From the NCBI GenBank assembly GCA_963804995.1, contig CAWDSK010000001.1:371305-435304 (forward strand): a stretch of DNA of 64,000 nt. The letters are read 5' to 3'. This document shows, piece after piece, positions 1 through 64,000 of this stretch (positions are counted from its first letter, which is position 1; every line of letters starts with the position of its first letter). The notes under the pieces were generated by a model. That model saw nothing but the letters and a program-made list of their open reading frames with translations. It had not been told where the DNA came from and searched no databases. Made by a program: the position numbers and the translations under genes. The DNA is from an uncultured Acidobacteriota bacterium. Lineage in GTDB: Bacteria > Acidobacteriota > Terriglobia > UBA7540.

Positions 1-176
1 ATGCCGTAGGAGATGCAGAGCCCGAAAGTCGGCGCGGAATGGTCTTCTGAAACCACCACGACCAACCCGTTCGGGAGCTTCTTGGTCACGGCAGGAACCT
101 TCCAGCCTTCCGCGGGGAAGGCGTTCGATGCGACGATCAAGAAAACCAGAAGTGTCCAAACGCGTGCAAGTCTCAT
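1..176 (-). CDS. M16 (pitrilysin/insulinase-like) peptidase, first 58 codons only; gene continues past the window start
   Basis: ATG at 176-174 is preceded by AAGGAG (187-182). The minus-strand translation MRLARVWTLLVFLIVASNAFPAEGWKVPAVTKKLPNGLVVVVSEDHSAPTFGLCISYG shows a signal peptide followed by the LPNGL...S.P stretch typical of M16 N-termini. It is not in the ORF track because it runs off the edge. Confidence 0.5.
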   Translation of the reverse strand, partial: MRLARVWTLLVFLIVASNAFPAEGWKVPAVTKKLPNGLVVVVSEDHSAPTFGLCISYG

Positions 177-267
177 TGTTTCTCCTTGGCCTGACTTCGG
201 CACCTTGGCCCACTTCACCACCCAGCGTCATACTTTTCCTGAAGGCTAAGCATTATAACTCCATTTC

Positions 268-377
268 TTTTCATAAACATCGCGAGATAGCGTTTTTAAC
301 TTATGTGTTTTCATCAACATGGCGAGAAGGCGGAAAACTGACATTTTGCCACCATTTGTTTTCAATAACATCGCCAG
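268..377. repeat. Three degenerate copies of a 19-nt motif, TTTTCAYMAACATSGCSAG
   Basis: Copies lie at 268-286 (ttttcataaacatcgcgag), 308-326 (ttttcatcaacatggcgag) and 359-377 (ttttcaataacatcgccag), spaced 40 and 51 nt apart. They sit in the 1.2-kb non-coding region upstream of the M16 peptidase gene. Confidence 0.6.
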
Positions 378-555
378 GCTATCCTTCATTATTTCCCCCG
401 CGTTTTTTCGCAACCCCGGCATCAGAATGAGCTGACTATCTTTGTTTCAGCGATATAGACTTTTGCAGGATTCTTGCTATTCACAGCTAACCCATTTTGT
501 TTGCTACACATAATGGAAAGCCGCGGGCAATTTTGTAGCGCTGAACTTTAGTTCA

Positions 556-660
556 GCATGTGCCGACCTCCCGACCAAGTCGGGACAGGTTCCGGTCGGC
601 GCTACATCGGCTTGTGCCGACCGTTCGCGGTGCTCAGGTCGGGCTCCGAAGGTCGGCACC
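556..660. repeat. REP-like element, family A (GCCGACC...GGTCGGC hairpins)
   Basis: gcatgtgccgacctcccgaccaagtcgggacaggttccggtcggcgctac closely matches the reverse complement of 23330-23385. It contains several short hairpins (ccgac..gtcgg). Confidence 0.7.
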
Positions 661-797
661 ACTTCGCGCAGATTTATGGCGTAATTCGTGTTTTTCAGCC
701 CACAATCCTGATCGATTGTCGTCAATTCTAGCAAAATTCCGGAATTTTCTGCAAAAAGGCTCGAATAATAGCCTGACATATTGTCACTTCTCTTGTG

Positions 798-816
798 TTT
801 TCATACACATCCCCGG
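798..816. repeat. Fourth copy of the TTTTCAYMAACAT motif
   Basis: ttttcatacacatccccgg is preceded by gtg, as is the copy at 308. Confidence 0.4.
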
Positions 817-1279
817 AGGTTCCTTCATTTTTAACATCTCTACGGGTCAGCGCCCCGTTTCGGGTTCTGATCAGCGTGCCGGTGAGCCGCCACAATTGGC
901 GCAAGCTGGAATCCTCCCTCTTCTGCATGAGCGGCGCGTTGCGGGTGCTCCTAGTGTGCTCGACTTCACCACGACACAATTCTCCATTAAATAGCCTAGC
1001 AGGGACGCGGCCATTGTCAAGAAAGATATATGTGAATGGGCTACCGGTAGCCCAAATCGTAAAGGAGGGGTGTCCAATTGTCCGAAATCGCGGGTGGCGC
1101 ATACGTGCCGCATTTTGGCAGGTATGCGGTCACAACCTTAGGTCCATATGCATCGGCTGCGAAGAGACCCCTCACCCGCCTGCGGGCCGGAGCCGATGTC
1201 ATTTACGGTTCCCAGGTGCCCCTTCGGTGGGCGTAGGCCCGTCGTGCTTCCCGATGAAGTGCATCGGGACAGTGCGCCA

Positions 1280-1305
1280 CCCTCTGTCGCCGCGGCGACA
1301 GAGGG
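1280..1305. repeat. Perfect 12-bp-stem hairpin, repeat family H
   Basis: ccctctgtcgcc-gc-ggcgacagaggg. A near copy, cccctctgtcgccgcggtgaccgagggggg, lies at 34192-34221. Confidence 0.6.
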
Positions 1306-1361
1306 CTATGGATTCCACGCGACCCGATTTTCGAATTTCGAGTTTCGATTTTCGTCTTTTG

Positions 1362-2441
1362 TCAGTTCTCGGCTGACGGGACGGGAACCTCATCGCCGAG
1401 GGCGGCATCGCCGGACGGGGCCTTGCCCACCACAATTTGCCAGACCAGGAATTCCAGCAGAATTTTGGAATTCTTCCACGACAACTTGATTCCCAAATCG
1501 GCGCGGCGCACGGCGCGCATGGCCTGCAACAATTCTTCGCGGGGATAATTCTTCTGCGTCAGGGGAGCAATCTCCGCCGTCGAGTAAGGGTTCGAGCCGC
1601 GCGACCAGCGATTGCCGTAGCTCGCCACTCCACGCAACGTCTGGCGAAATAAATCGCCAATGCACCAGAGGATGAGGGTTTCCGCCACTTTGCTGGCCAG
1701 AAGCTCGCGCAAGGTTTCAAGCGCCAGCCCGCACTTGCGCTCGCCGATGGCGCGTAAGAGCTTGCCGATTTCGTGCTCCTCGCGGAAGGCGACGATAACC
1801 TCAAGATCCGCGGGCTCCAGGCGCTTGAGGCCAGGCCGCGCGGTCATAAGCTTTTCGAGCTCGGTGCGCATCCAAAGCAGATTGACGGCGGAGGGGCCGG
1901 CAGCCGAACGCGAATCCTGGCTGATTTCGAACTTCGCAGCAATATCTTCCGCCAGATCATCCGCGAGCTCCACTCCTGCCTGCTCAAGAAAGCGCTGCGC
2001 CCAACCCGCGGCTTCCTGGCGGTCGGGGGAACGCAACTCGACAAGCTGCGCCTTCTTTTCGAGCAACTGGGTGAAGCGGCGGCGGCGGTCGGGCTCCGCG
2101 GCCATGAACACTACGGTTGAAAAGGGCGAGGGACGCTCCAGATAAGCCCGCAACGCTTCCACATCCTCATCGCCCGCGCCCTTGAAGTCTTCTGAATCCG
2201 ACAGCAGCAGGAAATTGTGGCCGCCCAGCATGGGCATCTGTTCCGCCCCTTCGAGGGCGTGCTGGAGCTGCCCCGCTTCAAAATCAATTTCCGCCAGGCA
2301 CCACTGGCGCGCGTCCGCGGGGATGGAGTTCAATACGGCCTTGCGACACTCCTCCTGAAGGAAGCGGTCAGGGCCGCGCAGAAAGTACGCGGTACCGGGT
2401 TGACCCTTGCGCAACGCTGCAATGAATTCGGTGGGGCGCAT
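1362..2441 (-). CDS. holA: DNA polymerase III delta subunit
   Basis: Taken from ORF 1362..2567, starting at the internal ATG 2441 (MRPTEFIAALRKGQPGTAYFLRGPDRFLQEECRKAV...). Length of about 359 aa and the N-terminal pattern are typical of HolA. Confidence 0.75.
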   Translation of the reverse strand: MRPTEFIAALRKGQPGTAYFLRGPDRFLQEECRKAVLNSIPADARQWCLAEIDFEAGQLQHALEGAEQMPMLGGHNFLLLSDSEDFKGAGDEDVEALRAYLERPSPFSTVVFMAAEPDRRRRFTQLLEKKAQLVELRSPDRQEAAGWAQRFLEQAGVELADDLAEDIAAKFEISQDSRSAAGPSAVNLLWMRTELEKLMTARPGLKRLEPADLEVIVAFREEHEIGKLLRAIGERKCGLALETLRELLASKVAETLILWCIGDLFRQTLRGVASYGNRWSRGSNPYSTAEIAPLTQKNYPREELLQAMRAVRRADLGIKLSWKNSKILLEFLVWQIVVGKAPSGDAALGDEVPVPSAEN

Positions 2442-2679
2442 CGAGAAGAGTGTAGCGGCAAGCGGGGGGAATTCGATAGCGAAAACGGAGCGAAAGTTTC
2501 GGCAGATCGGGAGATCGGGTGATCCGGTGATCGAAGCGGAGAGGGCTCGCTTTGGTGCCCTAATCAAAAGAGGTCTTCCCGACTCTGTCGGGGCCCGCTA
2601 AAGGCTCGCTGCCTACTGCTTACTGCCTTCCGCTTTCCGCCTTCCACCTATTCACCCCCATGGTGGGGGCGCGCCCTCA

Positions 2680-3801
2680 TTATTCCAATCGAATTATCAC
2701 GATTTCGGGATGGTTGCCGGTGCGCATGGGGGGACCCCAGGTGCCGGCGCCACTCGTAGCGTACGAGGCGTAATCACCTTCGACATGCAACCCGTAGTAA
2801 TACCTTCCATAGATTAACCGCGTGATGAACTGGAGAGGGAAAATCTGGCCGCGATGGACGTGCCCGGAGAGCTGCAGGTTGATCCCCGCCGCCTTCGCTT
2901 CGGCGATGTGGGTGGGGCTATGGTAGAGCAGAATCGACGGCAGAGTGGGGTCAAAGCCGGAGAGGCTCGCAAGCTTGCCGGTAAAATCCAACGCGTGGCC
3001 GCGCTCCGGGTAGCTGAGCCCGATCACCTGCAGGCCATCGATCACCGCCATCTCGTCGGCGAGGATCCTGACCGGAGTCGTGCGGAGCGCCGCGGTCGCA
3101 CGCTCCACGCCCAGATAGGTTTCGTGGTTTCCAGTCACAAAGTAGATCCCCAGCGGGGCGCGGAGGTCGTTCAGCGGGGCGACCAATTGCTCGAGATTGC
3201 CGTCGACACCGTCAAAAAGGTCCCCGGTAATGAAGACCGCCGCGGGATTTTCAGCGTTAACTTTGTCCAAGATGTTCGCCAGGAAGCGGGAACGCGCGGC
3301 TTGTCCCAGGTGAATATCGGAAATTTGGATAACTTTTCGACCTCGCCAGGCCGGCGGCAAATTTTTGATGCGGACGGTGAGATTTTTAACCCGGGGGTGA
3401 TAGGCGTTCCAAACACCGTAGGCGGAGTACAGGCACGCCACTCCAACCGCTGCGAGCCCAAACCAGAAGGGACGCGGAGTGTGGGTAAAAATCCGGGTCA
3501 CTCCCCAGGCGATCCAGGCAAACGCCAAGGCGGTAATCAGCGTCAGTCCCACTCCCAGCCAGAGCGCGGTGCAGAAATAGAACACGCGGGAAAGAATGTT
3601 GTCAGTCCAATGCGAAAGAATGGACAACGCAATGAAGCTGAGCGGGAGGAAATAAAGCAACGCGGCCAGCACAAGCCTGCGCTCCGGCTGAGCGACATCG
3701 AAAAAATACACGACCGAAAAGTAGAAGAAGTCATGGCCTAAAAACAGGATGGAGAAGACAATGAGAATGAAGAGCGGAACGACGATCAGGCTTCGCGCCA
3801 T
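2680..3801 (-). CDS. Membrane-anchored metallophosphoesterase (calcineurin-like, YaeI-type)
   Basis: 373 aa with four or five N-terminal TM helices followed by DIHLG...GDLFDG...GNHE...GHVHRG phosphoesterase motifs. Confidence 0.8.
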   Translation of the reverse strand: MARSLIVVPLFILIVFSILFLGHDFFYFSVVYFFDVAQPERRLVLAALLYFLPLSFIALSILSHWTDNILSRVFYFCTALWLGVGLTLITALAFAWIAWGVTRIFTHTPRPFWFGLAAVGVACLYSAYGVWNAYHPRVKNLTVRIKNLPPAWRGRKVIQISDIHLGQAARSRFLANILDKVNAENPAAVFITGDLFDGVDGNLEQLVAPLNDLRAPLGIYFVTGNHETYLGVERATAALRTTPVRILADEMAVIDGLQVIGLSYPERGHALDFTGKLASLSGFDPTLPSILLYHSPTHIAEAKAAGINLQLSGHVHRGQIFPLQFITRLIYGRYYYGLHVEGDYASYATSGAGTWGPPMRTGNHPEIVIIRLE

Positions 3802-4017
3802 AGGGTGTCACTGCCGAGCGGCACAGTCAGCCATTTTACACGGAGGTGTTGGGATTGGAAAGAATCCGATAATCGGGTGATCGTATGGCGGAACATGACC
3901 CCCATTGGAACTCAGGAGAATTGGCAATCACCCTATCGCCAAGTCACTCAATCAATGACCCGATGGCCCGATGGCTCGATGGCTCGATGCCGCCGTCTCC
4001 CCAACCCCGGGTTGCAG

Positions 4018-5049
4018 CTACTGCTGGTCGGCGCTCACCACTCGATAGGCTTTATCGATGTTCGCGGGTAGGTCTTTCGCCAGCATGCCGGGCGGGAAGC
4101 GGTCCGCGTACTTCGGCAGCAGCTTTGCGGCGACCTGGTTACGAGCCTCGAGGCGCGTGGCGCCCCCGGCGTAGGCTTCGGCGGCTGCATCCATCAGGTC
4201 GCGTAAGTAGGCCCTCCACAAATCGAAGGTACCCTTGCCGTGCATCAAATCACCGTGGCCGCCCAAGGCCCACTCAAAGTCGAGCTTCTCAACGTTGGCA
4301 AGGGTCTGGATCCAATCATAGGGATAGCCGTCTCCCATGTAGGGCACCCAGCCTTGCAGCATGTCGCCGGTGGCGATGAATTTCTCCTTGGGCAGATACA
4401 CCACCACGTCGCCTTCGGTGTGCGCCCGGCCGAGGAAGAGGATTTCCACGGTGCGGGTCTTCTGGTGCAGGATAAGGCTGCGATCGAAGGTCAGCGTGGG
4501 CAGCGTCACCTGCATGTTCTGAAGTTCCCCCAGGTAGGCCTGATCCTGGCGAAGGTTTTCCTGGATTTTCGCCTTCTCGGCGGGATCGGTCGCGGCGGCG
4601 AGATCCGCTTGGAGTTTGGCGATTTCTTGGGGAGTGTCGAGTAGCGCGCGCTTGACCCGGGGGACGCCGCGATCCTGCATATTCTCGCGCGCGGATTCCG
4701 ACGAAATGATTTCAATGCCGGCAGGCCACGCGCCTATGTAAGCCTGATTGCCCTGGTAATGATCCCAGTGGAAGTGCGTATTAACGACGTAGCGCACCGG
4801 CTTGTCAGTAATCGTCTTGATCTGCGCAATCAGGGCGCGCGCCGCGGAGGGTTTGGAGTGCGTGTCCACCACCAGCACACTCTCATCCAACAGAATCACC
4901 GCGGCGTTGCAATTCACCTTGAATTGCTCTTTGGACACTGCCGCGTATACCCCCGGCACAACTTGCTTCAGCGTGAAGAGGTCTTCGGCGCACGCGAAGC
5001 CCGGTGCAAGCATAAGAACAACCATCGCCAACCACCGCAGATGCTTCAT
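4018..5049 (-). CDS. Secreted MBL-fold metallo-hydrolase
   Basis: Carries the HFHWDH (HxHxDH) motif. ATG 5049 has an AGGAGA SD 6 nt upstream and opens a signal peptide, MKHLRWLAMVVLMLAPGFACA. The ORF track begins at GTG 5079. Confidence 0.8.
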   Translation of the reverse strand: MKHLRWLAMVVLMLAPGFACAEDLFTLKQVVPGVYAAVSKEQFKVNCNAAVILLDESVLVVDTHSKPSAARALIAQIKTITDKPVRYVVNTHFHWDHYQGNQAYIGAWPAGIEIISSESARENMQDRGVPRVKRALLDTPQEIAKLQADLAAATDPAEKAKIQENLRQDQAYLGELQNMQVTLPTLTFDRSLILHQKTRTVEILFLGRAHTEGDVVVYLPKEKFIATGDMLQGWVPYMGDGYPYDWIQTLANVEKLDFEWALGGHGDLMHGKGTFDLWRAYLRDLMDAAAEAYAGGATRLEARNQVAAKLLPKYADRFPPGMLAKDLPANIDKAYRVVSADQQ

Positions 5050-5240
5050 TGCCCGTCTCCTGTTACGTGGATCCTTCACTTAGAAGTGGTGGGATTGTAC
5101 CAGAACCCTTCGAGTGATGGAACGGCCTGTCACGGTGAGTGGCGGTTCAATTTGACGCGGCGGAATTTATCCCGAGGTTATCGGGACGCGGCCCTTTGGC
5201 GAGGTTATCTCGCCCGATGCGCCGCCCCCGCCGACTGGTC

Positions 5241-5313
5241 GTAGCGGCGAGTTTATCTCGCCATGTGGCGGCGCTATGCCGCCACGAAAATGGCGAGGTA
5301 AACTCGCCGCTAC
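5241..5313. repeat. REP-like palindromic element, family B
   Basis: gtagcggcgagtttatctcgccat...atggcgaggtaaactcgccgctac. Copies lie at 33060-33132 and 33309-33351 (the latter a half element). Confidence 0.75.
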
Positions 5314-5361
5314 GGCAAAAGATTGGCACCACTACTCCGCGGTGAGGTTCGCGGCGCGACA

Positions 5362-5895
5362 TCATTTTGGTGGAGTGACAGGGGCCGGAGGAGCCGTGAG
5401 CGCCTCATGCACAGAGGCCGGAAGCTTATCGGCGTTGGCGAGCAGAAGGCTGACCTGCCATAGTTGCTGTTCGGATAGGGAACGTGCGAAGCCCGGCATG
5501 CCCGTCAGGCGGATGCCATTCTTGGCTTTCCAGTAGGTCTCACCCGGCGGATCGTCGTCGACCATGTGGTGCGGCTGGAATAGTTGGGGAGCTTTGGGGA
5601 ACATGCCACCCGCCACAACCGGCGCCGGCTGATCGGGGAGGCCATGGCACATCGCGCAATTATCCCGATAGACGCGCGCACCCGCGAGGTATGCCGCCTC
5701 ATCCGCCGCTAGAGGGACAACGGTAGGCATTTCCTTGCTGATTCTGGCGCGCAATGCGGAGCTCGCAATTTTCCTTTCGAAAGGCATGGGCGGGTCGGAA
5801 GCCGCCGCTGGCGCCCTCCCGGACATCAAATAGAAGTATGCCAATCCAGGAATCAGCGCCATTCCCAAGATCAATCCCAGAATGAACTTCTTCAC
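5362..5895 (-). CDS. Membrane-anchored c-type cytochrome
   Basis: 177 aa with an N-terminal TM helix and a single CAMCH haem-binding motif. The start codon is GTG. Confidence 0.75.
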   Translation of the reverse strand: MKKFILGLILGMALIPGLAYFYLMSGRAPAAASDPPMPFERKIASSALRARISKEMPTVVPLAADEAAYLAGARVYRDNCAMCHGLPDQPAPVVAGGMFPKAPQLFQPHHMVDDDPPGETYWKAKNGIRLTGMPGFARSLSEQQLWQVSLLLANADKLPASVHEALTAPPAPVTPPK

Positions 5896-6064
5896 GAGTG
5901 AATGTCCCCCCTTGAAAGATGAACCGCAGGCACGCTCTCTATCGCTACCAGATCAGTTGTGCCCAGGAAACAGAACTTCGCCCCACCACTGACTCCTCGT
6001 GATTATATCCTCTTTTTGTTCGCGCAAGTTGCATTGAGACGAGTCAAAAAACTCTCGGCTCTTA

Positions 6065-8191
6065 TCAGGAGCCTTGCCATCGCGGCCAGGCAAGCACGGC
6101 GCGGTAGTTCGATTCGTTGTAGAGCGGGTTGCGTAAGGGTGCGTAGATGCGCTCACCTTTAAACGGGCGGTCCTGGGTATAGATCCACACCCTCTCCTGG
6201 TCCCACAGGATCACTTCATCCCTTGCATCCCCCGTTACATCCGCCACGGCGCAGCACAGGTCCGGATGTCCGTCATCAGGAAAAGTCACGACCCGTCTCA
6301 GTTGTCCATCCAGCATCCCCCCCTCCCGGACGTTCCCCGAGAGCAGCGCAAAGACCTGCCCGTCTCCGCGCCAGTTCACCGGCAACAAAGGACTGCCGGC
6401 ATGTGCGGGCTCTTCCTGCGCCAGAATATTGCCGTCCGCATCGAACAGCGTGATGATACCGGGGTTGTACCAGAAATTGACGGTCATGCATTGCAGGCCG
6501 GGGAGGGCTGGCCGGTACTTCCCCACACTGAGGTTCTGCGCGTGGCCGATTCTCACATGTTTCTGAATCTCACCACGGTCGTCGAACACGATAAACCCTT
6601 CGTCGCTCCCGCAGGCATAAACGCGGGGGCGAGCCGCCGGGTCACCGCTGAAATTCCCCATAATGACGGCGTCGGCATGGTCACGTAACGCGCGGTCCTG
6701 GCTCCAGAGTTGATGCCCGGAGGAATCCCACACCGAGTAGCCAATCACCACCTTATCCAGGCCCCCGGGCTCCGAGGCGTAAGCATAGGGGAAGTGGCCC
6801 GTCTGGCCCTGGCCCTGCCACAGAATCTCAAGCCGGTTGTTCAAAATCCAAAAGTTGGAGTAACGGTCTTTAATCAGGAGTTCATGGCGCCCAGGTTCGC
6901 CGGACAGGTTGAAAAACGCAATGCAGTCACCGTTGACGAGTTCATAGGGGCGCGCGGCGGCAGGAGGAGCTGAAGGCATCCACACCCAACGCCGCACCTT
7001 TCCCGTAGCACCGTCCAGAATCTGAAGTTTGAAATCACGCACCAGCACAACTTCCGCGCGCCCATCCCCGTCGATGTCGTGGATCTGAAACGGCGTATCA
7101 TTGGTGAGCAAGCCATTGCGAGGGTCAGGCCTGCCTGATTGCCAAAGGATCCTTCCGTCCAGCTTGACCGCCGTGAGGCAACTGATTTGGTCAAAGTCAT
7201 CCGCGTGAACCCGGGGAATGTTCTGGCAGATCAGCATCTCGAGTTGACTGTCGCCATCCAGGTCTCCAAACCGCACGTTGCGGCCCGCCCCGAAACGCGG
7301 CGTGGCAAACTTCTTCCAAAGTTTGGGCTGCGGATTTTCTGATCGCAGGCTGCCGAGTTCGCGTTCGCGGCGTTCCACGCGGTCGTCAATCTGCTGCTTC
7401 ACCTCCGCCGGACAGGTGACGGCGAAATCCTGAAACCTGGCCGGGATATTGGCTGAAACACCCACTTTCCCCGCGGTTAGTTCAGTGTCACTCGTCTCCA
7501 GCAACTTCCTTCCGTCCACCCAGGCACGGATCAGCGGCCCCTCGTTTTCCACCCGCAGGGTGTAATAACGCTGGGTGTCATAAGCGAACTCACAGGCTGC
7601 AAGCTCGCGCCAATCCGCGATCCGGAAAGCGGTTTCTATCGGCCGGCGCACCGCCAAACGGGCCGTGTGCCCTCCCGTCAGCGCGAACAAGTAATAATGA
7701 CGATTGGTATGGTAGCGGAAGACCACGCCCGCCAGATCGGCCAGGGATAACGGGCGCACCCGCACTTCGACGGTGTAGTCGCTCCACGCTGAGTCCCCGG
7801 TAAGGAAAATCGGGCTCATGAGCTTGGGGCGGGTATTGACCGGGTGCTGTTCCAGATAAGGCCGGCCGTCTTCGTCACTCACCACCCAGGCATCCAAATG
7901 CGTAATGGGATTTGCCCAAGGCTCCAACGGAACCCCGCGATGGCTGAGGTAGTGAACTTCTTGGATGGAGGGGTCGAGCTGACGGACAGGTGAAGAAAGC
8001 CAGCCGGCAGGGAATTTGGAGAAATCATCGCGCAGGAGGATGGAACTTCCTGTCGGGCTGGAAGCCTGAAAACCCGAACTCAGGGGGGCCGCCCTTTTTT
8101 TCGCGGCCGGCGCGGGTGGCTGCAAGAGGACCTTCGAGGCACCGAGACCGGCGACCATGGTTCCCTTACGAAGAAAATTGCGTCGATCCAT
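6065..8191 (-). CDS. Tat-exported protein with a LamG/DUF1080-like domain and an FG-GAP/VCBS beta-propeller
   Basis: 708 aa. It has the twin-arginine leader MDRRNFLRKGTMVAGLGA and repeated GDLDGDSQLE / DIDGDGRAEVV Ca-binding FG-GAP-like motifs. Function is not assigned. Confidence 0.6.
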   Translation of the reverse strand: MDRRNFLRKGTMVAGLGASKVLLQPPAPAAKKRAAPLSSGFQASSPTGSSILLRDDFSKFPAGWLSSPVRQLDPSIQEVHYLSHRGVPLEPWANPITHLDAWVVSDEDGRPYLEQHPVNTRPKLMSPIFLTGDSAWSDYTVEVRVRPLSLADLAGVVFRYHTNRHYYLFALTGGHTARLAVRRPIETAFRIADWRELAACEFAYDTQRYYTLRVENEGPLIRAWVDGRKLLETSDTELTAGKVGVSANIPARFQDFAVTCPAEVKQQIDDRVERRERELGSLRSENPQPKLWKKFATPRFGAGRNVRFGDLDGDSQLEMLICQNIPRVHADDFDQISCLTAVKLDGRILWQSGRPDPRNGLLTNDTPFQIHDIDGDGRAEVVLVRDFKLQILDGATGKVRRWVWMPSAPPAAARPYELVNGDCIAFFNLSGEPGRHELLIKDRYSNFWILNNRLEILWQGQGQTGHFPYAYASEPGGLDKVVIGYSVWDSSGHQLWSQDRALRDHADAVIMGNFSGDPAARPRVYACGSDEGFIVFDDRGEIQKHVRIGHAQNLSVGKYRPALPGLQCMTVNFWYNPGIITLFDADGNILAQEEPAHAGSPLLPVNWRGDGQVFALLSGNVREGGMLDGQLRRVVTFPDDGHPDLCCAVADVTGDARDEVILWDQERVWIYTQDRPFKGERIYAPLRNPLYNESNYRAVLAWPRWQGS

Positions 8192-8294
8192 ACTCGTCAG
8201 CCCCCTCTTAGATAACTGGAGGTCACCGATTCCGATATGGGTTCTTGTGCTACAATCTGCCAGCCTCGGGAAATTACATCAAACCAGAGATCTT

Positions 8295-9347
8295 ATGCAA
8301 ACCCATTACCGCATGACGAATCCGGCCTGGACTTTGGCCTACTCGTTGCTTGTCGCCTGCTCTATCGCCTCCGCTAGAACTTACGAGGTTCAGCCGGAAG
8401 GCTATTCTGACACGTTCTCCGCCGACAAAAAGCCAATCCTTGAGATTCATTCCGGTGATACCGTCCAAACCAGCACTTGGGATGCCCTGGGGCAGGACAA
8501 GCGTGGTGTGGCTCACGTTCCCAACCCTTTCGGTTTTCCGGAGCTCAGCAATCCACTGTTGGGGCCTTTCTACATTCAGGATTCCGACTACGGCGATGTC
8601 CTGGAAGTGCACCTGGATAAAGTAAGGCTGAATCGGAACTGGGGGTATTCGAACTACCGCCTGCTAACCACCATCATAATCCCAGGCACGATTGAGGGCC
8701 TTTATAAGAACTACTACAAGCCGGACGCCGTGTGGCCCGGAAAGGCGAACCTGATCCCCTGGGACCTTGACCTCGAGCGCGGAGTCGCCACGCCACGGCT
8801 GCTCCAAGGTTCGGGGATGAAGCTTGATCTCCCCACCAAGCCGATGCTGGGCTGCATTGGAGTGGCGGCCCCCGGTGAGGACGTTGGCACCGCCGATATC
8901 TCAGGTCCCTGGGGCGGCAACATGGATTACAACGATGTGGTGGAAGGCGCGACACTCTACTTCCCCGTGTATCATAAAGGCGCGTATTTCTACATTGGTG
9001 ACGGGCACGCCCTGCAAGGCGATGGGGAAGGCCTGGGCATGGGCATTGAGACCTCCATGGACGTTCAGTTCAGCGTCAGAGTCCTCAAAGGCAGGCGAAT
9101 CGCCATGCCTCGATTGGTGAATGACGACTACATCATCACCATCGCCAGCCAGCCGGAGTATCGCAGTAACCTCGATCTCGGCCTCCAAGCAGCAAACTCT
9201 GAAATGATTGCCTGGCTGACCAGCGAGTACAAGCTCACGCCGCCGGAAGCACATCTCTTAATGGGAATGGAAGTCCGCCACAAAATTGTGACGTACTTTG
9301 GTAGCGTCACGGCCATGATCCCGAGAAGCTGCCTCCCGCGCCGTTGA
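8295..9347 (+). CDS. Acetamidase/formamidase family protein (secreted)
   Basis: Taken from ORF 8157..9347, starting at ATG 8295 (MQTHYRMTNPAWTLAYSLLVACSIASA signal). It carries the FmdA/AmdA-type motif YFYIGDGHALQGDGE. Confidence 0.8.
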   Translation: MQTHYRMTNPAWTLAYSLLVACSIASARTYEVQPEGYSDTFSADKKPILEIHSGDTVQTSTWDALGQDKRGVAHVPNPFGFPELSNPLLGPFYIQDSDYGDVLEVHLDKVRLNRNWGYSNYRLLTTIIIPGTIEGLYKNYYKPDAVWPGKANLIPWDLDLERGVATPRLLQGSGMKLDLPTKPMLGCIGVAAPGEDVGTADISGPWGGNMDYNDVVEGATLYFPVYHKGAYFYIGDGHALQGDGEGLGMGIETSMDVQFSVRVLKGRRIAMPRLVNDDYIITIASQPEYRSNLDLGLQAANSEMIAWLTSEYKLTPPEAHLLMGMEVRHKIVTYFGSVTAMIPRSCLPRR

Positions 9348-12084
9348 ATCTGGCATTGCAAACATTGGCCTTCCTATGGTGCCGGGGTTGTCCCCTGCCT
9401 GTCACAATTGCCGCAGGCCCCCGCCCACAGCTTCCTGCATCTTTGTGTTCGAGCTTCTCGCCTCGATGCCTGAGGTAGAACACGTCAATAGCGCGTTGTC
9501 CTTCCGTATCAATCAGGGCGATTGAAATATCGCATCCCAGGCGAGCCAGCGTTGAGCTGACGTCGAAGAGCAGGCCGGGACGGTCCTGGGCGACGAATTC
9601 CAGAAGCGTGCTATGCGACGAGGTTTGACTATCAAATCGTACTTGCGTGGCCACGTGGAGCTTGGGTCGTGCTGCCGCGCCTCGGGGGCCTCGGGCGTTC
9701 AAGAGCTTTTCAAGTTCCACCTTACCCTTGAGAACATCGACCAGGCTTTGCCGGAACCGATCTCTTTCGGAGGGGTTCAGCTCCAACGTGCGGTGGAGAT
9801 CCACGAATTTAAACGTGTCAAGAACCTGACCCAGGGCGTTCGAGAACGCGTCGGCCTTGATGATACTCATCCCCCAGGCCGCGAGAGTGCCCGTGATGGA
9901 AGCAAACAGAAACGGCCGATCCCCGGTCACAACGGTCAACTCGAAGTGATGGTTGCGCGGGTGGAGTTCTACGGCGATTCCTTCGGTCTCGAGACGCCGG
10001 ACGAGCTCAAAATGCCGGGCGACTTCCTCCGGGGTGTGAGTCGAGAGGTAGCGTTGGGGAAAGCCGTCCAGAAAGGAGCGCAACTCACCAGCGCTCGCGG
10101 GACTTCCCAGTGCGGCCAGAATCCTCTCCATTTCTTCAGACGATGATCCGGTGATGCGCAACCGTTCGTCATCTACGCTGCGCGTGAGGTGGTTGGCGGT
10201 CGCGACATAGAGCTGCCACAAGAGTTCAGCCTTCCATGGCGTAAGGGCTTCGGGGTTGACGGCGCGGATGTCCGCAAAGGTCAGCAGGCAGAGCATCTTC
10301 AGGCGCTCCACGGAGCCCACCAATTTCGCAAAGTCCCGCACGGTCTCAGGATCAAATACATCCCGGCGCTGGCAGGTTGAGGACATGTCCAGGTGATGGG
10401 CGATCAGGAACCGAACAGTTTGGCAGTCTTCTTCCGGAAGCTCCAAGCGCGCTGCGATTCCTTCCATGGCCCGCAGGCTGCCGCGCACATGATCCTGCCC
10501 GGGAAGCCCCTTGCCGACGTCGTGAAAAAGCAAGGTCAAATAGAGAACCTCCGGTTGTTCGACTTCCGAAAGTATCTCCTCGAATTTCTGCTCCCACCCC
10601 GGCCCGGGCCCCGCGGCATCTTTACGCGACGGCCCTGGTTTTCCCGTGGGGAGACCGTGCAAGGTTTCGATGGTCAGGAAGGAGTGCTCATCGACCGTGT
10701 AGCGGTGGTAGAAGTCCCGGATGACCAGCGAGTCGATGGCCTGAAATTCTGGAAACAGTGTGGCAATCAAACCCAGGTGATGCATGCTGCGCAAGGCGTC
10801 GGCAGCGTAGGGTTGGACCAGGACACGCCGGAAATGCCGCCAGAAATGCGGCAGACGATGCCCCTCGCCCGCCAGGCGCGGGGATTCAGCCTCCACGAAT
10901 CTTTCAGCCTCACGGCTCAAGGGGAGTCCATGCCGCGCCACCATTTCAAATAGTCGTAAGAGCAAGCTGGGGTCGGTTTCGAAAGCCGCCGGCTGGCGGA
11001 GAAAGATACAGCCCCGGACCACGGAGAAATCTGCATTCGACAACCGCGAGCGCCAATCCCGATACAGCGCGTACAGGGCCGAGCGCGCCGGAGCGGTGGC
11101 GTCGATCCGCTGCGCCACCAACCGATCCACGACTCGGGCCTGCCGGAAGTAGTTGCGCATCCAATCCGCCGGCGCCAGTCCCTCCGGTGGCCGCATGCCC
11201 ACGTCGTGCGCAGCGGCATGGGCCTGCGCATCATAACTTAACTGGTTGTCATCCCGCGCTTGCAGATAATGAAGGAAGCAACGAGCGTCAGCGAGGAATC
11301 CAAACGCACGTTGGGTCAAGGGATATTCGCGAGCCGGCCACAACTCCCCGGGCAGCATCCAGCGCCCCTTTTTCCCCAGCGCTTCGATTTGGGTCAGCCA
11401 GCGGCAAACGTGAAAATCACGAAGTCCCCCCGGCGCCTCCTTGAGGTTGGGCTCGAGATGAAAGATGGTGTTGCCATACTTGGCATGCCGCTGGCGAGTC
11501 AGCTCAGCCAGATTTCGTACCAATTCTTCGGCGTCCCGTGCCACGAGGTGCGGAACGACATCCTCGTGGAGGCGTACAAAAAGGGTCAGGTCGCCGGCCA
11601 AATACCTCTGGTCAAGCAAGGCAACGTCGAATTCCAAATTGTCACGGTGGAGCCGGCCACACTCCGCCAGGGTGCGCGTGCTATGGCCGACGCGCAGTCG
11701 CAGGTCCCAAAGCGTGCGGAGAACAGTGGCGATGGAGTCACGGTGTGGGGATTGCGCGCTGTCATCCTCGGTCAGAAATAGCAAGTCGATGTCAGAGTAC
11801 GGAAACAGCTCATGCCTGCCGTAACCGCCCAAAGCCAATACGCAAAGGCCTCGGGGCCCCTCGACCGCGGGGGAGAGAAATTCCCGATAGAGCGCAACCA
11901 CGATGGCGTCCACAAGGTCTGACCGATCTCGCAAAACCCGCTCGCCGCCTCCGTCCCTGTCGAAGTTCTGCTGGATTCTGCCGGATTCCCGAGTGTAGTA
12001 ATCTGCCAGAGACGAAAGGGACACGGTGGAAGGGATCGGCGGTGCGGTTTGAGGTGGTGGGTCAACCGGCATGGATTCCAGCAC
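9307..12084 (-). CDS. glnD: [Protein-PII] uridylyltransferase / uridylyl-removing enzyme
   Basis: 925 aa with a nucleotidyltransferase N-terminus (LALGGYGRHELFPYSDIDLLF), an HD domain (LLFHDVGK) and two C-terminal ACT domains. It lies downstream of glnK. The last roughly 45 aa look out of frame (see finding). Confidence 0.9.
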   Translation of the reverse strand: MLESMPVDPPPQTAPPIPSTVSLSSLADYYTRESGRIQQNFDRDGGGERVLRDRSDLVDAIVVALYREFLSPAVEGPRGLCVLALGGYGRHELFPYSDIDLLFLTEDDSAQSPHRDSIATVLRTLWDLRLRVGHSTRTLAECGRLHRDNLEFDVALLDQRYLAGDLTLFVRLHEDVVPHLVARDAEELVRNLAELTRQRHAKYGNTIFHLEPNLKEAPGGLRDFHVCRWLTQIEALGKKGRWMLPGELWPAREYPLTQRAFGFLADARCFLHYLQARDDNQLSYDAQAHAAAHDVGMRPPEGLAPADWMRNYFRQARVVDRLVAQRIDATAPARSALYALYRDWRSRLSNADFSVVRGCIFLRQPAAFETDPSLLLRLFEMVARHGLPLSREAERFVEAESPRLAGEGHRLPHFWRHFRRVLVQPYAADALRSMHHLGLIATLFPEFQAIDSLVIRDFYHRYTVDEHSFLTIETLHGLPTGKPGPSRKDAAGPGPGWEQKFEEILSEVEQPEVLYLTLLFHDVGKGLPGQDHVRGSLRAMEGIAARLELPEEDCQTVRFLIAHHLDMSSTCQRRDVFDPETVRDFAKLVGSVERLKMLCLLTFADIRAVNPEALTPWKAELLWQLYVATANHLTRSVDDERLRITGSSSEEMERILAALGSPASAGELRSFLDGFPQRYLSTHTPEEVARHFELVRRLETEGIAVELHPRNHHFELTVVTGDRPFLFASITGTLAAWGMSIIKADAFSNALGQVLDTFKFVDLHRTLELNPSERDRFRQSLVDVLKGKVELEKLLNARGPRGAAARPKLHVATQVRFDSQTSSHSTLLEFVAQDRPGLLFDVSSTLARLGCDISIALIDTEGQRAIDVFYLRHRGEKLEHKDAGSCGRGPAAIVTGRGQPRHHRKANVCNARFNGAGGSFSGSWP

Positions 12085-12206
12085 TCAGCTCTCACATCCT
12101 CCAGCCGCCCCGGAAGGTGGCTTCGCCGGCGTATGCCGACCCTACAAGCTGACCGCTGCTAGCTGAGGCTGAGAGCTTAACGCTTTCCCGGGGGCGCAAA
12201 CCTGGG

Positions 12207-12545
12207 CTACAAGGCGGCCTCACCGCGCTCCTCGTTGCGGATGCGGATGGCCTCCTCCACGCTGGTCACGAAGATCTTGCCGTCACCGATCTTGCCGGTT
12301 TTGGCGGCGCTCAGGATGGCTTGAATGGCCGCCGTGACCATGCCGTCGGTCACCACCATTTCGATTTTGACCTTGGGAAGAAGGTCCACGGTGTACTCGT
12401 TGCCACGGTAAACCTCGGTGTGGCCTTTTTGCCGGCCGTGGCCGCGCACTTCGGAAATCGTCATACCCTCCACGCCCACTTCTTGCAGCGCACTTTTCAC
12501 CGCCTCGAATCGCGAGGGCTGAACGATAGCTTCGATTTTTTTCAT
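12207..12545 (-). CDS. glnK: Nitrogen regulatory protein P-II
   Basis: 112 aa, MKKIEAIVQPSRFEAVK...GHGRQKGHTEVYRGNEYTVDLLPKVKIEMVV, with a canonical T-loop including the uridylylatable Tyr. It lies immediately downstream of amtB. Confidence 0.92.
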   Translation of the reverse strand: MKKIEAIVQPSRFEAVKSALQEVGVEGMTISEVRGHGRQKGHTEVYRGNEYTVDLLPKVKIEMVVTDGMVTAAIQAILSAAKTGKIGDGKIFVTSVEEAIRIRNEERGEAAL

Positions 12546-12635
12546 GGCAAAGTTTCCTTTGGAAAGTAGCTCACACCCGACAGCTTACCGCCCACAGTTA
12601 CTGTATGCTGTCGGTTGTGAGCTGTATCCTGCCCT

Positions 12636-14078
12636 TTATGTTTCCAGATTGTAGCCTTCTTCCCCGTGCTGGGACAAATCCAACCCCTGCACTTCGTGCT
12701 CTTCCGAAACCCGCAAGCCGACCACCAGGTCGACAACTTTGAGGATCACGAGAGTACCTACAATGGCCAATACCCAGGCGATGATGATTCCCACAATCTG
12801 ATTAAGCAGTTGTCCGGGGTTCCCATCGATCAGACCCACCAACGTCGCGACCCCTTGTGCGTCTTTGAAAACGGGATTGACCGCCTTCGCCGCAAAGATG
12901 CCGGTCAGGAGCGCCCCCAGGGTGCCACCGGCGCCGTGCACCCCAAAGGCGTCGAGCGAATCGTCATAACCAAACTTGCTTTTCACTTTTGTAACCATCA
13001 AAAAGCAGCCCACACCCGCGATGGCGCCGATCGCAAGGGCGGACATCGGTCCCACAAAACCCGCCGCCGGCGTGATGGCTACAAGCCCTGCAACCGCCCC
13101 GGAGATACCTCCCAAAACGCTGGCCTTGCCGTTGCGATACCACTCCGCTGCCGCCCAACTGAGCGCGGCTGCGGCCGCTCCGAAGTGGGTGGCCACGAAA
13201 GCGCTCGTAGCAAGGCTGCCGGCTGCCAGGGCGCTTCCGGCGTTAAAGCCGAACCACCCCACCCAAAGCAAGCAGGCTCCAATGAAACTTAATACCACGC
13301 TGTGCGGTGGCATCGGTTGCTTGGGGAAACCCACTCGTTTCCCCAGATAAAGCGCGCACACCAAGGCAGATACTCCGGAAGTGACGTGTACGACCGTGCC
13401 TCCGGCAAAATCCAAAGTCGGGAACTTACCACCCAGGGAGGCATTCAGCAGGCCGCCTTTGCCCCACACCATGTGGGCCATGGGGTCGTAGACGATGACG
13501 GACCACAGGATCATGAAGAGCAACATGGCGCTGAACTTCATGCGTTCCGCAAAGGCTCCGGTAATCAACGCCGGAGTGATGATGGCAAACATAAGCTGAT
13601 ACACCATGAAAGTCTGCTGGGGAATGGTGGCAGCGTATGCCGCATCGGGAGCCCCGCCCACGCCATGTAAGAACAGGTATCCAAAATTCCCAATGATCCA
13701 ATTGCCGTCATGAAAAGCCAGGCTATACCCAAACAACGCCCACAGGACGGTAATCAGCGCCATGAGAATGAAGCTCTGCATCATCGTGCCCAACACGTTT
13801 TTCTTCCTCACCAGTCCGCCATAGAAAAGCGCCAACCCGGGGCCCGTCATCATCAGAACCAGCGCTGCGCAGACCAACATCCAGGCGTTATCGCCGGCAC
13901 TCTGTGCGTCCGCTACCTGTCGCTCGAGTTTTGCCAAGCGGTCTTGGACTTGGGGTGAGGCAACTGTGGTGGTATTCGCAGGCGCCTGGGGAAAGGCGGC
14001 AGGGGCCATCACGCCCAAAAATACCACGATGCCCAGGACCAGCCTTAAGAGTCTCCGTCGCATAGGTCTCGTCTCCAC
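12636..14078 (-). CDS. amtB: Ammonium transporter
   Basis: 480 aa polytopic membrane protein with Amt signatures (DFAGGTVVHVTSG, FGFNAGS, DDSLDAFGVHGAGG). Confidence 0.95.
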   Translation of the reverse strand: METRPMRRRLLRLVLGIVVFLGVMAPAAFPQAPANTTTVASPQVQDRLAKLERQVADAQSAGDNAWMLVCAALVLMMTGPGLALFYGGLVRKKNVLGTMMQSFILMALITVLWALFGYSLAFHDGNWIIGNFGYLFLHGVGGAPDAAYAATIPQQTFMVYQLMFAIITPALITGAFAERMKFSAMLLFMILWSVIVYDPMAHMVWGKGGLLNASLGGKFPTLDFAGGTVVHVTSGVSALVCALYLGKRVGFPKQPMPPHSVVLSFIGACLLWVGWFGFNAGSALAAGSLATSAFVATHFGAAAAALSWAAAEWYRNGKASVLGGISGAVAGLVAITPAAGFVGPMSALAIGAIAGVGCFLMVTKVKSKFGYDDSLDAFGVHGAGGTLGALLTGIFAAKAVNPVFKDAQGVATLVGLIDGNPGQLLNQIVGIIIAWVLAIVGTLVILKVVDLVVGLRVSEEHEVQGLDLSQHGEEGYNLET

Positions 14079-14241
14079 GGTAAGGGGGTTGCAAGTATTC
14101 TGTGGGAATCAGAAACTCATTATAAGGAGACAACTCGGGTGGGCCAAATCAAATCATTTTATAATCCGGATAACGGTTCACCGGGATGCCCGGCATTTGA
14201 ATGGAGGCAAGGTCAATTAACAGGTCGCCGCGAGGAACCCT

Positions 14242-15252
14242 TCAAATAGGCGGATGGGAGCATTGCAGATCGGGGAATGAATCTTCAGAGTCATAATTAT
14301 CACTCTCCGGGAGGTGCTTGGAGGCCTCACGCTTGATCTCCTCAGAAGTTGCCAGCTCTACCCGGTTCCGCCCCCCCTGCTTGGCGCGATAAAGGGCCGC
14401 GTCTGCGACCCGGACCAGGGCTTCCGCACTTACGTCCTGGAGATTCCCCACCGCTGCCACACCCAGGCTGATGGTGATAGGAATCAGACCATCAGGGGTC
14501 TCCACCGCTTTGCGGTCGATGCGAACCCGGAAGCTTTCCGCGAACCGCGCCGCCCCTGCCGCGTCGCAGGCCGGAACCACTGCCATGAACTCATCCCCTC
14601 CGTAACGTCCCAGAGCGTCGTAAGTTCTCATGGCGCCGCGCATCTGGCGGGCCGCTTCCCGCAGGACGGCATCGCCCGCCGCGTGGCCATAAGTGTCATT
14701 GATGGCTTTGAATCGATCCACATCCACCATGGCAACGGCAAACGGGCTTTCGGTGCGTGAAGACCGCGCCACTTCCTTCCGCAAAATCCCTAGAATGGTG
14801 CCGTGATTCCAAAGGTCGGTCAGCGGGTCTCGCCAAGCCTGGTCGCGCAACGCCTCCCGCGCCATGAGGAGCTGTTCCTGCAACTCCACGATGCGCCGGC
14901 CGGCTCGCAAGCGGGCTCGCAACTCAAACGGGTCGAAAGGCTTGGTGACATAATCATCGGCGCCTGCTTCCAGGCCCTGCACGATATCCGTCTTCTGGCC
15001 CCGAGCCGTTAGCAACAGGATGTAAATATACGGCCGACCCTTTCGTTGCCGCACACTTCGACAAAGCTCGATGCCATCCTTACCCGGCATCATCCAATCC
15101 AAGATAGCCAGTCTGGGCGTGTCATTCCCTTGCAGAATCGCCCACGCTTCCTCCCCCTGGGTAGCTACGACAACCTCGAAGCCCCATTTCACGAGAAAAG
15201 CCTCTAACATGCGGCGTGATATGGAGTCATCCTCTGCGATGAGAACCTTCAT
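14242..15252 (-). CDS. Response regulator with GGDEF output (PleD-like diguanylate cyclase)
   Basis: REC domain (MKVLIAEDD...LDWMMPGKDG...KP) followed by a GGDEF domain with an intact RYGGDEF motif. Its start overlaps the preceding ORF's stop (ATGA, 15249-15252). Confidence 0.9.
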   Translation of the reverse strand: MKVLIAEDDSISRRMLEAFLVKWGFEVVVATQGEEAWAILQGNDTPRLAILDWMMPGKDGIELCRSVRQRKGRPYIYILLLTARGQKTDIVQGLEAGADDYVTKPFDPFELRARLRAGRRIVELQEQLLMAREALRDQAWRDPLTDLWNHGTILGILRKEVARSSRTESPFAVAMVDVDRFKAINDTYGHAAGDAVLREAARQMRGAMRTYDALGRYGGDEFMAVVPACDAAGAARFAESFRVRIDRKAVETPDGLIPITISLGVAAVGNLQDVSAEALVRVADAALYRAKQGGRNRVELATSEEIKREASKHLPESDNYDSEDSFPDLQCSHPPI

Positions 15253-15470
15253 GATGCGACCTCTTTGCCGAGATTGGATAGCGCCGGTTGCAGGCGCTCC
15301 AGTTCCTCTTCCAGCCGTGCCAGGGCCTCACCCGTGTGCTCGAGTCCCTGGGTGCGGCCCACCACTTCCGCTGTCTGTGCAGCCTCGAAGGCCGCCCCAG
15401 CCGAGAGGAGGGCTAGATTGTTCTTCAATACCTGAGCGGCGAGTTCAAAAGCCACAGTGTCCTGGCGCAC
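15249..15470 (-). pseudogene. Detached, degenerate Hpt domain: the frameshifted C-terminal tail of the upstream hybrid kinase
   Basis: The translation ...LEEAAVRQDTVAFELAAQVLKNNLALLSAGAAFEAAQTAEVVGRTQ...LEEELERLQPAL continues the FLNDYPKLVAAA end of ORF 15481..17610 in another frame. Gln stands where the phospho-His is expected. Confidence 0.55.
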
Positions 15471-15480
15471 TGCGGCCTCT

Positions 15481-17610
15481 TCAAGCCGCTGCTACCAACT
15501 TGGGGTAGTCGTTGAGGAAAACACTGATCAAACTCCCAAGTAACTGTTTATCCCCTTCGAATCGTGCCAGCGCTTGCTGGCGGTCAAGCACGTTGTCTGG
15601 GGTTGTGCTGGGGGGGTCACCCGCGACAGTTCCGGAAGGAATTTGCAAGAGATCTTCGATAGTTTTAAAAAGGTCTTGTGCCCGGATCGGCTTGGAAAGG
15701 TAGCCATCCATTCCAAGCGCCAGGAACCGCTCGCGATCGCCCACCATGGCGTGGGCGGTTAAGGCCACAATCGGAATTCGGGAGCCGCTCCCATCCTCCT
15801 TTGCCCGAATGCGGGTGACGCACTCCGCCCCATCCATCTCCGGCATCTGTACGTCCATCAGGATCAGGTCAAAACGAGCGACGCTCGATCTCTCCAGGGC
15901 CTTGAGCGCCTGCTTCCCGTTGGCCACCACCTCCACGCTGTGTCCACGTTTTTCCAGGAGGCGCATCACCAGCGCTTGGTTGACGGGATTGTCTTCCGCC
16001 AGCAAAATGTGCAGCCTGCGCCGCGCTTCCCGAACAGAGTGCCGCGTAACGAGGGGTTGAGGTGAGGCTCCCGACGGTGTCCCGATGGCCAGCAGAATCG
16101 CGTCCAATAGTTCGGATTGCTTTACGGGCTTCAGCAGGTACGCGGCGATCCCCATCTGGCGGCAGCGGGCTGCGTCGCCGGGCCGCCCTCCCGAAGTCAG
16201 CATCAGGATCACAGTCCCGGCAAGGTCCGGGTCGCGCTTGATATGGTCAGCCACGGCGAAACCGTCCAGATCTTGCATCTGTGAATCGAGCAGGATCAAC
16301 GCGAACGGGTGCGCGACTTTCTTACTCTGCTGCAGAAGGGATAGAGCGCGCTCGCCACAGTCCGCCTCCGTGGGAAGCATTTTCCAGCGTTTGAGCACTT
16401 CCACCAGAATGTGGCGGTTGGTCTGGTTGTCATCGACAACCAAGGCCGAAAGGTTCCTGAGGCAGGCGAATTCCGCCAGTTGCGCAGCCCCTCCGCTTTG
16501 TCCCAACCCGAATCGCGCTGTGAAATAGAAGGCGCTGCCTTGGCCGGGAACACTCTCAACCCAAATTCTTCCTCCCATCAGGCCCACGAATTCTGCGGTA
16601 ATGGTCAAGCCCAGCCCCGTGCCGCCATACCGGCGAGTCGTGGAAGCGTCTGCCTGCTGGAAGGCTTCGAAAATCATCTCTTGTTTCTCGGGAGGAATTC
16701 CGATTCCGGTGTCGCGCACGCTGAATCGCAGCACGGCTTGCTCATGGCTCAGGGACTCGACGTTAACCCGGACGACTATCTCGCCAATTTCCGTAAACTT
16801 GATAGCGTTTCCCACCAGATTGAGAATGATCTGGCGCAGCCGGCCGGGATCTCCAATTAAGTATTCAGGCACCTCAGGCGCCAAACGGCAAGCAAGCTCC
16901 ACCCTCTTCTGATTGGCCCGCACGGCGAGCGATTTCAACGTATCCCCCAGGGCTTCGGGCAGCTTGAATTCGATTGCGTCCAGAGCGATCTTCCTGGCCT
17001 CGACCTTCGAGAAATCCAGGATGTCGTTGACCAGGACAAGCAACGAGTCCGTGGAGGATTTCAGCATCGTTCCGTATTCCGACTGCTCCGCGGAAAGGGG
17101 CGTGTCGAGCAGTAACTCCGTCATACCCAGAATGCCGTTCAGGGGGGTTCGGATTTCGTGGCTCATGTTGGCCAGAAATTCACTCTTGGCCTGGTTCGCG
17201 ACCTCAGCGGCTTCCTTGGCCTTCCGAAGTTCTGCTTCTACCCGCTTGCGGTCAGAGATGTCACGGACGAGGCCGATGACACCAATGATGTGATTGTCAT
17301 GACTATAGTGCGGACTGTAAATCGCAGATGTCCACCCGGACTTGCCCGTCTGCTCCACATAGTAGTACACGTCGGGAGTCTGGACCGTTTCACCGGCTAG
17401 CGCCCGTTCCAGGAGGACGTCCACCTTTTGCTTGCGCAAATGCGGGAAGATCTCCAAGCCGTTTTTGCCCAGGACCTGAGGAGCCAGCAAGCCTGTCAAA
17501 TCCTCCATAAAGGGGTTCCACACCTGGTAGCAGAAATTCCGGTCATAAACGATGACACCCTCGCGAGCGCCGGCAATGACCTCCCGGTTGAACTGCTCGC
17601 TCTGGCGCAC
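15481..17610 (-). CDS. Hybrid sensor histidine kinase, C-terminal portion (PAS, HisKA, HATPase_c, two REC domains)
   Basis: H-box SHEIRTPLNGILGM; G-boxes GTGLGLTI; two receiver domains (VVDDNQTNRH..LLDSQMQDLDG and LLAEDNPVNQ..ILMDVQMPEMDG). It is in the same frame as ORF 17824..20157 and is separated from it only by one TGA. Confidence 0.85.
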   Translation of the reverse strand: MRQSEQFNREVIAGAREGVIVYDRNFCYQVWNPFMEDLTGLLAPQVLGKNGLEIFPHLRKQKVDVLLERALAGETVQTPDVYYYVEQTGKSGWTSAIYSPHYSHDNHIIGVIGLVRDISDRKRVEAELRKAKEAAEVANQAKSEFLANMSHEIRTPLNGILGMTELLLDTPLSAEQSEYGTMLKSSTDSLLVLVNDILDFSKVEARKIALDAIEFKLPEALGDTLKSLAVRANQKRVELACRLAPEVPEYLIGDPGRLRQIILNLVGNAIKFTEIGEIVVRVNVESLSHEQAVLRFSVRDTGIGIPPEKQEMIFEAFQQADASTTRRYGGTGLGLTITAEFVGLMGGRIWVESVPGQGSAFYFTARFGLGQSGGAAQLAEFACLRNLSALVVDDNQTNRHILVEVLKRWKMLPTEADCGERALSLLQQSKKVAHPFALILLDSQMQDLDGFAVADHIKRDPDLAGTVILMLTSGGRPGDAARCRQMGIAAYLLKPVKQSELLDAILLAIGTPSGASPQPLVTRHSVREARRRLHILLAEDNPVNQALVMRLLEKRGHSVEVVANGKQALKALERSSVARFDLILMDVQMPEMDGAECVTRIRAKEDGSGSRIPIVALTAHAMVGDRERFLALGMDGYLSKPIRAQDLFKTIEDLLQIPSGTVAGDPPSTTPDNVLDRQQALARFEGDKQLLGSLISVFLNDYPKLVAAA

Positions 17611-17823
17611 GGCCTCCTCCGCCCGTTTGCGCTCAGTGACGTTGTCGAAGATCGCGACGACGTTGCCCGAGGGCAGTTTAAAGACGTAATTCTCAACCCA
17701 AATGGTTACGCGCTCATCCTGGTACAGGCTGGTGGGATGACGTTCAGGCGCTCCCGTCTGCCAAACCCGGTGAAAAACCTCCAGAAGGCCTAGCCGTGCG
17801 ATGTCCGGAAAGACAACCGAAAC

Positions 17824-20085
17824 TCAACGGCCCAGGGCTTCGGCCCGCGCCAACTTGGTGGCCCGTTCTGCCGCCGGATTGAACTCTTTGATAACAAAAT
17901 CCGAGCCCGCGTCCACCGCTTCGTAAATCGCCACGCCGCTACTCATATTGCTGAACATCTGGCGGAACCGCTCTTCACTGGCTTGCAGTGCCTTCTCGCC
18001 TTGCTTCTTATCCGTGATGTCCTCAATCGCCACCACAGCGTGTTTGCGTCCATGGAGAAGGACCGGCTCAGCGCTCACTTGCAGCCAGCGTCGTTCCTCC
18101 CGCCCGCCGATTAACAGGGTCGGGTGAACTTCTACACCCTGTACCCGAGCGCCCAAAGACAGGACTTGGGTGATGCTCTGGCGCAGCGGGCACGACGGGC
18201 AGGCTTGGGTGTAACCGCACCCATTGGGGTGTTCGTGGCTGTGAATGCAGCCCAACCCGGCGCCGGCCCTCTGGTGGATTATTTCCGCAGGGTTGCGCCT
18301 AACCATCTGCGCGGCGACGGAGTTTGCCTCCACAATCACCGTCTCCTCATCAATAAGCAGCATCCCGACTGGCGCGGAGGCGAATACTGCCGTGAGATTA
18401 TCCCTTTCGGTTTGCAGTACCGCTTCGGCCCGCTTGCGTTCGGTGATGTCGTTGATCACGGCAAAGTGGGCAATGACCTCACCCTGGGCGTCGAAGGCCG
18501 GAGCCACGGAAAGCTGAATGTCAATCCAGGAACCATCTTGCCGCTGGCGGCGCGATTCCACATTCGTGACGGGCTCGCCCCGGCTGGCTCGCGCTACAAT
18601 GGATTTTAGATTTTCCCTTTCCTCCGGCGGGACAAAGGGAAGCGGCCCGCCCAGGACTTCCTCCGCGGTCCAGCCGAACAATCTTTCTGCGGCAGGATTC
18701 CACATGCGCACCAGGCCGGCATCATCCAGTGAAATGATGGCCGCTGGGGAAGCCTCAACCACGGCCTTGACCGCCTCATTAGCCTTGCGCAGGGTCTCAT
18801 CGGCCTGCCGGCGGAGTAGCGAGGCGCCGAGCGTCTTCGCCGCCGCGCGCAACGCCTCGGTTTCCGCCACTGACCACGCCCGTGCACTCTGGCAATCGTC
18901 GAAACCGATGAAGCCCCACCACGACTTACCCACAAAAATGGGCACTACGATGAGGGATTGAATGCCCTCCCTCGCCAGAAGGCGGCGGGCCGCTTCCGGA
19001 AGATCTTTGATCCCTCCTTGACTAACCTTCCCTTGTCGGATCTCCTCGCACCAAGTCTCTGCCTGGCTCCCTTTCCAGGAGAAATTCTGTAGTTCTGGAT
19101 TGTGGGCATGTGGGGTGATGCCAGGCGCTGCCCATTCGCAACGCTGGCTACTCAGCAGACCCCCATCCGGGCCGAGGTGGTTCTCAAGGATATAGGCCCG
19201 GCTCACTTTCAGGGTTTTTCCCAAGCGCTCCAAGACGACTTGGAGGCTTTCTTCCCAGCCATCCCCCGAGAGGAGTTTTTCGGCAGCAAAGCTGACTGCT
19301 TCCAGAATGGCGTCCCTGCGGCGGAGGGCTTCGGCAGCCTCCACCTGTTCCGTGACATCGCGATGGAGACTTAGAATCGCAGCTTCCCCCGCATACTCGA
19401 TGACCGAAGCGCTAATCAAAAGCGAGATGGGGCGACCGTCCTTTCGGTAATGGACCGTGGCGAAATTCGTGCAGGTCCCGTTCTCTAAAACCTTATGGAT
19501 CTCCTCTTCCCCGCGCGGAACATCCTTCGTGAAACTCTTCTGGCTGGCGCCCACCAGCTCGTAGTAGTCCCGTCCGTAGAGCTCGCACGCCTTGCGGTTG
19601 GCATCCAGGACGATTTCACTCTCCGGCTCAAAGATCAGAATGGCGTCATTTACACCTTCGAAGAGCTCCCGATACTGCTTGGCGAGAGACGCCTCGCGAT
19701 GGGGCCACTGGCGTATGATGCTGGTCTGCGGTTCTGCCACCCTTCGTTGCCAGACCACCCCCACCAGCAGGGCAAACAATCCCAAACCTAAAGCTGGTAG
19801 GAGTAGCAGGGCAGGTGCGCGGGAAAAGTAATTGGGGGCCACCCCCTGAGGCTGTAGGGCTGCCGCGGCGACCGTCCCGGCTGATTCGCCCGTCCCAGGG
19901 GCCAGGGCAGCCTTCCCCCTTTCGGGAGAGCAGGTCAAAGCGTGCGGGGTTTCAGGTTCCCAGGAGGACGGTAAATTTCGAGCCGTACAGACGCCGAGCC
20001 GCCCCGCGAGGAGCAGGAGCATGAGGCCGGAATGAAGGGGTAGACCCCATCGCACCAAGGCATGTGCTGGTTGAGGTGTTTTCAC
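17824..20085 (-). CDS. Membrane-anchored multi-PAS/GAF sensor portion of the same kinase; ends at the in-frame TGA 17826-17824
   Basis: Contains several PAS modules and a GAF-like module plus a TM segment (APALLLLPALGLGLFALLVGVVW). The likely start is GTG 20085, which overlaps the upstream RR stop (GTGA). The ORF track starts at 20157. Confidence 0.8.
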   Translation of the reverse strand: MKTPQPAHALVRWGLPLHSGLMLLLLAGRLGVCTARNLPSSWEPETPHALTCSPERGKAALAPGTGESAGTVAAAALQPQGVAPNYFSRAPALLLLPALGLGLFALLVGVVWQRRVAEPQTSIIRQWPHREASLAKQYRELFEGVNDAILIFEPESEIVLDANRKACELYGRDYYELVGASQKSFTKDVPRGEEEIHKVLENGTCTNFATVHYRKDGRPISLLISASVIEYAGEAAILSLHRDVTEQVEAAEALRRRDAILEAVSFAAEKLLSGDGWEESLQVVLERLGKTLKVSRAYILENHLGPDGGLLSSQRCEWAAPGITPHAHNPELQNFSWKGSQAETWCEEIRQGKVSQGGIKDLPEAARRLLAREGIQSLIVVPIFVGKSWWGFIGFDDCQSARAWSVAETEALRAAAKTLGASLLRRQADETLRKANEAVKAVVEASPAAIISLDDAGLVRMWNPAAERLFGWTAEEVLGGPLPFVPPEERENLKSIVARASRGEPVTNVESRRQRQDGSWIDIQLSVAPAFDAQGEVIAHFAVINDITERKRAEAVLQTERDNLTAVFASAPVGMLLIDEETVIVEANSVAAQMVRRNPAEIIHQRAGAGLGCIHSHEHPNGCGYTQACPSCPLRQSITQVLSLGARVQGVEVHPTLLIGGREERRWLQVSAEPVLLHGRKHAVVAIEDITDKKQGEKALQASEERFRQMFSNMSSGVAIYEAVDAGSDFVIKEFNPAAERATKLARAEALGR

Positions 20086-20708
20086 GGCGTCTTCCCGGTA
20101 TTGACTTGCAACCGATCGAGTTCCGGTTGGACATAGCGGACGTAGCACTCCGGGCAAATCCCGTGACTGAACTGCGCCCCCGAATGCTCGCTGATGTACC
20201 CTTCCACCTGCTGCCAGTAATTCCGATCATTACGGATTTTCTTGCAGTAGGAACAAATCGGCAGCAACCCTTGCAGTTGTTGGACGCGCGAGAGGGCTTC
20301 TTCCAATTCCCGGACACGCTGAGCAAGGGCCCCTTGCAATTCCAGGACGCGCAAGCCCACCTGGACGCGCGCGCGCAATTCCTCGCGATCAAACGGTTTG
20401 GTAATGTAATCATCCGCCCCGGACTGCAAGCCATGGATCTTGTCCTCCAGGCCGCTCCGTGCCGTCAGCAGGATGACGTAAATGGGGCGTGTCCCGGGAC
20501 CTTTGCGGATCTGGCGGCAGATCTCAATCCCATCCATGCCCGGCATGAGCCAATCCAGAATCGCCACTTGCGGCGCCTCTTCACCCTGTAGGACCTCCCA
20601 GGCGCGCGTGCCGTCTTCGACCGCGATAACCTCATACCCCCACCGGCGCAGGCTGACCTCAAGGATGTGCCGGGAAACCATTTCGTCTTCTGCGACCAAA
20701 ATCCTCAT
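20082..20708 (-). CDS. Response regulator with a Cys/His-rich C-terminal module
   Basis: REC domain (MRILVAEDEMVSRH...LDWLMPGMDG), a coiled linker, and then LLPICSYCKKIRNDRNYWQQVEGYISEHSGAQFSHGICPECY. Confidence 0.9.
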   Translation of the reverse strand: MRILVAEDEMVSRHILEVSLRRWGYEVIAVEDGTRAWEVLQGEEAPQVAILDWLMPGMDGIEICRQIRKGPGTRPIYVILLTARSGLEDKIHGLQSGADDYITKPFDREELRARVQVGLRVLELQGALAQRVRELEEALSRVQQLQGLLPICSYCKKIRNDRNYWQQVEGYISEHSGAQFSHGICPECYVRYVQPELDRLQVNTGKTP

Positions 20709-20777
20709 AGAGGAAATCCTTCGTTACGATTCCGGCCCGAGCGCCAAGTTCGGTTAACGGCGCTTGAGAGGGCCCGT

Positions 20778-22940
20778 TTACTTGGCATCCGATCGACCCG
20801 AAACAACCTTTCGCAGCATCACGGAAAGCCCCTCCAGCGTGTAAGGCTTCCCCAGGAAATCGGCTTCCTGCGCGTCCTGGGCATCGCGGAGAATTTCGCC
20901 GGTGCTGTAGCCAGAGGCGAAAATGACCTGTACCTGGGGATTGATCTTCCGCATACGACGGAATGTTTCCAGGCCGCCTATTTCCGGCATGATGAGGTCC
21001 AACAGAACACAGTCGATTTCCCGGCTATGCCCCGCGTAGATCTCCAGTGCCTGGTGCCCGCTTTCCGCCACCCAGACCTTGTAGCCCAACCCTTTCAATC
21101 CCGCTTCGGCAAAGGCGCGCACCAAGGGTTCGTCATCCACCACCAGCACGGTTCCTGTCCCCAATTGGATCCTTCCCGAGCCTCCTGCGTCCATGCGGAG
21201 CGCCGGGGCGGCAATCAACGGAAGGTAAAGGGTGAAACGCGCCCCCTGACCCACTGCACTCTCAACCCGCACGAACCCCTCGTGGTTTTTGACGAATCCG
21301 TAAACCATGGCGAGCCCCAGGCCCGTGCCCTGGCCGGGCGCTTTGGTGGAGAAAAACGGATCAAAAATCCTCGGCAGGGCTTCGGGCGTGATTCCCACCC
21401 CAGTGTCCTGGACGGCAATACTGGCGTACCGCCCGGGAGCGCCATGCGCCGGCAACTCCGGCCGCCCGGCATCGAGGTCAAGGGCAGTGGCCTGTAACGT
21501 CAGCGCGCCTCCCTGCGGCATGGCATCGCGCGCATTGATGCACAGATTGAGTAGAGCCTGCTCAAGATAGCTGGGCTCCGCATTGACCCAGAGAGGGTCA
21601 CCCTCAGCGAGAACTGACACATTAATGCTGCGATCGAACGTCCGGGCTACCATACGGCGCACGCGGTCCAGCACTTCCCCGACGCACACGGCTTTCACCT
21701 GTTGCCGCTCGGGGCGGGCAAATCCCAGGAGTTGGCGCGTAAGGTCGGCGGCGCGCTGGGCGGATTGCTCAATCATCCGCATGGATTCTTGCAAGGGGTC
21801 GTCCGCGCCCAGTCTTTGGCGGGCCAAAGAGGCGAAGCCCAGCATGACACTCAGCAGGTTGTTGAAGTCATGGGCAATGCCGCCCGCCAGCGTCCCCAAG
21901 GCTTCCATTTTTTGGGCCTGGAAAAGCTGCTGCTGCAGGCGCTCTCTCTCTTCTTCCGCTTTCTTCCGCTCGCCCACGTCCTGGATCATCCCCAGGAAAG
22001 ACGCTGGCCGGCCCGCCGAGTCTTGCACCAGGGAAACGGTCAGGGAACACCAGACGGCTTCGCCAGACTTCCGTAAGTAACGTTTTTCCAGCGTGGGTTG
22101 CGAGGCTTGACCCTCCAAGACCCTCTGCACGTAATCCCGGCTCGCGGCCGTATCCTGCGGATGAGTAATCTCCTCGAAATGTTTTCCCTGGAGTTCCCCG
22201 CGCGTGTAGCCGAGTAAAGAAGCGAACGCGGGGTTCACCGTGAGAAACCGCCCGTCCAGCCCCGCGAGCGCCACCCCGAAACGTCCCTGTTCGAAGATGG
22301 ACCGGAAACGCTCTTCCGAAATCTGAATCTGTCGATAGAGCTCGCTTCGCTCCAGGGCGATGGCGGCCTGGGTGGCGACCTGTTCGATCAGCTTGCGGGT
22401 TACGGCTCGGATGCCGTCCGGTTGTTGGCCGGCAATGTCCAGAACGCCCAGGAGGCTGGACCTGGTCTGCAAAGGAACGGCATACTCACACCGGACCTCG
22501 GAGATGAAATCCCGGCAACGAGGGTCCTTTTCGACCTGCGGGACGTAGACAGCTTCTTTCTGCTTTATAGCCCACGAGACCAGGGCCCGTTCCTTGAGGG
22601 AAATGACTTGCTGGGTTAACTCCCGCTTCCCACCGCATGCCACGCATTGCAGTTCCCCTGCCGCCGGCTCCAGCCGATAAATCCGCGCGTAGCTGAGCCG
22701 CTCCCTCTCGACCAAGCGCGTGAGGATCGGCCCCAGAACCGACTCGGCATCCAGCGTGCCCGCCAGCGCCGAGTTGATCTCCACCAACAAAGAAAGCTGA
22801 TGGGTTCGGGCCTCGGCCCCATCCAGGGGGCCGTGCACATCCAGCGTGGGCGCGAATACACCTTCGCTCACCCCCAGGGGTGGCACGTGTTCATGAGGAG
22901 ATCGAACCAACGGACTATCGCGGGGGGTAGTTATACCCAT
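20778..22940 (-). CDS. Hybrid sensor histidine kinase (GAF-PAS-HisKA-HATPase_c-REC)
   Basis: 720 aa with H-box AHDFNNLL, G-box [11 protein letters not shown] and a C-terminal REC domain ([10 protein letters not shown]...[11 protein letters not shown]). Confidence 0.9.
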
Positions 22941-23329
22941 CCTTTTCCTTGCGAGCTTGGCGCTTCTGCCGTAGCCTTAGCCGGGAATCTCTTGCCCGGC
23001 GACGCGTTTGTCTTCGCATGAACAAAAGGCCCGCGCCATGCCTTCCCTGGCCTTCATCTCAGTATTGAGAAACCCGGGTGGTCCCCATTCCTGCGCATGC
23101 CTTTTTCCTCCATTCGAGTTCGTGCACGCTCAAACAGGACGGTTCAAACGGCCTGCCTGCCAATGACAACTCGACCCACCCGTGCACACAGATACCCTCC
23201 ACTTATTCTTCGGCAGGAACTAGTTAGGACTTGAATGAGTTATGTAGGTTAGGGAATCCTTAGATTCAAACGCCCCATCAGTAAATGAATCAATTGTCCG
23301 AGTATTTGATGGCTGGATTGCGGGTACTC

Positions 23330-23431
23330 GTAGCGCCGACCGGAACCTGTCCCGATCTGCTCGGGAGGTAGGCATGTGCTTGTGGCGCCGACCTTGAGGT
23401 CGGCATGTGTCCCGACAGGTCGGGACGCTAC
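23330..23431. repeat. REP-like element, family A (inverted relative to 556-660)
   Basis: The reverse complement reads ...gcctacctcccgagcagatcgggacaggttccggtcggcgctac, closely matching 560-605. It also has an extra gccgaccttgaggtcggc hairpin. Confidence 0.7.
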
Positions 23432-23785
23432 AAAAGCGACCCTGACAATCATACGCAGCGCGATTTGAGACGCACTGCACTGCCAGGATTTAAGCAACTA
23501 CGTCGTAAGATTTTCAGATTCGATCTTGTACTGACCCCACGCGCCTTCGCCCCTCCGCACCTGCGGCAACCTCAAATCGAATCTGCTTGGTGAAGAATCT
23601 CTGCGGGACTTTGATTCCACCCGCCACAATATCAATACTAAGAAGTCAAAGGGCCGGGCTACTGAATATCCAGGAGGTCATACCTGCCCTTCTGAGGAGA
23701 TCCTTCCTGCGGAAACACCGGCCTTCCCCCTGTGCTTGACTCAACACGGATGCCACTCGAAACCGTGAGCGGGGTTGCTGCCTCC

Positions 23786-24229
23786 TTACGCTGCCTGGAG
23801 CTGCGCCGTGCAGTGGGGACAGCGGGTGGCTTGAAGCGCGATCCCGCCCGACACGCAATAAGGACATTCCTTGGTGGGCGGCGCGGCGGGAGCCGGCTGC
23901 GGCTGCATCATCCGGTTCACCTGCTTTACCAGCAGGAAGACCACGAAGGCCACAATCACAAAATCGATGATCGTGTTGAGGAAGGCGCCGTAACCGATCA
24001 CGGCTGCTCCCGCCTTTTTGGCATCTGCCAGCGAGTCGTAGTGCGTTCCCGACAGGTTAATGAAGAGGTTCGAGAAATCCACGTGCCCCAGGACCAGCCC
24101 GATGGGCGGCATGATGATGTCATTCACCACGGAGCTGACGATCCTCCCGAAGGAGGCCCCGATGATGATGCCGACCGCCATATCGATCACGTTGCCGCGC
24201 ATCGCGAACTCTTTGAATTCCTTCAGCAT
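23786..24229 (-). CDS. mscL: Large-conductance mechanosensitive channel with a C-terminal CxxC...CxxC extension
   Basis: [44 protein letters not shown] is canonical MscL. The tail is [25 protein letters not shown]. Confidence 0.92.
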
Positions 24230-24677
24230 GTTCTCCTCCTTGTGGTTATGGCTAAGATTGGTTCGATCGCCCTGGCCGGTATTCCCCTGGCCTCATTTCG
24301 CGGCGTTACCGAAAGTCAGCCGCAGGCCCGTGGAGAGCAACAGGTCATTCGTCTTCTTCCCCGGCGGCGGGTCGCTGAGGTAATAATCGTTGAAAGAGGT
24401 CTGCCAACTCAATACCTTCGTGAGCCTGGTAACCAGGCCCGGGCTGAAAGTGACCCCTTCCGGTTGCGCTAGGCACGCGACCGATTTACCTGGGAAACAC
24501 CTTAGACCTTGACGCTCCAAGGATCCCGGCTACGGGAGTTTGTTGAGGGGCCGCTTCATGGCGAGGCACAGTCCGCCCATGCTGGCACACGGGTAGCGGC
24601 GCACCGAGCATAGGAAGCACCTCGACGAGAGGTTCTCACCGGGGCCGCTTGCGCAGCCCCGGCGATGCAGGTGCAGG

Positions 24678-26471
24678 TTACTTCTTGGTCGCCGCTTTCT
24701 TGGTGGGTGCTGGCTTGGGTGCCGGCTTCTCCATGGGCTGTTTAGCGGCGGGTTTCTGTTGTCCCATCAGCACGCTCAGGTCATCCGCGTTATACGGGTA
24801 GTAGCGGAGCGACGTTTGACCCGTGGTGCTGAGCTTAACGTCCACGCGACGGTTGTTGGCCATGCGGAATTCGTAGAGATTGCGTTCCACACGCTTCTTA
24901 TCTTCGGAGCTGATATTGGGGTTCTGTTCGGTCAGGTCGCGAACCTCTTTATCGGTGAGGTTCTGTTCTTTCCCGAAAGCCTGCGTCTCGATGCTGGCAG
25001 CAGGAACCCCGTGGTCAACCAGATAGCTCTTCACACGGTCGGCGCGGCGTTGTGACAAGGCTTGGTTGAACTCTACGGAGCCGCGATGGTCGCAATGCGC
25101 TCCCAAAATCAAGTGTGCCTCAGGCCGGAGCTGGAGATACTGCTTGAAATTGGAAACCATATCCTCCAGGCGCTTTTCCTGGCTGGACACAAGGCCGCCC
25201 TCGGGAGCGATCACAGTGGGCAAATTCCACGGAAAGTAAACGCTGTTGAAGGCGAGCCTGGTCTCAAGCGTAGCTTCGCTTACGGCTGACTCCGCCTCAA
25301 TCGAGCCCATGATATGCAAGGTCGCGGTCTTCGTCTCTGACCCCCCGCAAGCATTGCTGGCATGCAGAGTGTAAGTGACGGTCTCATCGATCGTTCCAGG
25401 GGAGGTCTTGGTGGGTTTGATTGGAATCGAGCGATCGCCACTGGCTCCCACTGTGCCCAGGGGATCAACCGAGACACTGGTCGCGTTCCCGGCAGACCAA
25501 CTCACCGTGGCGTTGCCCACCTGGTCAACTTTCGAGCCGACCTGATGGTAACGAACCTCTCCCGGCGACACATTCAAGGAAGCCTGGATGGCCGTGTTGA
25601 CGGTGACGTTGCCGTCCGAAGTGTAGATCCCACCCGGCCCGGCAGCGGTGAACTTATAATCGGTGGTTTGGTTCGGTTGCACCGTCTGGTCGCCGGAAGC
25701 CCCGACCGCGCCAACCCCGCTGATCTCGTACTTGACGGCGCCATCGGAGGACCAGGTTAAGCGAGCGGAATCCCCGCAATTGATCTGGCCAGGAGTGGCG
25801 GAGAACTGGCCGGAAACCTTCTGGACGGCCACTTCCGCACTGGCGATGCCGAATTTGAAGCGCGGCAGCTCTTTCAACTGCTCGCCGCGCGACCAGGGCA
25901 CGGTCTTGCGCACGCCCTTGCCATTATCCACCACTACGCGCTGGTTCACGGGCACATCAACCGTGGTCGTCCAGGCCCCGGCGGGGAGATTGCCATGGTT
26001 CAGCACGGTCAATTGATACTTCCCGGCGGGAACAACCAATTCCTGCTTCCAAACCCATTCGTTGTCTTCTTCGTCGCCATGTCCAACAAAGAAGGCAGGG
26101 TCCGTGCCATTCAAAAGGACGGCATCACGGTCCGCCCCTTCCAGCGTGATGCACCCCCAGGGACCGGTGACCGTACTGGTGATGGCTTGCATCGTCACTT
26201 CGATCACGAGTGTCTTATGGCCCGTGATTGTGACCGTGCGGGATTCGGGTTTGTATCCGTAGTTGTACATATCAATCTTGTGTTCTCCGGCATCCAAGAT
26301 AGCGTAGTGGCCCCGCGCGTCGACAACGGGCTTGCCGTCGGCAAAAATGTACGCTGTCGCCGGGGACACACGGACGATTAGATGGCCTAGCTCTGCCTTG
26401 GCAGGCCGCGCGCTAATCAACAGCACAGCAGCTATGGCCGTGAAAAGATAGCTGAGATTACGGACACGCAT
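24678..26471 (-). CDS. OmpA-family protein (PEGA/Ig-like repeats plus an OmpA_C peptidoglycan-binding domain)
   Basis: The C-terminal region GAHCDHRGSVEFNQALSQRRADRVKSYLVDHGV is OmpA/MotB-like. ATG 26471 is preceded by AAGGAGG, whereas the ORF track starts at TTG 26516. Confidence 0.85.
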   Translation of the reverse strand: MRVRNLSYLFTAIAAVLLISARPAKAELGHLIVRVSPATAYIFADGKPVVDARGHYAILDAGEHKIDMYNYGYKPESRTVTITGHKTLVIEVTMQAITSTVTGPWGCITLEGADRDAVLLNGTDPAFFVGHGDEEDNEWVWKQELVVPAGKYQLTVLNHGNLPAGAWTTTVDVPVNQRVVVDNGKGVRKTVPWSRGEQLKELPRFKFGIASAEVAVQKVSGQFSATPGQINCGDSARLTWSSDGAVKYEISGVGAVGASGDQTVQPNQTTDYKFTAAGPGGIYTSDGNVTVNTAIQASLNVSPGEVRYHQVGSKVDQVGNATVSWSAGNATSVSVDPLGTVGASGDRSIPIKPTKTSPGTIDETVTYTLHASNACGGSETKTATLHIMGSIEAESAVSEATLETRLAFNSVYFPWNLPTVIAPEGGLVSSQEKRLEDMVSNFKQYLQLRPEAHLILGAHCDHRGSVEFNQALSQRRADRVKSYLVDHGVPAASIETQAFGKEQNLTDKEVRDLTEQNPNISSEDKKRVERNLYEFRMANNRRVDVKLSTTGQTSLRYYPYNADDLSVLMGQQKPAAKQPMEKPAPKPAPTKKAATKK

Positions 26472-26699
26472 GAGAGTCGCCTCCTTTACAGTTAACTGCT
26501 CCTTCATTGATTCCAAAGCTCATTCAGGATAGGGCGGATTATACCATAGAATCTAGCATTTTCAAGTACACGCAAACGATTGGAGCATTCTCGGCGGCGG
26601 CGTGTCTGTTCAAAACAGCTCAGTTTGGCGGTAAATCAGTTCGGAACCCCAATCTGCCCCTCATGCAGCAGACACCTCAGACACCGCCCTCTCTTGCCC

Positions 26700-26916
26700 C
26701 AATACTGTTCACTTAGAGTTGCGAGATTGCTATTCGACCCCCTCACCCCCTGACCCCTCTCCCCCAAAGGGGCGAGGGGAGAGTTGGTTTGAGGGGTTTG
26801 GATCTTCAACCCTCGCCCCCTTGGGGGAGAGGGTGGCCCGTAACCGGCGCTTTCATCAGCCGGGGCGGGACGGGTGAGGGGGTTCAAGCCTCAGATCGCC
26901 TAAATGAACAGTATTG
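26700..26916. mobile_element. MITE-like composite, 217 bp, with 17-bp terminal inverted repeats enclosing family-C repeats
   Basis: Left end caatactgttcacttag (26700-26716) and right end ctaaatgaacagtattg (26900-26916) match at 16 of 17 positions as inverted repeats. Flanks ctcttgccc and ctctagccc are 8/9 identical direct repeats. The interior holds the ccctcgccccc ttgggggagagggtgg...gggtgaggggg repeat. Confidence 0.4.
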
Positions 26917-27117
26917 TCTCTAGCCCGCCTTTCTGACCGATTTGTTTGCCACCCAAAGCTTGGGCTACCCCGCCAGTGCCGCGATCCGCATTTTATCGCG
27001 ATTATTTCCAAATGTATAATAGCGCCGGCGGTCCTTTTTGACTTCGTCTGTGACCCCCGGAGCCGGGCAAATCCTGGCATGAAAAGTGGCGGTCGCACCT
27101 GAACCAAGGCCGCTCCA

Positions 27118-29907
27118 TCACCATTCGAACTCAACGCGAGTCCTCCGGACGGAAAACTCCCCGTAAGGCGCAACCCGCAGAGTGCGCAGGTGGCGGGGTT
27201 GGTCCGTGTAGGGCAGGACAAAGGAGAGAAGGTTCTTCGTCCCGGCCGGAGAGAGATAGGAGTCGGGAAGATAGAACTCCTTCTGGGGGCCGACGGTAAC
27301 AAAGCGCCCCACGAATTTTCCGTTCAAATAAATCAGCGCGTCGCAGTCAGCGTCAAAGACCACCTTCCAAGGCACTATCCAGCCCTCCGCCAATGCGGGG
27401 AGCTCGAATTCCGCCCGGCCCCACGTAAAGGACGGAACCGCCCCCGGGTTTGTCCCTGCGCCCAGGAACGATGCTGGGGTCCAGGCCCCGAAGGCCGGGT
27501 CAAGCTCACGCCCTCGCATCGGCGCGGCGAATCGCTGAACCTGCCAACTCGTGAGATCTTTGGCGGAGGGAAGGCCGGCCCCCACGCCTACCGATCGGAG
27601 TCCTTTCAACTCGCCCAGGTTCTCCCCACCGTTGGGAGCGCCGAAAAGTTCGTAGGAGATTTCCAGAAGGTTGTTCCCCGGCTGGGCGTAATTGGCAATG
27701 GCAAAATCGACTTCCTTTTCCGTGTTTGAGGCTTCAGCCACAAATCTGCCGTTGATGAAGACTTTCTTTGCGTCGTTGGCCAGGGCCGAGATGAACATCC
27801 TGGACTCTGCGCTGGAACTGAACTGGGCCCGGTACTTAACGTAACCATAAGGCACTGGACCCAGATCCTCCAGAGCATGCAAGGGTCCGGTCAGCCAGGC
27901 GCCCGCGCTGGGATCAAACTTCTCAACCCAGGCGCTTCCCTCATTCAAATTGATGGGCGCGTAAGGCAAATGGGGTGTCGAGACATGGAGGTGCGCGGTG
28001 TGCCAGGGTCGATCGTATCCGAAATCCGTGAGGACGTTGTCGATACGGCATTTCGAAGGACGCGGGGGAAGCATTATTTCGATATCGTGTTCCCCGGGAA
28101 GAAAGTCCAAATCCATCCAGGCTCGCGACTTGAAAGTGCCCGACCCCGCCAGCGCGTAAGCGTCGCTCATGACGGGCGCGGCCACGGTTTTGGTTTCCTC
28201 TGAGCCGGGAATGATCTTAGGAGGAAACTCCCAGATGAACGTGTGCAGAGCTTTCTCCCGCGGCAGAACGATAAGCTGCAGTTGGTCGAAGTACATGAGC
28301 ATCTTCGGTTTCGGTCCGACCTGCACGCCGAAAACCGAGGATTCGTACTCCTCATCCCAATACTGATAGACCGTCTCACCTTCCAGCCGGGGTTCCTTCT
28401 CCGTGCCGAGACTGATTTCCGCGACACGTCCGGGTGTGTCATAAAGGATCAGGAAGTCGCGGTCGAGGTTGACGCCGTGGGCTAACACTTCCGCCGTGGA
28501 GTAGCACAGCCTTGCCCCGCTGACCGGGATCTGCACGGGCAGCATCTTCATCTCGCGTGCGCCCAGCTCCAATTGGCCCTCGCGTGGCGCCACAATCTTG
28601 CGCTGGCTGGGGCTATGCGGGTCAGTAAAGGTCATCTTAAATTGCTGCAGCGCGTTCGAGTTCTCGCGCACGAAGACTACACCGGCTGCCCCGTTGGCGC
28701 GTTCGCTTACACTGACGTTCGAATTCGTCGATTGCGATCCCTCTAGCTGCTGAGCGCGGGTCAACACGTTACCGAACACCCGCAGGGATTGGCAGATGGC
28801 ACGGGCTGCGTAGAACTTTTCCCACAGCCCGCCCGGTTCACGGATGGGCGCGGCATAGTCATAAGTCGTGGTAAGGGTCTTCGCGGCCCAGTCGAAATTT
28901 GTGCCGCCGAAGCCCATGTAGTAGCTGAAGGAGGTGACGCCCAGCTCTAGCGCAGTCTTGGTGACCATATTGATCTGCGCGCCGTCGACACCCTCTTGAT
29001 CCACGGAAAGCTTGTCGCCGAACTGGCTGAACCACCCGCCCTGGAGTTCGCTGATCGCCACAGGTGAGGAGGGTTCCTCCCGGCGCAACTTCTGCAGCGC
29101 CGGCGTGAGTTCATCCACAATCTTCCAGCGCGGATAAAAATTGCACGTGTCCATGATCCGCGCCATGTCGGGGTCAGTGTTCTCGCGCGCCTGCTTCGTC
29201 CAGCAGGTGATCACCGGTACATCGATGCCGGCGTTCCACACCATCTGGGCGAGGGCGCGAATGTACTCGCGCTTCTCGGCGTCAGGAATCGGCTCAGAGA
29301 AGTCATACTCATTCTCAACCTGCACCATGATGATCGGACCGCCCATCGTAACCTGGTGCTTCTGGATGATGGGAAGGACCGCGTCATACCAATGCTGGGA
29401 GGTCCGCAGGCTCGCCGGGTGCGGGGTGCGCAGCGGGAACCGTTGGGCAGCCACCCAGGAAGGGAATCCGCCGCGCTCCCATTCCGCGCAGATGTAAGGG
29501 CCGGGGCGCGCGATCAGAAAAAATCCCATCTCGTGAACCAGTTTGATGAAATCTTCAAATTCCGTCAGGTTCACCTTGCCTTCCTGCGGCTCGTGATAGT
29601 TCCAGAACACGTAGGTTTCAATCGTATTGAATCCCGCCAGCTTGAATTTCTGCAAGCGGTCGCGCCACAGGGGTTTGGGGCAACGGGGATAATGAAACGC
29701 GCCGCTCACCACAAACGTATCGCGGTCGTTGATGGTGAAACAATTTGCGTCGTAGCGGATGATATGCGGATTTTGAAACTGCATTTGACCGGCGGCGGGC
29801 AGCCTGGCCGCATAGGTTTGAAGGCCGCCACGGCCCCATCCGTCCAGGCTTGCGGCCAGCGGGACTGTAACCGCGCTGCGAAGGAAATTCCGGCGGGATG
29901 ATTTCAT
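27118..29907 (-). CDS. Glycoside hydrolase family 35 beta-galactosidase, Tat signal
   Basis: AFHYPRCPKPLWRDRLQKFKLAGFNTIETYVFWNYHEP...PGPYICAEWERGGFPSW is a GH35 signature. ATG 29907 opens MKSSRRNFLRSAVTVPLAA. The ORF track starts at TTG 30090. Confidence 0.88.
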   Translation of the reverse strand: MKSSRRNFLRSAVTVPLAASLDGWGRGGLQTYAARLPAAGQMQFQNPHIIRYDANCFTINDRDTFVVSGAFHYPRCPKPLWRDRLQKFKLAGFNTIETYVFWNYHEPQEGKVNLTEFEDFIKLVHEMGFFLIARPGPYICAEWERGGFPSWVAAQRFPLRTPHPASLRTSQHWYDAVLPIIQKHQVTMGGPIIMVQVENEYDFSEPIPDAEKREYIRALAQMVWNAGIDVPVITCWTKQARENTDPDMARIMDTCNFYPRWKIVDELTPALQKLRREEPSSPVAISELQGGWFSQFGDKLSVDQEGVDGAQINMVTKTALELGVTSFSYYMGFGGTNFDWAAKTLTTTYDYAAPIREPGGLWEKFYAARAICQSLRVFGNVLTRAQQLEGSQSTNSNVSVSERANGAAGVVFVRENSNALQQFKMTFTDPHSPSQRKIVAPREGQLELGAREMKMLPVQIPVSGARLCYSTAEVLAHGVNLDRDFLILYDTPGRVAEISLGTEKEPRLEGETVYQYWDEEYESSVFGVQVGPKPKMLMYFDQLQLIVLPREKALHTFIWEFPPKIIPGSEETKTVAAPVMSDAYALAGSGTFKSRAWMDLDFLPGEHDIEIMLPPRPSKCRIDNVLTDFGYDRPWHTAHLHVSTPHLPYAPINLNEGSAWVEKFDPSAGAWLTGPLHALEDLGPVPYGYVKYRAQFSSSAESRMFISALANDAKKVFINGRFVAEASNTEKEVDFAIANYAQPGNNLLEISYELFGAPNGGENLGELKGLRSVGVGAGLPSAKDLTSWQVQRFAAPMRGRELDPAFGAWTPASFLGAGTNPGAVPSFTWGRAEFELPALAEGWIVPWKVVFDADCDALIYLNGKFVGRFVTVGPQKEFYLPDSYLSPAGTKNLLSFVLPYTDQPRHLRTLRVAPYGEFSVRRTRVEFEW

Positions 29908-30096
29908 GCGAGTGACTCCCTTACTTCCAGGTTCGAAGAACGCGTCGCACAAGTTCTGCCACCGGTGCGTGCGACGCGAAACCACCTGAAGAGTTGGAAG
30001 TATAGAAGTGTGCGGGCGCGTCTGCAACCGGTCAGAAACTGAAGCGGGGAAAAGGAAGAGCGGCGCTAAACAGGCTGCGGAAAAACGCAAAGGATA

Positions 30097-30138
30097 ACCA
30101 CCCCGTCGCTCAGCGCGCCACGGAAATCAGGAGGGGAG
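30097..30138. repeat. Repeat family D, partial inverted copy
   Basis: accaccccgtcgctcagcgcgccac...ggaggggag is the reverse complement of the ctcccctcc...gtggcgcgccgagcgacggggtggt unit. Confidence 0.55.
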
Positions 30139-30149
30139 CTTTTACAGAA

Positions 30150-30304
30150 CTCCCCTCCTCAGATGAGGCTGTCTCAAAACTGGCAAATTCACGGTTTTTA
30201 CGACGAATAATCAATAACTTACGCTGTGCAAAAGTCAGAAATACCTAGTTTTGAGACAGCCTCAGATGAGGAGGGGTGGCGCGCCGAGCGACGGGGTGGT
30301 GCTG
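30150..30304. repeat. Repeat family D copy (ctcccctcctcagatgaggaggggtggcgcgccgagcgNcggggtggtg) interrupted by a 91-bp insertion
   Basis: Uninterrupted copies lie at 35288-35340 and 58834-58883. Here the hairpin loop is split at 30168/30169. Confidence 0.7.
30169..30259. mobile_element. 91-bp AT-rich MITE nested in a family-D repeat
   Basis: TIRs are ctgtctcaaaact (30169-30181) and agttttgagacag (30247-30259). It is flanked by the direct duplication cctcagatgagg (30157-30168 and 30260-30271). The empty site is visible in the intact copy at 35288-35340. Confidence 0.6.
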
Positions 30305-30454
30305 ACTCCGGGGTGGTGATGAGCAAGGAATAAAGGGGTGGTTATAGCTTCCCCTTAAGCCCCGGGGTGGTTATCCTGGGCGTCTTTCCACAAGCTCTAA
30401 AGCCACGCCCTTCCGAGGGCCATGAATAATGTCGCCTATTAATGCAGCTAAGCA

Positions 30455-30979
30455 TTAGAAGCGCTTTGCCCGCTTTTGCAGGATCAGGTCGCAGTATGAC
30501 AAGGGGACAATGTGGGCTGAAGAGATGGCGAACAGCGTCTGAAATTTCCTGGCCTGGGCGCGCACCTTCCGGAGATCGCCCGACTTGGTGATAGCTTCCA
30601 CTTCCATAAACTTCCCCAGGCCGCGTACCCGGTCGAGATGAATCTTGACGTTGCCGACGAAATAAATCTCGCGGCGCTTGTCGACCACCGCCAATATTCC
30701 CAGCGCCTGCGCAAGAATCGTCCGCACGGAGTTCCGGCGCGGCAACAGCATCATGTCGATCGTGGAGCGCCGGGCGCGTCGAGTGTTAGTCCGTTTGTAG
30801 AAGATCAGGGCGTTTTCGATCCGTCCTTGTCGCAGCTTCAACCGTCCGGTCGCGACCTGGAAGTAGGTGTCAATCTGATGATCCGTCCCCAGGAACCGCG
30901 CGCGCAGGCGCTTGAGCGTGGAGCGGACGTGGGATTCGTTGTAGAGATAAGCCTTGAATTCGAAGTTGAGGCGTTTCAT
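30455..30979 (-). CDS. CYTH-domain protein (class IV adenylate cyclase / CyaB-like)
   Basis: From ATG 30979: MKRLNFEFKAYL...DTYF...GRLKLRQ...IHLDRVRGLGKFMEVEA. The pattern is EFK near the N-terminus, alternating charged beta strands, and a size of about 174 aa. Confidence 0.7.
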   Translation of the reverse strand: MKRLNFEFKAYLYNESHVRSTLKRLRARFLGTDHQIDTYFQVATGRLKLRQGRIENALIFYKRTNTRRARRSTIDMMLLPRRNSVRTILAQALGILAVVDKRREIYFVGNVKIHLDRVRGLGKFMEVEAITKSGDLRKVRAQARKFQTLFAISSAHIVPLSYCDLILQKRAKRF

Positions 30980-31125
30980 GGGTTCGAATCCTTCAACGGT
31001 TCGGAGCGCTGCCAATCTTCCGCTTGCCATGCCCTGATGTCAAGCGCGCCTCCTGGCAGCAGGTTTTCCGATTCGAGGGTGGGCAAGCCGGGCGAATGGC
31101 GTTATTCTCTCACCACCGCGCCGCG

Positions 31126-31839
31126 ATGAAAACGAAATTGCGAACCCGCTGGAACCTCACGCCGCGGGAGGCCATGCGTCTCCAGGAGAAACTGCGCGAG
31201 TGTGTCGAAAGGGACAACCGCTTCCAAACCATCCGTTATGTCGCCGGAGCGGACCTGGCCTTTGACCCGCAAACCAATTTTGCCTTTGCCGGAGTGATCG
31301 TGTATCAGTTTCCCCAACTCCAGGAGGTGGAGCGGCGTATGGCTCGGCGCAAGCTGCGGTTTCCTTACGTGCCGGGGTTGCTTTCTTTCCGCGAAAGCCC
31401 CGTGCTCCTGGCTGCCTTCGAACGGGTGCGGACCGAAGTAGACCTGATTCTGATCGACGGCCACGGCATCGCACATCCACGCCGCTTCGGGATTGCCTGC
31501 CACCTTGGCCTGCTCTTGGACAAGCCCACCATCGGGTGCGCGAAATCGATCCTGGTGGGCGAGGCAGCGGATTTGCCCGCGCCGGCCGGTTCCACAACTC
31601 CGCTTGTCGACAAAGGTGAGACGGTCGGGATGGTGCTCCGCACGCGCGACAACGTGCAGCCGATCTACGTCACCACGGGGCACTGCGTGTCACTTGAGTC
31701 CGCCGTGTCTATCGTGCGCCAGTGCCTGGATGGATTCCGCATCCCGAAACCGACTCGCGAGGCTGATCACTTCGTGCGCGACCTGCGCCGGGCTTACCAG
31801 CAAAGCCGCTCGCCGAAGCCGTTCGGAACCGCCGGGTGA
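31126..31839 (+). CDS. nfi: Endonuclease V
   Basis: VAGADLAFDP...YVPGLLSFRESPVLLAAF...LILIDGHGIAHPRRFGIACHLGLLLDKPTIGCAK is canonical Nfi. Start is taken at ATG 31126. Confidence 0.88.
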   Translation: MKTKLRTRWNLTPREAMRLQEKLRECVERDNRFQTIRYVAGADLAFDPQTNFAFAGVIVYQFPQLQEVERRMARRKLRFPYVPGLLSFRESPVLLAAFERVRTEVDLILIDGHGIAHPRRFGIACHLGLLLDKPTIGCAKSILVGEAADLPAPAGSTTPLVDKGETVGMVLRTRDNVQPIYVTTGHCVSLESAVSIVRQCLDGFRIPKPTREADHFVRDLRRAYQQSRSPKPFGTAG

Positions 31840-31928
31840 GCCGGGCAGGCTCAATGCTATAATCCGCCGCAGGGGCGCGTAATGAGCAAAACTATCGTGG
31901 CCATCGCTGTGCCCCAGATTTCATCGCC

Positions 31929-32132
31929 ATGTCGGCATTGTCAAAAGAAATTGATCGCGTCGGGCTGTGCGCCACCTGCAAGCAGGCGCGACAAGTGCGT
32001 ACCGACCGGGGTTCCGTCTTTTATCAATGTCAGCGTTCGGCCGTAGACCCGCGCTATCCCAAATACCCCGGCTTGCCGGTTCTCCATTGCCCAGGCCATG
32101 AGTTGAAGGCGAAAGACGAGCAGAAGAACTGA
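31929..32132 (+). CDS. Small Cys-rich conserved hypothetical protein
   Basis: 67 aa with CATCK...YQCQRS...DPRYPKYPGLPVLHCPG. I recall similar small proteins in other phyla; function is unknown. Confidence 0.5.
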   Translation: MSALSKEIDRVGLCATCKQARQVRTDRGSVFYQCQRSAVDPRYPKYPGLPVLHCPGHELKAKDEQKN

Positions 32133-32259
32133 GAAGGCAGAGGGTCGAGCGCCTACCCCTTGGCGGGTTCGACGATTCACCCGCGGACCGTGTAGAATGG
32201 AGGCAGTGGGGTGAACGCGCGGCTGGTCTTAACTTGCTCAAGCTCTGCGGAGGGAAGGA

Positions 32260-32502
32260 ATGAAATTTCCGGTTGAACCTGAAGATGTCAAAGTCTTCCA
32301 TGGACGCAGTACGGGGCTCCAGGTGATGTGCACGTGTGGTTGCATCAACTTTAATTACCTCGATCCCCAGGACACTCTTTGGAGATGCCGGAACTGCGGA
32401 CGGGTTTTGACCAATGACTTCCCTCGTCTGCTGGAGCGGGCCGTGGCCCTTCAGAAACAGGTAACCGCTGATGCTGCGGCGGCTGCGCCTATTCAAAGTT
32501 AG
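32260..32502 (+). CDS. Small zinc-ribbon-like hypothetical protein
   Basis: 80 aa with CTCGC...CRNCG. A GGAGGGAAGGA SD lies directly upstream of the ATG. Confidence 0.5.
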   Translation: MKFPVEPEDVKVFHGRSTGLQVMCTCGCINFNYLDPQDTLWRCRNCGRVLTNDFPRLLERAVALQKQVTADAAAAAPIQS

Positions 32503-32515
32503 GAGGAAGCAACCC

Positions 32516-32995
32516 CTACTTGATGTGGCAACTAGCCAGGCCGCGCTTTTCGAGATACTGCTGGTGATAATCCTCCGCCCGCCAGAACTCCGCAGCCGGA
32601 GTAATCTCCGTCACAATTTTCCGTTTGAAAGTCCCTGACTTATCGAGATTCTCTTTTGACGCTCGGGCCGCCGCTTCCTGCTCCGGGGTATGGAAGAATA
32701 TCGCGGTGCGATATTGTGTGCCGTAGTCGGGGCCCTGCCGGTTGAATTGCGTAGGGTCGTGGGACGCCCAGAAGACCTTCAGGAGATCGGCGTAGGAAAC
32801 CTTGGAGGGGTCGAAGGTGACTTCCACCACTTCCGCATGACCGGTTTGGTCGGTGCAAACGTCGCGATAGGTGGGGTTTTTGAGTTGACCGCCCATGTAA
32901 CCCACGGCGGTCGAAACCACCCCGGGAACCTGGCGGAAGGCCGCCTCCACTCCCCAGAAACATCCGGCTCCGAACGTGGATTTTTCCGTAGCCAT
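32516..32995 (-). CDS. msrA: Peptide-methionine (S)-S-oxide reductase
   Basis: [15 protein letters not shown]...[12 protein letters not shown]...[21 protein letters not shown]. Confidence 0.93.
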
Positions 32996-33059
32996 GTTTC
33001 CCCCCCTCGATAGGCTTCCTTGGACCTAACCGGCTGTTGAAGAACCCATACGGTGCGAC

Positions 33060-33132
33060 GTAGCGGCGGGTTTACCCCGCCATATGGCGGCGCGAGGCCA
33101 CCGCGAAAATGGCGGGGTAAACCCGCCGCTAC
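33060..33132. repeat. REP-like palindromic element, family B
   Basis: gtagcggcgggtttaccccgccatatggcggcg...cgcgaaaatggcggggtaaacccgccgctac. Confidence 0.75.
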
Positions 33133-33308
33133 GTCGTTTTACATCAGCCTGCTAAGTCTGCGATAGCAAAGTTGTAAACGAGCTCAAGCCCCGTGTATTT
33201 CCTCCGCGGCGTCTGCTCGGCAACCTACGGAGAATCCCCTTCAGTATACCACTCTGTCATACGCATAAAGAGATTCGCGAACTGGGGATAGTGGCTCATT
33301 TTGATGTT

Positions 33309-33351
33309 GTAGCGGCGAGTTTACCTCGCCATATGGCGGCGTTAAGCCGCC
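33309..33351. repeat. REP family B, half element
   Basis: gtagcggcgagtttacctcgccatatggcggcgttaagccgcc. Confidence 0.65.
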
Positions 33352-33435
33352 TCTACCTCAAATTGCACTACTACCAACCGGGGCGGACTTACATTAGAAT
33401 GGCGGGCGGCTACTGCTCCCCCAGGAGGTTCTACG

Positions 33436-34125
33436 ATGGAAGCTTTGCCTGCTCCCGTGCTTGATCGGCTCCGCGAAATCACCAGCCCCACGGTTGCCAA
33501 TGCCATCGAGGTTTTCAATGTGCGACCGCGCAGCCAGGGATTCATGCGTCCGGAAATCCACTGCATTTTCCCCAACCTGGGCGTCATGGTGGGCTACGCG
33601 GTGACCGTCAAGATCCGCGCCGCCTCACCCGGCGCCGCAGGGGCCACCGTTCACCCCAGCGTGCATTGGCAGAAGATTCAGCAGGTGCCCGCCCCGCGCG
33701 TGGTGGTGGTGGAAGACCTGGACGATCCGCCTGGCCTCGGTTCCTTCTGGGGAGAGGTGAACGGCAACCTGCATCGCGCCCTGGGGTGCGTCGGCGTCGT
33801 TACTAATGGCGGGGTTCGCGACCTGGAAGAAGTTCAGGCGCTACGCTTCCATTTTTTCGCGCAGCACATTTCCGTCTCTCACGCCTACGTCCACATTGTG
33901 GAGGCGGGAACTCCGGTGCGCGTTGGCGGCCTGACCGTGCGCCCGGGGGATTTGCTGCACGGGGACCGGCACGGGGTGACCACCATCCCGCTGGATTTGG
34001 CCACCAAGATTCCGGAAGGCGTAGAAACCGTGGCCCGCATGGAACGCGAGCTCATTGCCTATGCGCAATCCCCCGGTTTCACAGTCGAGGGGTTGATAGC
34101 CCTTTGGCGCCGCTTGCGGGGCTGA
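33436..34125 (+). CDS. RraA-family protein (RNase E regulator / HMG-CHA aldolase-like)
   Basis: 229 aa. LREITSPTVANAIE...VVVVEDLDDPPGLGSFWGEVNGNLHRALGCVGVVTNGGVRD is typical of RraA-like proteins. Confidence 0.75.
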   Translation: MEALPAPVLDRLREITSPTVANAIEVFNVRPRSQGFMRPEIHCIFPNLGVMVGYAVTVKIRAASPGAAGATVHPSVHWQKIQQVPAPRVVVVEDLDDPPGLGSFWGEVNGNLHRALGCVGVVTNGGVRDLEEVQALRFHFFAQHISVSHAYVHIVEAGTPVRVGGLTVRPGDLLHGDRHGVTTIPLDLATKIPEGVETVARMERELIAYAQSPGFTVEGLIALWRRLRG

Positions 34126-34191
34126 AGGCGGCAGAGCCGCTGGCCAATTGTCGGAAGCTCGTTGATGATTCGAGAACCCCCTCACGCCTTG

Positions 34192-34221
34192 CCCCTCTGT
34201 CGCCGCGGTGACCGAGGGGGG
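34192..34221. repeat. Hairpin repeat, family H
   Basis: cccctctgtcgccgcggtgaccgagggggg; compare 1280-1305. Confidence 0.5.
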
Positions 34222-34268
34222 AGTTCATTTGGATCTACTCGGATGGGAGGGTCGATTGGGATTCGTAG

Positions 34269-34341
34269 CCCTCGCCCCTTTGGGGGAGAGGGTGGACCGC
34301 AACCGGCGTTTTCATCAGCCGGGGCGGGACGGGTGAGGGGG
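34269..34341. repeat. Repeat family C
   Basis: ccctcgcccctttgggggagagggtggaccgcaaccggcgttttcatcagccggggcgggacgggtgaggggg. Copies lie at 26810-26882 and 48601-48668. Confidence 0.75.
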
Positions 34342-34431
34342 TCGCCCTGAAACAAATTGAAGGTGAGACTTTGTTCGCGAACTTCTGACTCAGGACATTA
34401 GCCAATTCTTCCGCTGAGAGGAGTATTCATT

Positions 34432-35235
34432 ATGCGAAAGTCACTGATAATCTTGACGGGCTGCCTGATGGTAGCGGCGCTTGGGGCGATGCTCGCCACC
34501 ACCCCGATACCCGCAGTTCCCCAGAAGGCAGACCAAGATTGGGAGATTCACGACCGCAATCGCCCCCAGCCACCCGTTGTCACTTCGGGAACGGCCAGCA
34601 CACAGGACAAACCGGGCCTTCCCCCCTCCGACGCCGTCGTTCTGTTTAACGGGAAGGACCTCTCCAACTGGGAGAGTATCAAGGGGGGGCCGGCGTTGTG
34701 GAATGTTGGCAACGGCTATTTTGAAACCGCTGCCAAGACCGGAGATATCCAGACCAAGCAGGCGTTCGGCGATTGTCAATTGCACGTGGAATGGGCCACT
34801 CCCAACCCGCCGCACGGCGAAGATCAGGACCGCGGCAACAGTGGTGTTTTCCTGCAAGGGCTTTACGAGATCCAGGTGCTCGATTCATATCACAGTGTGA
34901 CCTATGCCGATGGACAGGCCGCCGCCGTTTATGGTCAATATCCCCCCTTGGTGAATGCCTCGCGCCCGCCCGGCCAATGGCAAACCTACGACATCATTTT
35001 TCATGGGCCGCGCTTTGACCAGGCCGGGAAAGTATTGCGGCCGGCAACCGTCACCGTAATTCACAACGGCGTGCTGGTTCAGGATCACACCGTGATCATG
35101 GGACCGACCATGCACAAGCAGCGGCCGCCTTATCGCGCCACGCCGGAAAAATTGCCCCTCCGGTTACAGGACCACAACCATCCGGTGCGTTATCGCAACC
35201 TTTGGATCAGGGAGATTCCTGAGGAGAGGCAGTAA
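34432..35235 (+). CDS. DUF1080 (3-keto-disaccharide hydrolase-like) secreted protein
   Basis: Signal peptide, then FNGKDLSNWE...WNVGNGYF...FGDCQLHVEW...NSGVFLQGLYEIQVLDS...QWQTYDIIF...LQDHNHPVRYRNLWIRE. Confidence 0.82.
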   Translation: MRKSLIILTGCLMVAALGAMLATTPIPAVPQKADQDWEIHDRNRPQPPVVTSGTASTQDKPGLPPSDAVVLFNGKDLSNWESIKGGPALWNVGNGYFETAAKTGDIQTKQAFGDCQLHVEWATPNPPHGEDQDRGNSGVFLQGLYEIQVLDSYHSVTYADGQAAAVYGQYPPLVNASRPPGQWQTYDIIFHGPRFDQAGKVLRPATVTVIHNGVLVQDHTVIMGPTMHKQRPPYRATPEKLPLRLQDHNHPVRYRNLWIREIPEERQ

Positions 35236-35287
35236 CTCAAAGCTGTCCAAATTAGCGAGTCCCGCGAGTGGTCAACACGGCGAAAAC

Positions 35288-35340
35288 ACTCCCCTCCTCA
35301 GATGAGGAGGGGTGGCGCGCCGAGCGCCGGGGTGGTGCTG
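35288..35340. repeat. Repeat family D, intact copy
   Basis: actcccctcctcagatgaggaggggtggcgcgccgagcgccggggtggtgctg. Confidence 0.7.
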
Positions 35341-35392
35341 ACATACTGCACAGCCATGGCGTGCCCTCGCTTCTTGGAACCGAGGCACGTCA

Positions 35393-35917
35393 ATGCTCGA
35401 AGACAAACTCGGCAAGAGATATTCCCTGTGGCTAATGCCGAGGGGCGACGTCCACGAACAACTGGCGCGAGTACTTCACGGCTTGGCTGCCCAGTGCGGG
35501 GCGCCGGAATTTCCACCGCACGTCACGCTTCTGGGCAGTATCGTGGGAGAGCGCCGCGAGGTTGTCCGCAAATCCGCGGAACTCGCCACCCTCCTTCATC
35601 CCTTCACGATTCGTCTGGGAAAGATCGATTATCTCGACGCATACTTTCGCTGCCTTTTCGTTCGCGCGGCGGCTACCGCACCGCTTCGGGAGGCTCACCG
35701 CAGCGCGCGGACCCTGTTGGAGCGTCCCCGTGAGCCTGCTTTCATGCCTCACCTGAGTCTCTTGTACGGAAATTTCACCCCAAGTTTTAAGGAAGGCCTG
35801 ATTGCCAAACTAGGCCCGCGGATGGACCTGGAATTCAAGGTGCGGAGCCTCGGCCTTTATTCGACCGACGGTGAGCCGCGCCGGTGGCGCCAGGTGGCAA
35901 CGTTCGGGTTGAAGTGA
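35393..35917 (+). CDS. 2H phosphoesterase superfamily protein (cyclic phosphodiesterase/LigT-like)
   Basis: 174 aa with two H-x-T/S-x motifs, PHVTLLG and PHLSLLY, at the expected spacing. Confidence 0.7.
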   Translation: MLEDKLGKRYSLWLMPRGDVHEQLARVLHGLAAQCGAPEFPPHVTLLGSIVGERREVVRKSAELATLLHPFTIRLGKIDYLDAYFRCLFVRAAATAPLREAHRSARTLLERPREPAFMPHLSLLYGNFTPSFKEGLIAKLGPRMDLEFKVRSLGLYSTDGEPRRWRQVATFGLK

Positions 35918-36036
35918 GGGTAGCGCAGTGCCGCAGGACAGCAAGCAAAACGAAACTCTCTGTGTCCTCTGTGCCTCCCAAGCTTTAACACAGACTACAC
36001 AGAGCAGCTCAGTGACCTCTGTGTGAAAAGCTCTTC

Positions 36037-36182
36037 GGAAACGGTGTCAGCTACCCTTTTCTTTTCAATTACCGAAGCAGGCGGTTCGGTTCGGAGCCCT
36101 GGGTGTCGAAGGCGGTGGCGCAGTTTGGATTGGAAAATCACAACCCCTGGCGCCCCAAAAAGGGTACCTGACACCGTTCTCC
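36037..36182. mobile_element. MITE-like repeat, family E, copy 1 (146 bp)
   Basis: TIRs are ggaaacggtgtcagctaccctttt and aaaagggtacctgacaccgttctcc. The conserved interior is ...agcaggcNgtNcggttcggagccctgggtgtcgaaggcggtggcgcagtttggattggaaaat. It ends 3 nt before the mazF stop codon. Confidence 0.7.
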
Positions 36183-36185
36183 TCC

Positions 36186-36512
36186 TCACTCAAGAATTGT
36201 CCCCACCTTTGCCAGAACCTCGTCCATGATCGCAGCGGGCACGTTTTCCAACTTTCTGCCGTGGCGCGCGCCGAGATCGAGCGCACGCGGCTGGTCGCAG
36301 CGGATAACGCCGGTGGTTTTCGTGCCTGCGCCGGAGAGAGATACCGCAAATCCAGCCGTCCGCGCGAAATTGCCGCCGCTGGTGATGGGGAGGACCACAG
36401 GCACCTTGGTGACTTGGTTAAAGGCATCGGGCGAGATGATCAGGACAGGGCGCCGGCCCTTTTGCTCGTGTCCTTCCGCGGGATCAAGCCCCCAGATTTC
36501 TCCCCTTCTCAT
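36186..36512 (-). CDS. mazF: Type II toxin, MazF/PemK-family endoribonuclease
   Basis: 108 aa, MRRGEIWGLDPAEGHEQKGRRPVLIISPDAFN...VVLPITSGGNFAR...VRCDQPRALD. Its start shares a nucleotide with the upstream antitoxin stop. Confidence 0.88.
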   Translation of the reverse strand: MRRGEIWGLDPAEGHEQKGRRPVLIISPDAFNQVTKVPVVLPITSGGNFARTAGFAVSLSGAGTKTTGVIRCDQPRALDLGARHGRKLENVPAAIMDEVLAKVGTILE

Positions 36513-36769
36513 CAGATCATCTCCCGGCCTACAGGCTTGTTATCGAGCCATTCCCGATCCTCTTTCGTGCGGCGAGCCTTGGAGTCGCACTGGGCGAGCA
36601 GTTCGTCCAGGGTGTAGCGGGGCCGTTTGGGCGGCTCCACCACCAACCGGCCGCGTTCGATTGCCATGCCGACCTTGGTCCCCGACCGCAAGCCCAGGAT
36701 GTCGAGCACGGCGCGCGGGACGGCCAGCATGACCGAGCCCCCGACCTTGCGCAGATGGGTTGTGTGCAT
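36512..36769 (-). CDS. mazE: Type II antitoxin, MazE/AbrB (SpoVT) fold
   Basis: MHTTHLRKVGGSVMLAVPRAVLDILGLRSGTKVGMAIERGRLVVEP. ATG 36769 has an AAGGAG SD 5 nt upstream; the ORF track starts at GTG 36775. Confidence 0.85.
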   Translation of the reverse strand: MHTTHLRKVGGSVMLAVPRAVLDILGLRSGTKVGMAIERGRLVVEPPKRPRYTLDELLAQCDSKARRTKEDREWLDNKPVGREMI

Positions 36770-36784
36770 AGCCACTCCTTTCGA

Positions 36785-36800
36785 TTATATTTCAATATAA
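36785..36800 (-). promoter_or_regulatory. Palindromic AT-rich box upstream of mazE (candidate operator overlapping the -10 region)
   Basis: ttatatt-tc-aatataa has perfect 7-bp arms and lies 16-31 nt upstream of the mazE ATG. MazE/AbrB antitoxins are known to autoregulate through palindromic operators. Confidence 0.4.
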
Positions 36801-36828
36801 CATCCTTTGTGAGGATTCTCAACACGGG

Positions 36829-36979
36829 GGAAACGGGGCCAGGTACCCTTTTCTTTTCAATAAGCGAAGCAGGCCGTACGGTTCGGAGCCCTCGGGGTCG
36901 AAGGCGGTGGCGCAGTTTGGATTGGAAAATACCATCCGCAACCCCTGCGCCCCTAAAAGGGTACCTGACACCGTTCTCC
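36829..36979. mobile_element. MITE-like repeat, family E, copy 2 (151 bp)
   Basis: ggaaacggggccaggtaccctttt...aaaagggtacctgacaccgttctcc. The interior is about 90% identical to copies 1 and 3. Confidence 0.7.
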
Positions 36980-37059
36980 CCTGCGTGTGTTTTCTGTGAT
37001 CGCTTCAAACTTTTCGAGGTTTTCTAAAGCTAGGTTGGCAGCCCCTAGTTTATCCATGC

Positions 37060-37473
37060 TCATATAGCCACGGCCCCTCCAAGCTCAAAAATCTCCAGAC
37101 GTTTCTTAGCAATCTCAACGTCTAGGTCGGCTAGCTCGCGGTTACACTCCATCATGCTCAGGGTGAAGACCGACTCGTCCGTCAGTGCCAGGTCGAGTTC
37201 CATACAGTGGTTGTGTTGCCATACTTTGGACTCACTATCCGTTACGAGCGCGGCCTTTCGCGTTTTTAGAATCTCCAGTTCGAGTTCCGCCCGTTGAGTA
37301 TTTGGCATGGTCTGCATCTCCTTTGTGATCACGAGACGGTTAGGTGGCAAAGCCTCGACAAGGACCCTATCGCCTTCAAAAATCTGTACTTCCGAAAGAA
37401 TTATCTGGGGAATTGAAATCACCATTGAACCAGCGACTTTTCGCAGCTTCACAATGTCCCGTGCCATGCACAT
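37060..37473 (-). CDS. AbrB/SpoVT-domain protein with a coiled-coil C-terminal extension (antitoxin- or regulator-like, solitary)
   Basis: [49 protein letters not shown] (swapped-hairpin AbrB fold pattern) plus about 80 aa of heptad-like sequence. It may start at ATG 37467. Confidence 0.6.
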
Positions 37474-37678
37474 ACATTAACATATATATGGCTCGACATC
37501 AAGCACTTTGTAATCAGGGGAAAAACCACCCACGCCGGGGATCCTCTAGCACGGTTTTCGGGCACTCCTCCGCGTCAGCCCCACCACCCCTTCCCCCATG
37601 GTGACCCTACTACTAAATATATATAATCCTACACTCCTGTCGCACAGCCCCCAGGCCGGGCGACTCCAAAATGCCCCG

Positions 37679-38692
37679 ATGCCCCTCAGCCGGACCGAAA
37701 GGATCGCGCTTGGAAAACAAAGGGTGAAAAACATCCTACAAAAGCACCTTGTCGCCACAATGCGGACCTTAGAGCAGAAGATCTCCGACGCAGGGCCATC
37801 AAACCAACGCATCAATCCTCACCTGCTCACCAGGGCGCTCCAAGAGCTCGAACAGGAAAAAAAGTTAGTCCGTCTTCAACGCGCTGGTGTCCCATGGTTC
37901 CACTTAGCTCAAACGAACCCGCAAGACGTAGACAGGCGGCTCCAAGTCCTAGAGCCTATTCACGCGGCTACCGTCAACGGGGAGTTCGTAAAGCGCTTGG
38001 GGCAATCACTTGAGATCGCTGTCTTTAAGGCACTCCGCGCCCAGACATCGCTCACTTTCTTTGGTGGGTTCCGAGACCTAGAGGAACACGACGACGACTC
38101 GTTATACTCGCACGATGAACCCCCTAAAACCGTAAGCGGTCACACGATGCCTGGGAAACTAGACTTCATGGTTCTGGAAGGAGGGGCAATTGGAGCAATC
38201 GAAATAAAAAATACGCGACCTTGGATTTATCCTGACACCAGCGATGACGTACTTGAGCTTCTGCGCAAGTGTTGCGCTACTGACCTCGTTCCGGTGCTGA
38301 TCGCTCGTAGGATTCACTACTCGACATTTTCCGTTCTCAGCCACTGCGGGGTTATTCTCCACCAGACCTATAACCAATTGTATCCACGATCAGACGCAGC
38401 CCTGGCTATGCAAGCGCGAGACAAGAACCTCCTTGGGTACCACGACATTCGCCTTGGGAACGAACCGGACGCCCGCCTAATTAAATTCATTCAGACTAAC
38501 CTACCTGCCCTGCTTCAGAGCTTCCGCGAACGGTTTGAACGCTTCAAGGACTTGCTGTGCGCGTACGCTCAGGGCGAGATGCGATACAAAGAATTCGCTG
38601 GCCGATCGAAGCGTAGACTTCGAGGCGAACCCGAGGACCTGCCTGAGTTCGAACCTCCAGACGAGTGGGAGATTCCAGACGATTACATGTAG
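37679..38692 (+). CDS. Hypothetical winged-helix plus PD-(D/E)xK nuclease-like protein
   Basis: Starting at ATG 37679 (the ORF track starts at 37598, which would translate the AT-rich promoter region). Motif order is E (QSLEIAVFKAL) ... D (GKLDFMVL) ... ExK (IGAIEIKN), as in restriction-endonuclease-fold enzymes. The N-terminal region is wHTH-like (LLTRALQELEQEKKLVRLQRAG). Confidence 0.55.
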   Translation: MPLSRTERIALGKQRVKNILQKHLVATMRTLEQKISDAGPSNQRINPHLLTRALQELEQEKKLVRLQRAGVPWFHLAQTNPQDVDRRLQVLEPIHAATVNGEFVKRLGQSLEIAVFKALRAQTSLTFFGGFRDLEEHDDDSLYSHDEPPKTVSGHTMPGKLDFMVLEGGAIGAIEIKNTRPWIYPDTSDDVLELLRKCCATDLVPVLIARRIHYSTFSVLSHCGVILHQTYNQLYPRSDAALAMQARDKNLLGYHDIRLGNEPDARLIKFIQTNLPALLQSFRERFERFKDLLCAYAQGEMRYKEFAGRSKRRLRGEPEDLPEFEPPDEWEIPDDYM

Positions 38693-38787
38693 AGCAAACC
38701 TCTGGCGGCGCTCCGCTGATAGGGCCGGCTGCATAAAATTCAAAGGTGGTCTAGGTCTTGCGAGAGCCCACTTCCATACCCCCGAAC

Positions 38788-38894
38788 GGCAGGCCCGGAC
38801 CCGAACCGATGCCATCACGGCAGCAGATCGACCACGCCCGGAAGCTGATCGAGGACGGCCAGCGCCGCGAGGAGGTGGCCGCACTCCTGGAGCA
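38788..38894 (+). pseudogene. Possible remnant of a serine-recombinase (resolvase/invertase) C-terminal HTH, truncated by MITE E3
   Basis: GRPGPEPMPSRQQIDHARKLIEDGQRREEVAALL resembles GRP....eqI.hAr.Li..G.s...vA.lLgvsrsTlYR. The reading frame runs directly into the MITE at 38895. Confidence 0.35.
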
Positions 38895-39040
38895 GAAACG
38901 GTGTCAGACCCTTTTCTTTTCAATAAGCGAAGCAGGCCGTACGGTTCGGAGCCCTGGGTGTCGAAGGCGGTGGCGCAGTTTGGATTGAAAAATAAGATCC
39001 GCAACCCCTGCCCCGAAAAGTGTTCCTGACACCGTTCTCC
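38895..39040. mobile_element. MITE-like repeat, family E, copy 3 (146 bp)
   Basis: gaaacggtgtcagaccctttt...gaaaagtgttcctgacaccgttctcc. Confidence 0.7.
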
Positions 39041-39115
39041 CGAGGCGAGGACGCTTGCGAACGTGTATCGAAGATTCGTAGCAAAGACCGACCGTAGGCC
39101 TGGAAAGGAGCGTGG

Positions 39116-40249
39116 ATGATGTCAAACGACTTGTTCGTGCGCCTGTCAAAATATGCTCCCAGGGCGGGGAAAAGCGCCATTGAAAATTTCTTTACGGAAC
39201 TGGTAGGCCATCTCCTAGCTCAGGAGGACGCGGCTCGCCAGGAGTTCCTCTGGTTCCTCCCGAGCAATCTAGCCGATAGTCTCCGCGATGCACAGGTCAC
39301 AACGCAATATTCAACGGAGAGCAGGAACATTGACCTCGCCCACTTGCGCCCCGACCTAGTGCTGCGCTCGGGCGGATTAGAATTGATTGTTGAGAATAAG
39401 GTGGATGACAAATTGGAGGAAAAGCAACTTCGCCAGTATCTTGACTATGCCCAGGAGCGACGCCATGCATATGTAGTGGTGGCCTCTAGAGCCCACAACC
39501 CAACCGTCGAGAAATTCCAACACAACCCTCAGTTCCCTCGGTTTGAGGGTGAGATCCTTTGGTGGCAGGTTGCCGACCGATGGAGCAAAAGAAGAACAGA
39601 CTTCTCAGATAAGTATCTTATTGAGGGTGTACTCGAATTCATGGAGGAGAATCAGATGGGAGCATTTGAACCTTTCCAACAAAAAGAAATCTCTGCGCCG
39701 AATCTGTGGCGCGCCTTCGTCAAGAAAAGAGACCAGTTACTGTCCCGTCTTAGCATGAAAATCGGACAGGCCACGTTGCTTGAGGCTTGCGGATTGCGGT
39801 CGCGGGGGGTGTACCCAGATGGCGAAACCGCAGGGGCATTGAGCCGAAAAGGGTTGGTCTGGTTCAGTCCTAGAGACGGGAATGCCGGCAAAGCTGACTT
39901 CTGGTATTCGCTCGGCTTCATATATGGTCGAGAGAAGTGGTTGCTCCCGCCTCTCGAAGAGGGCCAACCCGAGTGTATTGCTTTTGTAGGTGCTTGGCAG
40001 CCTGACAGGGTGAGGGACTTGATGGTTGAGGAGGCCAAGCGACTAAGCGCCGGCCTGAGCGCCCCGGTCTTTGAGGTCAGAGGCTCTGACGATCAGGGCG
40101 CCGTTTTCCTATTTCGCCGAAGGCACCTAAAGGATTTCTTAGATGAGACCGACCAGCCCGCAGCCATTCTCAATTTCCTTGAGGAGTCCCACAAGAAGCT
40201 TGAGGCTGTGGTGCCCAAGATTCACGAACACTACCGCCAGGGAACGTGA
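39116..40249 (+). CDS. PD-(D/E)xK nuclease family protein (PDDEXK_4-like)
   Basis: AAGGAG SD 6 nt upstream. Motifs are NFFTELVGHLL ... RPDLVLRSGGLELIVENKVDDKLEEKQLRQYLDY (PD ... ExK followed by QL.qY, as I recall for Pfam PDDEXK_4-type proteins). Confidence 0.65.
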   Translation: MMSNDLFVRLSKYAPRAGKSAIENFFTELVGHLLAQEDAARQEFLWFLPSNLADSLRDAQVTTQYSTESRNIDLAHLRPDLVLRSGGLELIVENKVDDKLEEKQLRQYLDYAQERRHAYVVVASRAHNPTVEKFQHNPQFPRFEGEILWWQVADRWSKRRTDFSDKYLIEGVLEFMEENQMGAFEPFQQKEISAPNLWRAFVKKRDQLLSRLSMKIGQATLLEACGLRSRGVYPDGETAGALSRKGLVWFSPRDGNAGKADFWYSLGFIYGREKWLLPPLEEGQPECIAFVGAWQPDRVRDLMVEEAKRLSAGLSAPVFEVRGSDDQGAVFLFRRRHLKDFLDETDQPAAILNFLEESHKKLEAVVPKIHEHYRQGT

Positions 40250-40297
40250 CCCGGCGTGAGCTGCGAACCACACTGTCGGCATACTGACCGGGGGGGG

Positions 40298-40360
40298 TAA
40301 CGGTGTCAGGGGGGGACCGAAAAGGGTACATAGCACCGTTCTCCCCTGACACCGTTCTCC
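40298..40360. mobile_element. Family E derivative: paired TIRs without the interior plus an extra right end, flanked by G8 and G7 tracts
   Basis: taacggtgtca-ggggggg-accgaaaagggtacatagcaccgttctcc-cctgacaccgttctcc. The G tracts lie at 40290-40297 and 40309-40315. Confidence 0.55.
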
Positions 40361-40388
40361 CAAGTCTTTGTGATACACTTTTGCCGCA

Positions 40389-41264
40389 ATGAGCAATCTT
40401 TCGGAAACGGTCGCCAGACTAAGGCGCGACTTGGAGACGTTGCGAAGGGGAATAAGCGATCTTCGAGATGCAATACAGGAACACGCCCGCACCATACATG
40501 ACAAGGGTGAATATGAGAACCAAAAGACCCCAGTCTCGCCACCAGCAGTTGTCAAAATAGCGTTCGATGAAGATACGGTAGCTGACTCGAAAAGAGAGAA
40601 CGAACGCCAACACCGCACTCAAAAGCAAATAAGGAACGCAACGCGAGCCGCAGTAATCGCAGCCGCCATCTATGCCCTCATATCGCTGGCCATATGGTTT
40701 CAAATGATAAAGCAGAACAAGATTTCAAGTGCTGAGCTTCGCCAGAGCACCGAATCGTTTCGCGTCGATGAGAGAGCTTGGATAGAAATTCAGCCGATTA
40801 GGCCGATTCCCAGGACTCCGGCTTCGAGTGGTTTTGGGGCAATGTTTACCTATGACATTTTCCCGAAAAACGTCGGTAAGACTCCGGCCTACGACATTGC
40901 CGTTAAGGCTGTACGCGGAGCGCCGATGTCCGGTCTTTCTTTGGGAGACAACGCCGATGAAATTATGTCTTACCAGAGAATGCTGCTGAAAAATACATTC
41001 GGAATGCCAGACGTTCTCATATCTAGAAGGGTCCCTAAAACGCTCGGTCCCGGTGAGGTTTCGAACGCCCCCTTTGATGTATATGGGCAGGAGCCGCAGA
41101 AGGGGCTCTACCAATTCCTGATCGGGCGCGTGGACTACACCGACGCGTTCCGAGTCCAACACTGGATGACATTCTGTCTGTTCATAGCCGATGGCAAGGG
41201 GGACCTTCAGTACTGTCAACAGGGTAACGACGAAGACCGAAATCCAGAGCTTCCGCCAAATTAG
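40389..41264 (+). CDS. Hypothetical single-pass membrane protein
   Basis: 291 aa with an N-terminal coiled coil (LRRDLETLRRGISDLRDAIQEH), a TM helix (AAVIAAAIYALISLAIWFQMI) and a roughly 170-aa C-terminal domain. No family recognised; no clear SD. Confidence 0.5.
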   Translation: MSNLSETVARLRRDLETLRRGISDLRDAIQEHARTIHDKGEYENQKTPVSPPAVVKIAFDEDTVADSKRENERQHRTQKQIRNATRAAVIAAAIYALISLAIWFQMIKQNKISSAELRQSTESFRVDERAWIEIQPIRPIPRTPASSGFGAMFTYDIFPKNVGKTPAYDIAVKAVRGAPMSGLSLGDNADEIMSYQRMLLKNTFGMPDVLISRRVPKTLGPGEVSNAPFDVYGQEPQKGLYQFLIGRVDYTDAFRVQHWMTFCLFIADGKGDLQYCQQGNDEDRNPELPPN

Positions 41265-41510
41265 GGCACTAACTTACTTGACTCATCCACCTCTCTGGTT
41301 ACCGATCCTCTCTTGAAAACTGTCATCCTGAGCCCGTCTTTTGGGCGAAGGACCTCGGCATTTCGCCGGAGTGGGGGAGCGGAGCGAACTACCGAGGTCC
41401 TTCACCCCGATAAAGGGCGTCGGGGTTCAGGATGACAGGTTTGGAAAATGTTGCCCAACCCTTTTTTATCCGCGGTCCCTCTGCGGGATGAGTCAAGTAA
41501 GTTAGTGCCC
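41264..41510. mobile_element. 247-bp palindromic MITE-like element with 25-bp perfect TIRs
   Basis: gggcactaacttacttgactcatcc (41264-41288) and ggatgagtcaagtaagttagtgccc (41486-41510). It is flanked by aaatta on both sides (41258-63 and 41511-16). The interior carries the tgtcatcctgagc...gaaggacctcgg / ccgaggtccttc...ggatgaca palindrome. Confidence 0.6.
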
Positions 41511-41712
41511 AAATTAGGACACTACCCGGTATTGCATTACCGAGGCATCCCCCAGCCCAAGGGCGCCCGAAATCCCCCACCCTCACGGAGTAGTTGACTT
41601 GCCAGGGGAATAAGCTTTCAATTGAGGCCAGCCGGCCGCCGTATGCGCCGCGGATCCTCCAACTTCCGGTGTTCATCGTGCGCAGAACGCCCTCCTCGCG
41701 AAAGGACAATCC

Positions 41713-43866
41713 GTGAACCCCCTGGACCCTATCCTCAAGCCCAAATCCATTGCGGTCGTCGGGACCTCCCGGAAAGAGAGATCGATTGGCCGCGAGATCT
41801 TGCATCAGCTCATCGAGTTTGACTTTCAAGGCAAGCTCTTCCCGGTTAATCCCCACGCCGAGTCTATTCATTCCATCAAAGCCTTCCCCCGGGTGTCGTC
41901 GATTCCTGACCAGGTGGATTTGGCCATCATCGTGGTGCCGCGTGCTGAGGTCATGACCGTCATCGACAACTGTGGGACGAAAGGAGTGAAAGGGCTGGTG
42001 GTCATCACCGCGGGTTTCTCCGAGACCGGCGAGGAAGGGAAGCGCTTCGAAATCGAGCTGGGTGAACGGGTGCGGCGCTACGGCATGCGGATGATCGGGC
42101 CCAACTGCATGGGGATCATCAACACCGATCCCGCCGTCCGCATGGACGCGACTTTTGCCCCCACCCTCCCCCTGACCGGGCGAATCGCTTTCATGTCGCA
42201 GAGCGGCGCGCTGGGGGTGGCCATTCTCAATATTGCGCGCCAAATGGATATCGCCTTTTCCTACTTCGTGGGGCTGGGAAACTCAACTGATGTCTCCGGC
42301 ATCGACATGCTGCTGTATTGGGAGGATGATCCCCAGACGGACTTGATCCTGATGTATCTCGAGTCGTTTGGAGACGCCAAGCGCTTCATACAGAATTGCC
42401 GGCGCGTCTCGAAGCGCAAGCCGTTGCTGGTGGTTAAGTCGGGCCGGACGGAAGCCGGCGCGCGCGCCGCCACCTCCCACACCGGGGCGCTGGCCGCGCG
42501 CCAGGGGCTGGACATCGCCACGGACGCCCTCCTTGAGCAATGCGGCGTCCTGCGTGTGAATACGGTCGAGGAATTATTCGATCTCGCGCTCACCTTCTCG
42601 AAGAATCCCCTGCCGCGCGGAAACCGGTTGGGGATTCTCACCAATGCCGGCGGCCCCGCCATCATGGCTACGGACGCCGCCATCGCCAACGGGCTCGCCA
42701 TGGCAAACTTTTCTGAGCGGACGTGCCAGGAGCTGCGGCGATTGCTTCCTCCCGAGGCGAGCATCCAGAACCCCGTGGACATGACTCCGCAATCAGACCG
42801 CCGCAAGTATGACGCCTGCGCGCGCATTCTGCTGGAAGACGATGGCATTGACATGCTGCTGGTTGTCTTCGTTCCTCCCATGATGATCAGCGCCATGGAC
42901 ATCATCCTGGGCCTGGAGGAGGTGCGTCATAAGTATCTGAAGCCTGTGGTCTCGGTCATGATGGCTCCGGAAGAATTCTTCACGGAGTTGAACCTGGACC
43001 ATCCCAACCATCTGGCGCTTTACCTTTTCCCGGAGTCGGCGGTGAATGCACTGGCGGCGCTCAACCGCTATCGCTTGTGGCGCGAACGGCCGGTGGGAGA
43101 AGTGAAGCATTTCGAGGTTCGCCGCGGGGCGGCAGAGGAACTCCTTCACGAAGCGAGCAGCCAGGGTCGAGCCCAATTGGCCGCGGAGGAGAGCCTGCGC
43201 CTGATTGGGCATTACGGAATTCCCGTGCCGGAATCCACCACGGTCGCGAACCTGGAAGAGCTTAAACGCGTCTCCCGCGGCCTTCACTACCCGGTCGTCC
43301 TCAAAGCGGTTCTGCCGGAGCTTGTCCACAAGATGGAAGCAGGAGGCGTGGTTACGGATCTGCGTGGTCCGGAGGAACTCGTGGCGGCGGCGGAAAAAAT
43401 GGCGGAGTCCGTCGCTCGCTATCAAGGGAGCACTGAGGCCGGAGAGAGGCGCCTCGGATTCCTGATTCAAGAATACGTGCGGGGCGGGCGCGAGGTCATT
43501 GTGGGCATGACGCTCGACCCGAAGTACGGGCCGCTGGTGATGTTCGGGCTGGGAGGCATTTACGTCGAAACCGTCAAAGACGTGGTCTTCCGCGTCCCGC
43601 CCCTCACCGACCTCGAGGCTAAGGATATGATCCGGCAAATTCGCGGCTATCGCTTGCTGGAGGGCGTGCGCGGCGAGGCCCCTGTGAATCTGGACGCGCT
43701 GGCGGAAATTCTGCAACGGTTCTCGCAACTCGTGGAGGAATTGCCGGAACTTGCCGAAATTGAAATCAACCCCCTGCTGGTTTTCCCGGAAGCCAAAGAG
43801 TTCCGCGCCGTCGACTCGCGGGTGCGTTTGTCGCAAACGCAGGAAATGCTGACTCGGTTTAGCTAG
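41713..43866 (+). CDS. Acetate--CoA ligase (ADP-forming) family protein, fused CoA-binding and ATP-grasp domains
   Basis: 717 aa, LKPKSIAVVGTSRKERSIGREIL...VVPRAEV...VVITAGFSETGEEG...MRMIGPNCMGIIN, with a C-terminal ATP-grasp domain. The start codon is GTG. Confidence 0.88.
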   Translation: MNPLDPILKPKSIAVVGTSRKERSIGREILHQLIEFDFQGKLFPVNPHAESIHSIKAFPRVSSIPDQVDLAIIVVPRAEVMTVIDNCGTKGVKGLVVITAGFSETGEEGKRFEIELGERVRRYGMRMIGPNCMGIINTDPAVRMDATFAPTLPLTGRIAFMSQSGALGVAILNIARQMDIAFSYFVGLGNSTDVSGIDMLLYWEDDPQTDLILMYLESFGDAKRFIQNCRRVSKRKPLLVVKSGRTEAGARAATSHTGALAARQGLDIATDALLEQCGVLRVNTVEELFDLALTFSKNPLPRGNRLGILTNAGGPAIMATDAAIANGLAMANFSERTCQELRRLLPPEASIQNPVDMTPQSDRRKYDACARILLEDDGIDMLLVVFVPPMMISAMDIILGLEEVRHKYLKPVVSVMMAPEEFFTELNLDHPNHLALYLFPESAVNALAALNRYRLWRERPVGEVKHFEVRRGAAEELLHEASSQGRAQLAAEESLRLIGHYGIPVPESTTVANLEELKRVSRGLHYPVVLKAVLPELVHKMEAGGVVTDLRGPEELVAAAEKMAESVARYQGSTEAGERRLGFLIQEYVRGGREVIVGMTLDPKYGPLVMFGLGGIYVETVKDVVFRVPPLTDLEAKDMIRQIRGYRLLEGVRGEAPVNLDALAEILQRFSQLVEELPELAEIEINPLLVFPEAKEFRAVDSRVRLSQTQEMLTRFS

Positions 43867-44058
43867 CGCTTAACCACCGGGCGAGGGGCTAAAAGGTCGG
43901 GCTCAGCTTGGCCTGTTAGTGCACTTTACTCTTGCAGGTTCGCGACTTTTTGTCATTGGTGGGACATGTCCCACTTGTTGCTCTCCGCGCGGCATAGCGC
44001 GCGAGGTCCCACTTACTTTCCCGCCTGCACGCGTTTTTTTCCTATGACTTTTGATGAG

Positions 44059-45312
44059 TCATTCATACCGCAGTGCCTCGACGGGATTGAGATGAGAAGC
44101 GCGCAGGGCGGGCACAAGTCCACTGATGACGCCTACCACGATGAGGATCAGGGTCGAGGCCACGACGGTCGTCAATGAAATGTTAAGGTGGATGTCCCCC
44201 TTGCCAGACGTGTCCTCAAAAATGGGGCCATAGAAAGGCATCGTGCCGATGGCGGCGGAAAGACCGTAGGCCAGCAGAATGCCAAACACGCCACCCAGTA
44301 GCGCCAGCACCATCGCCTCCGCCATGAACTGAGCCTGAATGTGGCGGCGCCGCGCACCCAGCGCGCGTCGCAGGCCGATCTCGCGGATGCGCTCATCTAC
44401 CGCCACCAGCATGATGTTCATCAGGCCCACGCCGCCGATGCCCAGCGTCAGCGCGCCCACAAAGGTGAAGAGCGCCTGAAAGCCGATGGTGATGCCATCG
44501 ATGATGGGCCGGAACTGCTCGCGGCCGAACATCATGATGGCGCGCTCGTCGGTGGGTGAAAAGCGCTGGCGTTTGGCGATGGCGGCGCGCACCTGCTGCA
44601 TGGATGCCTTTTCGAAGCGTGGAGCTTTGGGTTCGAAGACCAGAACGGAAGCGTAGCGGGTATTCCAGATGTCGCCGGCAGTGGAGTAAGGAATCCAGGC
44701 CGAATCACCGTCGGAGGTGAAGTAGTTGCTGTCTTGAATTTTGCTGTCCATCGTTCCGACCACGGTGAAGCGCATGCCACTGATGCGCACCGTCTCACCC
44801 ACCGCCGGCCTGCCGGAAAAGAGCTTCTCGCGCAGACCATGGCCGATAAAGACCACGCGGCGGCGCTCAAGTTCGTCTTCGGCGGTAAGCCAGCGACCCT
44901 GGCTCGCGACTTCATTGCGCATCTCGCCATACTCGGGACACACACCGCGGATGGCGGTTTGGGACATGCGATCACCGTAAGAGATAGGCAGCCAGCGGAC
45001 GCTTTCCCGGCACACGGTCTTCACCAGCGGGGCTTCCTGCTGAATGTCCTCCACGTCCACTTTCTCAAAGTGCACATGCTTGCCGGCGCGTTCGCCACCC
45101 GCTTGCTCGCTGGTCTGCTGGGGCCAGCAAATCACCGCACCCTTGCCGAAAGCGTCGAACGCCGCGACCACTACGGAGCGCAGGCTGCTGCCGTAGGCGA
45201 TCAGCAGAGCCACCGCAGCAATCCCCCAGACAATGCCGAGCATGGTAAGGAAACTGCGCGTCGGTTGGCGCTTTATGGAGAGCCAGGATTGTTTTAGGAC
45301 CTCGGTTAGCAT
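44059..45312 (-). CDS. ABC transporter permease, MacB/FtsX type
   Basis: 417 aa with an N-terminal TM helix, a large periplasmic MacB_PCD-like domain and a C-terminal FtsX 3-TM module (REIGLRRALGARRRHI). Confidence 0.85.
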   Translation of the reverse strand: MLTEVLKQSWLSIKRQPTRSFLTMLGIVWGIAAVALLIAYGSSLRSVVVAAFDAFGKGAVICWPQQTSEQAGGERAGKHVHFEKVDVEDIQQEAPLVKTVCRESVRWLPISYGDRMSQTAIRGVCPEYGEMRNEVASQGRWLTAEDELERRRVVFIGHGLREKLFSGRPAVGETVRISGMRFTVVGTMDSKIQDSNYFTSDGDSAWIPYSTAGDIWNTRYASVLVFEPKAPRFEKASMQQVRAAIAKRQRFSPTDERAIMMFGREQFRPIIDGITIGFQALFTFVGALTLGIGGVGLMNIMLVAVDERIREIGLRRALGARRRHIQAQFMAEAMVLALLGGVFGILLAYGLSAAIGTMPFYGPIFEDTSGKGDIHLNISLTTVVASTLILIVVGVISGLVPALRASHLNPVEALRYE

Positions 45313-45329
45313 TTTGGCCCCCTCAGAAA

Positions 45330-45564
45330 GAGCAAGTCAAAAGGCAAAGTGCAAAAGGCAAAATGCAAAAGTAAACGGCCAGGCGGCTTTGGCTTTTGAT
45401 CGGGGGAATAGCAAGCCTAACTCCTACAAGGGGCATTTGATTGCTGCGTCCAGACCGCACTGCATTGCAAGCCCCTAACTTCTTGTCTTCTTGGCAGGGA
45501 TTTTCGGGTCTTGGGCTTTTCACTTTTGCCTTTTGCACTTTGCCTTTTGCATTTTGACTTGCTC
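45330..45564. repeat. Imperfect 43-49-bp inverted repeat built from 8-nt words (aaaggcaa/agtgcaaa) around a 143-bp spacer
   Basis: Left arm 45330-45372 is gagcaagtcaaaaggcaaagtgcaaaaggcaaaatgcaaaagt. Right arm 45516-45564 is cttttcacttttgccttttgcactttgccttttgcattttgacttgctc. Confidence 0.6.
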
Positions 45565-45586
45565 TTGCGGCCGAAAGCGGCCTCGC

Positions 45587-45621
<35 letters not shown>

Positions 45622-45622
45622 T

Positions 45623-46882
45623 TCATCCTCCTGCCTCAAACCGAAGCGCCTCGATCGGATCCACACGGGCGGCGCGCGTAGCGGGGTAGAGCGCGGAGAG
45701 CACGGCCACCGTGCCCAGGACCGCGAAGGAAAGCGTCCCCGCTTGCCAGGTGGGCAGCATGCCCCCGAAGAAGGGCGGCATGGGGATCAGATTGATGAGC
45801 GCGCAGAGCCCGTACGCGATACCCATCCCTGCGCCGCCGCTCAGGAAAACAATGATCATGGTTTCGACAAAGAACTGTTGCAGGATGGCCCTGGAACTCG
45901 CGCCTACGGCCTTGCGCACGCCGATTTCTCGGGTGCGCTCACGCACTGCCACCAGCATCACATTCATCACTCCGATGCCGCCCAGCAGCAGCGTAGTGAT
46001 ACCGATGGCGCCCAGGAAATACTTCATTGCGTCCATCAACTTTTCGAACGCCTTTGATTCCTCCACGGTGTCCCAAATGCTTGCGGCTTCTTTGTCGTGA
46101 GGATCGAAGTTGTGCAGGCGGCCGAGCGCGCGCCTGACCTGCCACTTGCAAGTCTCGTGCTCCGGGAGGGATTTGGGAACCACCAGCAAATGGTCCAGGG
46201 CCGTGGGCAAGGCCGGAGGCTTGGAAGGAAAATTCTGCAAGATGGCGCTGAAGGGGACAAATATCTTGTCCACATCCCAACCGTCGTAACTTGAGTTCTG
46301 GTCCTTGGCGGCCATGACGCCGATGACCGTGAAAGGGATTTCGTTGATGACAATGGTTTCGCCCACGGCCTGGCGTGTCGCGAAAAGTTGCTTCTTGATG
46401 TTGCTACCCAAGAAGGCCACGTGGCGGCCCGCTTGCTCATCGCCCCAGTCGTAAAATCTGCCCGCCTGGATGGTGATGGAGCGGATCTCCGCAAAGGGAG
46501 GGTAGGAGCCGGCAACCTCCGGCGAGGCGTTGTTGTAAAGGCTGCGGACCGGCAGGCTGCTGCGTTCAAGTTCCGGGAGCACGTAGCGGCAGGCGGTGGC
46601 TTCTTCCTGCACAGGCTGGACGTTGGTCGACTGCCAGGTTGTCGCGCGGCCCGCACGCAAACCCCCAGCCTGCATGCTGGTGCGCCCATTGAAGAAGATC
46701 ATCAAATCCTTGGCGAAGGTCGCCTGTTGCCTCTCTTGGCCAACGCGCAGGCCTTCGCCCGCGGCCACCATCAGGGTGATGGAAATGATGCCCCAGGCGA
46801 TTCCGAACATGGTCAAGAAGGTGCGCAGCTTGTGGGCCCAAAGCGTGCGGAGCGTGTTGAGAAGTAAGTCGCCGAGAATCAT
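45623..46882 (-). CDS. ABC transporter permease, MacB/FtsX type
   Basis: 419 aa with the same architecture as 44059..45312 (REIGVRKAVGASSRAI). Confidence 0.85.
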   Translation of the reverse strand: MILGDLLLNTLRTLWAHKLRTFLTMFGIAWGIISITLMVAAGEGLRVGQERQQATFAKDLMIFFNGRTSMQAGGLRAGRATTWQSTNVQPVQEEATACRYVLPELERSSLPVRSLYNNASPEVAGSYPPFAEIRSITIQAGRFYDWGDEQAGRHVAFLGSNIKKQLFATRQAVGETIVINEIPFTVIGVMAAKDQNSSYDGWDVDKIFVPFSAILQNFPSKPPALPTALDHLLVVPKSLPEHETCKWQVRRALGRLHNFDPHDKEAASIWDTVEESKAFEKLMDAMKYFLGAIGITTLLLGGIGVMNVMLVAVRERTREIGVRKAVGASSRAILQQFFVETMIIVFLSGGAGMGIAYGLCALINLIPMPPFFGGMLPTWQAGTLSFAVLGTVAVLSALYPATRAARVDPIEALRFEAGG

Positions 46883-46995
46883 GGTAGCGGTCCTGGTGTT
46901 GCGTCCTTGGCCCAGCTCTCAGCCATCAGCTTTCAGCGGTCAGCTTGAACCCCCCAGCTTTAGCTGAACGCTGATAGCTGACTGCTGATAGCTCG

Positions 46996-48207
46996 CTATT
47001 GCAGCACCACCTGTTGACCCTCTTTCAATCCACTGAGCAGCTCGGTTTTGACGCCGTTCGAGATGCCCAGCTTCACAGCGAGCTTTTGGCGGCCGGTCTT
47101 CGCATGCGGGTCAGGTGTTTCGACAAAGGTATGGCGGTCCTTGTCGTAAATGACCGCCGCCTCCGGGAGTTGGACCACGTTGTGCTTCTCCTCCAGGATG
47201 ATTTCGGCGTTGGCGGTCATGTTGGCTTTGAGTTCGCCGGTGGAATTGGCGATGGAGACCTTCACTTCAAAAGTCGTGACGTTGTCCTTCTCGACGCCCA
47301 TGGGGGAAATCTTGGTGACCTTACCCTCGAACTTCTTTTCCTTAAGCGACTCCACCACGATGCGGGCGGGCTGGCCCATATAGACTTTGCTGATGTCAGC
47401 CTCATCGACCTTCCCTTTGACGTAGACTTCGCTCACATCGCCCAATGTCATCACCAGCGTAGCCTGGGAGCCGAGAACCAGGATAGAACTGACGGCGTCA
47501 CCCACTTCCACGTCGCGCGAGAGCACCAGCCCTTCCATGGGGCTTACGATCGTCGAATTGCGCAGGTCCTCTTCCGCGCTATCCAGCGCCGCTTGCATTT
47601 GGGCCACCTGGGCCTTGCTGCGAGCGATTTCAGCCCGGCTCACCGCCAGGTAGCGCTGGGCGGACAACTGCTTGTTCAAGGCCATTTGGTAAGCCTTCTC
47701 GCCGTCATCCAGAACGGAGGCGGAAACCAATCCGTCGGCCCCGAGCTTGCGGTTGCGCTCGACGGTAGACTTCAGAAAAGGCAGGTCGGGCCCTTCAGCG
47801 TCAACCTTGTTGCGCTCGTAGGTAGCTTGTGCGGACTCTACCGCCGCTTGCGAGGCCTTCAAATTGGCCTCCGCTTCCGCCACCCGCGCCCGTAACTGCT
47901 CCTTGTCAAGTTCCACCAGGACCTGGCCTTGCTTCACGTGGTCGCCATAATCCACAAAGATCTTTTCCACAATCCCGCTCGCCTTGGATTTGACTTCCAC
48001 TTTGACGAGCGGCTCGATCTTGCCCGTGGCCACCACCGACCGAGCCAGGTCGGCACGTGTCACGCTCGCGAGCTTCGAAGGATCAATCGTCGTGCTAGGA
48101 CGTAAGGCCGCGGCAATGCCCAAGCCGCCACCCACCAGAATTAACGTGCCAATTGCCAAGAGGTACCACTTCTTCCGTTTGCCGTTATGGTTGTTCGCCA
48201 TTGCCAC
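46996..48207 (-). CDS. Efflux periplasmic adaptor (HlyD/MacA family membrane fusion protein)
   Basis: 403 aa with an N-terminal anchor, a lipoyl/coiled-coil hairpin (LRARVAEAEANLKASQAAVESAQATYERN) and beta-barrel domains. Confidence 0.85.
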   Translation of the reverse strand: MAMANNHNGKRKKWYLLAIGTLILVGGGLGIAAALRPSTTIDPSKLASVTRADLARSVVATGKIEPLVKVEVKSKASGIVEKIFVDYGDHVKQGQVLVELDKEQLRARVAEAEANLKASQAAVESAQATYERNKVDAEGPDLPFLKSTVERNRKLGADGLVSASVLDDGEKAYQMALNKQLSAQRYLAVSRAEIARSKAQVAQMQAALDSAEEDLRNSTIVSPMEGLVLSRDVEVGDAVSSILVLGSQATLVMTLGDVSEVYVKGKVDEADISKVYMGQPARIVVESLKEKKFEGKVTKISPMGVEKDNVTTFEVKVSIANSTGELKANMTANAEIILEEKHNVVQLPEAAVIYDKDRHTFVETPDPHAKTGRQKLAVKLGISNGVKTELLSGLKEGQQVVLQ

Positions 48208-48421
48208 CCCCGGTAAGCTTGACCGGAACTATCCTCAAGCATCCATACGCGCCCAGCCTCTTAAATGTTCCCTGGCCCGCCCATGCTCCCGGGTATCGAT
48301 ACCCTGTCGCGAGTTGGCCGGAGCAGATTGCGGGGACTACACCTGCCAGGGTTAGACGATGGTTCCTAAGAGAGGTTATCAGCCAACAGACGGGGCCGAG
48401 GGAGTGGGACCCGGGCGGATC

Positions 48422-48535
48422 GGGTCATCGGATCATTGAGTGATCTTGCGATTGGGCGATTGACGAGCTTCCATCCGTTGAGTTTGGTTCAGGTTCGCGT
48501 CCCAATCAGCCGATTACCGTAGCGGAGAAGTGTGG
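48422..48535. repeat. Direct repeat unit 1 (about 90-nt conserved core)
   Basis: gggtcatcggatcattgagtgatc + ttgcgattgggcgattgacgagcttccatccgttgagtttggttcaggttcgcgtcccaatcagccgattaccgtagcggagaagtgtgg. The second copy is at 48781-48921. Confidence 0.7.
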
Positions 48536-48600
48536 CGGGGGATGGCAGTCGGCTTGTGGATTGGACTATCGGTCCATCAGCACAAGGCGAAAATTCATAG

Positions 48601-48668
48601 CCCTCTCCGAGGGGAGAGGGTGGCGCGCTGCCGGCGTACTCACCAACCGGAGCGCGGCGGGTGAGGGG
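48601..48668. repeat. Repeat family C, divergent copy
   Basis: ccctctccgaggggagagggtggcgcgctgccggcgtactcaccaaccggagcgcggcgggtgagggg. Confidence 0.6.
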
Positions 48669-48780
48669 TCACTTCGCGCCTATCGCCCCGACTGCCCATG
48701 GGGCTCATGTTCCGTCGTAAACCCACCGATAAGCGATGTGGGGAAGTGCGGCACAGCGCGGATTGGTTCATTGATTCATC

Positions 48781-48921
48781 GGGTCATTGAATCATTGAGT
48801 GATCGGGTGATTTGTGATTTGCGATTTGTGGTCTGCGATTGGGCGATTGACGGCTTCAATCCGTTGAGTTTGGTTCAGGTTCGCGTCCCGTCCTGCCGAT
48901 AACCGTAGCGGGATAGTGTGT
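48781..48921. repeat. Direct repeat unit 2
   Basis: The core is about 90% identical to 48446-48535. It carries an extra gggtgatttgtgatttgcgatttgtggtc insert. Confidence 0.7.
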
Positions 48922-49190
48922 CAAGGCCGGCGAAGTCGGTCGGTGTTCTCATCCCGCAATTTGGTTCCCTCGTCACTCGTCACTTGTCACTGGTCACTGC
49001 TTTTGAAGTGTGTCACACGGGGGCAGGGGGATCGGGGTTAGGGATTTGGGCCTTTGGATTAACTGTTAGCTGTCGGCTGTGAGCTGTCAGCACGGAGACT
49101 TGTGTCACGGGCGAGGCTGGACGGATGTCGACTCGGCTGGGAAGCGGGCGCAGCGCCCCTCTGCATCGCGGCGATTCGTCCCCCATCGGC

Positions 49191-49225
49191 AACAAAAAGC
49201 CGCGGACCTAGGCGACCGGTCCGCG
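49191..49225 (-). terminator. Candidate rho-independent terminator
   Basis: On the minus strand, cgcggacc-ggtcgccta-ggtccgcg (8-bp GC stem) is followed by GCTTTTTGTTG. It lies about 510 nt downstream of the enolase-superfamily gene stop. Confidence 0.5.
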
Positions 49226-49464
49226 CGACGATTGCTTATTAGGGGAACTGCAACCACACGACGAGCGATTTAATCGCTATGGCGGTGGTGCAAAGTATTG
49301 GAAGCCACCAGAGCTCGGAATCGGTTACCTTGGTTTTTTGCATTTGCGCATCCGGAAACGGGTCGAGGTCCTCTGGCTCCCGCGCTGTCCCCAAGTTCCT
49401 GATAAGATGCTCCCTTTTCTCCAGACACTGCCTACTGCATCACGGACAGTGCACTTCTGTCCGT

Positions 49465-49521
49465 GGGCTTTTCTCAGGCCCGATACCCCAGCGGCAACCG
49501 CACGCCGTCAATCTGGATGGG
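49465..49521. repeat. Conserved 57-nt motif, copy downstream of the enolase-superfamily gene
   Basis: gggcttttctcaggcccgataccccagcggcaaccgcacgccgtcaatctggatggg; compare 51232-51287. Confidence 0.55.
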
Positions 49522-49737
49522 CATGGCGCTACGGCCGGGAGTATGAAGTTGCTAACCCCGGAGTGATTCACTGCCGATGGGGTTTTGGGCAGCCACACCC
49601 TACCGTCAAGTCGTCCGGCTCCGGCGGGACGTCTGGAACAGGGCGTCGCAGAAGCGTCGGGTCAGCCGTAAACACCCCGGACGCGACCACTCGCACCATG
49701 GCAATAACTTTATGGCAGCGCCTCAGGCCTCCTGGCA

Positions 49738-51135
49738 TTACTCGTAGGTCTCGCAGTTACACCACTTGCCTTCTTCATCGTAATGGGGCCAGGGACCGCC
49801 CGTGCGGAATCCGGAAACAATGGGATCGTCATACAGGGGCGTAGGCGCGAAGTAACCGGGCCTCCGCAGGTGCGCTTTCACCACCTCATCGTTGAGTTCA
49901 AGGCCGAGTCCAGGCTTCTCCGGAACCGTCACGAAGCCATCCTTGATAATCGGCTTGGGAACGCCGGTCACCAGGTCCTGCCACCACGGCATATCCAGGG
50001 CATGGTTCTCCATGGCCAGGAAGTTGTCTCCGAACGTGGCGGCGCAATGGTATCCCGCGAAGCCGCCGATGGGCGATCCGGCGTGGTGCATGGCCACCTG
50101 GATGCCCGCCATCTCGGCATAGTCGGCAATTTTCTTGGTCTCCAACAGCCCGCCGGAGGTTTCAATGTCGGGATGAATCACTGCCACCGCGTGGTTATCG
50201 ATCAGCGGCCGGAAACCCTCTTCCAGTCCGAAAATGTCTTCGCCGGTATTGATAGGAGTGGTGGTGGATTCGCTGATTTGCTTGTAACCGCGCCAGTTTT
50301 GCCAGAACCACTGATGGCCTTCCTGGGCCTGCAGGATATCCTCCGCCCAGGCAAGCTGGTATTTCTCGAAGGCCCGGGCGTAGCGGATGGAATCCTGGAT
50401 GTTGAGCGGCCCGAAGTGGTCGGCGGCGAGCGGGGCCGACCAGCCGATCACGTCACGGATGGCGGCAATGAATTCGCACAGGTAGCCCAGGCCCTTGTCG
50501 GTGGCCACCCCGCGATCGTTGACGGCGCCCGGCCGGTCCTTCACCAGGTCCGTTTCCAGATCCATCTTGAAGAAGGTCACACCCATCGCCTGGCGCTTGC
50601 GCATGCGTTCCGCGTACGTCTTGACATCCGGGTGAGCGGTGGTATCCGCATAGATGCGAATGCGGTCGTGTTTCTTTCCGCCGATCAGCCGATAGGCCGG
50701 AACGCCTAACACTTTCCCGGCAATATCGTGCAGGGCCATATCTACCGCGCTATACCCTCCGCCCATACGTCCGTGCCCGGCAAAGGGGCGAACCGTTGCC
50801 AGGTTGCCCTCAATGTCCAGAGGGTTCTTCCCCAGCAGGTGCGCCTTGAGGATCAGAGCGATACCTTCCACCCCCGCGTCGCGCACTTCCCCCAGTCCGT
50901 AAACATCCTGGTTGGTGTAAATTTTGATGAGCGGATAGTCATAATTCGCGGCCACCCGGCAGGCGCGCATGTCCGTAATCTTCAGCCCGCTCGGAGCGGA
51001 GTTCCGATTCACCGTTTCCTGCGCGCTCACCGATCCCTGGGTCGCCTGGAACAAGGGACCCCACAGGGCCGCCGCGGCGGCGCTGCGCAGCAGCGACCGG
51101 CGGGTCATCCTTGCCTTCTCACGATTGCTAACCAT
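49738..51135 (-). CDS. Enolase-superfamily enzyme (mandelate racemase/muconate lactonizing family, sugar-acid dehydratase-like) with a twin-arginine leader
   Basis: 465 aa with an AGGAGG SD 6 nt upstream of ATG 51135. The leader is MTRRSLLRSAAAAALWGPLFQATQGSVSAQ. MR/MLE-type motifs include FFKMDLE and AEDIL...TGEDIF. Confidence 0.8.
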   Translation of the reverse strand: MVSNREKARMTRRSLLRSAAAAALWGPLFQATQGSVSAQETVNRNSAPSGLKITDMRACRVAANYDYPLIKIYTNQDVYGLGEVRDAGVEGIALILKAHLLGKNPLDIEGNLATVRPFAGHGRMGGGYSAVDMALHDIAGKVLGVPAYRLIGGKKHDRIRIYADTTAHPDVKTYAERMRKRQAMGVTFFKMDLETDLVKDRPGAVNDRGVATDKGLGYLCEFIAAIRDVIGWSAPLAADHFGPLNIQDSIRYARAFEKYQLAWAEDILQAQEGHQWFWQNWRGYKQISESTTTPINTGEDIFGLEEGFRPLIDNHAVAVIHPDIETSGGLLETKKIADYAEMAGIQVAMHHAGSPIGGFAGYHCAATFGDNFLAMENHALDMPWWQDLVTGVPKPIIKDGFVTVPEKPGLGLELNDEVVKAHLRRPGYFAPTPLYDDPIVSGFRTGGPWPHYDEEGKWCNCETYE

Positions 51136-51231
51136 ATTCTCCTCCTAGGGGTCGTGTCCCAGCGGGTAGCCACGCTGTCGCCGCGGCTGAAAGTCCGCCG
51201 ATCTTAATGGCGGGCGACCTGTCCTGGCGAT

Positions 51232-51287
51232 GGGATTTTCTCACGCCCGATGCCCCAGCGGCAACGCACATCATCAATCTCGATGGG
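51232..51287. repeat. Conserved 56-nt motif, copy in the 5' leader region of the enolase-superfamily gene
   Basis: gggattttctcacgcccgatgccccagcggcaacgcacatcatcaatctcgatggg is about 80% identical to 49465-49521. Confidence 0.55.
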
Positions 51288-51768
51288 ACACCCCGCCCCA
51301 GTTGCCATGCCCAAGGCAGAATCGTTGTAACTCGACCGCCGCCAGAAGAACCCACGGTCAGAAAATCACTGACCGTGGCTACCCCGCTGCCTCGGGGATA
51401 TCGGGTATGAGAACTAAGCACGACTAGAATGCCCGGCACTATGGATAACTTGAACCCTGCCGACTTTACCGCTCTGCAGCCTTACCTTGATCCCGTGCGG
51501 GTGGAACGGGGACGTCGTGAGAAGGTCCTGGACGATGCCTCGGGTCTGTTTCCCTGTGGGCTGGTCCTCTTTGAGGACAACTGAAACGTCTGCTCCACGC
51601 GCCACGTCACTTCGGTTCCGTCCATCCATGGAACTTACCCCCTTCAGACCCTCGTCAAAAACTTCATGCGGGCTACATATCACAATAATCCATGGGGATA
51701 ACAAAATCATCCCGGCCTCGGGGCAATCGGTCTACATGGCAGTGCAGCTTCCAGGATGCCTTTCACGG

Positions 51769-52364
51769 TCAGAAGAGGTATTTCAATGCGAACTGAACCA
51801 GACGAGGGGCGACCGAGGTTTGGGTGATCACACCGAAGTTTGCCGTCCCCAGCGACGTGCCGGGATTCGCGAACTGGGGATGGTTGAGGGAGTTGTAGAA
51901 TTCGACGCGAAACGCCAGCTCGGCGTTTTCCCGCAGGCCTCCCACCACAGTTCTCTTTCCCAACGATATATCGGTATTAACCTGTGGCGGCCCGTCCAGG
52001 AGGCTCTGGCCGGCGTTGCCGTACCCCGTTGCGCCATCGGAACCGATCGCGGGCGCAGCGCAGATGGCTGACGTATTGATCCAGCCGCCGAGTCTCGCTT
52101 CCACGCTGCCGGAGGTGGCCAGGGCCGCCCGACCCGGGCAGAGCGTTACGGTTGAGGGCGAAGCCTCACCGTAGACGCTGCCTCCGGCCGGATCGGTCGG
52201 GGTCAGCGGCAATCCGCTTTGCACGATAACCAACCCGGTTGTAGTCCACCCGTTCAACAGTTTCCCCGCCGCGCCCGTGCTGTGGACGGAATTGGGGAAC
52301 TGGTAATCGAAGTTGGTAACGATCCGGTGCGTGCGGTCAAAGGACGCGCGCGCCCAATTCCTAG
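51769..52364 (-). pseudogene. TonB-dependent receptor, C-terminal fragment (distal part of an IS-disrupted gene)
   Basis: ...NWARASFDRTHRIVTNFDYQFP...APRLVQFALKYLF ends in the aromatic residue typical of outer-membrane beta-barrels. It joins in frame to 54380..57372 when the IS and one CTAG are removed. Confidence 0.8.
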
Positions 52365-54379
52365 CCTGCCTTTCGCACTTCCACCCGCTACCGGGCTGAT
52401 TTTGGCAGCTTGCGGTGCACAAGGTCTTTGCCTTCAATGGGCGCGGGTTGAAGAGTGCTTGTAGGCCCGACCTACCCTCTTTTCTGGGGCGCGAAGGTCT
52501 GGCATTCTGGGGCGTGCACCTGAAGATTCATCGACGCAAAAAGGACGGCAAGGAACATCGTTATTTCAGCATCGTCGAGAGTCGGCGCGTGTCGCGCTCG
52601 AAGGTCGTGCATCGGACGGTGCTGTATCTGGGCGAAATCAACGACAGCCAACAATCCGCGTGGCGCAAGACGCTGGAGGTTTTTGACGAGGACCGTCGCG
52701 TCCTCGCGTCCCTGAGCCTCTTCCCGGAGGACCGCGAACTTCCTGCGGATGCTGTGGACGGCGTACAAGTGAAGTTGAGTGAAATGCGCGTTGAGCGGCC
52801 GCGCACCTTCGGTGGCTGTTGGTTGGGCTGCGAGCTGTGGCGCCAGTTGAAGCTGGACGAGTTCTGGCAGGCGAGGTTGCCGGAAGGGCGCGAGGGAGTT
52901 CCGTGGGAGAAGGTGCTACGGCTGCTGGTGGTGAACCGGTTGATCGAGCCGGGCAGCGAATTCCGTGTGCATCGGCACTGGTTCGATCAGACCGCCATGG
53001 CCGAGTTGCTGGCAGTGAACTTCGCGGTGGCCGAGAAGGACCGGCTCTATCGTTGTCTGGATCGAATACTGGCGCACAAGGCGGAGTTGTTCCAGCACCT
53101 GCGGCTGCGGTGGCAAGACCTCTTTGCGGCGCGCTTTGATCTGCTCCTCTACGATCTCACCAGCACCTATGTGGAAGGAGAGGCGGAAGCGATTCCCAAA
53201 GCCCGCCACGGTTACAGCCGGGACGGGCGGTTCGACTGTCGGCAGGTGGTGATCGCCCTGGTGCTGACGCCGGAAGGTTTCCCGCTGGCCTACGAAGTGA
53301 TGGAGGGGAATACTTCCGACCGGAACAGCTTGCGCGGTTTTCTGGACAAGATCGAGAGCGTGTACGGCAAGGCACGGCGGGTGTGGATGATGGATCGGGG
53401 AGTTCCCAGTGAAGAACTGCTGGCGGAGATGCGCACCCCGGGGCGGGAGATGTTTTACCTGGTGGGGACGCCACGGGGCAAGATCCGGCAGTACGAAGCG
53501 AAGTGGACGGAACTGCCGTGGCGGAAGGTGCGCGAGTCGGTAGAGGTGAAACTGTTCGCGGAGGAAGGCGAGTTGTATGTGCTGGCGAAGAGCGCAGGCC
53601 GCCAGGCGAAAGAGATGGCCATCCGTCGACGCAAGCTGGCACGGCTGTTGTGGAGGCTGCGGGCCTTGCGGCGCGTGTGTCCGACGCGTGATGCGTTGCT
53701 GATGAAGATCGGAGCAGCCAAGAGTGAAGCCGGACGGGCCTTCGGTTTCGTGAAGATCAGCGTGCCCAAGGCCCAGGAAGAAGTGACTCGCCAGACCTTC
53801 CAGTTCCGGCTCGAGCGCAGCAAGTTGGAGGAAGCGGAGCGGCGCGATGGACATTATCTGTTGCGCACCAATCTGACGGGGGAAAATCCCGAGGTGTTGT
53901 GGGACCGCTACATGCAACTGGCGCAGATCGAAGCGGCCTTTAAGTGTTTGAAGAGTGAGCTGGGAATTCGGCCGATTTATCATCAAATAGAACATCGCGT
54001 CGAGGCCCACATCCTCATTGCCTTTCTGGCGTACGGCTTGTGGGTGACGCTGAAACAGCGTCTGCAGGCCCACGCTCCGGGCCTGACGCCGAAAGCGGTG
54101 CTGGAGAAGCTGGCGGGCATGCAGATGCTCGATGTGTCTTTCCCGACCACGGATGGGCGCCGATTAGTGATGCCCCGCTACACCGAGCCGACACCCGAAC
54201 AAAAGCTCCTGTTGCACGAACTGCAGCTCGTGCTCCCCACTCAGCCACCGCCCAGGATCACGGTCCAGCCGGAAATCTTTCCTGCTGGAATGCTGCGTTT
54301 GTAGGCCAGACCTTGGCAATGCCTGTACTGAAAAGAAGCGAGTTAACCCAACTCAACACCCTGAAGTGCGAAAGTTCGG
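52365..54379 (+). mobile_element. IS1634-like (IS4 superfamily) insertion sequence, 2015 bp
   Basis: Terminal IRs are cctgcctttcgcacttcc (52365-52382) and ctgaagtgcgaaagttcgg (54361-54379), matching at 15 of 18 aligned positions. It is flanked by CTAG direct repeats at 52361-52364 and 54380-54383 and encodes a single transposase ORF. Confidence 0.8.
52514..54304 (+). CDS. IS1634-family DDE transposase
   Basis: VHLKIHRRKKDGKEHRYFSIVESRRVSRSKVVHRTVLYLGEI is an N-terminus typical of IS1634 transposases. DDE elements are LLLYDLTSTYVEG, VWMMDRGVPSEE and YMQLAQIEAAFKCLKSELGIRPIYH. The ORF track starts at GTG 52415. Confidence 0.8.
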   Translation: MHLKIHRRKKDGKEHRYFSIVESRRVSRSKVVHRTVLYLGEINDSQQSAWRKTLEVFDEDRRVLASLSLFPEDRELPADAVDGVQVKLSEMRVERPRTFGGCWLGCELWRQLKLDEFWQARLPEGREGVPWEKVLRLLVVNRLIEPGSEFRVHRHWFDQTAMAELLAVNFAVAEKDRLYRCLDRILAHKAELFQHLRLRWQDLFAARFDLLLYDLTSTYVEGEAEAIPKARHGYSRDGRFDCRQVVIALVLTPEGFPLAYEVMEGNTSDRNSLRGFLDKIESVYGKARRVWMMDRGVPSEELLAEMRTPGREMFYLVGTPRGKIRQYEAKWTELPWRKVRESVEVKLFAEEGELYVLAKSAGRQAKEMAIRRRKLARLLWRLRALRRVCPTRDALLMKIGAAKSEAGRAFGFVKISVPKAQEEVTRQTFQFRLERSKLEEAERRDGHYLLRTNLTGENPEVLWDRYMQLAQIEAAFKCLKSELGIRPIYHQIEHRVEAHILIAFLAYGLWVTLKQRLQAHAPGLTPKAVLEKLAGMQMLDVSFPTTDGRRLVMPRYTEPTPEQKLLLHELQLVLPTQPPPRITVQPEIFPAGMLRL

Positions 54380-57372
54380 CTAGACAGGTAGTTCAGGTCG
54401 TTATAGATGGTAGTGTCGTTCATGGCCTTCGACAGGGTATAGGCAGCTTGAAAACTCAGGCCATGAGAGCTCTGCCGGCGGAGGGTCACCTGAAGACCGT
54501 TATACCGGGACTCGCCGGTAAACTGGCTGTCGGTCAAGGCGGAGGGCGTCTCTCCCATGAACGGAACGCGCAGTGCCGCGTTGACCGCGGTATTGGTCGA
54601 GATGCAATCGGCAGGCGCTCCCGTGTAGCCACAGTTGACCGGCTTATTGGGACTCGCGAGCAGCGGCTGGTTCAGGCCCACACCGACCAGCAGGTGGTCA
54701 CCGTACGAGCCGACATAGCCAACGTCCAGGGTGAAGGCTCGGGGCAGTTTGGTCTGGATGCTCAGGTTGAATTGCTGGAGCTGGGGGATTTTGTATTCCG
54801 GGCCGGCGATGCGGTCAGAAAGCTGGGAAGTCGGCGTGCGCGCCACAAAGCCCAGCGTGGTCGTCGGAAACGGCTTCGCGAGATCGGACTGGCCATTGCT
54901 TGAGTCCGTGTTAGTGAAGCCTTGCGCAAACGGCGCCGCGGTGAACAGGGGAGCGCTGGCGGCGTTGGCGCTGAAAGTGGGCGCCTGGTAAAACCATCCG
55001 TACCCGCCGCGCACCGCCGCGCGCCCGGCGGCTCCGAATGGCTGCCACGCAAAACCAAAACGGGGGGCGAACTTCCCAAGCGGCGTGTTGTTCTGATAGA
55101 AACTGCGGTTGGGACCGGTCAATACACCCGAGGGCGGTGGACCGAACGGCTTGCCCGTGTACGGATTGATGAGGGCCGGATTGTAGTTCGCCGCCACCAC
55201 GTCGCCGACCAGCGTTCCTGCGGTCGGTGGAATCGGCACTTGCTGCAACAGCGACGGCCAGACGTTCCCGATCGTACCTGCCCTGTCGAACGCGGCGCCC
55301 ACATACTCCCAGCGCAGGCCGGCATTGAGCGTAAGCCGCGGCGTCACCTTGAAATCGTCCTGCGCGAACGTGGCCCCGTAATTGTGCCGGTATTGATACT
55401 GAACCTGGCCCTCCGGCCCCACCCCCTCGTTGGCTCTCACCGTCTCGATGTTGCTGCGGCCGCCGGGGCTTTGGTTATCCGCCGCACTGAGGCCCACCAG
55501 CAAGTCTTCGAACGTTTCGAACGTGACCTTTCCGCGTGCGGCGCCGGTGTCCAGCCGGTCGTTGTGCTGCATAAGAAAAACTCCACCCACCCGGGCATGG
55601 TGCCTTCCGTGCACCAAGGAGAGATTGTCCGTCCACGCGAGCGTGTTCGTGTGCGTCGAGAAGTCATTGGCGCCGTTGCCGAAAAAGCGGAACGTTCCCA
55701 TGGGGCCCAGCATGGTGACCTCCGGGGGCAGCGGAAACAACGGGTCCACCGGGGTCATGCCGAAGGAACTCGCCGAGGGAGTGCCGACGCCGCGGGCCGG
55801 TTGGAAGGTGCGCGTGTAGGCAAAGCGCGCTTCGTTCGCCACCTTGGGCGTCAGAACCGAGGTTAGCTTGAGGGAGAGCGCCACGTCATGCGCGTGGAGC
55901 GCCTGGGGAGAACCGGCGCCCGGGATCACCGGGGTCACCGTCGCTCCGCCCGGCGCTCCCAGCGATCGGTACTGATTAATTCTTGAAAAGAAGCCGCGCC
56001 ACGACAAGGTGTTGACAGACAACGCCACATAGTCGCTGTTCGCCACGAAATGATCCTCGTTGTAATAGGACGGGAAGCTGAAGGACGAGAAACCCATGCC
56101 CGCATTGCTGCCGGACGGGATGATCGTTTGGGGTACCGGGATCAGGTATGTGCCATCGGGCAGCCGGGTTTGCAGGATGCTCAGGGCCACCGGATTGATG
56201 GGAGCGGTCGTGGCGGTATTCCGGTTCATGCAGTCCAGTTGCTTCCCACCGGCAAAGGTCAGATAGCGTGGGTCGGGCCCGCCCGCACCGGCGCCGCTTG
56301 TCAGCAGATGATTCGCCGGGCAGAACTCGGCCGCCAGCGCCGCCGCCGACCGGTCGCTCGTAAGAGGCGGAAGGATGACCGTGGCCACGGAGGTGGGGTC
56401 CAGACCGTTCACCTGCCGCGTTCCCTGGTAGGAGCCGAAAAAGAACCACTTATCCCGCAGGACCGGGCCGCCCAGCGTCACTCCGAACTGGTTTTGCTTC
56501 AGATTCGGTTTGGGTTGACCGGTGGCATTGCGAAAGAACGCATTGGCGTTGAAGATGTCGTTGCGCACAAATTCCCAGGCGGTGCCGTGATACCGGCTCT
56601 CTCCGCCGCGGGTGATCACGTTGGTGCTCGGCACCATCGCGCCATAGCCGGTGTCGTACTGCGAGGTCTGGATCTTGAACTCGGCGATGGCGTCGGGATT
56701 GGGGACGGTGCTGGGGGAGTAGGCTCCGTCGATGGTGTAGTTGCCTGCCGCCGTGCTTCCATTTACGTTGACCGTCTGGGTTCCTCTGCCCAGGGTCCCG
56801 GCATTGTTCACATCCGCGACCGTGCCCGAGGACATCGAGAGAAGCTGCGCAAAGTTGCGGGTGGTCAGCGGCACGCCGGTGATGGTTTTATGATCCACCA
56901 GCGTGCCTGACGACGAGGCAGCCAGGCTCAAGCGGCAGTTGCACTCAACCCTCTCCCGGGGGTTGCCGCGTTCCAGGCTGGCATCCAGGGTGGGATCTTC
57001 CGAAACGTTGATGGCGATCGATGGGGCTTGCGCGGTCTTGAATCCGCGTGCGGAAAAGCTCACACGGTAGACGCCTGGGGCAAGCAACGAGAAGCGATAG
57101 CTTCCGTCTTCCCCCGAGATCATGGTGAGGGTCTGATTCGTCGCGTTGTTTGTCAGCACGACTTTTGTACCCGGCACGGCTCTGTTTTGGAAGGTGATGG
57201 TCCCGCCTAACGCTCCCGTGGCGTCAGACTGGGCGCACAGAAAACTCACGCCCCCCATGATCAAGAGGGCTCCGAACGCCGCGCTGAGGAAATTCCGTCT
57301 CCCGCCAAACCCGACTGAGGACCGGTTGCTGCACTCTGCAAAATGAGCGATGTTGCGCCAATGAAATGTCAT
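54380..57372 (-). pseudogene. TonB-dependent receptor (CarboxypepD_reg-like N-terminus), N-terminal approximately 1000 codons, truncated by the IS
   Basis: Signal peptide, then GTITFQNRAVPGTKVVLTNNATNQTLTMISGEDGSYRFSLLAPGVYRVSF (carboxypeptidase-regulatory-like fold) and a long beta-barrel. The native sequence stops at ...YNDLNYL, after which 13 IS-derived codons run to the stop at 54343. Start is taken at ATG 57372. Confidence 0.8.
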
Positions 57373-57617
57373 TAACTGTCCAGGATGAAATGCGTCATTC
57401 CCCCGGCTCTCCAGGCCGGTAATCGCACAATTGAACTGCGCGTCGCCGTCGGAACCGTCAGATTCGGGGCGGGACATTATTCCTCTTGTTTTGCCACCCA
57501 ACCGTTGTCCCGGTAACGAAGATTGCCGGCCTCGGCACTCTACCGTGGAACATTCTTCGGTGCTGAATTACTGCATGGCGTTGGAACGGGGCGGGCAAGG
57601 TAGAAATTGGCGTCCAA

Positions 57618-57854
57618 TCAGGGTGCCGCTAACCGCAGGTCCGCGGTGACGGGCAATTCAAAGAGGTCGCTCCGCAGCAGGCGCGTGGAGAAGAACATTA
57701 CTTCCAGGTTCTCCACTTGGCGCGTGGCGGGATTCAGGCGCGCCACCACATCGTCTCCCAATTCTTCCGATTCCTGGGCGGGATAGGGCGGGCACTTGTC
57801 AATGTGCAGGATGTCGGCTTCCCGGTCGTACTTAAAGGTTAACTTCGCGTCCAT
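57618..57854 (-). CDS. DUF2283-family protein (putative antitoxin)
   Basis: From ATG 57854: MDAKLTFKYDREADILHIDK... matches the MKxxYDxEADxLYI signature of DUF2283. It overlaps the upstream gene by 16 nt. Confidence 0.65.
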   Translation of the reverse strand: MDAKLTFKYDREADILHIDKCPPYPAQESEELGDDVVARLNPATRQVENLEVMFFSTRLLRSDLFELPVTADLRLAAP

Positions 57855-58159
57855 TCCACGACTCCTTGCCCAAGTTTGCTGACCACGTATGCGGTTATCA
57901 CCCAGTGGCGGCGAGTCCTGCATTCGCTTACGACCACCACAACAACATGCTTACCACCCATGATGTCATCAAACCAGCGTGAGAACAAGCGGGCATCTGC
58001 GGAGCGGGCGCTCTGCCGGACCTCGTGAGGTTCTGCCAACGTCAAACGGATGCGGTCGCGGATCTTGGGCAAAAGCTCCGGGTGGCGATCCCCGACGTGC
58101 TTTTCTCGTTCTTCTGTAAGCTCTACTTCGCCCGCCAGGTACGGGCAGGAAAATCGCAC
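57839..58159 (-). CDS. Small toxin-like protein (DUF4258-like partner of DUF2283)
   Basis: 106 aa, VELTEEREKHVGDRHPELLPKIRDRIRLTLAEPHEVRQS...KHVVVVVVSE...WVITAYV. The layout recalls the toxin partners usually found upstream of DUF2283 genes. The family call is tentative. Confidence 0.45.
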   Translation of the reverse strand: MRFSCPYLAGEVELTEEREKHVGDRHPELLPKIRDRIRLTLAEPHEVRQSARSADARLFSRWFDDIMGGKHVVVVVVSECRTRRHWVITAYVVSKLGQGVVEWTRS

Positions 58160-58233
58160 TCGCTGGTCCCCTCAACATGCCGACATGGCACCACCTCAAC
58201 CACTACATGCGCTCCAGTGTATGCGCCGCTCGG

Positions 58234-58256
58234 GGTGGTCACAAACTGTGACCACC
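58234..58256. promoter_or_regulatory. Perfect 10-bp inverted repeat upstream of the toxin-like gene (candidate operator)
   Basis: ggtggtcaca-aac-tgtgaccacc lies 75-97 nt upstream of start 58159 on the minus strand. Confidence 0.3.
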
Positions 58257-58310
58257 TGTTTCGTGAAGTGCCGTTCCCTAACCCCTAATCCCGAGCCCCT
58301 AACCCCGATC

Positions 58311-58529
58311 TCACCACTCATCGCGCAGCTTTCTCTGCTCTGCGAGGGCGTCACCCTCCCACTGAAGCTTTCCTACCACATCAGCGAAATTGTATTTGGA
58401 CCCGTTGGGCTTTGGCGTGCTGCCCACCACCAGGACGAGTTCCACGGCGCCAGCCGGGAGTTCCACCGGCACATCCAGCCGCAACCGCCCGTCCGGCCCC
58501 ACCTCACCTTTAGTCTTCACGACCTGCAT
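58311..58529 (-). CDS. Solitary antitoxin-like protein (AbrB/VapB-like N-terminus)
   Basis: 72 aa, MQVVKTKGEVGPDGRLRLDVPVELPAGAVELVLVV...FADVVGKLQWEGDALAEQRKLRDEW. The C-terminal G.L.W.GDa...QR.lRdEW tail is common in antitoxins paired with PIN toxins. No toxin ORF lies adjacent. Confidence 0.5.
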   Translation of the reverse strand: MQVVKTKGEVGPDGRLRLDVPVELPAGAVELVLVVGSTPKPNGSKYNFADVVGKLQWEGDALAEQRKLRDEW

Positions 58530-58755
58530 AGGACGCCCTCCCCGCGCGCGCCAACGGACTCACGCTTGGATTGAGTGTACCACGGGGCCCGGGAAGTCTA
58601 TAGTTGACAGTCGAAAGTTGAAAGTCAAGCCGCGCCCTAACCACGAGCCCACCGGGAATGGGATTCGCCCTGTCCACTGCCCCAGTCCCCAGCACCTCTC
58701 CTTCCCGAACCCCTAATCCCGAATCCCTATTCCCTGTATTTCCCATGCTATGAAT

Positions 58756-58986
58756 GTGGATACGCGATGAAGAGCCGCACCGGAACGCAAAATGCGCGTA
58801 CCTGTGCGTTACCAACTGCAAGGCATTAGAAAGACTCCCCTCCTGGATCAGGAGGGGTGGCGCGCCGAGCGCCGGGGTGGTCGATCAGAAGAAGGAGCCT
58901 ACCGCGTTACCTACTTGCCGGTTGACCGCGAGGGCTGCCTTTCTTGTGTTTAACTATCCACTGACCACTGACAACTAACCACTGCC
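58756..58986. repeat. Repeat unit U, copy 1 (contains a family-D repeat at 58834-58883); abuts cysteine-desulfurase fragment 1
   Basis: gtgga...gaagagccgcaccggaacgcaaaatgcgcg...gttacctacttgccggttgaccgcgagggc...ccactgaccactgacaactaaccactgcc is homologous to 60793-60958. Confidence 0.6.
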
Positions 58987-58989
58987 GTT

Positions 58990-59553
58990 TTGACCGGCCA
59001 CAAATTTCATGCGCCGAAAGGCATTGGCGCGCTGTACGTTCGTCGCAAATCGCCATTTTCGCCATTGGTCTACGGCGGGCATCAAGAGCGCAACCGGCGC
59101 GGTGGCACGGAAAGCGTGCCACTAATTGCGGGAATGGGGAAAGCTGCCGAACTGGCCCGCAAACACTTGCCGGACTATGAGCAGAAAGTGCGCCCGTTGA
59201 GGGACGAACTTGAGGAAGGTATCTTAAGTTCTATTCCCAATACGGAATTGAACGGACACAAAACGCAGCGGATTGCCAACACGACAAACATCACTTTTCA
59301 CGGCATCGAATCCGAAGCGCTGCTGATCTTGCTCGATAAGGAAGGCATCTGTGCATCGTCCGGCTCAGCGTGCCTTGCCGACTCCGACGAGCCCTCGCAC
59401 GTGATTAAGGCGATGAAGCCGGAGGCCATAGCGTCGCGACAAATGATTCGGTTCTCAATTGGTGCCGCCACGGCCAGAGAGGGAATCGAAGTGGTGGTCA
59501 ACACCGTAAAGTGCCAGGCGGCTGCTTTGCGCGACGTGTCGTCGCCGCATTGA
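58990..59553 (+). pseudogene. Cysteine desulfurase (NifS/IscS family), C-terminal 187-codon fragment
   Basis: LTGHKFHAPKGIGALYVRR...GGTESVPLIAGMGKAAELA...ASSGSACLADSDEPSHVIKAM...IRFSIG. It starts at the PLP-lysine motif and has no N-terminal half. Confidence 0.8.
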
Positions 59554-59615
59554 AGGAAGATTAGGGGAGTTATCACCCGGTCGCAGCTCCGGCGATTTCT
59601 CGCGCCCCGGCATGC

Positions 59616-60689
59616 TCAGCCCTTCGCCATCGCGATTCGGCTCCGCGCCAGCCGGACCGCTTCGTGCAGTTTGCGCTCTAATTCCTTCTTCGGCAACAAC
59701 TCTGTCCAGTAGCTGGCCACGTGAATACCGCTCTTTTCGAGTTCCAGCAGGGCGACGTGCTCCGTACTCTTGCCGGCGCAAAGGATCATTCCCAACGGTG
59801 CAGCCTCCTGTGGTTCCGCCGCGTACCGTTTCAGCCACCCCAGGTAGAGTTCCATCTGCCCTTTGTCCGCGGCTTCAAACTGCCCGATTTTCAATTCGAT
59901 GGCGATCAGGCGACAGAGCTTGCGGTGATAGAAAAGCAGGTCGAGGTGGTAGTCACGGTCGTCAATCTGCATGCGCAACTGGCGGGCTACAAAGCAGAAC
60001 CCCACCCCCAGCTCCAAGATGAACGACTCCATCTCCCGCAGAATGGCCGACTCCAAATCCTTCTCCGCATAGGTATCTTTCAACCCCAGAAAATCGAGGA
60101 CGTAGGGATCGCGGAAGACCAGGTCGGGTGTGAGCTTGTATTCGTCACGCAACTCCCTAAGCTCACGGCGGATCAGTTTGTCCGGCTTTTTGGAAAGCGC
60201 CGTGCGCTCGTAAAGCATCGACTGGATTTTCTGCTGGAGGGTACGTGTGCTCCAGTTCTCCACCCGGCACATTTCGGTGTAGAAATCCCGCTTGAGATGA
60301 TCCTGAATAGGAATGAGCCGCAGGAAGTGGGTCCAGCCCAATTGTCGTAGCAGCGATACGACAATTTCCCGGTCCGGGTAGGCCTCCGCGAACTGGATCA
60401 TCCGGCGCAGGTTCTTCTCGCCGAATCCCCGGCCGAAATCCCTCTCCAATTGTGCACTCAGTGCGGACACAATCTGTTCGCCATACTCCGCGCGTTTTTC
60501 CTTTAGGATGTCTTGCCGGATGCGCTGCCCCACATGCCAGTAAAGCGTGGTTAGCGCCGCGTCTACCGCGCGGGCGGCGCCTTGGCGGGCTTCTGCAATC
60601 AGTTCCCGCACGTCGGCCAGCAACGCCGCGAGCCCTTGGGGGCGTAAAGCCAGGGCCTTCTTTCTCCCGGGCGGTTTTCGTCCTATCAT
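59616..60689 (-). CDS. yhcG: YhcG-family (DUF1016) PD-(D/E)xK nuclease-domain protein
   Basis: 357 aa, LYWHVGQRI...EYGEQIVSALSAQL...FGRGFGEKNLRRMIQFAEAYPD...WSTRTLQQKI...DPYVLDFLGL...E.DLE.AI...FILELG.GFCFVARQ...DLLFYHRKLCRLIAIELKIG. Confidence 0.85.
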   Translation of the reverse strand: MIGRKPPGRKKALALRPQGLAALLADVRELIAEARQGAARAVDAALTTLYWHVGQRIRQDILKEKRAEYGEQIVSALSAQLERDFGRGFGEKNLRRMIQFAEAYPDREIVVSLLRQLGWTHFLRLIPIQDHLKRDFYTEMCRVENWSTRTLQQKIQSMLYERTALSKKPDKLIRRELRELRDEYKLTPDLVFRDPYVLDFLGLKDTYAEKDLESAILREMESFILELGVGFCFVARQLRMQIDDRDYHLDLLFYHRKLCRLIAIELKIGQFEAADKGQMELYLGWLKRYAAEPQEAAPLGMILCAGKSTEHVALLELEKSGIHVASYWTELLPKKELERKLHEAVRLARSRIAMAKG

Positions 60690-60792
60690 GGCGCAAGCTC
60701 CAAGCTATAACGCGGCCAGCACCCGGCTTTTGCCAGCGCGGGCTTGCCTTGCAGTTTACCTAATCACCAAACACTAACCACTGTCAACTGCC

Positions 60793-60958
60793 GTGGAAGA
60801 AGACCCGCACAGGAGCGCGAAATGCGCGCACCCGCGCGCTACAAATTCGGCCCTGGTAACCCCGGGCTACCGGGTTACCTACCTGCCGGTTGACCGCGAG
60901 GGCTTGCTGCTTTCTACCGGTTCAACTGACCACTAACCACTAATCACTGACCACTGCC
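60793..60958. repeat. Repeat unit U, copy 2; abuts cysteine-desulfurase fragment 2
   Basis: gtggaagaagacccgcacaggagcgcgaaatgcgcg...gttacctacctgccggttgaccgcgagggc...caactgaccactaaccactaatcactgaccactgcc. Confidence 0.6.
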
Positions 60959-60964
60959 TTTCCG

Positions 60965-61234
60965 ATGTGGGCGAATAACGAAACGGGTGTGTTGTTCCCT
61001 GTCGAGTCAATCGCGGAAATTTGCCAGTCGCGGGGCGTGCCGTATCACTGCGACGCGGTGCAAGCAGCGGGCAAGGTGGAGATTGATGTGCAAAAGATCC
61101 CGGCGGACTACCTTTCGCTAACCGGCCACAAGTTCCACGCGCCGAAAGGCATTGGCGCACTCTACGTCCGTCGCAAATCACCATTTTCGCCATTGGTCTA
61201 CGGCGGGCATCAAGAACGGAACCGGCGCGGCGGC
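60965..61234 (+). pseudogene. Cysteine desulfurase (NifS/IscS family), internal 90-codon fragment
   Basis: MWANNETGVLFPVESIAEICQSRGVPYHCDAVQAAGKVEIDVQKIPADYLSLTGHKFHAPKGIGALYVRRKSPFSPLVYGGHQERNRRGG. Homology ends at 61234; the ORF then reads into unrelated sequence up to 61276. Confidence 0.8.
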
Positions 61235-61259
61235 ATAGGGGCGGTACCCGGCGAAAAGT

Positions 61260-61784
61260 CTATTTCGACCATTTGAAGGCTAGGACGGTGATCGCCCAAG
61301 GCAATATGGCAAACATCATTGCGGTATAGGCACGCTTCAAGTACTTAAACTTATTATTGATGATCTCTGAATTTCGGTGGCATTGCTCCAAGAGATCTTG
61401 CAAATGCTGATCAGTCGTTCGGCATGACCAGCACTGACTGAATTCGTTAAACGAGTTGCCAGCGATCGACCCGAAAAACAATAACGATTTAGACGGACCT
61501 CTGGTGCGTGGGTAGTTGGCGCAGTGAATAAAGGTGAAGCCGGTCGCTAGCATACCTATGGTCGTCGCGAAGGCAACGACCGCCCACCACCTCCATTTTT
61601 CGGGCTCTGGTGCAAGTGACACTGCAACTCCTAGCATTCCAGTGTGCATTCCCAAGACAACCGAAATTTTGGTGTCCACTTTGCTACCCCACTGAAGCAC
61701 TCTATCGAGGTTTTTCTCAGCGTACGCGATCTGTTCGCTCAGGGGCCATCCGGCAACGACTTCGGCATGTACATTATTTTTCAT
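61260..61784 (-). CDS. Small multi-TM protein resembling the DUF5706 / Pycsar-effector (PycTM-like) family
   Basis: From ATG 61784: ...AEKNLDRVLQWGSKVDTKISVVLGMHTGMLGVAVSL...WWAVVAFATTIGMLATGFTFIHCANYPRTRG...LLFFGSIA...NSEIINNKFKYLKRAYTAMMFAILPWAITVLAF. The family call comes from my memory of its signature (aD.K-TM-TM-PR...yfg.i...KY..v..a-TM). Confidence 0.6.
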   Translation of the reverse strand: MKNNVHAEVVAGWPLSEQIAYAEKNLDRVLQWGSKVDTKISVVLGMHTGMLGVAVSLAPEPEKWRWWAVVAFATTIGMLATGFTFIHCANYPRTRGPSKSLLFFGSIAGNSFNEFSQCWSCRTTDQHLQDLLEQCHRNSEIINNKFKYLKRAYTAMMFAILPWAITVLAFKWSK

Positions 61785-61813
61785 AAGACCAAACTGATAG
61801 AGCAGTGGGTTTG

Positions 61814-62293
61814 CTAGTCCAATTCTGCGATTCGCTGTCTGAACAATTCCACGAGCTCGTCTGAAATCCAAGCGCCCGCGCGGATCATTTCTTCTAAGAT
61901 TCTGATTCCATCGTTCCCCGTAATTTCCCCAATCTCAATTGCGTATTCCAGCACTCCGATTGCGCCGGCGACCGGAATTCCAAATTCCTCCGCGCAATTC
62001 CGAGCCAGCTTGTCGTTTGTCAAAACAGCGGCCCCTCTAGACCATGCCACCACAATGGCACCAGATTCACCGAGCCCCAGTCCGGGTCTGCCCTCACGCA
62101 AACGTTGAAATCTCTCCCAGTCCTCCTCGCTGACCAGAGCTACCACCTCCGCACTTGGCATAGCTATGGAAGCACGATCGAGCTCATCTTGCACGAAGTC
62201 GGAAACCAAGAGACGCCCACTAAAAACTCGCTCGAGTGTGTCGAGCGAGCCGGAACGCTGAAAGTCCACGACAACGCTTGAGTCAAGCGACAC
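61814..62293 (-). CDS. PIN-like protein (COG2405 / DUF3368 type)
   Basis: Candidate GTG start at 62293, 10 nt after the upstream stop. Motifs are VSLDSSVVVDF...LVSDFVQDEL...GLGESGAIVVA...VLTNDKLARNCAEEFGIPVAGAIGVL. The ORF track starts at 62368, inside the upstream gene. Confidence 0.6.
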   Translation of the reverse strand: MSLDSSVVVDFQRSGSLDTLERVFSGRLLVSDFVQDELDRASIAMPSAEVVALVSEEDWERFQRLREGRPGLGLGESGAIVVAWSRGAAVLTNDKLARNCAEEFGIPVAGAIGVLEYAIEIGEITGNDGIRILEEMIRAGAWISDELVELFRQRIAELD

Positions 62294-62303
62294 GCGGGTT
62301 ATG

Positions 62304-63464
62304 CTAAGCCGGTGCAAAATCCGTTTCCCTTCTCCATTCCTGGGTCTTAGCCCGCGCTTCGCTGACATTTACGCTAAGTAGTTCGGCGAGTTTTCCGAGG
62401 GACACCATACTGTTGAGAGCGGCCTTTCTCGCGAGATGCGCGAAGCGGCTTGACCTCTCCCAAGCTTCGATCATCGTCTCGTCGAGCGGTACAAACTCCT
62501 TTCTAGGATCGCTCTGTCGCTTTTCCACCTCCTCCATTAGTCGCCGCTGGTCATCGTCTGAGATTAAGCGGAGGTCCCGAACTCTGCGCAACATCATCTG
62601 CGCACTGACTTGGAAATATTGCTTCAAGAAAACTATGTCTTCCAAGCCAACGGTCTTGTCCCCAACGTCCCGATGTAAAACGTCTCGAAGTCCCACTTCC
62701 GGAACTAGAAACGAAGCCGCGAAACAGTCTGCCATCTTCTCGGGCACACTGTCCTTTGGTAGACCGCCGGTCGGTGCGGCACTGCTATACATAGGCCGAT
62801 GCATCAGCAGGTGTCCGCATTCGTGCGCTAATGAGAAGACTTGGCGCTCTACCGTGTTGGCGCTGTTGACTAAGATACAGAGACCATAGTTAGAAGAGTA
62901 CGCGGATAACGCAAAAACCTCATCTCCCTCCATCTTGTGCCGTAAGATCCTGACCCCCTGCTCATCGAGCAACTTAAAGATGTTTTCAATCGGATCACGC
63001 TGGCCGAGTCCTAGGCGTTCACGCTCAGAAAGTGCAACTTGGACCGCGTAATCGAACGGCTTCGAATGCGCCCCGGGTCCGCCAGAGTAGTCGGGAAGCT
63101 GGAGTAGATTTTCGGCTCCGACAATTTCCTCTAGCTCACGATACGCTTTGGAATGCCTTTCAAATGATAAGCGGGCGTTCCCGGGAGCGGTCGCCTCCGC
63201 GACAGCCCGGTACAATAACGCCATAGTATCTTGGTCCCCTCTGAAAAAATCAGCGACCGGACAACCAAGAAGGCGAGAAGCTACCAGCAACTTGCTGCTG
63301 TCGATGGCCGTATGACCATTCTCGATGGCGCTGACCGTGGCCCGGGAGAGTCCGATTTTAGCGGCAAACTCCTCTTGGGATAGACCCGCTAACTCCCTTG
63401 CTCTCTTTAGATTTCGTGCGATGATCTCTTTCAATTTCCCTCCAGTGTATAAAATCCTTGACAT
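62304..63464 (-). CDS. Fusion of an XRE-family HTH and an ImmA/IrrE (COG2856, M78) zinc metallopeptidase
   Basis: HTH is LKRARELAGLSQEEFAAKIGLSRATVSAIENG and the peptidase HExxH is SLAHECGHLLMH, followed by a roughly 130-aa C-terminal extension. The true start may be TTG 63434 (a GGAGGG SD lies 3 nt upstream). Confidence 0.8.
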   Translation of the reverse strand: MSRILYTGGKLKEIIARNLKRARELAGLSQEEFAAKIGLSRATVSAIENGHTAIDSSKLLVASRLLGCPVADFFRGDQDTMALLYRAVAEATAPGNARLSFERHSKAYRELEEIVGAENLLQLPDYSGGPGAHSKPFDYAVQVALSERERLGLGQRDPIENIFKLLDEQGVRILRHKMEGDEVFALSAYSSNYGLCILVNSANTVERQVFSLAHECGHLLMHRPMYSSAAPTGGLPKDSVPEKMADCFAASFLVPEVGLRDVLHRDVGDKTVGLEDIVFLKQYFQVSAQMMLRRVRDLRLISDDDQRRLMEEVEKRQSDPRKEFVPLDETMIEAWERSSRFAHLARKAALNSMVSLGKLAELLSVNVSEARAKTQEWRRETDFAPA

Positions 63465-63493
63465 ATAATTGATCTACTTGTTGTGATTGTCAA
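63465..63493 (-). promoter_or_regulatory. Candidate sigma-70 promoter for the XRE-peptidase operon, in a 54-nt divergent intergenic region
   Basis: On the minus strand: TTGACA (63493-63488), a 17-nt spacer, then AATTAT (63470-63465). This places the transcription start downstream of ATG 63464 and favours the TTG 63434 start. Confidence 0.35.
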
Positions 63494-63518
63494 GTTAATT
63501 CGACATTAGGAGTATCTT

Positions 63519-64000
63519 ATGTCTTGGAACTTTGATCGAAGCAAGAAACGAGTCGAGGCAGAAGCGAAGCGCCTAGCGCATGCGGGCATCAGCGTCAAGC
63601 CCCTCACCCGCGAAATGGACTTAACCAACCTCTCTCCCACAGAAGCTAGGCAAGTTAACGGCGTCCATCTCTATTCAAACGTGGAGAATCTGGAAGAACT
63701 GCTAACGTCCGAGGCCCTTCGAAAGAATAATTTCAGGGCATTGCACAGATTCTTTCAAGTCTTCAGGAGTGAACAGCGCCGCATCATTCAAAACGTCTTC
63801 GAAGGGGACAAGATCCAAGTTCAGGGCCCAAAGTTTCACGGGCTAATTTTCAAGCCTTATGGGAAGGACTCTGAGATCGCTTGGCGCTCCATTCTCTGCT
63901 CAAGTGCTTTACACCTTTTAGCGGTAAGGGCGCTTCCCGAGGTGTTTCCGGGATACCCACCGATCGTCTCTGCTGCAGGTCTAGAGCTGGGAAAAACCGT
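63519..64000 (+). CDS. Hypothetical protein, 5' partial (160 codons; continues past the window end)
   Basis: ATG 63519 with AGGAG 7-11 nt upstream. The frame is open to the window edge: MSWNFDRSKKRVEAEAKRLAHAGISVKPLTREMDLTNLSPTEARQVNGVHLYSNVENLEELL... It is not in the ORF track because no stop is reached. Confidence 0.6.
   Translation, partial: MSWNFDRSKKRVEAEAKRLAHAGISVKPLTREMDLTNLSPTEARQVNGVHLYSNVENLEELLTSEALRKNNFRALHRFFQVFRSEQRRIIQNVFEGDKIQVQGPKFHGLIFKPYGKDSEIAWRSILCSSALHLLAVRALPEVFPGYPPIVSAAGLELGKT

Follow-up and report, generated by a model that had tools for sequence, protein, structure and literature searches.

Near its right-hand end, the window (the whole 64-kb stretch of acidobacterial DNA analysed here) carries a tight minus-strand operon encoding a fused XRE–M78 regulator, a PIN-like protein and a small membrane protein. 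The question raised by this locus is whether these three genes constitute a defence system of their own or form part of a larger one. The original prediction described a low-GC, defence-type module of unfamiliar composition, divergent from an unknown gene. Its defence-type, low-GC character was borne out by base composition and by domain matches. The GC content of positions 61235–64000 is 0.519, against 0.590 ± 0.017 (minimum 0.533) for same-size windows elsewhere, a real drop that is nonetheless smaller than the claimed 45–50% versus 60–65%.

Gene content of the locus

The region 61235–64000 contains four of five Pycsar-type genes, organized as two divergent operons that flank an 84-nt control region (Table 1). 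All four open reading frames seen in the window are open, and the three predicted on the minus strand are all present.

Table 1. Coordinates of the genes and candidate regulatory elements of the locus.
Feature	Position	Strand	Remarks
Cysteine desulfurase fragment	60965..61249	+	residues 144–238 of 376; left boundary; ends 11 nt before pycTM stop codon
pycTM, 174-aa Pycsar membrane effector	61260..61784	-	last gene of minus-strand operon; PF18967, PADLOC
VapC-like PIN protein (COG2405/DUF3368 class; PADLOC PDC-S70)	61814..62317	-	167 aa from TTG 62317; 14-nt overlap with XRE-M78 stop
XRE HTH fused to M78 (ImmA/IrrE) zinc peptidase	62304..63434	-	first gene of minus-strand operon; RmrA-like at full length, CapH-CapP-fusion-like
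Shine-Dalgarno GGAGGG of XRE-M78	63438..63443	-	3 nt upstream of TTG start; invariant in 4-locus alignment, present in 11 loci
Third operator half-site (candidate), TGTCAA	63458..63463	-	over -10/+1 of regulator promoter
Sigma-70-type promoter, predicted, of XRE-M78/PIN/PycTM operon	63465..63493	-	TTGACA, 17 nt, AATTAT
Palindromic operator candidate, 18 bp, TGTCGA-N6-TTGACA	63488..63505	.	in 84-nt divergent intergenic region; right half is the -35 hexamer
pycC, Pycsar pyrimidine cyclase	63519..64000	+	first 160 codons, cut by window end; AGGAG 63508–63512

The divergent gene previously listed as unknown encodes PycC. The fragment matches the PADLOC PycC model PDLC00765 (1.8e-30, model positions 1–128 of 477) and shares 62–72% identity with the N-terminal parts of PycC in two related loci (L001, L017), where the protein is complete at 513 aa. 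The full-length proteins of the relatives, which consist of two tandem cyclase-like domains, reach 9e-98 with the same model; in the PDB, the long form is matched by 6yii_A over its full length (6e-37) and by 7r65 in its C-terminal half. Because the window ends after 160 pycC codons, these relatives are the basis for inferring both the catalytic C-terminal domain and the E2-like gene; in them PycC is directly followed, beyond the window, by a 223-aa protein with a SEC-C zinc motif and, in the context H..LCL, a Cys that never varies. This protein has no Pfam match; an E2 identity is moderately supported by the PADLOC E2 model (1.7e-13) and by an hhalign comparison with E2-CBASS across the Cys motif (E = 0.0011, 21% probability).

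The membrane protein was correctly assigned as a multi-TM DUF5706 (Pycsar effector) protein. It scores 53.8 bits with PF18967 (2.9e-14; cut-off 27.2), matches the PADLOC models for the 2TM effector (2.1e-46) and PycTM (2.4e-31), and displays three predicted TM helices (residues 40–58, 68–86 and 152–170). Fifteen homologues carry its EQCHRNSEI motif unchanged, and the protein P0001 is 100% identical to it. The pycTM gene follows the PIN gene on the same strand after 29 nt, and a scan of positions 61100–64000 predicted neither a promoter nor a terminator between the two. The predicted co-transcription of effector and regulator stands; the gene of the signal-generating enzyme, pycC, is nevertheless close by, 84 nt from XRE-M78.

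The locus thus holds a PycC-family cyclase gene, of which the N-terminal 160 aa fall in the window and full-length orthologues are found elsewhere, and a neighbouring effector of the PycTM/PycTIR type. The two do not form a single operon, since they are encoded on opposite strands (pycC plus, pycTM minus) with two genes between them. The order in relatives with 62–72% identity is E2-like ← PycC | XRE-M78 → PIN → PycTM, and independent metagenomes supply four sub-lineages with this five-gene architecture (the window, L017, L001-4 and L005-7/L019), in which the triad is held together, as had been proposed as a check. Because PycC diverges from XRE-M78 at a distance of only 84 nt and the relatives carry the same five-gene locus, the triad is not self-contained; judged from its genes, the module is half of a Pycsar (cyclic-pyrimidine) anti-phage locus and not an orphan new system.

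A tight operon conserved in four sub-lineages, together with the report of membrane-depolarising proteins among RosmerTA toxins (PMC10440598), would also suit a self-contained new three-gene system whose membrane effector operates without a second-messenger synthase. We consider this highly improbable: pycC is divergently adjacent in every triad locus that extends upstream of XRE-M78, the PycTM homologues next in similarity are encoded in PycC-E2-PycTM or PycTM-PycC operons, and PycTM belongs to PF18967, a family activated by cyclic pyrimidines.

On the left, the locus is bounded by a fragment of a cysteine desulfurase gene (Pfam Aminotran_5, 2.4e-24) with 90.5% identity to the intact gene of L001 (tblastn); an intact copy runs convergent to pycTM in L001 and L005-L006. 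The predicted end of desulfurase homology at 61234 agrees with our data, in which DNA-level similarity stops at 61235 and protein-level similarity at 61249. The desulfurase gene beside the locus is fragmented and partly duplicated, and an IS element and toxin-antitoxin (TA) modules are close by.

Such surroundings could be those of a decaying, non-functional remnant within a variable region that has been rearranged and may be mis-assembled. Further points in this direction are the split of pycC into two open reading frames in L005-7, because of which some copies of the locus may be decaying, and the many database matches to the PycC N-terminal domain that are short open reading frames. For the locus as a whole this explanation is very unlikely, given that the four window frames are open, their catalytic motifs are intact, and the regulatory elements are conserved across 62–72% protein identity, which argues for purifying selection.

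Regulator, PIN protein and control region

The minus-strand operon opens with a gene that encodes, as predicted, a fusion of an XRE HTH domain (Pfam HTH_3, 4.6e-16) and an M78 peptidase (Peptidase_M78, 2e-16) with an intact HECGH motif, which is kept in 11 relatives along with the downstream motif E..MA..FAA.FLVP. CapH is an HTH repressor and CapP an ssDNA-activated M78 protease composed of peptidase and GAF domains. The likeness to a fused CapH/CapP regulator is supported: both activities, HTH repressor and HExxH metallopeptidase, reside in one polypeptide, which occupies a divergent upstream position 84 nt from pycC with a candidate operator in the shared promoter region. In PADLOC, the protein matches RmrA (2.1e-38), capP (2.5e-17) and capH (5.6e-5). 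The capP match is confined to the peptidase core (model positions 52–152 of 242), and 14 RmrA models match nearly end to end, the best being PDLC03949 (2.1e-38, residues 17–370). The NCBIfam spr1629 repressor/antitoxin model is also matched (3.8e-24), below the model cut-off. The protein is therefore of the RmrA antitoxin type (HTH plus Zn-peptidase), and because the RmrA models fit far better than those of capP and capH, a toxin-antitoxin role is equally compatible with the sequence.

The open reading frame proposed at 62304..63464 is confirmed, with a different start. TTG 63434, which yields a protein of 376 aa, appears more likely than ATG 63464: the start [TG]TG-K-E-I-I is kept in 11 loci, and the ATG upstream of it is out of frame in L001. 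With this start, the gap to pycC becomes 84 nt instead of the 54 nt given before.

The second protein was rightly recognized as PIN-like of the COG2405 type, but begins upstream of the predicted frame (61814..62293), and the version that starts at the TTG agrees over all 167 aa with a public protein (P0017; 100% identity). The 10-nt gap predicted in front of its gene is replaced by the overlap with XRE-M78, and the tight operon stands. The protein matches PADLOC PDC-S70 (2.3e-17), and its score with Pfam DUF3368 (22.6 bits) is under the cut-off of 27.3, with 0.056 for the PIN model; DUF3368 is present in the precomputed annotation of all its homologues. The proposed structural check supports the assignment, since the AlphaFold model (pLDDT 93.7) finds only PIN/VapC proteins as best PDB matches in Foldseek (1y82, 5h4g, 3h87, 2mdt). 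Residues D10, E37, E76, D94 and E116 are invariant among homologues. [quoted passage not shown]

The predicted promoter of XRE-M78 matches the consensus at 10/12 positions and is the only promoter-like site in 61100–64000; none passed the consensus scan of this region for pycC. The -35 TTGACA of the XRE-M78 promoter is kept in all relatives and is shared with the 18-bp palindrome, which has one match in 64 kb where 0.01 is expected. When the right half is relaxed to TWGACA, every match in 40 loci lies just upstream of an XRE-M78 gene, and the layout of the palindrome relative to the -35, the Shine-Dalgarno sequence and the start is kept in 11 loci. The third half-site, TATGTCAAG, is invariant in 4 loci, and its position is kept in 10/12 upstream regions read. 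TGTCRA-N6-TTGACA thus represents a concrete operator candidate that is open to testing.

Contexts of the XRE-M78/PIN pair and proposed mechanism

A sister locus (L020; identities of 57% for PycC, 56% for E2 and 50% for PycTM) carries PycC → E2 → PycTM on one strand and a separate divergent pair of capH (HTH_3) and capP (PADLOC 8.3e-35), whose exact place is filled in our locus by the XRE-M78/PIN pair. The pair is also found beside PycC/PycTIR (L035), a cNMP-binding/cyclase-like protein with a 514-aa cyclase (L038), MBL-E2-E1-JAB operons (L032, L033, L037), type III CBASS (L034) and type II-short CBASS (L040). It adjoins a cyclic-nucleotide-type system in 6/7 distinct contexts, the seventh (L036) having no signalling operon beside it. 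An effector-like gene follows the PIN gene in 4/6 of the cyclic-nucleotide contexts, all from Acidobacteria, and none follows it in L038 and L040. In Acidobacteria, no fewer than five kinds of cyclic-nucleotide defence are thus accompanied by the fused CapH-CapP/RmrA-like protein and its PIN partner, and these contexts blur the boundary between toxin-antitoxin modules and immune-operon regulators.

Our preferred reading, which we hold to be likely, is an acidobacterial Pycsar-type abortive-infection locus with divergent operons, a shared control region and the following mechanism and history. XRE-M78 would bind TGTCRA-N6-TTGACA and the third half-site, cis-elements observed in the DNA, and keep both operons low; the candidate sites cover the -35 and -10/+1 of its own promoter, a short distance upstream of pycC. 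The M78 protease would be activated when phage infects or DNA is damaged and, like CapP acting on CapH, would remove the repressor, whether in cis or in trans, so that cyclase, E2-like protein, PIN protein and effector may rise together. As is established for the family, phage-activated PycC would then synthesize cCMP or cUMP, and PycTM would damage the membrane and abort infection. The PIN protein, which retains its catalytic acidic residues and whose gene is probably translationally coupled to XRE-M78, is most likely a toxin kept in check by XRE-M78, serving as an addiction element or a back-up killing arm of the cassette; this is the weakest step. Historically, the XRE-M78/PIN cassette would have replaced the separate capH and capP of the sister system and captured the effector gene.

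It is also conceivable that XRE-M78 and PIN form an autonomous, RosmerTA-like toxin-antitoxin module inserted between pycC-E2 and pycTM that leaves the Pycsar genes unregulated, PycTM being expressed by read-through or from its own promoter. The full-length RmrA and spr1629 matches are consistent with such a module, as are the gene overlap, the retained PIN catalytic residues, the solitary pair of L036, and literature in which HTH-DUF955 + COG2405 modules are called TA-like (PMC5499597) and ImmA/Rosmer antitoxins partner PIN-like toxins (PMC10440598). We nevertheless judge it unlikely. The sole Pycsar effector of the window lineage follows the PIN gene with no predicted promoter or terminator intervening, the pair holds the capH + capP position of L020 and mostly adjoins cyclic-nucleotide systems, and no PADLOC RmrT toxin model matches the PIN protein or PycTM at E <= 0.1; moreover, toxin-antitoxin and regulatory roles are compatible with each other.

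More tentatively, the XRE-M78/PIN pair of the preferred Pycsar reading might be a portable 'effector-custody' controller, specific to cyclic-nucleotide immunity, that repeatedly captures the killing effector into an autorepressed operon releasable by the protease; we regard this generalization as possible but doubtful. The effectors so captured would be PycTM, PycTIR, a 222-aa membrane protein (MBL) and an HNH nuclease (type III CBASS). If true, killing would need two independent inputs, the second messenger on one side and, on the other, de-repression that sets the PIN nuclease free, a logic not described for CapH/CapP, CapW or CapK/CapS. To our knowledge, controllers of abortive-infection effectors comprise three families so far, CapW/BrxR, CapH+CapP and CapK+CapS, and the locus bears on how such systems keep lethal effectors silent until needed.

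Comparison with known systems

The composition is less unfamiliar than originally thought, as its parts are reported in 10.1101/2022.04.27.489752, PMC5499597 and PMC10440598 and the triad is half of a Pycsar locus. Descriptions exist of HTH-M78 fusions, of HTH-M78 + PIN pairs and of Pycsar; what is new is the move of the effector into the regulator operon. Standard tools would probably label the parts separately, as Pycsar, RmrA and PDC-S70.

The locus resembles Pycsar in placing a PycC-family cyclase near a PF18967 PycTM effector. The unusual feature is that the effector gene stands in the divergent operon behind the regulator/PIN pair and not behind the cyclase, which in relatives is followed by the E2-like/SEC-C protein. 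CapH+CapP are known to control adjacent CBASS, Pycsar and DISARM operons (PMC13373217), CapH-CapP fusions are recorded for 15 CBASS systems, and in a DISARM locus such a fusion neighbours a vapC-like gene (bioRxiv 10.1101/2022.04.27.489752). Our HTH and M78 activities are likewise divergent from, and upstream of, a signalling operon; by contrast, similarity to capP is limited to the peptidase core and that to capH is weak, and co-transcription of a PIN gene and an effector with the regulator is absent from that report.

RmrA antitoxins (HTH + Zn-peptidase) are paired with varied toxins, including PIN-like and membrane-depolarising ones (PMC10440598). XRE-M78 shares their nearly full-length architecture, but RmrT matches are lacking, and here the module forms part of a Pycsar locus and is met repeatedly beside cyclic-nucleotide systems. 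Stand-alone 'three-component' TA-like modules combine HTH-DUF955 (COG2856) with a COG2405 PIN protein (Matelska 2017, PMC5499597); in Geobacillus, an HTH-DUF955 fusion is immediately upstream of a COG2405/DUF3368 PIN-like gene (PMC5499597). The same direct succession is seen here, except that the operon continues with a defence effector gene and is flanked by a divergent cyclase operon. Finally, the E2-like protein right after PycC in relatives recalls type II CBASS, type II Pycsar and MBL systems with E1-E2 (Cap2), and the pair also flanks MBL-E2-ThiF-JAB operons; unlike in those systems, the relatives' E2-only protein has a SEC-C motif and stands without E1 or JAB.

The Pycsar genes of the window

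Three consecutive ORFs had been predicted on the minus strand, and the ORF listing places them between 61260 and 63464; a plus-strand ORF opens at 63519 and continues past the window end. The GC content of 61235-64000 is 0.519, compared with 0.590 ± 0.017 (minimum 0.533) in same-size windows elsewhere in the 64 kb, so that the claimed AT-rich character holds, with a smaller drop than was estimated. Orthologues of the cassette in related genomes are also low in GC (0.51-0.53 versus 0.55-0.60 in their flanks).

The domain assignments of the three ORFs were borne out by profile searches. The ORF 62304..63464 matches HTH_3 (4.6e-16) and Peptidase_M78 (2e-16) in Pfam, in agreement with an XRE-M78 fusion, and 61260..61784, proposed as a DUF5706-type effector, is PycTM (PF18967, 53.8 bits versus a curated cut-off of 27.2). 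The PIN-like middle ORF scores under the Pfam DUF3368 cut-off (22.6 versus 27.3), and is identified by PADLOC PDC-S70 (2.3e-17) and by PIN/VapC fold matches. Its AlphaFold model, built from 23 homologues, has a pLDDT of 93.7, and all its best PDB matches are toxins of the PIN/VapC type, among them SSO1118 (2mdt), which is the representative structure for COG2405; the fold search recovered this identity where a sequence-only PDB search did not. Residues D10, E37, E76, N93-D94 and E116 are invariant in the homologue alignment, so the nuclease site looks intact. In the XRE-M78 protein, residues ~300-376 (62304-62540), following the peptidase, are strongly conserved with the pattern ..RF.HLA+KAAL....SLGKLAELL...V.EA+...Q.WR+, and look like a second helix-turn-helix-like or partner-binding segment; the alignment to PDB 9vzy_A, a 393-aa HTH cro/C1-type protein, covers residues 19-309 only.

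The divergent gene, taken as unknown in the original prediction, encodes a Pycsar cyclase, as the first 160 codons, those within the window, match the PADLOC PycC model PDLC00765 (1.8e-30, model positions 1-128 of 477). This match changes the interpretation, because a signal-generating enzyme is separated from the XRE-M78 gene by only 84 nt. The 160-aa fragment, used as a query for homologues, retrieved nothing but partial ORFs. The 513-aa PycC of relatives matches the PycC model from end to end (9e-98), and contains an internal duplication; PDB 6yii_A aligns with the whole protein (6e-37), and 7r65 with its C-terminal half. In one sub-lineage of related contigs (L005 2755-4298, L006, L007 and L019), pycC is split into ORFs of 220 and 297 aa at the junction of the two cyclase-like domains, a point shared exactly by contigs of independent samples; short ORFs are likewise frequent among the database matches to the N-terminal domain. 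The split gene could represent decay or a functional two-polypeptide cyclase.

The best explanation of the region is a Pycsar locus in which the repressor-protease fusion, together with its PIN partner, would act as the controller (the fusion possibly also, or instead, as an antitoxin) and would hold the effector gene in its custody. The earlier reading survives as regards a defence-related module, its domains and a CapH/CapP-like regulator, and is replaced as regards a stand-alone, undescribed triad beside an unknown gene.

Features of the Pycsar locus and the adjoining variable region
Feature	Position	Strand	Remark
DDE transposase	52415-54304		
DUF2283 protein	57618-57923	-	small TA-like ORF, overlaps 106-aa ORF
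106-aa ORF	57839-58159	-	small TA-like ORF
72-aa ORF	58311-58529	-	small TA-like ORF
Cysteine desulfurase fragment	58990-59535		residues 195-376
DUF1016_N + YhcG PD-(D/E)XK nuclease	59616-60689	-	PADLOC candidate PDC-S02, 1.7e-127
Cysteine desulfurase fragment	60965-61249		residues 144-238
pycTM	61260-61784	-	
PIN gene	61814-62317	-	
XRE-M78 gene	62304-63434	-	predicted start
Third half-site	63458-63463		TGTCAA
Promoter-like site	63493-63465	-	TTGACA, 17 nt, AATTAT
Palindrome	63488-63505		TGTCGAATTAACTTGACA
pycC	63519 onward	+	

Gene starts and control region

At their 5' ends, 11 related XRE-M78 genes all carry [TG]TG-K-E/Q-I-I with GGAGG(G) a few bases ahead of it. This common pattern puts the probable start in the window at TTG 63434, for a protein of 376 aa; ATG 63464, chosen originally, falls within a conserved operator/-10 element, and in L001, a related locus on another contig, the ATG further upstream is not in frame. 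Most PIN homologues have 167 aa and the N-terminus [ML]H[RK]L, and the window ORF read from TTG 62317 is 100% identical to the public protein P0017. From this start, the PIN gene and the end of XRE-M78 overlap by 14 nt instead of being 10 nt apart, which implies translational coupling of the two genes.

The intergenic region contains a palindrome of the form TGTCRA-N6-TTGACA that is the sole match in the 64 kb (0.01 expected). With a looser right half (TWGACA), all matches in 40 retrieved loci lie immediately 5' of XRE-M78 genes. The right half coincides with the -35 element of the only promoter-like site of the region, and the third half-site covers its -10/+1 positions; for pycC, the consensus scan yielded no promoter. 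The half-sites are invariant between loci even though the spacers have diverged, and this conserved layout is the signature of a predicted autoregulatory operator common to the two divergent operons. We infer binding and repression at this candidate operator.

Relatives and genomic surroundings

PycTM homologues are rare, with 16 in the protein collection, and the PycTM alignment had no match in 185,579 GTDB representative genomes. In IMG/VR viral contigs, searches with the PycTM and PIN alignments gave no relatives, and the PIN protein is unmatched among PLSDB plasmids; these searches thus give no evidence of carriage by a phage or plasmid. The closest PycTM homologues (64-68% identity) come from contigs of independent JGI, ENA and Logan samples. 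Where these contigs are long enough, they share one architecture, in which PycC (513 aa) followed by a 223-aa protein is divergent from XRE-M78 (377 aa), DUF3368 and PycTM. The 223-aa protein has no Pfam match, matches CBASS E2 models (1.7e-13), and shares with E2-CBASS proteins the core H..LCL / W..k..y.r.G.WPG (hhalign E = 0.0011, low probability); it has a SEC-C zinc motif at its C-terminal end.

The informative outgroup is L020, a related locus (PycC 57%, E2 56% and PycTM 50% identity) with a single operon PycC-E2-PycTM, and with separate capH (HTH_3) and capP (PADLOC 8.3e-35) genes upstream in divergent orientation. More distant PycTM homologues (35-48%) form plain two-gene pairs, PycTM then a short PycC, within defence islands. 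In the simplest history, the lineage of the window would derive from a PycC-E2-PycTM system under CapH/CapP control; a fused XRE-M78 and PIN cassette would have taken the controller position, with pycTM relocated behind it. RmrA in PADLOC denotes the HTH/Zn-peptidase antitoxin of RosmerTA (bioRxiv 10.1101/2022.05.11.491447). A role of PycTM as the RmrT-type toxin of RmrA was rejected, as PycTM belongs to the PycC-E2-PycTM operon in L020.

The cysteine desulfurase gene (Aminotran_5) is intact beside pycTM in relatives and fragmented in the window (58690-59535 and 60740-61249; also 57591-57617), where no piece for residues 1-143 was found. A 115-nt direct repeat of 91% identity is common to the two pieces, and ahead of each lies a copy of one 200-290-nt repeat element, bounded by the heptamer-like repeats CCCTAAC... 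and CCACTGA.... The 115-nt repeat was rejected as an att duplication, since the order of the gene fragments is at odds with simple integration; rearrangement, partial duplication or mis-assembly could account for the fragmentation. Rfam gave nothing in 57000-64000 at E <= 0.1 and no tRNA was found in 40-64 kb of the window, leaving the island without a tRNA-type integration site as an explanation. A DUF1016_N/YhcG nuclease gene lies between the fragments, and the TA-like ORFs and DDE transposase indicate that the DNA upstream of the Pycsar locus is variable. In relatives (L001 489-2717 and 7232-8362; L005, L006), the Pycsar cassette is flanked on one side by a DndC-like PAPS-reductase protein (PADLOC DndC 4.3e-126) together with an HNH_2 protein, and on the other by the cysteine desulfurase. 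Cysteine desulfurase provides the DndA-type activity; with a DndC-like protein on the other side, the cassette may be inserted into a Dnd-like DNA-modification cluster.

The XRE-M78/PIN pair and known systems

Every PIN homologue at 49-58% identity has an XRE-M78 gene (56-61% identity) ahead of it, and among representative genomes these PIN homologues occur in Acidobacteria only. Cyclic-nucleotide-type immune systems account for six of the seven distinct contexts of the pair, with an effector-like gene directly after PIN in four of these six.

Contexts of the XRE-M78/PIN pair at related loci on other contigs
Locus	Associated genes	After PIN
L035	long PycC, divergent	PycTIR (cNMP-binding + TIR, 4.4e-124), then short PycC
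L038/39	divergent: cNMP-binding/cyclase-like protein, 514-aa Guanylate_cyc protein, SEC-C protein	IS110 transposase
L032/33/37	divergent: MBL hydrolase, 49-aa ORF, E2-CBASS, ThiF, JAB-like	222-aa multi-TM protein
L034	divergent: CD-NTase (9.4e-111), HORMA, HORMA, TRIP13	HNH protein, then PD-(D/E)XK protein
L040	type II-short CBASS, same strand	150-aa ORF, CD-NTase, E2-CBASS, SAVED
L036	conjugative-element genes, without signalling operon	25-codon remnant of 222-aa gene

In the MBL-containing operons, the 49-aa ORF that separates MBL from E2 shows 94% conservation (L032 5834-5983). Neither Pfam nor PADLOC matches the 222-aa protein (L032 8551-9219; L033; L037), a candidate effector for the MBL pathway. 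Three different systems associated with the pair have large serine recombinases (Resolvase + Recombinase + Zn_ribbon_recom; L033 14097-15812, L038 856-2938, L040 10530-12317) no more than a few kb away, accompanied by a DUF2924 gene in L038/L039 and L040, and the pair in L036 is found among TraG, VirB11-like and RepB genes. These neighbourhoods suggest that such systems are carried on integrative or conjugative elements.

We did not find in the literature a description of effector placement within the operon of the controller, or of an XRE-M78/PIN cassette recurring across five system types. [quoted passage not shown] CapH-CapP fusions occur in 15 CBASS systems, and a vapC-like gene adjoins such a fusion in a DISARM locus (bioRxiv 10.1101/2022.04.27.489752). 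ImmA/Rosmer antitoxins have PIN-like and membrane toxins among their partners (PMC10440598), and the combination of an HTH-DUF955 fusion with a COG2405 PIN gene downstream of it has been described as a three-component TA-like module (PMC5499597). With fusions, PIN pairs, CapH and CapP control and Pycsar all described, every part of the locus has precedent. The arrangement differs from that of L020, which has separate capH and capP genes and an effector in the cyclase operon, whereas the lineage of the window has a fused XRE-M78 with PIN and the effector behind PIN.
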